From positions 19,096,001 to 19,160,000 of the forward strand of contig NC_088861.1 of assembly GCF_963853765.1 (NCBI RefSeq): 64,000 bases of DNA, given 5' to 3'. Of the stretch, positions 1 through 64,000 are shown piece by piece. The stretch's first letter is position 1. Each line of letters begins with the position of its first letter. The translations under genes were made by a program, and so were the position numbers. The DNA is from Magallana gigas. Lineage: Eukaryota. Below the pieces are notes generated by a model. The model was not told where the DNA came from. It made no database searches and saw only the letters and a program-made list of their open reading frames with translations.

Positions 1-1
1 T

Positions 2-724
2 TTAAATGAAGAACTTGCCAATGACCCAACACCTGTAGAAAAAAGTAACTCTAAGGTTGTTTTTAAAGCTAATTTAGTGGACTTAGTGGCCCCACCCCCA
101 GACTATCCCGACGAAGAAACGCCCCGAGAAAACTCAGAAACCCCGCAAACTCAGGAATCGGAGAACTCAAATAATAGTGAAACTGAAAAAAAGGACAACG
201 GTAAAAAAGTTCTCATTGAGCGAGACGGAAAGTTTGAATTAGTGAGTGAAAATGATGTCCGAGCCAAAGACATGGGACTGCCTGTGTTGATTGATGAAAA
301 TGAAAATGTAAACAATAACACAACAGACTCGAGTTCTAATAGTGGTGAATTCAATCGAAAGCCTGCCCCGCCTTCCCAACCGAGGCCTTCAACGGCCAAC
401 GGAAATTCTCGCCGTTCTCGACCAGGTTCGTCGAAGCAGCGAGCGTCATCGGCAGGAACAGAACGCGGATTCGTCTTGGGCGATTTTAACTACAACTCAC
501 CCTATGCAATGTCGCCCAAGGAAAAGAAGCTAGTGGAAGAACAAGCCAAGCAGAGGGAGCAGCGAGAACGCGACAAGAAGCGGCTAGAGGAGCAGGAGAA
601 AGAATACCAGGAAAGAGAGAGTAACGACGCATTCCAGGCGTGGCTCAGGCAGAAGAGAGAGGAGGCCAGAAAACGGAAGGAGAGAGAGGAGGAGGACAAG
701 AAAAAGAAGAATCAAAGTCCCAGG
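2..724 (+). CDS. CCDC181: CCDC181 large coding exon (5' end lies outside the window); donor AGG|gtaagg, phase 0
   Basis: Frame is open from base 2 (LNEELAND...KVVFKANLVDLVAPPP...VLIERDGKFELV...YAMSPKEKKL...SNDAFQAWLRQKREE). These motifs match those I recall from vertebrate CCDC181 (KLKFKDQLVDLEVPP, ILVERDGKFELL, ENDIVFKAWLQKKRE). The ORF-track tail after 724 reads into intronic (TGTC)n. Confidence 0.9.
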
Positions 725-991
725 GTAAGGATGTGTTTGTCTGTCTGTCTTCCTGTCTGTCTATCTGTCAGTCTATATCCATCTGTCTGTCTGATGGTGT
801 CATTCTATGTAATATTGGCATGCCCTGTGGGTTTTTCTCCTGTCTTTGACTTTAGTGTGAAATTTGTAAATGAAAGAAAAATACTAAATAATCATGCTTT
901 ATTGCAAAGAAAGTAAAATGAAATGAATATTTTAAAAATAGAATTCCGAAATTTTAGAAGTTTTTGACAATGAACTTAATAATGGGTCCTA

Positions 992-1127
992 NNNNNNNNN
1001 NNNNNNNNNNNNNNNNNNNNNNNNNNNNNNNNNNNNNNNNNNNNNNNNNNNNNNNNNNNNNNNNNNNNNNNNNNNNNNNNNNNNNNNNNNNNNNNNNNNN
1101 NNNNNNNNNNNNNNNNNNNNNNNNNNN
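992..1127. other. Assembly gap (N run)
   Basis: Run of N. Confidence 1.
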
Positions 1128-2207
1128 GAATTGATTTGAATTAATAATATGCATTTATACACAGTGTACCATAGGTTATTTTATTTGCAGACTTCATTCA
1201 CTATAGTTTATGACTCAGTATTTTGTTAACATAAACTTTGGAGTTATCCCTCCTTGAATATAATTTTCAACTTTGCTTATGTTGATCCAAAAAAAAAAAG
1301 GGGGGAAAATGATTTAACAATTATTTATTAAGCATATCTTACCCAATGGTGAAATGGAATTAATATACTGCATCCTAACTTATGCATAATTAAACAGGAC
1401 TTTGGATGGGATATTAATATAATTTTAAAATATTTAATTTTTTCAGTGTTGTTGTTATGATGTATAATACCTATTTATTTTAAATTATTAATAGACCATC
1501 TTGCATGTATATATAGAAGTTTTAGATTAGATCAATAGAAAACTCAGTAGGAATGCAAAGATTTTTAGAGTAATTATTCTCATAATTATGATACATGTAT
1601 TATAGAATCTAGTCACCTGAATAGAGATGAAGGACCTTGAATCCCAACTAATCGTGATGTTTAAAATCATAAAAACAGTTAATGTGTAGTCCATTTACCA
1701 GAATTTTGCCCAAATACCAGTTATCAAAAGCTCTGTTCCATTATTTTTTTCAAAATAGATTTCTAGCCTTGTTTAGGCTTGGGATGGAGGAGGGGGGATT
1801 TTGAATGCAGTTTATTTGGAATTTGAAAAATGAAAATAAAAGTCTTTTGCTTTTCTGCATTTTATATTTCATTGACAATCAATGCTTAGAATTAGTATGC
1901 CAAAATAATATAAACTTAAAAATTTATTCTGATTTGTCACATCATTTTTTTGGATGCTAAATTAGGTCATAATAAATTGATCTTCATAAATGCACAACGT
2001 ACTGTCTTTTTTATCATTAAACTTTTACTTATATTATATTTTTATATTAGAAAATTTTTTTTCCTGCATTAATCTGCTGACAACAATATTAATGTCACCT
2101 TGACTGTTTTGCTGCTGTGTTTGCCTGTGTGTCTGTACCTCTGTCTTGAGCGTCCGTCTGTCTGTTTGTGTGCGTGCTCTGATGTCTCTTTTGTGCCTCT
2201 GTTCTAG

Positions 2208-2270
2208 CCCGTAAATGGTAGCACGTCCACCATGGAATCGTACGAGTCCCTGCCCCAAAGTGAAGACCAG
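2208..2270 (+). CDS. CCDC181: Probable 63-nt symmetric cassette exon of CCDC181 (PVNGSTSTMESYESLPQSEDQ)
   Basis: Pyrimidine tract and ttctag| acceptor, CAG|gtaaaa donor, phase 0-0, stop-free, GC-richer than flanks, compatible with the flanking exon phases. Confidence 0.65.
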
Positions 2271-4361
2271 GTAAAATTACTACAGACCAAAAAATACAAA
2301 GATCAGACAATTCAAGACAAATTCTCATTAGTCAGTCTTGTCCGCACTTTGGATTCAATCAGAAACTATTCCTTACTCAGCCTATCAGTTCTGAATCTCT
2401 TGGAAATAAATGCTCTTTTAATTAGACCATTCCATAGGCTTGCAGGTTTTAACAGAATATTTTGATGTTGAAGTACTAATTGAAGCATAAAGCGTAAAGC
2501 AACTTTATTGTGTGGGTTTTTTTTAAACTATATCTCTCCATTAATTTGGGAAGGAAGTTAATATTTTATTCATAAATTCTTTTATCAATCACATTCTCCA
2601 AATCTGCAAGCTTCTCAGTCATGAGCTGTGAATGGTTCCTTTGATGAAACGTTTGGATGAATGAGATCTCTGACTATTCATTGACAAATAGATATGATTT
2701 AAAAATCAGGAAAAAGGCATGAAAGACCTTTTAGACAAAAGACAACTAATATTTAGATGTTCACAATTACATACTCAAATTTTTCAGTTTTTCATTGCAT
2801 CTTACGACTTTATATTCATAGGAAGTAAATATGCAGTAGCAAAAAATATCATAGGTATAAGGAATAAAAAAGAACTTATTAAATTTTTTTTCATTATTTT
2901 AGTATATTTTAGAAATTATACATGAAACTTAAGAAATATAGATCCAAATTAAAGACATGTCTTGATAAAAGTTACTGATAAACTTCTAGAAAATGGAACA
3001 AAAAAAATAACGGTTTAAAAGAGGGAGATTACTTTCTCATGGAAATCATGACTACTACCATTTTACTACCTGGTAAATTGTTTTGGAACATCAAATGATA
3101 GCTTACAATTCGGTAAACAGGATAATTAGAATTTTTAACAACAATATTCTTAGACAGGCAAGAGGAACAATCATGTTTTGCACTGGCCAGGCAATGTTAG
3201 CATTAGCTAAATTGTACTTGCGAGGTAGTGTTTACCAAATTCATAAAGACTGTGTGATTGAGTGTTTAGATTATTCATAAATCATATATTAAAATAAAAA
3301 CCGTAGTTGTTTCACATATTGAGCCTTTTTTCATTCATTTTTGTTGGGATATTTTAGTCCTGACATAGTTTTTTTCTTTTTACCTTGCTTTGTTAATATT
3401 GCTGTTACCAAAAGGCAATTTATCCTGTATTGAATAGCATGATCTTTGATTATAGGATATATTTACCTGGGCAAAATATCACTTCCTTTTTCTATTTTTG
3501 CTTTACTTAATAATATTGCATTAACCTGTACTTAGGGCATCTATATATATGCTTTTATGGTATTGCCTTTATTAGAGGGCACTTTTTTGGCTGATCTAAT
3601 GATATTTCCTTTACTGTAGGACAATACCCAAAATATTGGTTTGATCTCCTTCCAGGATTTATACATTGATCCACAGGTTACTGATATAGATTTTTTAGAC
3701 CCTATAGTGCTAGCAGGGGACTGAAGGTCTGATCTAGCTATCTTATCAATGATTTTACTTTTTGTGGAGGGCAATGTATAACAAGGGCTAACGAGCCAAG
3801 AGCTCTTGATATGTAGAATTGAGTGTACAGAGTCTCAATTAACCTTATTTGCATGTGCTGATATTATTTCTTTCTGCTAGCATGCAATCTTTAAAGTTTG
3901 ATTAGACTTCAGGTCAAAATCCAATTAAATAAAGAGAGCTAATTCCGCTCTTGACAATTGCTTGTATAGAATAGAATTTTTCTGGGAATAAAGAAGTTAA
4001 AAGAAGATAAAAGAATATTCATTAGATATATGCAAGAACAGATGAGGAAAACACTTTTTTTTTTTTGGATATGATTTAGCCAATCTTGATTTCATTACTT
4101 TACTTAAGAATATTTGCATTGATGAGGAGTTAGGAACAACACCCCAATTCAATGCTCTTTCATTTTTAGTTTTCTTCATCAGGCTAATTTCTTTAAAAAG
4201 GATAAATTCACGATGCCTTCATTAACACATTTTATTAATAAGTAAAAAAGAGATGTATTATAGATTAATTTTGAAAAGAAATGGACTTATTGTTGAATTT
4301 TATGACTGTGACTGACATATATTTTTGTTGTTGTAAGAGAATGAGACAAAGGTAAAGTTTA

Positions 4362-4776
4362 ACAGGTTGGGACCAATATCCCAAATGGGATATACATGTA
4401 ATAGCCCGTTTGGGGTATAATAGCCCAAATTGGATATAAATTTAAAGTGCAAAAAATGAAAATTTTTGATTTTGAAATTTCTTATATAAATCCGCATTAG
4501 AATAGATGAAATACAACAACTTTTGGTAAACAACTTTTTCTGTAGCTGTACTATTACGGAGATTGATCCCTCAGTATATCCAAAACTTCTTTGGGATCAA
4601 TCTTACAAACTATTGACATATAGAAAAACTTTTTAACCAAAAGTTGTTGCATTTGATTCACATTAATGCGGATTTATATAAAAAAAATTTAAAATAAAAA
4701 AAAATATTTTTTGCACTTTAAATTTATATCCCATTTGGGCCATTATATCCCATTTGGGAGATTGGTCCCAACCTGT
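4362..4776. mobile_element. Foldback MITE, almost wholly palindromic, with 3-bp TTA TSD (PIF/Harbinger-like target)
   Basis: Ends ACAGGTTGGGACCAAT / ATTGGTCCCAACCTGT; imperfect arms of about 200 bp; TTA at 4359-4361 and 4777-4779. Confidence 0.75.
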
Positions 4777-6858
4777 TTAATTGTCATTCGAATTAATATA
4801 AAAGAAAAGTTGAAATTGAAAATATTCAAATGCGAAGAAAATTCTTAAGTGTAATTGAATTTTTTTTATCATTGCATTGAAATGTAAATACTGTTAATTT
4901 ATTTCATCAAGTTTAGAAGCTGACAAATTTGGAACTTTAAATAGATAGATTTAACATGCCCATCTAGTATATTATTTTCTATTGCATATTTATTTAAATT
5001 TTTATGCTTGAGAATTATTCATAAATGCACCTTTGAAGTATAAGCAGAGGTGAGAGTAGTGAATTCTCCTTAAAATCACTAAAAAAAAATTAACGTTTAG
5101 CAGAATTTTCTGTTGAATTAGACGTAAACTATGTTGAAGTTTATGATTAGTGTCTTTGATGGGATGCCATATATAAGGGAATGCATTAGATAATTCTCTT
5201 TAATTGCCTTTTATATATATAAATTGTTTATGGACTTAAAATAAATGTCAGGTACCTTGAACTGCCAGTCTCGGATCCATCATTGTTACATGGCTTCATT
5301 GTGTTTTCAACAGTTTAAATTAATTTTCCAATTCTAATGCTTTTAATTAGGTTGTTTACCTGTATCTCAGTCTGTGTTTAGCAGTATTACTGTACTCTAT
5401 CTAATGAATTATGAAGAGCTTTCAATTTGATTTTTTTTTGTCCTTAAGACTCCAATGTAAATCTAATTATGGACACTCATAATGACCCCAAGCCTATAGA
5501 AAGATGTATGCAATGAATTTCGGTTTCTCTTTTAAATGCACCATAATTCTTGCCAGAATGTGTGACTATAAATGTTGTGAAATGCAGATTTGCCCATGCT
5601 TTATGCCAGTTTTAACATTGGTCTTCATTTTTATATTGGGCTTTGGCTAGAAAAACTGCACCTAATGCACAATACCAATTAAGTATTTTTTCATGGAAGA
5701 AGATTATGTATGACCAATCCCGAATATTACAAGAAGTAATTAATTAGAGTTTTCCTCAAGACTTGATCATTCTTTGAATGAAAAAAAATTATGTCTGTTG
5801 TATTTAATGTCTCTGTTGTCTGATTAATGATATTTGGAACGTTATACTTTGACAAGATTATGACCAATAAACACAGACTGGCAGACAGATAGATAAACAG
5901 ACAGACAAGCAAAAAGAAAAGAAAATTTTATAAATAAAGAGGAGACGTTCATATTTCCATATCAGCTTCATCAAGGCCAAATTTTCATCCATTGCAATTT
6001 ATTAATCTCTTGGAGCATGCACGTGTATTTTAGGGATCAGGCCAATGGAGTTGTTTACTGTTACAAAAATCTACTAGTATCTGGCCAAGATTGATTTTTT
6101 TCCACGCTTTTATTTCATGCACAGCAAGGTCCTTGGACAGATACCTTTATGAGAAATAGAGGCTTGATGCAAAGAGTGTTTGGCAAAACTGTAGTTTGCA
6201 ACTTGGAAAAGAGCTTAGGCATAGTATGAATGTTTGGGAATTGAACAGTATCTGTTTCCAAAATCATTTCTAGTCTCTATGAGGTGTCCAGAGTATTCCC
6301 ATATACACTAGCAGCTCTTTGTATTTACCTTATTTAAATGTACTCACTGTCCAACTAAATATACTCTGACTATTAGGCTGAACCCTATAATACCTCTCTT
6401 TACAATTCACTTTGTATTTTTAATACCTTTGGTATCATTTAACATGAAATTACTCTGGAAACAAATGCAATGCCACCTACAGTATAACATGAATGTATGA
6501 AAAAAATAAACAAAAATCTCTTGAACAAATACACATCTTTTGGGGGAACTAGTTACATTCAAACATGTGTCTAGACCCTATTTGTATATAAAAAAAATGA
6601 TTATACATTCTTTGAAGAAGTACTGTAAAAAAGCACCTGAAAAATAATGTCTATTATAGAATAATGTTTATGAAAGCTGGAAATGATTTTGTCACCAGTG
6701 TTGTTGGGGCACAAAACTAATCTGATTCAGATCTATCTGAAGATAAATTCACCCTTTTTGTTAACTATTGCACACGGAGATAATTAATGCACTTCTACGA
6801 CTTAAAGTATAAAATTTAATCAAATTAAATGACCTATGGATGTATGGTAAAATTACAG

Positions 6859-7050
6859 TGCAACAAAATCATGACAAAATATGCTAAACAGTCATTTTTA
6901 AAAACAATGCCAAAAATTAAACATTTTATATCAGTAAATTGTTGGAAAAGGAAAAAAATAAAATTATTAACATTCGCAGAGCTATTGTGTTTTTCGGACA
7001 CTTTTCTTTTCTAAAGAGGGAAAGAAAACCTCTAGTCATTGATTTTAATA
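6859..7050 (+). pseudogene. Decayed copy of CCDC181 terminal exon A plus start of its 3' UTR, inside an intron
   Basis: aacattcgcagagctattgtgttttt..cggac..gagggaaagaaaacc matches 9688-9770; weaker match extends back to a ttacag acceptor; reads ...FSDTFLF* versus ...FSDAFRF*. Confidence 0.75.
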
Positions 7051-8228
7051 TTAAATCCATATATACTGGGGTCTGAAAATAGACATTGTTTGAACTAATG
7101 TCAAACCGCAGATGTCTTACTGAATTGTCATATAACATTACATTTCAATATTAACATGTAATGTAGGCTTAATTAATTAGCATAACTATTAAAGGAATTA
7201 ATACTATTTGATGGCATTAGGTGAAACAAGTTCACAAATGTCTAAACAGGTTAAAGATTAACTACTTTATATTCTCAGTTTGTTAATTATAAGATTGTGT
7301 TTAACATTTCAGTGCAGGTTTCATAACTGTTGATAAAGATTGTCAGTTTTTGTACATGGATGCTTTTTAAGACTTGTCAATTTAAAGCTAATTTAAGAGG
7401 TCTTGTGTTTTAAAACTATTTTGATTTTTTTTTAATGAATGACAAAATGATATTTAAAATTCTTTTAATTATATGACTTTGAAATGAAATTTCAAAATAA
7501 ATTAATATTGATTAAAGAATTGAAAAGATGTTTTAAATCATTGATTTAACTCATTAGTACATTTATGATATGCAAAATGGCCATTTGATTTAATGGGTGT
7601 GAAACAAGCATTTTATTACATGTACTATGCAATTGTGCCTTGTGCACTTTTATGTAAGGATTTAGATTTTGTAGCATTCCTTCTATGGTTTGCAGTTAAT
7701 GAATCTATATCCAGAACTCATGAAATAAAGCTTGATTTTGTTTTTCTTGGGGGGGGGGGGGACTAACCTATGTACTTTAACAATGCATGGAAACCATGCT
7801 GTCTTTGAACTTTTGGTTTCTAAATAAAATTAACCAGTATTTAACTTTATTTTCAGTCAAAACCTGTATGTGTGCATATTTTAGCATATTAGCCAGTCAA
7901 CCCCCCCCCACCTACCTCTAATAACATTCATTTATACTAAATGCAAAGACTCTTTACAAAACAAAAACATGAATGATGTATGAACAAGATTACTGAGTAA
8001 CTGTTAATGTGCAGAAAGTTTTATCATAGATAGAGCTCTAGTTATTATTTTAAGCTAGTTTTTGGTTAAACATGAACCAGCTAGCAAAATAGCTTACCTA
8101 TGCAAACAGTAAACACAGCTTAAGTAGTGAAGAAAATGGGTGTGTTGTGTGTTTTTTTAAAGGGTTTTGAAAGTTTGGGGTAAAAAATCCAAATTTTTTA
8201 TCTAAATTTTTTTGCATTGCATTTCCAG

Positions 8229-8380
8229 GACGCGGAGGTGAAGGAGGCGTATTCAACATGGCTGAAGACCAAACAGAAGCAGCAGAAACATGATAAACTG
8301 CTGAAGAAGCGGCAGGAGATGGAGTCGACGGAGGGCTTCTACATCCGGAGTCGACAGGAGTGCGACCAGGCCTTCAGGCA
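8229..8380 (+). CDS. CCDC181: CCDC181 penultimate exon (DAEVKEAYSTWLKTKQ...RSRQECDQAFR)
   Basis: atttccag| acceptor, CA|gtaagt donor, 152 nt, phase 0 to 2; W-L-K-x-K coiled-coil repeat typical of the CCDC181 C-terminus. Confidence 0.9.
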
Positions 8381-9584
8381 GTAAGTACTGTGTGCGGTGC
8401 GTGTGTATATATAACCGTGTGCTGCCTATACTCCAACACACTAATACTTATGTATTTATTGCCTGAGACTCTTTGGTATTACCCCCTATAAAATTATAGT
8501 AAATGCATCAGTTGTTCATGCAATGTTAATTCTTCTCGGAAAGTCTGATCTTAATGTAAGTTTCTTAGAAAAGATCAAGTATACAATTCATAATAGTTCC
8601 AAAGAAATTTTGGATTATTAAAGTAATTTATTATTCAAATTACATTCTTTTAGCCCGCAATTTATTGATGAAAGTAAACAAATTAACAGAGAAAATTCGA
8701 ATTAAGAGTAGTTTTAAATTTCGCCACAGAATTAGTTTCTCCTTTTCATCCTCATGCAATTTCATATTACGTGTATGTTTTTTGAAATTTGCATAGTTTA
8801 GGGGACAAATTTGATTTATTGTGTATTAAAGTTATGAAAGGATAGACCTTGAAGAAACATCACATGAGTTTTTATCTAAATATGATCCAAATCATTTGAT
8901 ACTCACATGCTTTTTTTAAGTTCCGTGTTTTTATTAATACCTTGCTCTTGGTATGGCCTTTTCTGTATTTCGTACTTTATAGTTGACCCAATAAAAATCT
9001 GAAAAGTTCTAATGTGCTTTGGAGCATGTCCTGATTGATTCACAATTTCGTTTTTCAAAAAACCCCATTTTTTTTCTCTAAACTTTCATTGTTTTTATAA
9101 ACAATTCACAAAATTCACTGCATTGTTTTATCTCACGTTATTCACGATAATTCATTTGTATTTTAAAAGCATTCAAATAAAATTTGCTGGAGAATTTTTA
9201 CTCACCAGTTTTAATGGTTTTTTCAATATTTTTTGGGTGCAAGATGCAGATTCGTTATTACAGTTTCTCCACTTTTGCACAAAATGAAACAATGCTTACC
9301 ACAACTTTGATTTAAAAAAATCCCACTAAGCGTCAAGCTAATCAGAAAAGGCCAGTTTTAAGAAGTTGTTTTCAATTTTAGATTTTATTTTTGAAGTGAA
9401 AGTAGAGTTTGAAAAAAAAAATTAAATGTATGGAGTGAAATGATAGTTTTGTTTATTAACACAAGAGTTCTCTTTTGTTTGTAATAGAATTTTTTTTAAA
9501 AAGGTGTAAACATTTTTTTTTTCCAGTTAGAAAATTTTTCCATATTTTTGGTAGTTTGTGGTAACAATTGTTTCATTGTTGCAG

Positions 9585-9732
9585 GTGGCTTAGACAAAAA
9601 AATGCTGAAATTCGGAAAAGTCGAGCTAACGAACGCCAGAAACTCAAACTTCAGAGATTAATGGCGAGAAGGAGCCGGAAGGCGAATAACATTCGCAGAG
9701 CTATTGTGTTTTCGGACGCATTTCGTTTCTGA
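9585..9732 (+). CDS. CCDC181: CCDC181 alternative last exon A (QWLRQKNAE...IVFSDAFRF*)
   Basis: ttgttgcag|G acceptor completes CA+G=Gln in phase 2; open to TGA. Confidence 0.8.
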
Positions 9733-9993
9733 CGAGGGAAAGAAAAACCTTTAGTCAATGATTTTTAGATATGAAATCTTGGCATAAAGTTTTCGCTTTG
9801 TAGAGAGGGAAAAAGGAGTTGCTATGTTTCTTCAGCTTTCCCCAAAGAGAATCAAATAACTAGTCTTCGGTGGAGAAACTGTGATACTAAATAAATAGAT
9901 AGATAGAGAAAAAGAAACGAAATAAGAAATGTATTGGAGTTGTTATTGTGTTACTTTTGCTTTGTTGTTAACTAATACGGTTTGTTGTTACAG

Positions 9994-10165
9994 ATGGTTG
10001 AGAAAAAAGACCTCAGATTCGCGAAAAGCTCGGTTTATGGAGCAACAACAGCACAGAATGAGTCGGCAGGCAGCGCGAAAAACGCGAAAAAATCTCTCCG
10101 CCCTCAAGGCTCTAAACAAGTCCAATTCATTTGTTTATGTTGACTACTATGGATACAGATATTAG
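9994..10165 (+). CDS. CCDC181: CCDC181 alternative last exon B (QWLRKKTSD...SFVYVDYYGYRY*)
   Basis: ttgttacag|A acceptor completes CA+A=Gln in phase 2; open to TAG; paralogous to exon A. Confidence 0.8.
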
Positions 10166-11751
10166 ATTTTATTATCAGGAGTTTAATTATATTGTTATAC
10201 TTCATTATATTTCGTTATATTTTCATCTGTAATTGTAATATGTTTAGTTAAAATTTATAAGATGAGAAACCCCATGATTAGGAAGGGTTTCGTTATTTTT
10301 GTTTCCAAAGTTCATTTATCTGTGATATATTTCAAAAAAAAAAAAATGAAATCAAACTCTTATTCAAGAGGTAAATATTACTTTAAAAAAACCTGACTCC
10401 TTAAGCTGGAAGTAAGAAAGCTGCGTAATTTTTATATCGGGCCATTTTTATAGTGCTAGAACATACTAGGTATACAAGATTTAATGCCATTAGTCCACAT
10501 GAAAGCAAAAAGTGAGCATTGTCAAATTGTTAGTTGGGTTTCATTTTTATCCCAGTCTTCAATTATCTCCCTTCTTTATCAAATCTTTGATCCGCGCATA
10601 CCATTCGATAGGAATTTTGCATCCTCACCATTTGATTTTAACTTTGTTATGATCCGTTCATGTTTACCTTATTTATATGTTGATTTTTTAATCTTTGTGT
10701 TACAGTGTATGTCCAAAAACAGGGTTTCTTATTTGCTGTTACATCTTAATCCTTTTTGAAATTTCATTGTTTTTACTTTAATGAATGATAAAGTGGTATG
10801 TCAAAAATACCTATTTGAAAGAATCGTCATTTCAAAATATGTTCATAAATAGTTCAAAACTTCATAATAACAATGATTTAATTAGTATCAACGTTTTACA
10901 ATTGAAAATATTCATTCCTATCCGATATTATGATTTTATTGTTTTTAAATTGAAAATGATATATACAGTAACTGAAGAATATCAAATGAAAGGTCGTTAA
11001 TTTTTTTTTTCAAATTCAGAACTTTTCAACTAAAAACGACGTCGACTTTTACATTTTGGGTCATCTGCATACTATACTGGCCAACAATTCCAACCAGATG
11101 TGTAATTTGTTCGTCATTAGTAATATCTCTCATCTCATAAATTTCGTCTGCCAGATCCATGGCAGAACCACGTTTGTTTTGAATACATTTAATCCACAGC
11201 GCAAATGTTTGCTCTGCAAATTTTTAGAGCATGAAAACAAAAGTTGAAAATACTAAACGTTAATTGGATGTGTTGAAGTTGCAAAAAATTATTTTGTTTC
11301 ATTTTCGAGGAATAATACAACGAAGACATATCTTGCAACGTTTCTTCTTTCTTTTTTTTAAATAACTTGTTGTAAAATGTTGTTCCATTTGACTTCGTCA
11401 ATGTATAATCAAAATGTTAGCAAGAAAACCGCTTCATCTCAATCAATCATATGCATCTGCATATGCGCGTGCTATTTTTATATATCATATCTTATGATAA
11501 TTTAAAACAGAATTCGTTGAATGGATTAATGTTTCGGAATTTTGTTGTGAAAATAAAGTTCTAGTGTTAATTTTGTCTTTTCTGTATGCCATATTCAACT
11601 GCATCTATCGTTGTGCGGAAGCTAGCTCTCAAATTCATTTAGATTATGAGCTTCATTTTTTGTTGATCTTTTTTTTAAATATTTGAATTATTCCTAGCTA
11701 CATCTGCTGATATTAACATGACAAGCTTTTCGTCTAGATCTGTGATTTTAC

Positions 11752-12771
11752 ATAGTTAGCCAAGTGGAACTAATAGTTGAAAAGTGTATGTATGTCTGTA
11801 TGTATGTTTGTCTGTATGTTAAGATGATTGTCTATGTTAGCAACCTTCATAAGCTTGCAACTGAAAAAGTGGTGAATTTACGAACATATGCATATTGTAA
11901 TAAAAATATGGAAACGAAGTGCTTGGAGTTGTTATTTTTTGCAGATGTCTTGGTGTATTTATCTTTAGAAAAGTATATTCAAGAAACGAAAAATCGCCTC
12001 AAAAATTTAAGTAGAAATTGAAACTCTGATTTCATACTTGTAGTATTGTCTTTTTTTTAAATAAAGATAATTCTTATTTTAAAATTCCCAATCATGGTTT
12101 TAGATTGTCGTGGGTTAAAAGCATTAAACTGTGTTGGAAATTTTATGTGTGAAAATTAATGAGTCGCGTGAGTAATGTGAAAAAAACTTATTCCTGTATT
12201 CCCTTTTACGTCACCCATCATATTTTACGACATGGCAATGAAAGATGACCATGCACGAAATCCTATTTTTCTGTTGAACCAATCCTTGCAAAATGGATGG
12301 AGTTCCCGAGAAGTGGGACAAGCTTCTTTAATATTTGAATTTTTTTTCATTCAGAAGACTTGCAATATTGCATAACTCTTAGCTTTATGGTGAGAAATAC
12401 GTCTGCTTCTCGAAAAATTGTACATGTTTATACGAAATCCTACTTTTCTGTTGAACCAATCCTTGCAAAATGGATGGAGTTCCCGAGAAGTGGGACAAGC
12501 TTCTTTAATATTTGAATTTTTTTTCATTCAGAAGACTTGCAATATTGCATAACTCTTAGCTTTATGGTGAGAAATACGTCTGCTTCTCGAAAAATTGTAC
12601 ATGTTTATACGAAATCCTACTTTTCTGTTGAACCAATCCCTGCAAAATGGATGGAGTTCCCGAGAAGTGGGACAAGCTTCTTTGATTAATATTTGAAATA
12701 CTTGCAGGATTGCATAACTCTTAGCTTTATGGTGAGAAATATGTCTGTTTCTCGAAAAGTCTCTTGTTTTG
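11752..12771 (-). mobile_element. Probable non-autonomous Helentron (HINE) carrying a tandem array
   Basis: Minus strand starts AAACAAGAG, then 177-bp tandem repeats, then an (ACAT/ACAG)n microsatellite and a short TAGTT/AACTA hairpin: the usual HINE layout. Confidence 0.55.
12256..12760. repeat. 177-bp tandem repeat, about 2.9 copies
   Basis: Unit start cgaaatcct recurs at 12256, 12433 and 12610; first two copies nearly identical. Confidence 0.95.
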
Positions 12772-15700
12772 AATCTTTTAGTCCTGGCAGGAACTCGGTG
12801 ACCCAATGCTTCATTTATTTATTTGAGAAGTACGATATCGTTTGATGTATATATAATTTATAGATTTGCTTACGTTGAGGAGTGTTGAAGTGTTTCATCT
12901 TGTCGACGTAAGGACATGCAGTGTTGATTGAACGTATCACGCCATTTTGAAGTTAATTTGTTTGTCTGGACAGATGCTGATGAATTATTTTTCATATTAT
13001 GTAGTCTTTAATTAAGAAGGTAAAACAATTCTAAAAAGACACATGTACATGCGTCATCCCTTATCAACTTGTCACTAAACTTCATGTGTTTAAGAAAGGT
13101 AATTTTTTGGGTTTAAATCTTTGATTTGGAAATACTATAATTTATTAATTGTGAAAGGATTTGAAAATGATTTACCCCCCATCCCCCCCCCCCACCCCCC
13201 ATTGCATTACAATTTTTCAAGTAAGGTGAGTTGAGAATTTTGGTTAAATAGATTCTAGATACAATGTCAAAGAGTGTTTTGATGGAAGCATAAACGCACT
13301 TTTGTTTTGTTTTTAATATATATGCAAAATAGGGGGTGTCATGTTTGTTAATGTTATAAAATCTTTGGATGAAAAAGAAATCTTTGTGTGGTTCTTTAAT
13401 ATATACCTTGAAATGGGCCATTAGATCATGCACGAAATTTAAAGTTTGAATCTAAAATTGTTTAAAATGCAACGCAATTAGGGAAAATGAAATTCGTTCA
13501 TGAAATTTGGTTTGGTTAAAAAAATAAGAAAACGTGTTACGTTAAATCGCAATGTCCAATGTGAAATGCTTTTTTAATTTCATAATAATATTATTCAAAA
13601 TGAGTCAGATAGCATTTAAGATTCAATTTTTGTTTTGATTCGACTGTATGCTGTTCTCTAGATATTGTAGAGATGTCTTCAATTCTTAAATCAAATTTTG
13701 TTTGTTTTGGAAAATATATACGTAACAATTGTTATGTAGGAAACCTTTTAAGACCTGCTTTGTATGGCGCATGATGGATATGAATCAGTCTTTTACTGTT
13801 ATATGTAAGTTTGTTACAATAGGCAATGTACAGAAAATATAAAATTTGTTATTAAGACAATTCACATTTATAATTTATTAATTTTGTTGACAAAATGTGT
13901 ATGGATGTCATTTTGTGCGTAAGAGATGGTAGACAATTCCTTCTTTCTCAAAAGAAAACGATTTCGTCTGCTTGCTTCAATATAAACATACACGTAATTT
14001 ATAAAACAAACAAACATTCTCCATCTAAAGCAACACCCATAAATAATTCACTTACTCTTATAAAACCTAATAGGTTAATAAATCAAAGAAATTCCCCCTC
14101 TGCTTCCTTGTATTTCCTGTACAAGCAGTGGACAGTGAACTCACATGCATTATATCTGCCCACAAGGAAACGAAAAATGTACGTACACATGTATGTATTA
14201 TTGTGAGATTTGATGCAGTTCGTAGGAGACTGTATCGGTGAACTGTCGTGATCCCGAGTGTACACTTCCCAGCCTCCACGTCATAAACGACACCTAATTA
14301 AATTGTATGAATAATCAAAATTAACGTATTACAAGAATCTGGTACCAGTTAAATTATGATACTGCAATATAGACCGTGATCAGCCATGCACGCTTTAAAA
14401 CGTCATCTCTGAACATTTTCCATTTTTCAGCAGCATAATTCATAGCAACTGTCATATATTTTTATGTTGCGCCTACGTGAACCAGTTTAAGCAGATATAT
14501 GACTTTTATACCTTAGGCTCTTTGTTGTAACAGTTTTGTTGCACTTCCTTTTTGGAAGTCTTGTTTTTTCTGTTTTAAAAAAATGTTCATACATACATTA
14601 ATTATTCGAGGACCCTTCTTAGTCCCATCTTCGTAATTTAATACTTAATGACTTGTCTAAGAAAATATTTAATATTTTATTTTCAAAACTCCCAAGCTGT
14701 TCCATCGTTAAGACTTTGCAAGGGAAATTTCCTGTAAATGACTTGATTGATACTTCTTCATATTACGTCATTTTATGATGCATTTATTAATTAAATCGCA
14801 CTCGTTGTTTCTTTATGCATTTAACTGAAAGATACGTTTCTTTTTAATACCTGTTATACCAAATAAGATTGTTTTGCTTTATTCATAATTAATTATATTC
14901 TGTAAGCCCTACTGCAACATCTATTTTTGTATATTTTCTCTTATATGACTAAATAACTGACGTCATGGAATGTACGTCTTTATACCAGGATCGCAACACT
15001 GAATATGAAAAGAATGTGCATTAAATTAGGCAAACAAGGATAAATCAAATAAAATAGTTGTAAATCTCAAACACATTCAATATATCAAAAGGTGAAAAAA
15101 TCTTCGACTGTTTATTTTAAAATCCATAAAATGTCTCAAGTTATATATCTCAGCGTTTCGCAATGGCTTGAAATGTCAGAATGACGGTAGACATAATCCA
15201 TTTGAAACTCATTAAGTGACTAGAAACACATGTAGTATACATGTGTATCTATAAACTATCGGCTAAAATGATTTAATACTTCCAAGGCAATTATGAAACA
15301 ATTATCATTATAAAAACATTAACATTAAATTCAATTGAATCCACTGTGTTTCATGTACAAAGACGAATTATGCAAGGAGAACTTTTTGAACTGACTTGAT
15401 TATTTGTTAATTAACATCATATTTAAGACGTGTCAGGGCAAACATGATGGTCAATTTGCTATCAATGTACTTGAACAGTCAATTCAACAAAGAGCATAAA
15501 AAACACAATAACCACATCTTGACACATTCTTACAAGACTTTATTCAGCTATGTTGGTTGAACTTTAAGTAAACCATTCACAGCAATATCGACTATATCAT
15601 TAGAATGTTAACTCATCCTTGAAAATTATTCATCAAACAACAAACTTTTGGATAACGATGCTCTTGAGAAAGTATGAATGAATGCTAGTTTAGACTGGAT

Positions 15701-18202
15701 TTAATTTGCAATTAATACCTTATAAATCTTTCCTTTAATTTGAAAAAGTCAATATAAGTTCAAAATATTGACCGCAATGTTTATCATTAATATAAATGTC
15801 TCATTCATCATTGTTTTATGATTAATGCTTCAGTGATTGACCGTGTTAGAAAGTAATACAAGATAATGTGTAATTCATGTTATTTTTTAACCTGGATAAT
15901 AATATTGTAAATGAAGGATTGTCAAAAATTATTTAAATGAATATTATTGTCTAAATGAGGAATTTGGGTATACACGTGCTGTTGCTTTGTCTAGGTTTTT
16001 CTGTTAAACAAGGAGAATTCATTTAGAAAATACAAATACAATTTCCAGGAATTGACTTTAAGTCCGAATGACCACAAAAATCTTAGGTATAATTTCAGTG
16101 AATTGCCAATAATAGATGAAGTATTGAAAGTTTATATTTTGTATATTTTGTTGGCGTTATGTTTCTATTGATACAACAAAATAGTTTTTCTTCATGTAAC
16201 GTTTAACATGGATAATGTAATTAATATAATCTAGAATATATTTTAAAAACCATCTTTCCTTTAACCGTTCAGGTAATCATATTCTTCAAAAGAACAAAGT
16301 AGATTTTGCCTTGGTAAAAAAGTTTTAATAAAACACATTTCAAAAATGTTATGTTATGCTGAGAATGCAGGCGATGCAACACCAACTAGAATGGGACCAG
16401 AAGATTGTTAGATATTAAAGTTTGTTGGTCTATTTTAAGAGATAAGGTTGTCAACCTCTAGATTAAATTGAAATTTTTGTGTCCTTTTTTACACTCTAGT
16501 TGGCAAAGAGTAAAATGTCAGAGAATTATTTGATCCTTAAAGGTGATCTCACCGCATTCAAACCACATAACATAGATTTCTTAAGTTTCATTAAAAACAG
16601 GACCAACTCTTATTACCATAATTAGGGAGTCATTCATTAATTAAGGACTATTAATATATTTTCATTAGCAGTTCAAAATCATAGATTTCTAAACTGAACC
16701 ATAACATTTTAAGTTTTTTTTTGTTTTAAAATCATAGATTTTAAAACTTAAATATGACAATCCTGATTGATAAAGTTAAGATGGTATGGGACATCGGTCG
16801 TTATTGATGTGGATCAAAGTACATTATAATCAAAACTTATTTTAAATTAAAGAAATTAAATTTTTCAAGTATTACAATAACCCCTCCCCCAACTCAAAAA
16901 ATGTTTTAACAGTTTCTAAAAAAGAAAACATCGCTCAAAACCATTAAGCAATGCTGTAAGGTAACAATTATGGTGTTAAAGCATTAAAAGAATGTACTTG
17001 ATTTTATTGTTTATTTTGATTATCACAATACGGGGGTCTCCCATACCACCTTAAGTTTGGAAATTTACGATTTGAATTTTTTTGTAACATGTTTATTTTC
17101 TGCATTATTATAAAATATCATTTTTTGTCAACCAAATTTTTCCATAAATATAATACATAAGCATTTCCAAGAGAAACACTTTTATTAATTTGCCCAACTT
17201 TGAGCTTTGTTGCTACAAGTAAATTACGCAATACAAGTAACTAAATCCAAAATCTTCCAATGAGTCCAAGTTCATTTGCAATGAAATAGAACAACATATT
17301 GCGTTAAAGGTCGTTTATTCAATGAACCCAATTTGTATTGTTAAAATTGAAAACAATAAATTAAAGAAGAAAAAAATCATTGAATAAATGACAAATTAAT
17401 TTGCAAAGGTGGGGTTAAAATCATTGCCGTTGTGCATTAAGGTAACTCCATAGTACATCCTCGTAAAATTCTCATGTTAGCTTCAGAAAAACCTTTTTTG
17501 TTAAAAGTAAAATCTTTATAGGTAGAAACTTGTTTATCTTGTTTGATTTTATTGTCAATTGTATCAGAAAAGCTAAACCTACAAACATACTTTAAAACTG
17601 ATTGTATAAGGATAAGAAAAATAAAAGCATTTAGAAGTACATATGAAAGAAAAGTTAAAAAGAGTTAATTCCCCTTAGCATAGATAAATTGTATGAAGAA
17701 TCGGAAATTTGGATAAAAGTAAGCTGCAAAAATTATCTTGAACTTAACTATGCTTCTAATTACTCTCCATATATAACATTCACATAAAATCTATAAACTA
17801 TATTGCACAAGTTTTTAAGAATTCAAACTTTTACAAAAAAAGTATGACATCACACACTGGATCTACTTTAAAAGAAAATGAAATATTGTTTGTTCTACTT
17901 TCTGAAAAATGTAACAACGCGTTTTGCTTGAATTGATTTCAAGTTAGAACTAAAAAAATATGTTTTGGGACGAAATGGTTGAGTACCCGTAGCAAGTTAT
18001 ATTCACCAAATTTCATTCTTACACTTAGAGTGATCACAATAATGTTCGAAACAAGTTTACTTCTCTGTTTTAATTCTGACAATAGTACTATAATAACATA
18101 TCCCTGTCATTTTGGGGGTGTTTACGACCAAATGAGGTTAAGATTTATGCAGCCATAAACATTGCTTCATTCCTTTTCGTATTACTATTTATATCTATCA
18201 GC

Positions 18203-18206
<4 letters not shown>

Positions 18207-18279
<73 letters not shown>
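18207..18279. repeat. (TA)n microsatellite
   Basis: Direct reading. Confidence 1.
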
Positions 18280-18289
<10 letters not shown>

Positions 18290-21200
18290 AAAGAAAGTCT
18301 CGTTGAAAGCTTTTATGGATGTATTTTTTATGTAAACGCCGTCTTCTACGTGTCTAAGACATCGTTTTAGAAAATATGTGTCACAAAGTATGGACACGAG
18401 GGCATAACATTACTTATCTGTGGGATAATCAGGCACTTTTAATTTCATAATCGGGGTTGGTTTACCGCTTAATGAGAAAAATGTCTAGTCTCGCACGAAA
18501 CTTTACTGAGTATGTATAAATTGTTCTAAAAGCATCGCTTCACAAAATCAGCCTGGCACGTTTTACGATTGATCCTGATGGTTGCAGTCACCATAACTAA
18601 GAAGTATATTCAAGAATACAATTTTGTTTCGATTTGTATGTATCTTATTTAATATGTAATTTAACAGCTTTACAGATTAAATACAATTTGCCTTTAAAAC
18701 CAAAAAATATGCATGTTTACTGCAATATAAACGGCCATATTACATACACACCTACATTGTAGCTAGGAAACGGAAAGTCAAGGCAAAATGGTTTTTGGAA
18801 CGTTACACGTTGATTTGAATAAATCAAAAAGGCACAATTTTAACACAAATTTTTTAATTTTTACAAAACACATGTTATAATGAATTTTTTAATGCTGCAT
18901 ATAATAAAGTATTATTTTATTTTTTCAAAGTTTATAAATTAAACGACCAGCCTTAAAAAATACCAGGCAATTATGTTTACATGTACATCATTGAAAAGAA
19001 ATTACTACCAGTGGTAGTTTTAAGACATCTTAAGGTATATTGAAATTATTGAAAAAATATGTTAATTATAATAAAATATATCATTTCATTGGACTTTCCA
19101 TGGTTACAATGCAGTTGTTTAATTTTCAAAAATAAGAAATCCAAGTGTTACCCCTAGATATTTTTAAGATATAGAATTGAAACCTTAACATAAGTAATGA
19201 GCAATGTTTTACTTTAAACATGCATTGTGAATTAATTTCAACAGCTGTGGAATGCTGACAAAAAAATAGTGATAGATCTTTATGCTGATCAAGAATTTTC
19301 AATGTAAAGCGTCTGATAAGGCTATACTTTCCCTGGAAAACCTTGTTAACTTATATATCACATACATTAACTTTAATACATGCTACCTCAATTGATATAT
19401 TTAAATTAAAAAAGAATAGAAGATCTTTACACAAGTGGAAAAATTTGCCCTATAAATGCCTTTATAACAAAATAGGGAGAAAAAATATCATAGCTATAAT
19501 GGCGTCTAATTAACATAGTGTTGTACAGAACAGTTGGCTGTCATTTGTTCATAGTTAAAACTAATTTGTCGTGTCAGTGAAAACAAATGTTGCCATCACG
19601 TTTTTTAGCACAGTTTTGTCCCATTCTAACTAAGTGTAGAATTAGCAGTTTAAAAAATAGAGGAATATATGTAAATAAAATGGGGGGGGGGGGATTTACT
19701 GAATTTTCTTTAGTTTTCAGTTTTTAAAACGACGTAGTTTTCAAAGAAATTAATAATCGTCCAAATGTCATACTTTTCTACTTTGAAATGTACTCATTTA
19801 AAATACATTAACATTTTAAAGAGCACAAGAACTTACCTTGAACTACTCAGCATCTCCTATTTACGATTGCATAAAATATCTAGTATAAAGTTGTGAAATA
19901 GTAACATCTTTTTTATGTTTATAAAAAAGGATACCATATTGAAGGTTATTTAAAAGAAATTAATAGTTTATGAGAATTGAGGTCTAAGATGGTATTACTT
20001 GTAAAGGAAGGAAACGTGCAATTTACATTATTTGTGCATATTTCTAAGAAGTACTTATTAAAGAAGAGTTACCATAAATTGCTGGTCAAAAGCACCAAAG
20101 AATGCAAACACAATTTAGGAAAAGCTTTACAGAAAGTAGCAAATCTATTATGAGAGGGTAGTTTTAACATAAACACTTGTTAACGAAATAATGTTATGCA
20201 GAATGCCATTATCTTACATCATATTAGCTGTCCCACCTTGTATTTTTAATTTACATTTGTTTTGCACTTGTTTCGAAACCTTGGTACTTATTTAGTCCAA
20301 TGAATCTACTAAAGGACTTATTTTCAGTAGACGATGCAATAAGATAAAACAATATATATGGTGATTAATAGTGACTTGTGTTTCAATGTGATCTTTACAT
20401 TTTTCTATTCTTCATTTTTTAAAATATCTTTTATGAATTACCAAAAATACGATGTTATTTGTAGCTATAACCAACATGTCAGAAACAAACACTCTATCAT
20501 GTTTATATCATATCGATTTTTCATATAAATGTAACATTTTCTGTACAGATACAAAATTGGGTATTTGATTTGATTAATGTAGCTTCATTCAGTATAAATT
20601 AATAGAATAAATAATAAAACGATGATGAATACACGTAATTGTTAACCTGTCACACAAAAACCGCATATTAGAACATGAAATTGTTTTAGAGGGATACCTT
20701 AATCGAAACACCTGTTTTGGGTCATCCATTACATCGTCTTGGTCCAATGATTTTATTCCAGACTGAAATGATAACTTATTTTCGTCATTTTTAACAGAGA
20801 AGATATGAATTATATTTCCGCGTTGATATTAAACCGTCTTAATTCTAAATCATGTACGCCTAAGATGTAAATTTACCCTGACAAAACGCGGAAAATGCAT
20901 ATTAAACCAAGCAATATTCGTACTTGAAATTTAATTGTTTTCTTTTGAAATGTTCTGCATCTTAGCACTAAGAGACGTTAAATTTCGCAGTCTGTTTCAT
21001 TGTTTTTTTCCTTAATGGACAGGTCTCGAGATGAATAAATGACATTCAATTAGAAAGACCATGTTCTAAAAATTGCACATATGAGTATTAATTAATTTTT
21101 TAGAAATCGAAGTACATCACAAAGGAATTAAATGAATTAAATGTTTATTCATGTAAAAGGATGACTGCTTTACATTTTAGCGCTAACTGATTTTTTAAAA

Positions 21201-22688
21201 AATCACGTAAAATCCATTTTGCAGCGTCATTGAATAAGAGTAAACGTCCCTTTTTGTTTCCTTTTCTGTGTTGTGAGAATTGCACCAAATGCTTCTACTG
21301 CTTATTGCAGATTGGAATCAAACACACACCTAAGTTTTGCAATTGTAAATATTTCTAAAAAATCTTATCATTGTTTGGTTTAAAGAAAACCAATTTAACG
21401 GAACGCAAGTTTTCTGGTAGCAGTACATATACATGTAGCAGGTAATAATATTTTTTCCTTCAACTTCAGTCCTTAAACTGACTCAAAGTCCTCAAACGAG
21501 TACATTTGAAACAATTCATGATTGTGTGTCATGCGCCCATCTTTTTTCAATAGAAGAAAAAGAACAGCGATCTAATTTTTTTTAAAAACAATTAAAATTG
21601 CATGTATTAAGGAGAAAAAAATGTGCATCTGTGTACTTTATACAAGTTTTTGCGAGGCAAATGATTTGACTATTATATTCTCAGAAATAATAAATCTTTG
21701 ATCTTTGATAATCTATTTATACTCCAAGACAATTCAACATTTTTTAATAAGTCAGACTTTTATTCGATATACATAGTATATACAAGAAAAAGGCCAGCGT
21801 TCCTTTTCAAAATGAAATACCTTTATAAATTAAGTTTTTGTATTTTGCTGTGTTTGTGAACTTTAACTAATTAAATCAAGTTACAGATTTCAAAATACAA
21901 AAATAAAAGAATGTTCTTTAACATTTCAATTACTTTTATTTTCGAGGTCACAAAAAACCTGAAAAAATAATCTATAACATAAACATAAACAAAATAAATA
22001 AAACAACTCATCAAATGTGACTGAGACATAGGACACAAAACAAGAGGGTTTTTTTGCAAAAAAGACACATAATCAACAAGTTTTTCTAAAATAATACTTC
22101 GTATTTATTTTAGAAAAAAGGGGCGAAACTCATTCCATATGGACAGGATTTCATTATCAGCTTTGCTGCTGCTTGAATAGCAAACAAAAGTTCTTAGACT
22201 GCTTCATTCTATCGTAAGAACGACCAACTGTTGAATGCAGAACGCTGTCCGCAGAACGCAGTCGAAAGTACGAAACTGACACTGTCGTAATTAGCCAGCA
22301 TCACGATAATGCCATGCAAAATAAAAACCACAATGTTAAAAGATCATATTTATGACAAGTGTTTCTGACGGGCTTGTTGGATTAGCAAGCCCGACTCGCT
22401 GACAATTCGAGTTTTTTGCTTCCTTTTTTAAAAGTAATTATGTAAAGTAGGTGGCAAGATAAACCGCCGAGAAAATTTAATTAAACTTAATAAATTTATC
22501 TTACTGAACAATATTCCGAATAGAATATAACCAAATGGATAAAATCTTTAAACAATGACAAAAAAATTTTAAACAGTCACCACTGTTCAAAACAGTACTT
22601 ATTTTCCCTTCATCTTTGCAGCCACCACAAAACAGGTTATCCACTCCAGGAGGAAATAATGGAATAAAAATTCCCATTTGCAACGATT

Positions 22689-24192
22689 TTATCCCAAGTA
22701 ATTAAAGCGTGGCGCAGAGAATGAAGGCTGTACAGACATGTTGATGGGACTAGGTTTGAAGGGTTTCGCCAGTTTAAAAACAGTCAGTCTTCTCTGAATG
22801 ATCTTGGGATTTGTTCTAACAACAGACTGCGGTTTTTTTTTTTGTTGTGGGCGCTGTGCAACATTAGGCTGAGGTCCATGTACTGTTGGTCGTTTTCCAG
22901 GCAATTGCATTTGTGTTGCCGGTTGTTGTCCTGGCAGTTGCATTTGCTTTGGCATAGTTCTAGGCTGGCCCGGAAGTTGCATGCTGGTGACCTGTCGTTG
23001 GTAAGGACTAGGTCTGGGGTTGTTTTGCGGAAACTTTCTCTGGATCATGTTCTGGATTCTGTTGTGACGAGCAGTTTGGGCGGCTGTCAGACCGGCTGGA
23101 GCCTGCATTGGCATGGGTTCCATGGCAACTGGAGAAAAGAAAGCGGAACTTGGCTTTCCGACGAGTCCATGGTGTTGGTAATAGGGCGAAGGAGAGTTGC
23201 TTGGGTCCACATACAACTGAATCAATTTGTTCTGTGACTGTGATGGTTGAGACAAAGCTGGTCCAACCTGTACAGGCGCCGCTGGTGGTGGGGTAGTCGT
23301 CGTCGTTGTTGGCATTGTGGTAGTCGTAGTAGGGGCGGGCTGGTTCAGATTCATTTCGAAAGTCTTATGCAGAGTTGCCCTTGGTGCAAGTTGCTTGCAT
23401 ATAGGATCAATGTTCATCACCATGCAGACATTCCTATCGTGTTCAACTTCCATCAAGCACACTTGTAGGTCTTTGTTTGGCATTCCAGGTCTAAAGGGGA
23501 ACTCAATGCGACATTCTGCGATGTCCCCGATGTATGATGAGACACATTCCAGTTCACAAATTGCGGGGAACTGTGCATAGACTGCAGAAAGGCAACAAGC
23601 TACGAAAATCAGAGTTTTGTCCTAAAAAAAAAAGCATAACGAGTTTGTTAAAAAATAATTATCTCAAGAATAAACTCAAAAAGTTAGATACATTGTATAT
23701 CAAATCAAAATGTGAACACGGGCATTTCTAAATATTCAAAAACACAAAAGAAAAAGGTTTCAAAACCAAAAGAGAACGTTGGATTCCAACGTTGAAATAC
23801 CACTCTTATAGAATTCTAAGGTAGGGTTTTTAGCCTCGTGATAATTTAAATGCATCTTTGTGAGGAGGCACGTTTTGTTTTGCCTGCCTAATTTAGTTTT
23901 TTTTAAAAATAGACTTGCAATATCTAATATATATTCTAAGGGTACAACGATTACTCAGATTTGCAAAAAATTTGAAAATGAGGTATTCTCTTTGAAAAAA
24001 AAGTTTGTTCATAACATGTACAGACACAAAAGTAAAACTTACTGAAAATAGGATAAGTGAAACATTTTAAAAGATGAATGTTCACTTTTTCCCAATTGTT
24101 TTACATAGTTATTAATTTTTAAACAAAAAATTTAAAAATAAAGAATAAATTGTTGTCTCTAGCAAACATTAATAAATGATACAACTTACCAT
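22689..24192 (-). CDS. Orphan secreted protein, 311 aa: signal peptide, 6-Cys domain, Thr/Pro linker, Gln/Pro/Met-rich repeats, basic tail. Coding exons 24192-24190 (ATG) and 23621-22689
   Basis: ATG|gtaagt donor joined to ttttttag|GAC acceptor gives MDKTLIFVACCLSAVYA-QFPAICELEC..., in frame with the 264-aa track ORF to TAA. Confidence 0.85.
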
Positions 24193-27052
24193 TTTGCCTT
24201 TTATAGAGCAGCCGTTTGTTAATCCTGTGAAGTGTTCACTGAAATTATGAGAAATGAAACTGAGCGCTTCTAGTTATAAGCTTGAGTTAATCATGTGACA
24301 TTAATATTCAAGGTCCGCCTAAGTCACGTCGTATTTTACACAAACGCTGGATGTTAATATACTATTTATTGTTTTCTCACCACGTATATTCAAATTTTTA
24401 TTGAAACTTTTTTTTCAGTCACTGCCCTTATTTATATTTAGAGCCGTTAAGTTTATTATTTTTTTACACAGGAAATGCTTATTCCAAATATGAGCATGAT
24501 GCTCATGTCACACACATTCCCGAAGTTTTTTTTTGTATCTTAATTTTAAATATGTATGAAGACATTTCGAGAATTATTTCCATCATCGAAATTTAATGGC
24601 TGGTAATAAAATCTTTGCAGAAATAATAAAATTATAATACTGCATACCTCGGAGACGTCAGAAGATAGTCGAATTTGGAGACAGGTTCTTATGAACATGT
24701 CAGATTCCAGCAATGATGGACGTTCTTTATGATAGGTACATGAGTTATAAATGTATAATTACATGCAGTCGGTTTTGTATCCAAATCGTAAAACTCCGGT
24801 GTAAAATTGCTATTAATATCGCTTAACATATATCAAACAGGCACCGTATTCTTGCTTTACAGACTAACAGCTAGTTAAACAATATATATTTGGTAAAACG
24901 TATGTGGTTTTTTTTAGTCATTTCTGTGCATAATTAAGCTGGACATAACAAGTTCTTCTTCGGTATGTAGGACGTTTGAATATAGAATAAGAATTTACAT
25001 GTATTACCAGTATTTCTTTAAGTTTGAATAAATGAAATTTTTGAAAAGAACTAAATACGAAATGTGCACATCATTTTTGCGTCTGGACAGAGTTTGACCC
25101 AGGGCACTACAAAACAAAGTTAACGATAAAAAGTCAAAATGATTAACAGTTTAGGGAGCAATTCTCTATTATTACAATGAATGTTGGTATTTCTACAAAA
25201 TTAAAATATATAATCTAATCACATGTTTTAAATAATCGAAAAAAAAGACATTTATGTGATTTAGAAAAAAGTAACAAATATCCTGCTTTAGTTATTCTCC
25301 AAAAACTGCACTCCTAAAGGCAGAGTTTGGCGACGGCGCTACGACATCTTAATCAATTTGTCTTAGTTTACTTAGATAATGAGTATTCTAGAATATATGA
25401 AAGGTATACATAAAGTGTTATTATCAATATTATCAATAACAGCTAACATTTGACTAAAATATTTAAACTTTTTTCACTTTTTCTTATTTTTTTTCTCCTG
25501 AAAAATATAACATTATTTAGTTTTACTGTACAATGAATTGGGTTTTCAGATTATTAAAGCTCTGGTAGATTCTTTTTGTAAAAAAAACGAATTGAATTAA
25601 TGCACGCCTGATCCATTTATAAAAATAAATCGTATGATTAAATATCACTAAAAGAACGTACATAAAAAAAACTGCACGCATAATGTTACTTAAAATCTAA
25701 AATGCAGATTGATGCTTTAAAAAACACTTCTATATAAAAGTACTTCTATATAAGACTGTAAATACAATATCAATACATGCAAACCAGTTTTTTTTATTGC
25801 TGGAGGTAAGAATTTACAACTTATCGGGCCCATTTGTTCAGAATATGGATTTTTGGACAAAAAAGATCGAACTGGACCAGGAGTTGTGCCAAGTCTGTAG
25901 GCAATGCCAAGAATCGCTCAACACAACAACATAGAGATTGTGAATACTGTCAGTAAACCGAAAAAATAACACAGCACAAAAATGGAAACATCGGCCAAAG
26001 GTAGAACTGAATATATCAAATTACCTCTGGTGTTCCAAAATTATAACTTTGAGAAACGTTTTAACGTCGAAAAAGGTAGACCGAAAAGACAACTAAATAA
26101 ATGACTTTAAATGCGTCAAACTGCAAAAAAAATATTCTCGTTATTACAAAGCTTTTAATTCTTTTAAAAATCTTAATGAACACCCTCCCCCCTCCCCGAA
26201 ATATCAGCAGGTGAATCGTAAAGATGTCATGCAAAACGCAATTCTTTTAAAAAATCTTAAAAAAACCTAAAAATTATTTGTGTCAGACTTTTGACAGACA
26301 GACAGCTTTCTGAGTAGGACGATGTCCATTTATTTAACTATTAATGTCACCTTGATTCTGCTCCTGGATTGTAAAAGATACAAACACGGGTTCAAAAATA
26401 CATCTTTGAATCTCTTTATTTCATCATGATTTCTTTATTTGAAATCTTAATTTGCATAAATAAAACACGAAACCGCCATTATTGAGTGCATTTTGCTAAC
26501 ACCTATTTAAACAAAACAAAATATCTGGTTTCGGTAGATCTTTGTTGCATAATATCTGCAAACGAAAATTATAAAAATCAAATTTTTTTTTACCAACAAT
26601 ACGTAAATGAAACATGCAACTTTTTGATATCCTTACAGTTTTCATTTCATTTGCAAAGATTTAAGTAAAAGTACAGATTTTCAAATTGTAGGTAAAGGGA
26701 AATTATGGGTTCAAGTTCCGCCTTTAAATAGATTCTTTTCACATTGGCCTGATATTTTTAGCTCATTTGCCATTAAAAAACGTAAAATGTGACACATCTT
26801 GCCTCATGCGCTTTTTTAACGTTAATCATACGTAAATCTCCGTAACGAAAACCAATAGAACCATTCAAAATTTGCTCTATTACGTAATAAACATGTTATA
26901 CAGTACGATGTTATTTGAAACATCATTATGTGTCAAAATGATATCTTATTTAAGATTATTGTAAAATCAAAACCATGTTTATAAGCATCTTAACAAATTA
27001 TTACAGTCGTAAACTACGGGTTTATTGTTTTGTACTTTGCTTTTTAACGTTT

Positions 27053-27087
<35 letters not shown>

Positions 27088-27206
27088 CGAGACTCGTTTG
27101 TAGGTTTTGATTTAAACCTTTCTCTTGTAATTTCAAAATTTAATGACAAACTTTTATACCGGTTATATGATATTTCTGAACAGAAAATGGATACAAAATA
27201 TTGACT

Positions 27207-27753
27207 CAGGGATGGTGTAATTGAAAAATAAATATTTAAAATCTAACGTAATTATTTACATTTTTCAAAGAATTTGGAAGTAATTTGTATTTAAGTCTGC
27301 CTTTGATTACAGTTTATTGAATGTATTTAAATACATTCCGAAAAAATATCATGTATTTTAATTACCTTTCAATTACATTTCAATTATTTTAGTTTCAAGG
27401 GATTCTAAAAACAATCTTGTGAATTATGGTCATTATTATTTTATATACTGATGAACTTTACCGCCCAAGTTAAACTTTAAAAAAAATTCAGAAAATTGTT
27501 CAACTTGAGCAAAATCTATATATGATGGTAAAACTGAACTCCAAATTTTAAAAACATTACCATACATAAAGCATCGTGTATCTTAATGCTCTTTTTACGT
27601 GTGTTTGTTCTCAAGAGTAGTTAATTATATTTGTTAAAGTAATTAGGAGTAATGGATTACATTTGAAAAAAATCTATGTAACTGTAATTGATAAAATTTT
27701 CAATGTATTTGAAAGTATCTAATTACATTTCAAAGTAAATTACCCTAACCCTG
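27207..27753. mobile_element. hAT-like MITE
   Basis: CAGGG...CCCTG ends; degenerate 8-bp flanks tattgact / tataaact; internal gtaatt/aattac repeats. Confidence 0.55.
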
Positions 27754-27839
27754 TATAAACTATTGATCCGAGCAACTTGTATTTATATTATTATATTACC
27801 TTAAACTAAAATTACTGGTATTAATTACTTTAAATTTAT

Positions 27840-27981
27840 ATTACTTACCCTGAACTGCAATTTCTTATGTTGAACTGCTATTACGTACCTTGAACTGTAA
27901 TTATTTTCCTTGAATGGCTATTAACTACCTTGGATTGATATTACTTACTTTGAATTGCTATTTCCTACCTTGAATTGCTAT
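27840..27981. repeat. 20-bp minisatellite, about 7 copies (consensus attacttaccttgaactgct)
   Basis: Direct reading of successive units. Confidence 0.85.
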
Positions 27982-29064
27982 CCTAAAAATGCATTTAGGT
28001 ATATATTCACTTTGCATTTTAATATATTGATAGTTTGAGAACAATGATGGGTTTACAGCACACTCGCTATATAAACTATATAAGATTATACAGTTTCCAA
28101 AATTCATAGTAATCGTTTTGTTTTTAAAAAATTGCTCTTATAAAAAAAGTTATTCTATATGTTCAGCAAAACACAGCAGATGTGTGGATTTTGTCAATGA
28201 TTGTTATAAAAAAAACCATGAAACAAATATGAAAAAGTCTTTATTATTATTTTTAGATTAAGGCTTGAGTCAATAGAATTAGAGAAACATGAATTCTTTC
28301 AATGGATGATAACGTCATATTTTTAAAACACAGACATGGATGTAATTTTAGTTTACAAAGAGAGATAACTTTCTTTGTTTTCGCAACTCTATACGTAAGT
28401 CAAGCATTGTAGTGAAATCAAATGCAAACAGGTTTTTTTATATCACAAAAGTTATTTTATTTTTTTAATTTTATAAATCATCATTTAATTTTTAATAAGA
28501 CTTGGTGTACTTGTTAATACAAACTTCACTGTGTTGAATTCTAATTTTAAAGTGTCTCAATCTGCACATTAAGTATGTCTAAACATGCAGCACACCTAAT
28601 TCTGCTGGTGACATACATGTAAGACCTTTATATCTGATAAAGCATGGTTGTATCTTTTATTTTTTCATTTACCTATGGATTATCCCGATTTCAACGTTTC
28701 TTCAGCACATTCGGCTAATATAAGAATTGCAATTTGGCATGCTAAGAACATTACACTAATTATTTGATGTCAGCCATCTTAACAGGCCAAGCAGGTGGTA
28801 TTGATCCTTGCCTTTTGATTCCAAAAGACCGATACCAGGGTCGAAATCAAGTAAGCTTATCGTCTTATTTAGATAAGGTATCCAAAACTACAGAATTTTC
28901 TTAATTTTTATTTTCTGAATAAAATTAATATTATACATTACTTTCATCATTCGCGAAATAATACCAAATTTGTTTATAATAAACATGAAATGTTAAACCT
29001 AAAAGAAATTAAAGTTCAACATGTTTTCCGAGCAGTAATAAAACAGATCATCACTGTACGATCG

Positions 29065-30699
29065 TTAGTTTTTCCAGCCTTTGAAACTGGACCAGCCATC
29101 TCCATACACATAATTTCCTTTATGGGTTCTGATGTTGACTGTATCTCCAGCTTTTAACAAAACGGGAACAGTACCAGAACAGTTTTCATACCCAGGACCC
29201 CCCTCATTGTAGCAATTGCTACGGCCTTTTACTAATCCGTTTACGATAAGTTCGGTGTTAAGGATTTTCTGTGCCTCCACTAACTATGTATAGCCCACTA
29301 GATGGCGCTGTGAAGAATCCGCTCTGAGAACTGTAGGCTTTGTGTGAATCGGACAATACAATGTCGTAAATAATGTTTACGGGGGTATTTCTTTCAAATT
29401 GAAGATGCTTAGAAATGGAGGCATGAAAAAAGACGGCTTCCTTGTCTGCATAAAGAAAATATATTGTAGATAAAAGGTATATATGTGGCGTACTTTAAGT
29501 TAATAACATTAATAAGATCTGATTATTTGACTCATTACTTTATTTAAAGACAGTACTTTCACATAAATTACGCTGCACAAGTCAATCGAATAACAAAATT
29601 ACAAGAAATAAATCTTTTTTTAATGTTTTTACGGTAAAAAATACAAAAGATTTGAATAACCCCGCCCTAAATGGGTCCCGTGACACATCTCGGTCTATCA
29701 ACAACAATGGCGACGATGAGAAAGAGGGATAGACCATTAGGTTTGAGAGATTTGGCAATTAAGGTAAGAAAAAAAGAGATTTACAACGAACTAAGGGTAG
29801 ATCGTCACCAGAGACCATGTAGATTGATGGAAAAAGTATTAAAGCCGAATAAAACTTAAGTTTCCATCATGATATTGTAGGGGTTTTGCTAGTCAGGTTG
29901 TTCCCTGTCTTTACTTTATAGGTTATAAACAGCAAGCGGATTTTCGTTGAGACTAATTTTTGAATAAAGAATAAATAAACACTCTAAGTATATGCATCAT
30001 TCAGGGAGAGGGTTTTTTTTCGTTTACCGTGTCGATGATGCTAAAATCGTGTTTCTTCTCATTACACATAAATAAAAATTTATATCATTCGACATTAATG
30101 AATATCGGAATTATAATGCTTCGAGTATCATTTGATAAAGGAATTATCTAATTTAAGACAAGAAAAACGTGATTCTAATTAGTAAACAAACTGTTCTTCC
30201 ATCATGTTTTCATTGTTGGACATGAAGTAAACATGTAAACTTTCAATCAATTTTTATAAGTACTTTCTTGTATAAAACACTTAATCTTACTTTATTTTAA
30301 TCAGAAATTTAATAGATCTCAATTCAAGATTGTTAAGTTCGTGATTTGATTTTTATTACCTGAGTTCTTGAGGTGTGCTAACTCTTGTATGATTGAATCC
30401 ATTTGTCCCATTTGTTTTTTCATCGCAATGACGTCCTTCAACAGTGAGTACATCTGATTTGTTAGGGACAGCCTGATTAGTGACTCCTGGTTCAGCTGCT
30501 GTCTGAAGTTGTCGATATCTTGTTGATTCACTGGGAATGGATCGTAAAAGGGTACTGCGTTTGTAATGTTTTCAGAAAACCCGTGTACTGCATCGTTTGT
30601 AATGTTTTCAGATTGCTCGTTTGGTGAGTAGGGGGCTTCCGTTGTTGCAGATGCACTGACCCCGCAGAACACCAGCATGAGAACAATCACGTGAGTCAT
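29065..30699 (-). pseudogene. C1qDC gene A1 (signal peptide + coiled-coil exon 30699-30360; gC1q exon 29445-29065), frameshifted by a 14-nt deletion near 29284
   Basis: Phase-1 splice TCA G|gtaata to atgcag|AC gives DKEAVFFHASIS...FTAPSSGLYI. The FTWTT codons present in paralog B are replaced by one base, giving a stop at 29260-29258. The rest of gC1q (...GWSSFKGWKN*) is intact in another frame. Confidence 0.8.
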
Positions 30700-31138
30700 C
30701 GTGTCAGGAGTAATGCTGCAATAAACTCCTAATTAATCAAAATATTCTGTGTGATGCTGAACAACATAAAGTTGCGATGTAGTGTGTAAATAAAGGTGTA
30801 AACGTCTGGAATTTAACTCTTTTAACACCCCCCCCCCAATATTTACTTTAATTAAGGAAGTAAACACTTGAACAATAAAATGTTAAGTGTGACACTAGAA
30901 GGCAATCACTGCATAGAATAGTTTTAGTCTCTGTTAAAATAATATAAAAACCCTCCCCAAAAAGTGTACAGGCAATATTTTTCCTAGAATCCTTAATAGT
31001 TTATACTGTCAGGAAATTATCCCCTGATAAAATTAAACTGATATCAATACTTGTGGAATTAACACGGATTTAAAATGATTAATTTTTGAACAAAATAAGT
31101 TTATCAATCTCCGCTCATTTTATTCCTTATGTAAAACA

Positions 31139-31510
31139 TTATATAAATAGTGCCTGTTTGGGAGGGTAACAGTTGAAATTGACACCCCAAGAAAACCATT
31201 GTCAACCGACGCGAAGCGGAGGTTGACAATGGTTTTCGAGGGGTGTCAATTTCAACTGTTATCCTCCCAAACAGGCACTATTAATTTTGTTATACTGAAT
31301 GTCTTTTTTAAATTTTTTAAGAAAATTTTACTGCTTTTATATAGGAATAACGTGAATTCTACAGCGAACCGTACGCGCATAATTTTCGCGCATGTAACAA
31401 TTGTTAATGTTACCCGTTGCCAAGTGCGTTGCTAACGCTGAGGGTAATAGTAAATATTATTAACTGCGTCTTAACCAATCAGATTTCAGTTTTTAACATG
31501 AAAGTATAAC
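31139..31510. mobile_element. Non-autonomous element with a long hairpin (arms about 61 bp, 31147-31281); Crypton-like, tentative
   Basis: Absent at the matching position of copy 2 (about 58820); arms atagtgcctgtttggg...gtcaacc / ggttgac...aacaggcactat around a gacgcgaagcgga loop. Confidence 0.6.
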
Positions 31511-32643
31511 AATAAAGGATGTTTGATTAAATACTTATTGTTAGCCTTTTCATTTCGAAATCATTAAGACTCAAATTTAAAATATGTAAAGGACTTATTT
31601 TATACAATAAAAACTCAAATTCATTCAAAACAAAAGCATTGTAACGAAGCTATTTCTATTTCCTAAAAAAAATCATGCTCATTTATATATTGTAATCTTT
31701 ATAAGACTATGTATACTCATAGAACTAACAATAATCGATTTATTATCATATCAAGTAAAATAATATTTAAAGAGACAAAAATCGTAATTCAATATAAACT
31801 TACTTCATAGCTTCCAGGGATGCTGAATGTTTAATGAATATTACAGGAGTGGCAAAAGTGTTATATAAAGTGTTTTCTAAAAGGTGTGAAGTATTTAATT
31901 GATCTTCCAACTTTATTTTTTGTTTTAATTTGAAAGACAAATGTGTTTCTACGGTCTCAAGTTTATGGAAATACTTAGATAATTTGAAAATCCCCAATAT
32001 GGAACCGCTTTGAGAAAATGATGAGGAAAAAATCAAATGTTTTTAATAACAACAGTAGGATTTAATATCTATGCATACAATAAAATAGTATAACGATGAT
32101 TATTTGTTTTTGATAAAGACACGAGCCTACATTTAATCATGAATCATAAAATACATGTAACTCTTTATTGTTGAAAATTGTCTGTTTTACAAAATATTTT
32201 GCGGAAAACCGGTGGAAAAAAATCTAAATGAATTAGCGTATTCAAAACGATGTAAATAACACTTAATGCACAGATTCATTATCTACGGATTTCCCTTCAT
32301 TAATCTCTTTATTTACTGATACATTCCTCTATTTCAAACCAAGGTCGTATATATAGTTTTATTTGCTTGGTTGTTTACGTAGATCGATAGCAATACATCA
32401 AAGATGCACCCTTGAAAATGCATTATGAAAAAAACAACAAACAAACAATAGTTATTTCTTACAACCAAGTTTTGGTCCAAACATATGATCTTGTCTATTA
32501 TGTCTGATTACATGTTAAGTTTTAATATATTGTACTTTATCTAAAGAAATAATGGGTTCTTAGATATAGCTTCTCACTCTTTAACTTAAAAATCCATCAT
32601 CGTACACTTTATATGCTTAATTTGTGATGATAAACTTAGCATT

Positions 32644-32774
32644 TACTGTGGTTTCATGAATATTCAAGGGTATCAATTTTCGTGGATGACACATTTAATT
32701 TCGTGGATCAACTTAACAACGAAATCCACGAAAATTGGTATTCAACGAATATTGATGAAACCATTACGCCAGTA
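32644..32774. mobile_element. Short TA-flanked MITE
   Basis: tactgtggtttcatgaatattc / gaatattgatgaaacc..cagta inverted ends; not present in copy 2. Confidence 0.6.
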
Positions 32775-32897
32775 TTTTCAAATACCTACTTTTTGTTATT
32801 CTTTATTCAATAAACGATATCTGTATTTAATAGATTTAATGATACATAAATAACACAGCGCCTTTAATGGAAGCACAATATATCACTGTTACAACCA

Positions 32898-34023
32898 TCA
32901 GTTTCTCCAGCCTTTGAAACTTGACCATGCATATCCATGGACGTAGTTACCAGTAGTAGATCGGACATTGACGGTATCCCCAGCCTCCAACACAACAGGA
33001 ACTGTATTTGCACAGTTTTCATACCCAGGGTTTCCTAAGTTGTTACAGTTGCCAAGACCTTTTCGTATTCCTTTTACGATAAGTTCTGTATCTAGAATTT
33101 TACCAGCTGCGACCAAGGTTGTCCAAGTAAATATATAAAGACCCTTGGAGGGTGCTGTAAAGACCCCACTTTGAGCACTGTAGGAACCGTGAGTATCGTA
33201 CATTACAGTATCGAATACAATGTTCACAGGGGTATTTCTATCATATAGGAGCGTCTTTGAGGTGACTGCATTGAAAGCGATAGCTTCTTTTCCTACAATG
33301 TCATTCAAAATAACAATAGAGAATCAATTCTATGTATAAAAAGAAGTATTAAAATAGATTAGGAAGTGACAAAAAAGCTTTATATCTAAGAAACCTTGAC
33401 GGTGAGTAAAACTTGTTGACTAAAAAAGTTGCGGTTTAACTATATATGTACGTATAAATTGACTTTGAGATTTGCGACTAGAAATTTTGAGAAACGAGGA
33501 AGATGTGGTAAAAAATAATAATTATTGTGTATACATACGGAACATAGATAATCATTATGATATCAGATAATTTTTTTCAATTTGACATATTTTCAAAGAA
33601 TCAATATTACAGATATAACTTACCATGACTTGCAGTTTTACACGTTGATGTTAAATTCACAAGATCTTTCTGCAAGTTTACTAACTGTTTTGCGAGAACA
33701 TCATCGCCTAAGGTTGAGTTCCTAAACTTCTCTAGCTCGTGTATCTTAGATTCCATCTGCCCCATTCCTTTTTTCATTTCAACAACGTCATTAAGGACTG
33801 AATACAATTGTTTGGTGAGCGACAATCTTATGAGTGCCTCCTGGTTCAGCTGCTGTTTCAAGTTATTCATTTCTTGTTGAATCGAGGGCTGTAAATTCTT
33901 TGGGGATACTGCGATGGCTTTGTTGTCAAGTTTTGAGTTATCTGCGGTCAAGAGGGACGCTACATTAGTCGTAGATACACTGATCCCATTATAAACCAAT
34001 GCTAGAATAATAGCATAGATCAT
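32898..34023 (-). CDS. C1qDC gene B1, intact, 264 aa (exons 34023-33624 and 33292-32898): signal peptide, coiled coil, gC1q
   Basis: MIYAIILALVYNGISVS; QQLNQEALIRLSL heptads; CAT G|gtaagt to ttgtag|GA; gC1q motifs IAFNA, FTAPSKGLYIFTW, VVLEAGDTVNV, SSFKGW. Confidence 0.92.
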
Positions 34024-34202
34024 CGTGTAAAGGATTATCCTCCCCAAGTTAATTCCCAAATGAATAGATTAAATCACACTGGTTGGTGTTCTATATTGCG
34101 ATGTATTCTGAATGATTGTGTGTTATGGGGACATCATACAAATTGACCTTTTATTCAACCTATGACAAGAGCTACTTCTATTAAGTGGCAATTAGTAAAG
34201 AA

Positions 34203-36652
34203 ATCCGTACGAAAATGTTGGCCGTTTTCCGGCTGGACTCAGGGTGAACTTAGACGTATTCCGGTTAAAATGTAGCCGTACTTAAGAGTATTATCAAAGG
34301 CGTACATTGAAAACGCTTTGCATGTTAGACGGATTCCATCTTATTCATAACCGGACCTTACCTCAAACCTTAGCCGTATTTTCAGCATCTAGCCGTTTTC
34401 TGTTAAAGTTAACCGTATTATTTCTCACTGCCCGTTTCTCCCCTTACACTCATTAAATATTCCGCCTTAACCTAGCTAATTGGCAATGTTTTTGCAAGTA
34501 ATATAATATAAAATTTACGGCTAAAACTTGGCCAAATCGTGTTAAAGGCGCACAACAGTTCATTTTCTATGCTATAAATAACTCATTCTTATAAACTGTC
34601 TGTTGCTTTCACTCAATAAACTTTACTTCTTTCTTCAAATTGTTTAATTTTGTCCGTAAATCCAACGTCGATATTTAATATTTTCTGGAATGGGGCTGCC
34701 CGTGCACAAATCTTTTTCTTAAAATCTTTAAATGACACAAACATACAATTTGAAACAATGGTTTGTAACCTTAAATTCAAATTGATAATCCGATGACACT
34801 ATCAAACAGGTTATATATGTATGTTCTACACACAGGCTGGTTAATTTTATCTTGACCTCAATACATAGGCTGCCATTTGTAAACAGGCAAGAGCTGCAGC
34901 CTCTCCCTGTATTGCAAAGGGGCGTCAACTGGGAAAAAATAATTTCTGTCATAATTTTAAACATGTACATACTATTTTAGCCGCAATGTTTAATCAATAT
35001 AAAGACAGGAATGAGTTTTGAACAGGCTAGCATATTTATTGTACTTTTAAACTGCTACTAAAAATTGTTTTACTATGGCCATCAAGCACTTGTAAACAAA
35101 ATCAGCGTTACCCCTTATCATATTTCTGGCCTCAGAGGCTTTTGAATTTGGCAACAGCGGCCATGCCTAACTTTCCTGATCATCTTTGTGCTACAAAATT
35201 TAGACATGTGTAAACCGTTATGAGGATTATTTTTGGGGAAATACAGTGAAAATTATTTACAGCTATTTGATGTAAACTAAGTCTTATGGAGTTTAGCAAA
35301 GTGTGTGCGTTATGTGGACTAAAAGACATGAACACAGGAACCTTAATGTTAATATCGAAAGTAAGTCAATATAAATTTTAATTATGTTCATGACTTTATC
35401 AATGATAGTACTAAAGTACAGTTAAAATTGTGCTAATTGTATGTGAAGAAAAAATAGGTTTAGGCAGTGCGTAAATGTCACACAATGTATAAACTATAGA
35501 AATCCCTTCATTCCTTTAGATTTGAAAGCTGTTGAAAACAACTGACATTATGCTAAACAATTAAAAAAGAAGGAAAGCAACAACACCAACAAGTCATTGG
35601 GAGGGTGGCAAGCTGCCTTCTTATATTTAAGCTGTCCTAGTATGAGTATTGAGAAACAGCCTGATAAAAATAAAAACTAGCTCAAAAGCAGAAGGACAAT
35701 GGACATGGGAGACTAAAAAGTAGAATATCAGTCATATCCATTTACATGAACCCTACCAAAATCAAAGTTTTGAAAGGTAAAGATTGGATCTCTTTTTATT
35801 TGTTCACATTGATAAAAGCTATTCTTTATAATCATGATTATAACAAAAATGTATACATGTATATTGATATATTTATATTTGATCGACTGTTTGGTTATAA
35901 GTAATGCTTTATCAAATTACATGTATTTTTTCAGAATATGTGAGAGAAGTATTTTTAGTGATGCAATTACCGAAAAGATTCGAGGAAGATCTGAGCTACT
36001 CTAGACACATTTCAAGGAACTACCTGTACAAAAGAGTGAAAACAGGGACTGTAAATCAAAAAGTTCAACTTATTATATTAAGTAGAAGGCAAACATAAGG
36101 AAAATATAAAGATATTCTGGATGTAATATCTGTATTATGAAGTGTTTAAAAAAGGAAATACACAGGAATTATAGATGGTCTTGGCCACTGATTTATAAAA
36201 GAAATGAAAGCAATGATTCCACCCCATCCGGTGCAAATTTAAAAGGATCTAGTCACCGAATTCAAAAGCATAAATTAAAAGAAGTTTTTTTGTCCGTTGT
36301 AAAGAGTTCATCTTTACCCTAAGGGACGCAACCTTGTATTAAGGCGGATTCCACGTTATATTTAGGTGGATTCCACCTTATTTTAGGGCGGAATCTTGTG
36401 TATTCCACCTTATATTAAGGCGGATTCCAATTTATCATAAGGTGGTTTCCACCTAAGATTAAGGCGGATTCCCGTTTGTTTTAAGGCGAATTTTTATTAC
36501 CCGGAATACGCTTAATTTCATTTAAATAATTCGAGCCATATACCGCCCGGACTCCACCTTGAATATACATTCAGAGGAATGAAAGACGGAATCCGCCTTT
36601 CAAATTCTGCCTACAGTCCGCCTTAAGTCAGGGTAGAATTATTCGTACGGGT
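34203..36652. mobile_element. About 2.45-kb TIR element of unassigned superfamily
   Basis: A(T/C)CCGTACGAA inverted ends; different subterminal repeats at each end (gccgt-rich left, taaggcggattccac right); absent from copy 2 at about 63065. Confidence 0.75.
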
Positions 36653-37316
36653 TAAATACGTGCAACTGAGATCATTAAAATGGGACATTTTTAGTAATTA
36701 TTTTCAGATACATATTCATTTAAGAAAAAGTATCAAGTAGAACTCGTGAGAGATTAAAGATCGAGACTGTTACTTGGTTCAAACTGTGCAATGGAGAATT
36801 GATTCTTTTCTTAAAAACTCACGAAAAGGTTTTATAAGCAATAGCGTTACAGAAAGTATCGAAGAATTGGAAAATATCAAAGTGTTATCAGTTTAATCAG
36901 CGGACGGGTGCTTTTTTTTTATGAATAGGTTTCGTTCAACATAAAGCTTTGTCTACTCAATGAAATGGTCGAGACTTTGGACATAGAGAGAATGGTACTT
37001 TCTTTTGTTTTTTCATGTTTAAACTAATAAAAACGTAAAATTCATAGGTATAATAAATTGTATGAGTATTTCGTATGCATTTTCACAATCATTAAATTTT
37101 CAAAAATTTTAATTACCTGTTGAGTACGTAATACTCATGCTATTGAACAAAGCAAGCTTTAATGCGCATGTGATATGTGTTTTATTTTATTTATTCAAAT
37201 CTATTTTTTCATTTTCAATTTATTATTCTTTCTACTAGTATATTGTATCATTGAATCTTTTATCCCTGTTGAAACAATGACTATGGTTCAGAGAAAAATA
37301 CACGTTCATTAGTATA

Positions 37317-38421
37317 GTAGTAGTAGTAGGCCTCCATCGGTCGCAGACGACCATGGGATATTGTACCTATTTTGTCTTTCTATGACAGCAACGTTTGTGG
37401 CTGAAAAGTCCTATACGGGAGAGACATTCTTTTCCGCAAAAGTCACATCTGTGAATGGTTTCTGATCTTTCGGGGTTTAGGCGCTGCTTTCGTTGTGCGC
37501 GTTTGTTTTCTGCTGCGTGCACAAGCTTTTCTTCCCCTGACTTGATCTGTCTGAGTAGTGTGGACCTCCATCTGGGTCGATCTGCTGCTAGGTCTTCCCA
37601 AGATCGCACGTCGATATCAAGGGCCTTCATGTCTCTTTTTACGACATCCTTGAATCGAAGTTGTGGGCGCCCAATGCTTCGTTTCCCAGATCTCAATTCT
37701 CCATACAAGATGTCCTTAGGAATACGTCCGTCATCCATTCGACGCACATGCCCGAGCCAGCGTAACCTGCGTTGTCGAAGCATAGTGAACATGCTTGGAA
37801 GGTTCGCCCGAGACAGGACTTCGGTGTTAGGCACCTTGTCCTGCCACGAAATGCCCAGGATGCGGCGCAGACATCGCAGATGAAAGGTGTTGAGTCTTCT
37901 TTCCTGCCTGGAATACGTTGTCCACGACTCGCTACCGTATAGCAAGGTGCTGATTATGCAGTCGTTGTATACTGCCATTTTGGTACAAGTTTTCAGTGTG
38001 GAGTTTGTCCAAACTCTTTTTGAAAGTCGAGCGAGAGTGGATGTAGCCTTTCCGATCCTCTTATCTAGCTCAACATCCAAGGAAAGGTTGTCAGTAATGG
38101 TAGATCCCTGGTACGTGAACTGGTGGACGACGTCCAGTTGGTAGTCGTCGATTGCTATAGCTGGGGCTTTGGAAGTATCCTGGCTTAGAACGTTTGTTTT
38201 CTTTAGGCTGAAAGTCAAGCCAAAATTCCCACAGGCCATTGAAAAGCGGTTCATCTACGTTTGCAGTTCTTCCTGGGTGTGGGTGACAATTGCTGCATCG
38301 TCGGCAAATAACATGTCCCGGATGAGTCTGTCGCGGACTTTAGTTTTTGCTTTAAAGCGAGAGAGGTTGAACAGATTACCATCTGACCTGGTACGTAGGT
38401 AGATTCCTTAAGTCGAAACCA
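37317..38421 (-). mobile_element. 5'-truncated RTE-clade (BovB-like) LINE
   Basis: 295-aa ORF with RT C-terminal motifs (FGLTFSLKKT, FTYxGS, RIGKA, LLYGSESWT, RRLRWLGHVRRM, C-terminal CxxC..H); (CTA)n tail; 12-bp TSD TTCATTAGTATA at 37305-37316 and 38422-38433. Confidence 0.93.
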
Positions 38422-38544
38422 TTCATTAGTATATGCATATAATTTTGTGATGCCCACACATTGCTGAATATACATCAATTGCTTAAAATCATGTTTTAGA
38501 TTTGATTTATTTTATTAAAACAAAATTTCTCCAACATTTATTTT

Positions 38545-40837
38545 AACAAGAGGCCCAGGGGGCCACATCGCTCACCTGAGCAACAATGGGCGTTCAAAAG
38601 ATATTATGCCCTATGGTCCCTCGGTAGAATAACAAAAAATAAATATTGAAAAGTATTCGACTTTTAAACTTATTTTTGCATACACGTACACGTAATCTTT
38701 GATATTGTACCCTCATGAAATACTATTTTTTACCAGAATAAGAAAATCCTACGCAAGATATAAAACTAAACATTTGGTAGGGGTACACTGTTATATAACT
38801 TCTAATTCCCTGTATTTTCGTTCTGCCCCCTCCGCCACTTAATAAAGCAATCAAAATATATGAGAGCATATAGGTACATTTCTTCCTTAACTACTGACTA
38901 GTTATTGTATTTTTTAAAAATATAATAGTTATTGTATTTTATCAAAAAAATCCTACATGTATAGATGTGAAGAAGAAAATTGCACCTCAATGTGCTCAAT
39001 TCCTCAAATTAAAAACATTCAAAAATTTTATTAATCTTCTCCATTATAGTTAAATGACTGTTATTTACTTCGCGTACAAACCAGATAATTTTCCGCTGTG
39101 ATATTTTCGTAGGAATAGCGATAATTACTTTATCCCCGCAACAGAAATGTGTCAGACATATGGAAACTGTTTTAAAGATGTCGTTTTTATTTACTCGTGT
39201 CTGAAAAACTATCAAAATTGATATAGATTTCACATTATATATTGTATAAAGAGGGGGGCCCAGAGGGTAGGTATATACAGAATATCATTCTTTTATTTTG
39301 TTTGTACAAGTATTTAACATACTCTAATTCATATAGAATTTCTAATGTTCAACCAAACATTCAGCGTCAATCGTAGAATTATAAGCAAGATACAGAGCTC
39401 ACAGTTCGCCTAGGTTTGAGTCATATTTTGTTCACATGAGTTTATTACATTCAGCTTAAGATTTTTAACTTGGTATTTCCTATTCAGCATTTAAAATGAA
39501 AAAAAGAATGGCCTAAGATTTTCAATTCTTTTATTCACTCAAGACCAGTTCACTGGTATTTGAGGTTCAAAATCAGTTTATACAAACACAGCCAAGAATC
39601 AAATGTACAGTAATAATGACGAAAAAAAATGTTAAGTTTAGAATACAATAAGTTGTTAAAGTTGGTTTCTGGAAGAACAGACTTTGAAAATTTTCTTAAT
39701 TAATATTGACAAATTTTTTACTTTTTTAATCTTTAGTTTTTAAGATCTGTGTACATACATAGAATTGTGAGCAAATCTCTGTATCTTGCTTATAATTCGA
39801 AGCTTAACACTCAAATATGGTCAGTACATGTAAATAGAAATTGTAAACAATTAAACACAAGAAAATGCACCATAACAAATAAAAAAACACAATTTATTTT
39901 TTCGAAATGAATCATATATATACATGTATATACCTACATATTTCCAGCAGCGATATCAAACTCTATTTAAACTGAATAAACTCGAGAAAATGCCGAACAT
40001 CTCAACAAAACCTATTGCATTAATCTACCATTACGCAAAAGATAATGCTGAATTACCGATAGAATGAATTGTATTTCAGTACTTTTTTGATTCATCAGAT
40101 TTTGCTTAATTTGCGCAGGTAAACAATTAACTGTTTAAATTACCGAAGTGTCTGTTTGATTTGATACGTCAAAATCACGAAATACAGACGATAATTCCCA
40201 GGTTACAAAGCATAAAAAATGAAAACGAAACTAAAATCAGAACAAGCTAACACCAACGTCATGTATGAAAACTGTCAACGCATTGAAATATTTAGCCTCA
40301 ATTTACTCCACAAAATTGGCACCAATATATTTTGCATGTTTCAAAAATTTCCCTTTATACGCGAACTGTTGCACAACAAGCAAATTCATCATAGTCAAAT
40401 CGACCCTCTTTCGTATAATGTCATGGCTGCTTTAAACAAAGAACCTCATTTTAGAAGTATGGAATACGAGTCTTGGTAAAATGGGTATGCAAACCCGGGC
40501 CGTGGCTAAATAAAAGCCGGGGCAGATCGCCAATCGTCAATTCCAAATACGCATTTTAATGCAGCAATATTTACAGCGAATACAAATATACTGGTCCATC
40601 AAATATCCTGAAATTTTGATAAGATTAATAATTGCCAATCTTTTGTTTTGACCAGGCCAAGTCTTGCCTACCCATTTTACCGGATGCCGAACCCGAAGCT
40701 ATTAAACTGATTGAAACACGCCTTTCCTTTATTATTTTCGTAATAACTCAGATTTGAAACAGAATTAGCCCTTAATTTTTGCAATTTATATTTTCCTTCC
40801 CTTAAGTATAATTTATGCTAAACTACGTTGAACTGGA

Positions 40838-40869
<32 letters not shown>

Positions 40870-40962
40870 ATGCACCCCCCTTTTTCTACAGTTTCAAGGT
40901 TTTCTCCGCTTTGAATACAGATCGGACTTTTATTTCTGCAATTTATATTCGCCCTCCCATAA

Positions 40963-40994
<32 letters not shown>

Positions 40995-54510: not shown

Positions 54511-54732
54511 GCACCTGGGCACACGACACACCTGTTGTGTATATCTTGTATATTCTGTGTTAGTTCCGGGGGTTTTCTTAAGTTGGACAAACAATAGACT
54601 CTAATTAGATATACACAAACATGCACCTGGGCATAAGACACAACTGTTGTGTATATCTTGTATATTCTGTGTTAGTTCCGGGGGTTTTCTTAAGTTGCAC
54701 AAACAATGGACTCTAATTAGATATACACAAAC
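54511..54732. repeat. 112-bp tandem repeat, 2 copies
   Basis: gcacctgggca starts at 54511 and 54623. Confidence 0.9.
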
Positions 54733-54883
54733 GAACAAAACTATGTCTAGACAAACAAAGCAGTAATATCCTGCCCGATATAACAAAGGCAGTTGAGAGT
54801 ATTTTCATCTTTAACATGTATCTAGCAGATCTAGAATTAGACCTAGAAATAATTAAAATTGAAAAAAATACATACGGATGAAC

Positions 54884-54885
<2 letters not shown>

Positions 54886-54952
<67 letters not shown>
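54886..54952. repeat. (GA)n microsatellite
   Basis: Direct reading; a shorter (GA)n lies near 50607-50632. Confidence 1.
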
Positions 54953-54955
<3 letters not shown>

Positions 54956-55527
54956 CATCGATTAATTTATAATAGGAAACAAACATAATTAAATATAATT
55001 TCATACACAAATTTAGATACAGAGACTGCGCTCACCCCTACAATAATTTTGAAAAAAAAATTATAAAGAATTTTATAACGGCAATCTGTGTCCATCGGAG
55101 CGGTGTTGATGATAGCGATATGTGTTTAATGGCACGAAAAATAAAACCGCCTGGAACATCCCCTCCCATTCCTTGGAAATTATATCATCACTCGGATCAC
55201 CCCCTCCCCTCCCTATAAAAGAGCTTTTGCATTTAATACATGTTTTTATTGTTCAGTTTGATCAAACCTGACTTAAAGGGAACTTAAAGATGGTTTAAAG
55301 ACAACTTAAAGGGAACGTAAATGCCACTTAAAGATGCTTAAAGGTAGCTTAAAGATGGCTTAAAGGTGACTTAAAGAAGTTTGGACATTAAGGACCTATA
55401 AGCTCAGCTTAAAGGTGACTTAAAGGTGGCTTAAAGATTGTATCTCCTTTAAGCCACCTTTACACCACCTTTAAGCCACCTTTAAGGACTTGCTTAAAGA
55501 TTGTTTTTCGCCCTGTGCATGAACACC

Positions 55528-56493
55528 GAAAATGTTTTTACATGCATTGACAGGTTGTAACACTACCTCTAGAATATATGGTTTGAGTAAGGGACAAATG
55601 TTAAAGAAAGTAAAAGCTAATTCACCTTATTACAAGGAGGTTTCCTCTTACTTTCTAACAAATTCGCCGATGCCATCTAAAGAAATGCTTGCATCTCAAG
55701 GGGAAGAGGTTATAGCTGGTTTGTTTGCTTGCGAAGGACTAGACATACTGAGGATTTCGGAAATTTGTCACTAAAACATCCCGTGTTGAAAAACAGGTAC
55801 AAGTATGCAGTCTCCCACCAACATAAGCAGCTGCAATATATCGCATTTACCGAGTAACCATCAAGTACAACAATGGATAGGTAATAACCTGGAGCCAAAA
55901 GACTGGGGATGGAAGTTGTAAAACGGGATTCTGGTTCCAACGAAAACACATCTACCCCCTGCACCCGAGGAATTATTGAAAATAATTCGCTGTAACTGCA
56001 AATCAAATTGTGAATCTACACGTTGCAATTGTAAACTACATGGTATTGTTTGTTCCATGAGTTATGGGGAATGCCGTGGTACGAGTTGCTCTAATTCTAT
56101 TGATGGAGACATTAATTTTGATGATGAATGAGGATCACTTTATGAACTTTTATCGACTTTAAATTGACTCAAACTATCAACATTTTTTTTTTTAAAAACT
56201 TATATGTTAAACATCTATTAATTAATTTTTAAAATACATTATGTCTGTATGTATTTTGATAGTAAACTCTTAGATAAAAGTTTGTCACAATGTATCAATT
56301 GAATTCTTTTTTGACAAATTTGTGACCCAAAATATCATTAATTTCAAGCAAAAAAAAAGATTTCCCTTTAGAGGATTTAGGTGGATTTTTTATTTAAGTA
56401 TAATATGAACGTATAGAGGCGTATGCCACAAAAAAATTTCTGTTTCAATTTGTTTAAGGCCATCCCCCAAATTTTGCTAAATTGACTGGACTA
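55528..56493 (+). mobile_element. 3' relic of an AcademX-type DNA transposon (XPG-like domain + Cys-rich zinc finger)
   Basis: Broken frames give FLHALTGCNTTS, SLPPT, HQVQQW, DWGWK, LPPAPEELLKIIRCNCKSNCESTRCNCKLHGIVC..ECRGTSC; element ends ...GGACTA, consistent with TAG..CTA termini. Confidence 0.75.
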
Positions 56494-56959
56494 TTGATGG
56501 AATATGTATTAAAGCCGAATAAAACTTAAGTTTCCATCATGAAATTGTAGGGGTTTTGCTAGTCAGGTTCAATGTGTTCCCTGTCTTTACTTTATAGGTT
56601 ATAAACAACAAGCGGATTTTCGTTGAGATTAATTTTTGAATAAAGAATAAATAAACACTCTAAGTATATGCATCACTCAGGGAGAGGGTTTTTTTCGTTT
56701 ACCGTGTCGATGATGCTAAAATCGTGTTTCTTCTCATTACACATAAATAAAAATTTATAATCATTCGACATTAATGAATATCAGAATTATAATGCTTCGA
56801 GTATCATTTGATAGAGGAATTATCTAATTTGAGGCATGAAAAACGTGATTCTATTAGTAAACAAACTGTTCTTCCATCATGTTTTCATTGTTGGAAATGA
56901 GGTGAACATGTAAACTTTCAATTACTTTTTATGAGTACTTTCTTGTATAAAACACTTAA

Positions 56960-57951
56960 AGGGGAAGGAAACTAAAAATATGTTGTACAATAAATCAATT
57001 AATTATCATCTACTATAATTGTAAATCGTATTTATTTTCATTAAAAACCCCGGAACAATGAATAAATCAAGAAAATCGATCGTTTAATTTAAATTTCCCG
57101 CCGCCATGAGGGCTACCATTGAACTTTAATCTATGACATCACACCATCTATTCCGGTTTGTCTTATCAACATAACATCATGATATTCGCTCTAAATGACA
57201 AGTTCTGGAAAATTTGAAACAATATTGATTTGAGACCGTTCTTTAACCTTTGCAAACTACAAACTATCGTCAAATGGAGCATGTTCGTTGAAATCTAAAA
57301 GCGGAGGTAAGTGTCTGAAAAATCTCCGCGTAAATGTGGAATCATTGTCAACAGATGCCAAGTATCATAGAAAATGTCTGCCGTCGTTATTTCGACATAT
57401 TAATTCCGACTTTAAAGAATGAGTTTTAAACACCCCGATAACAATTATAACATTTAATTCAGTTAGCGAAGAACTTGACTTGAAATAAAAAAAAAATTAA
57501 TCGAGGTCGTTTTAAACTTTGAATGATAGCAGATTAACAGCTGTCATTTACTTATGAAAATGCATCTATTTATGCATACAATGATACATGTATTTATTCT
57601 TTAGATTGACGTGTGAACTCAAACATTATCAATTTTGTTTAGTCGATTATTTTAGTAACAGAAAAGCATAAACCAGCGTTAATAATATTTAGAGCACTGT
57701 GTACATTGATTCATTTGTATATGTAAACCAAACCGGAATAGATGGTGTGACGTCAAAATAACTAATTTTTTTGGTTTTTAATACAAAAGAGTTCTACATC
57801 ATGTCAGCCTCCAGTAAATACGATTTCTCCAACTTCAAACGTTCATTAAAGCTTAATTACGTATTTTATTTTCAAAACAGCATGACCACATGTGATAATT
57901 TACACCACTTTATTAAAATAAATGAATTATGTTTTTGACTTTCCTTCCCCT
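56960..57951. mobile_element. Kolobok-like non-autonomous element
   Basis: TTAA on both sides; TIR AGGGGAAGGAAA; internal 21-bp inverted pair 57140-57160 / 57729-57749; copy 1 shows the empty site acacTTAAtctta. Confidence 0.85.
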
Positions 57952-58030
57952 TTAATCTTACTTTATTTTAATCTCAAATTTAATAGATCTCAATTCCTGA
58001 TTGTAAAGTTTGTGATTTGATTGTTATTAC

Positions 58031-58376
58031 CTGAGTTCCTGTGGTGTGCTAACTCTTGTATGATTGAATCCATCTGTCCCATTTCCATTTGTTTTTTCAT
58101 CGCAATGACGTCCTTTAACAGTGAGTACATCTGATTTGTGAGCGACAGCCGGATTAGTGACTCTTGGTTCAGCTGCTGTCTGAGGTTGTCGATATCTTGT
58201 TGATTCACTGGGAATGGATCGTAAAAGGGTACTGCGTTTGTAATGTTTTCAGAAAACCCCTGTACTGCGTCGTTTGTAATGTTTTCAGATTGCTCGTTTG
58301 GTGAGTAGGGAGCTTCCGTTGTTGCAGATCCACTGACCCCGCAGAACACCAGCATGAGAACAATCACGTGAGTCAT
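58031..58376 (-). pseudogene. C1qDC gene A2: intact first exon (signal peptide + coiled coil), gC1q exon absent
   Basis: Near-identical to A1 exon 1 with an intact phase-1 donor; homology to copy 1 stops at about 56493, inside the intron, before the gC1q exon. Confidence 0.8.
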
Positions 58377-59695
58377 CGTGTCAAGAGTAATGCTACAATA
58401 AACTCCTAATTAATTAAAATATTCTGTTTGATGCTGAACAACATAGAGAAAGTTGCAATGTAGTGTGTAAAGTTCTGATGTTTTCAAAACTAAGTAAAAG
58501 AAATACACGTTTGGAATAAGACTGTTTTAACGACCCCATCCCTCCACATATTAACTTTAATTAGGGAGGTAAGCACTTGAACGATAAAATATTAAGTGTG
58601 ACACTAGAAGGCAATCACTGCAAAGAATACTTCTTCTATTCTCAGTAAAAATAATTTAAAAACCCTCCCCGAAATCTTTGATACTTTATACAGTCAGGAG
58701 ATTATCCCTAGATAAAACTAATATTAATACGTTTGGAAAAAAAAACACGAATTTAAAATAATTAATTTTCAATCAAAATAACTTTTTTGATCTCCGCTCT
58801 TTTTATTCCTTATGTAAAACATGAAAGGATATTTGATTAAATATTCACTGTTAGCCTTTTCATTTTGAAATTATCACGACTCAAATTCAAAATATGAAAC
58901 GGAATTGGATACCATAAAAAATAAATTCAAATTCATTAAAAAAAAAGCATTGAAATGAAGCTATTTTTATTTTTTTTTAATCTAGCTCATTAATATATTG
59001 TAATCTTTATAAGCTTACTGAACTAAAAATAACTGACTTTTTATCATATCAAATAAAATAATATTCATAAAGACAAAAATCGTCATTCTTTATAAAGTTA
59101 GTTCATATCTCCAAAATAGGTTTTCCAGCAAGTGATGTTGAATGGTTAATGAATCTTACAGGAGTTACAAAAGGGCTATATAGTTTTATAAAGGGTGTGG
59201 AGTATATAATTGATCTTCCAACTATATTTTTTGTCTTAATTTAGAAGACAAATGTGTTTCTACGGTTTCAAGTATATGGAAATACCTAGATAATTTGGAA
59301 ATCCCCAATATGGAATCACTTTGAAAAAATGATGAGGAAAAAAATCAAATGTTTTTAGCTACAAAAGTAGGTTTTAATATCTATGCATACAATAAAATAG
59401 TAAAACGATGATTATTTGTTTTTGATAAGGACATTGGCCCACATTTAATCATAAATCATGGATTTCTTTACTGCTGAAAATTGTTTTTTTACAAAATATT
59501 TTCGGAAAACCAGTGAAAAATTCAAAATGATTTAGCGTATGCAAAACGATGTAAATAACAACTATTGCACAGATTCATTATCTTAGGATTTCTCTTTTTA
59601 TTTACTGCGTCAAAATCCATCATTGCTTTATTTGATACCAATATCGTGTATGGTTTGACTTGCTTGGTTATTTACGTAGATAGCAATACATTTAA

Positions 59696-60883
59696 AGGAA
59701 GTGAACATGAAAAAATTAATTGTTGCTTAATTTATTTTAAAAGCCTTTTGAAACTTAAAAATGAGGTCTGTTACCTTTTTGTTTATTTCTATCAAGAGAT
59801 TTTATCAATTTAACACTCTCAGTGAAAGGTTTATGGAGGTAATCCATTATTCCCCAGCATGCATCTGTTCTCTGACGTAGATAAGCCACATTGCTGCTGG
59901 TGACTGGGTCAATGTTGGAACTAGGCCAGTGTTTATGTTCAGAGTTGATAAAAGTTACAAGAAAAAATATGCCTTGATGTGAAGAAAAATGTTGTGTACT
60001 GTCATGAGAAGACAAGGATTTAGTACATTTCTATAAATGAACCTCAGATAACTATATATGATTTGTGCAAAAAATGAATAGATAAATTAATTTGTGAAAT
60101 ATGAGACCATAGCATTCCAGATGTTTGTACGGAGATGTGGCAGTCAGTGTTTACATAAATAAAATGCTGTTTGTAGATTTCAATTTAAATAAATATAAAA
60201 ATGTAATTTCATTTTCTTTGTGGGGTTTCTTACCGTTACTTTTTATTTAAATGCCCTGGAAAATTTTCCGATTTGTTTTTATCTTAATTCTTGATGATAT
60301 ATGTACGCCGGTTCTGTTTATGCTGTCAGAAGAATAACAGGACTAAGACACTTTTTAAAAGTCAGGATGCTGAGCAATGCACCTTGTGTGCTCATTTATG
60401 TAGCACACATAATGTTTAAACTCATAAACAAGAAATTCCCGAGTGCAAGAAAAAATAGGTCACAATAACACTGATCCACGGACATTCCATTCTAGTTACA
60501 TGTCACATTAACTGCTGGTGGGAATGCATCATTCTGAGATCCAAAATCTTCCTCCATAAACACTGTTTAAAAATCACAACTCTTTACATCCAATTCACAT
60601 TTTGATGATGGCATTTTATCTCTGTTACTAAACGTGTGTAAAAATGCAATGTGTCTCACTGGCGTCAGCATCAGTGCTGCCCTCTCTTAGATGCTTAGAG
60701 ATAACCCAGCAGGGAGGTAATGAATCAAACAATATGGCAGCGCTCATGGATTGCAAGAATTAGTTATTCTAAGTGGCATATCTTCTTACTGAGGAAAGTT
60801 CTGTCTAAACGGTTTTCAGATATCATTATACACATCAAACAGACAAATTTGAGCCCTTGATAATTTTTTCATGTTCACTTCCT
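59696..60883. mobile_element. Kolobok-like non-autonomous element (second family)
   Basis: TTAA on both sides; perfect 23-bp TIR AGGAAGTGAACATGAAAAAATTA; absent from copy 1 at about 32400. Confidence 0.88.
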
Positions 60884-61682
60884 TTAAGATGCACCCTAGA
60901 AAATGCATTATCGGTAAAACAAAATCACAAACAAAAGTTCATTCTCACAACCAAGTTTCAAGCATATTTTCAAATCTATAATGTCTGAATACATGTCAAT
61001 TTTACATATATGATACTTTATCTAAAGTAACTGATCAATTAATCATCGGTACAAAGATATAACTTCTTATTCTTAAACTAAAAAATCCATCAACATACAC
61101 TTAATATGATTATATAGTTATATTTAACTTAAGTTAGCATTTGATCAAGACCATAGAACGTTTTAAGGATTAATTATTGGGTTTTATGATTTGTTTGTAA
61201 AATAATTCCTTGTAAAATACCGGTATTCCAGCATTAAAGCAATCAAGTGTCTTTTTATTTCGCATGATAAAAAGTTTTCTTCATTATCTTCCATTATATG
61301 TAATCGGGGTTAATAGAAGTTTCAAAATTATACTTCATTTGTTTATTTACAAAACCATCGTATAATTGCTTTAATCAACATCAGTCGTTATATAATATTC
61401 CATTTACAACGTAGCTACGCACTTATTTATTTAGTTTAAAGAAAAATACAAATGATTTACACAGTGTCCTGTAACAAATCTTACAATTACATTGTATTTA
61501 AATACGTACTGCAGTATATTCAAAGATATTTATTCACCTTGTAAGATGTTCCGGTAATATTTTCAATTACTAACTATTTGTAATTCTTTATTCAATAAAG
61601 GATTTCTGACTTTAATAGATTAAATGATACATAAATAACACAGTGCCTTTAATGGAAGCACAATATATCACTGTTACAACCG

Positions 61683-62880
61683 TCAGTTTCTCCAGCCTTT
61701 GAAACTTGACCATGCATATCCATGGATGTAGTTCCCAGTCACAGATCGGACATTGACAGTATCCCCAGCTTCCAACACAACAGGAACTGTATTTGCACAG
61801 TTTTCATACCCAGGGTTCCCTTCGTTGTTACAGTTGCCAAGACCTTTTCGTGTTCCGTTGACGATAAGTTCTGTATCTAGAATTTTACGAGCTGCGACCA
61901 AGGTTGTCCAAGTAAATATATAAAGACCCTTGGAGGGTGCTGTAAAGACCCCACTTTGAGCACTGTAGGAACCGTGGGTATCGTACATTACAGTATCGAA
62001 TACAATGTTCACAGGGGTATTTCTATCATATAGGAGCGTCTTTGAAGTGACTGCATTGAAAGCGATAGCTTCTTTTCCTACAATGTCATTCAAAATAACA
62101 ATGAAAGAATCAATTCTATGTATAAAAACCCTGATATATAAATATCAAACAAGTATATTATTAGCAACAGTATTTGCAACAGTATTAGGGTTAGGAAAGC
62201 TCTAAAGGCATTGAATGTATTATTAATTGAAGTATTAAAATAGATTAGGAAGTGACAAAAAAGCTTTATATCTAAGAAACCTTGACGGTGAGTAGAACTT
62301 GTTGACTAAATATTAATTGACTTGTGGATTTGCGACTAGAAATTTTGAGAAACGAGGAAGATGTGGTAAAAAATAATAATTATTGTGTATACATACGGAA
62401 CATAGATAATCATTATGATATCAGATAATTTTTTCAATTTAACATATTTACAAAGAATCGATATTACAGATATAACTTACCATGACTTGCAGTTTTACAC
62501 GTTGATGTCAAATTCTTAAGATCTTTCTGCAAGTTTACTAACTGTTTTGCGAGAACATCATCGCCTAAGGTTGAGTTCCTAAACTTCTCTAGCTCGTGTA
62601 TCTTAGATTCCATCTGCCCCATTCCTTTTCTCATTTCAATAACGTCATTAAGGACAGAATACAATTGTTTGGTGAGCGACAATCTTATGAGTGCCTCCTG
62701 GTTCAGCTGCTGTTTCAAGTTATTCATTTCTTGTTGAATCGAGGGATGTAAACTCTTTGGGGATACTGCGATGGGTTTGTTTTCAAGTTTTGAGTTATTG
62801 GCGGTCAAGAGGGACGCTACATTAGTCGTAGATACACTGATCCCATTATAAACCAATGCTAGATTAATAGCATAGATCAT
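61683..62880 (-). CDS. C1qDC gene B2, intact, 264 aa (exons 62880-62481 and 62077-61683)
   Basis: Same structure and splice sites as B1. Confidence 0.92.
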
Positions 62881-63669
62881 CGTGTAAAGGATTATCCTCC
62901 CCCAGTTAATTCCCAAATAAATAGATTAAATCACACTGGTTGGTGTTCTATATTGCGATGTATTCTGAATGAATGTGTGTAATGGGGACATCATACAAAT
63001 TGACCTCTTATTTAAGCTGTGACGAAAGCTACAGATGTACTTCTATTAAGTGGCAATTAGCAAAGTACGTGCTACTGCGACCATTTAAACAGGACACTTT
63101 TATTAATTATTTTCAGATACATATTTATTTAAGATAAAGTATGAAGTAGAACTCTCGAGAGATTAAAGATCGAGACTGCTACTTGATGCACAGGGGCATC
63201 GTATCCGCTCTACACTCTATGACATATATATATATATATACAATTTTTAATATACTTTCAGCAACTTTTTTTGAAGGCAAACATTTTAATTTTATCATAA
63301 AGAATCGAGTTCGTTACAGTGTATGCATTTGTAACGGAAATTGTATGATCATTGCCACAGTATGAAGTAATGGAGGACACATTGATTTGTACATTACTCT
63401 AGTACAAAGTTCAACTCATCATTTTTCTCTTGGAGATTAATTATTGCAAACCATTATGGATTTTTGTTGTTACATTGTATTGAATTAAAACTAAAATTCT
63501 GCAGCAGACAGCGGTTTTAATGAGACAAAAACGCTTTTTACCTAGTTTATTAGGAACATTTCAATGTGAACGTGTGTTTTGACAACATTTGCAACATTGT
63601 GTGGGAGGATTTGCGAAACTTTTGTCAATTAAGTTGTTTTTTGACATTGTTTACAAATCGTATCCTACT

Positions 63670-63797
63670 NNNNNNNNNNNNNNNNNNNNNNNNNNNNNNN
63701 NNNNNNNNNNNNNNNNNNNNNNNNNNNNNNNNNNNNNNNNNNNNNNNNNNNNNNNNNNNNNNNNNNNNNNNNNNNNNNNNNNNNNNNNNNNNNNNNN
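63670..63797. other. Assembly gap (N run)
   Basis: Run of N. Confidence 1.
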
Positions 63798-63872
63798 TAG
63801 GTAACGATATAGAAAAAGGTTTTCAGTAGACGATAACACAATAATCCATTTCTCTCAAATTTTCTCAAATTT

Positions 63873-63912
63873 AATCCAGAGCGCTTTCGCCTGATCGGCT
63901 CTTCAGTGGATT
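63873..63912 (-). ncRNA. Minimal type I hammerhead ribozyme, Penelope-like-element type
   Basis: Exact reverse complement of 63930-63969. Confidence 0.8.
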
Positions 63913-63929
63913 TCAAATTCACAATTTGA

Positions 63930-63969
63930 AATCCACTGAAGAGCCGATCAGGCGAAAGCGCTCTGGATT
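63930..63969 (+). ncRNA. Minimal type I hammerhead ribozyme, Penelope-like-element type
   Basis: Stem I aatcca/tggatt; core CTGAAGA; stem II gcc-gatca-ggc; GAAA; palindromic stem III AGCGCT; predicted cleavage after C63963. Confidence 0.82.
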
Positions 63970-64000
63970 AAATTTGAGAGAAATGGATTATTGTGTTATC

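Follow-up and report, generated by a model that had tools for sequence, protein, structure and literature searches.

The palindrome described here lies at the right-hand end of the window (the whole 64,000-nucleotide stretch of Magallana gigas DNA that was analysed). A gene for a C1q-domain protein (PF00386, E 5e-13), at 61683-62925 on the minus strand, starts ~0.9 kb from it, and a diverged C1q paralogue is found on the same strand ~4.5 kb further left, at ~57990-58409. With the tail at its left end, the palindrome spans 63779-64017 and constitutes a complete, very short and ORF-less insertion of ~240 bp, whose parts are collected in Table 1.

Table 1. Parts of the inverted insertion and its left-hand target tract, in window positions (PLE, Penelope-like element)
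Feature	Position	Strand	Remarks
(TA)n target tract, left	63691..63778		88 bp; assembly sequence
Tail-bearing arm	63779..63919	sense on -	3' part of PLE pLTR; family positions -131 to -1
PLE 'tail'	63779..63814	-	~36 nt; in the tail-bearing arm only
10-bp tandem duplication	63853..63872		left arm only, just outside stem I
Minimal type I hammerhead	63873..63912	-	predicted cut after 63879
Junction loop	63920..63922		3 nt: 1 untemplated base and 2 bases from the right arm's family sequence
Tail-less arm	63923..64000, on to 64017	+	family positions ~-133 to -37; joins (TA)n
Minimal type I hammerhead	63930..63969	+	predicted cut after 63963; stem I 63930-35/63964-69, core 63936-42, stem II 63943-53, palindromic stem III 63957-62

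Apart from the 10-bp tandem duplication, which interrupts the pairing in the left arm only, the arms at 63815-63919 and 63923-64017 are perfectly complementary over 57 + 38 = 95 bp. An earlier note on this DNA had described an inverted pair of hammerheads in a long palindrome with a 3-nt loop, and we confirm this description, both hammerheads being complete. Its account of perfect pairing and of the left-hand duplication also stands, and its arm length of at least 78 bp becomes 95 bp. The palindrome does run off the window, as had been noted: the last 17 nt of the right arm, up to 64017, were read from the genome assembly, and past the window end the arm ends in (TA)n (76 bp) and (TG)n (46 bp). 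On the left, the N stretch previously taken for an adjoining gap is not a gap in the assembly, where this place is occupied by the (TA)n tract of 88 bp, followed by the tail of the element. Outside the (TA)n tracts, the two flanks show no relationship (best match 11 nt, E 0.05). Positions 63798-64000 fold at -133.8 kcal/mol (z -22), and none of 200 shuffled sequences was equally stable. For the junction itself we rely on the assembly and on the parallel copies found elsewhere in the genome. A search with the junction 15-mer was uninformative, giving 19 matches, no other one at a family locus.

Each arm carries stem I (AAUCCA/UGGAUU), CUGAAGA, stem II (GCC/GGC), GAAA, the palindromic AGCGCU and the CUC triplet. 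The search with hammerhead models that had been recommended was unproductive: Rfam gave no match in the window at gathering score and, below it, only generic miRNA-hairpin matches when ranked by E-value. The hairpin context and the minimal stems may hide the hammerhead from these models. Likewise, energy alone gives no support to a single hammerhead, since the monomer fold scores z -0.7 to -0.9. Across the representatives of seven families, however, 14 columns are invariant, the core is kept, and stem III is palindromic in all seven. Stems I and III are 96.8% paired, with 6/9 pairs changed on both sides, and their covariation is 0.725, against 0.164 in shuffled and at most 0.153 in slid alignments. 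Two copies of the window motif have the double hammerhead (dimer) as their predicted minimum-energy cofold, as is the case in 4/7 families, that of the window included; to this extent, the dimer action put forward earlier is supported. On these grounds we take the motif for a conserved ribozyme of PLEs, its predicted activity depending on a second copy.

Minimal hammerheads acting as dimers have been described in metazoan PLE pLTRs (PMC4209133), and their dimer cleavage has been reviewed (PMC6765202). The window motifs share with them the type I topology, the conserved core, the G10.1-C11.1 pair, the palindromic stem III and the predicted dimer, and differ in their short 3-bp stem II and in lying only ~30 nt apart within one hairpin; opposite-strand pairs reported in Schistosoma are 100-700 bp apart (PMC4209133). 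The window hammerhead sequence was not found in the one supplement file of that paper that was searched. Genome-wide, a relaxed hammerhead pattern gave 792 matches versus 27 in the control, and contig C1 alone holds at least seven families of minimal hammerheads. Three hammerhead families have almost no stem II (a 7-11 nt AU-rich segment) and a longer stem I of 8 bp.

The family was surveyed in the 564-Mb assembly (29 contigs). The 28-nt ribozyme core had 64 exact matches (control 0), and the pLTR 3' probe and the tail probe, both at ≤1 mismatch, had 100 and 44, respectively; the 81 regions taken around probe and core matches represent 79 distinct loci, given below by their L numbers. Partial tandems occur at L090 and at L033/L061, the latter with the arrangement pLTR-ORF-pLTR and an inverted arm. 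The minus strand of L033 encodes RVT_1 (E 3e-7) plus, at the C-terminus, a GIY-YIG domain (E 1e-7), and has a DKG motif. The hammerheads thus lie within the pLTR of a Penelope-like element, as had been suspected, and the window palindrome is almost certainly the stub of one. The proposal that it represents the inverted end of such an element holds for the pLTR and fails for the rest, as we are dealing with an insertion that is short but whole, and no long element ends here: the RT/GIY-YIG ORF expected in the next window is missing, with no family ORF in the 19 kb that follow the window copy.

The family combines an RT-GIY-YIG fusion, tandem and inverted pLTRs, a tail at one end and a pLTR hammerhead, which places it among the endonuclease-bearing (EN+) PLEs. 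In protein P0001, a CX4CxxC linker is separated from the next Cys by a long spacer of 24 residues, and CCHH is also present, the spacer resembling by eye the Neptune rows of PMC8557442 Fig. S2 and unlike the short Nematis rows. By its C-terminal EN, CX2-5CxxC linker, long spacer and CCHH, all motifs read from sequence, the family would be Neptune-type; the Neptune clade is itself paraphyletic (PMC8557442). It shares with Neptune1_Nv and Neptune-1_Ac (PMC8557442 Fig. S2) the order of RT and C-terminal GIY-YIG, the DKG motif, the linker, spacer and CCHH, the (TA)n bias and the pLTR hammerhead, a likeness by motifs; in contrast to them, the ORF is split between two frames in the one full-length oyster copy that we examined. 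Naiad/Chlamys elements (N-terminal GIY-YIG, DKA, no hammerhead) were rejected, given the C-terminal EN, the DKG and the hammerhead. On these sequence features, the stub is a head-to-head insertion of a Neptune-type PLE in a (TA)n tract.

In L033, the two overlapping coding frames (413 and 787 aa; L033:5903-7141 and 3585-5945, minus strand) meet at a T-run. Most homologues measure 720-790 aa, and those at E≤1e-30 number 1262 among 7990 scored, the named ones being largely from bivalves (oysters, mussels). The split is possibly a natural two-ORF or frameshift layout rather than damage; a two-ORF Neptune consensus has been reported (PMC12602865). A 367-bp element with inverted ends, likely a MITE, sits in the L033 3' UTR (L033:3081-3447) and also beside or inside two other copies (L029:5706-6073; L067:5138-5515).

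The layout of the window copy is known from other EN+ PLEs. Insertions with an inverted 5'-truncated copy, a one-sided tail of 30-40 bp and a (TA)n bias have been described (PMC8557442), and these elements, together with Adineta Pen2a (PMC3846280) and D. virilis Penelope (PMC2377424), share with the oyster family head-to-head pLTRs with a tail at one end, heavy 5' truncation, a partial tandem in the full-length copy and a microsatellite target without discernible TSD. The window copy differs in that nothing but two pLTR pieces of ~100-140 nt is left and an ORF is lacking; moreover, the one-tail pattern is quantified here and proves nearly strict (46/47), and either arm can be the longer one. 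A non-LTR retrozyme (at least two direct tandem units with a hammerhead) was also considered and rejected, as the window motifs are inverted. Such retrozymes (bioRxiv 10.64898/2026.07.22.740005) are likewise short, non-coding, pLTR-derived and furnished with a type I hammerhead; they are, however, direct tandem repeats able to self-cleave, whereas each stub copy has its own junction and is therefore not a propagating unit.

Of 116 3' ends, 60 are tail-less (~-41 to -29), 50 are tailed (-1; two of these are internal tandem junctions) and 6 are of other kinds. The target is (TA)n, with (TA)4 within 30 nt of 94/115 3' ends, and in the RNA a U-run and UAUAU come after each of the two end sites, where a (TA)n primer can pair with them. 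Of the 34 classifiable two-armed copies, 33 combine a tailed with a tail-less arm (p 1.6e-9); the exception, L095, has two tail-less arms, and no copy is two-tailed. This count leaves out L028, which is old and has one unclear end, and L052/L083, L055, L038, L040, L044, L070 and L088, in which the second arm lacks a family 3' end or is rearranged. An independent check on 20 regions, picked among the first 100 of those 792 hammerhead matches with preference for opposite-strand neighbours, yielded 13 head-to-head pairs belonging to six other families; all 13 show the same pairing (p 1.2e-4), which hence holds for 46/47 pairs over all seven families.

Arm lengths were scored by script in 32 copies, with inner ends that are approximate for L035, L054, L061, L067 and L027. 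In 11 of them (no fewer than 9 if L061 and L027 are removed) the tail-less arm exceeds the tailed one by >20 nt, and the tailed arm is longer in 10; in the remaining 11, which include pairs of 1.9-kb and 0.44-kb arms, the two lie within 20 nt of each other, as against 4.6 expected by permutation (p 0.001). In L085 and L073 the partner arm consists of the tail only, and single-armed tail-less copies are many. Both arms of a copy carry the same subfamily letter at 69/71 diagnostic sites and share even rare haplotypes (L023, L098, L095). Long arms differ within a copy (11/1852, 4/1520) about as much as between copies (6-16). An ORF-side run of five Ts is kept at 8/23 tail ends in the subfamily whose tandem junction has it and at 0/15 in the other subfamily (p 0.013), whose own read-through was not seen; this would fit initiation inside the transcript, at the pLTR-ORF junction.

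The inner ends concentrate just 5' of stem I, where 30 of 99 probe-ascertained arms end at -147 to -128, compared with 7 in the flanking 40 nt (p 3e-9). The window copy (-131/-133) sits in this hotspot, and the short palindromes of other families turn within ~30 nt of stem I. All seven families have TGACGT motifs, which may be read as CRE-like promoter sites, 30-78 nt 5' of the core. Cutting of the template at the hammerhead was rejected as the main stop, because only 2/99 arms end exactly at the predicted cut (-90), which is not significant. Tailed arms starting exactly at -90, as a cleaved template would give, are L079:4973-5062 and L084:4998-5087. RNA reads across the pLTR-ORF junction numbered 47, 84 and 49, from ~12.9 million records each; these 180 reads lie on both strands, about half continue into unrelated flank, and, too few to place a start or a cut, they form no start or end pile-up. 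A fourth RNA run contained 23 contigs with this junction.

Three further arrangements were seen in the survey. L026:4874-5214 is a double palindrome with three intact hammerhead cores, the middle junction lying on the AGCGCT palindrome of stem III. Another family provides a head-to-head pair, L105:466-575, whose two arms are separated at the junction by ~100 nt of unrelated filler. In some (TA)n tracts, insertions from different PLE families are piled up (L030 left flank, L106, L111, L114, L117), each using the repeat beside an older copy.

Considering these patterns, we propose that both cut target strands probably prime on one RNA, at two start sites. The endonuclease would cut both strands of (TA)n, and the two target 3' ends would serve as primers for reverse transcription of a single element RNA, each at a different end of its ~35-nt tail, initiation taking place at the upstream pLTR-ORF junction. 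Both cDNAs would stop near the likely RNA 5' end, with transcription starting ~10-25 nt 5' of stem I, and would then be end-joined head-to-head. A reverse transcriptase without RNase H can reuse its template. The transcription start of D. virilis Penelope lies 46 nt ahead of an intron whose end is at helix I (PMC2377424, PMC4209133). An anole PLE, Poseidon_Ac, cuts and extends in vitro both strands of an AT-rich target, and its RT starts at the two ends of the tail and initiates at the pLTR-ORF junction (PMC11167929), as we suppose here. That study observed neither a strand-specific start site nor homology between start site and target; in the window family, on the other hand, each start site precedes a U-run and UAUAU, which match (TA)n, and is used once per insertion. 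Since no strand difference was seen in that system, the strict coupling of the start sites needs an extra assumption. Two observations also speak against the two-primer model, namely the correlation of arm lengths, which a fold-back would explain more simply, and the symmetry of the window copy itself. Furthermore, the hotspot may partly reflect AT-rich microhomology.

Fold-back synthesis, in which a tail-primed cDNA snaps back at its 3' end and copies itself, is in our view the main alternative, though a somewhat unlikely one. By annealing at TATAT, the copy would become attached to the other (TA)n end and so fail to reach the start by ~33 nt. This directly explains why there is one tail per insertion, and it agrees with the near-equal arms in 11/32 copies, with several junctions on small palindromes (AGCGCT in L098, AAATTT in L091) and with the TCTAT microhomology kept at 18/55 scored tail-less junctions; self-priming has been proposed for palindromic inverted junctions of this type (PMC3846280). 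However, the tail-less arm is much longer in at least 9 of the 32 copies (L031, L049, L054, L080, L081, L085 and others), and fold-back cannot give such arms or the tail-only partners, so that later deletion has to be invoked; the many single-armed tail-less copies also count against it, as does the junction of L074, which on reading by eye has no self-priming match. Later loss of DNA from the centre of the palindrome could indeed shorten either arm.

It is improbable that two independent RNPs, each with its own RNA, primed the two ends of one break and were then joined. Either arm could then be the longer one, and divergence within a copy would equal that between copies, as is the case; this last comparison, however, has no power to tell one RNA from two. 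Independent start sites predict that about half of the pairs are of the same type, whereas we saw 1/47, and the letters common to both arms, rare haplotypes included, argue in the same direction, even if they could reflect one active source at a time.

The idea that the palindrome is a selected ribozyme/antisense switch, which extends the possible built-in switch of the earlier note, we regard as very improbable. Both hammerheads are intact, Penelope inverted repeats yield siRNAs in transgenic Drosophila (PMC3681739), and one opposite-strand joint of the family is present in 3 RNA reads. Yet intactness is expected of a young copy. With the arms head-to-head, the antisense arm always lies 5' of the ribozyme and is transcribed first on either strand, and there is no second, active state: in the full insert, the predicted pairing probability of stem I rounds to 0 on both strands, the hairpin reaching -134 to -164 kcal/mol as against about -10. 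Moreover, the two ribozymes lie on opposite strands and so cannot form a dimer in cis, the junction position varies among copies, and many copies lack the ribozyme or are cut through it. The models predict instead that the hammerhead works only as a dimer, in the RNA of the full-length element, and that the ribozymes of the stub are sequestered by the antisense arm, so that it would have no ribozyme activity and could at best supply hairpin dsRNA.

An assembly or read fold-back artefact, which a near-perfect palindrome between simple repeats might suggest, is hardly credible, as the arms differ by the 10-bp duplication and the tail, the flanks beyond (TA)n are not mirrored, the N stretch is no assembly gap, and 34 two-armed copies of the family and 13 from six other families have junctions of their own.

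Within our preferred reading, two primers on one RNA, we tentatively consider a stronger form as well, which has less than an even chance of being correct. A dimeric RT-endonuclease would cut both strands of (TA)n and copy one RNA twice, beginning at either end of the tail, and the first cDNAs would be retrovirus-like strong stops, ending where transcription starts, just 5' of the hammerhead. By circularising the RNA or enabling a jump, the ribozyme would let the RT continue into the ORF, and the mini-palindromes would be frozen failed intermediates. If true, the pLTR, the tail and the inversion would all follow from one mechanism.

Taken by itself, the locus is unremarkable, being one dead stub of a retrotransposon that is common, and inverted pLTRs, the one-sided tail and close opposite-strand hammerheads are already published. 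Our literature search, to which most subscription journals and Repbase were external, turned up no statement of a strict one-tail coupling or of a strong-stop hotspot, and published supplements beyond it may name this family. Such stubs inflate hammerhead and miRNA-hairpin predictions in bivalve genomes. Their value lies in the record that they keep of how PLEs insert, the origin of the tandem and inverted repeats and of the one-sided tail having been named as an open question (PMC8557442). The census makes the insertion mechanism testable: sharp predictions for the existing in vitro system follow from the almost strict rule of one tail in all seven families, from arm lengths that stand in no fixed proportion, and from the hotspot of stops.
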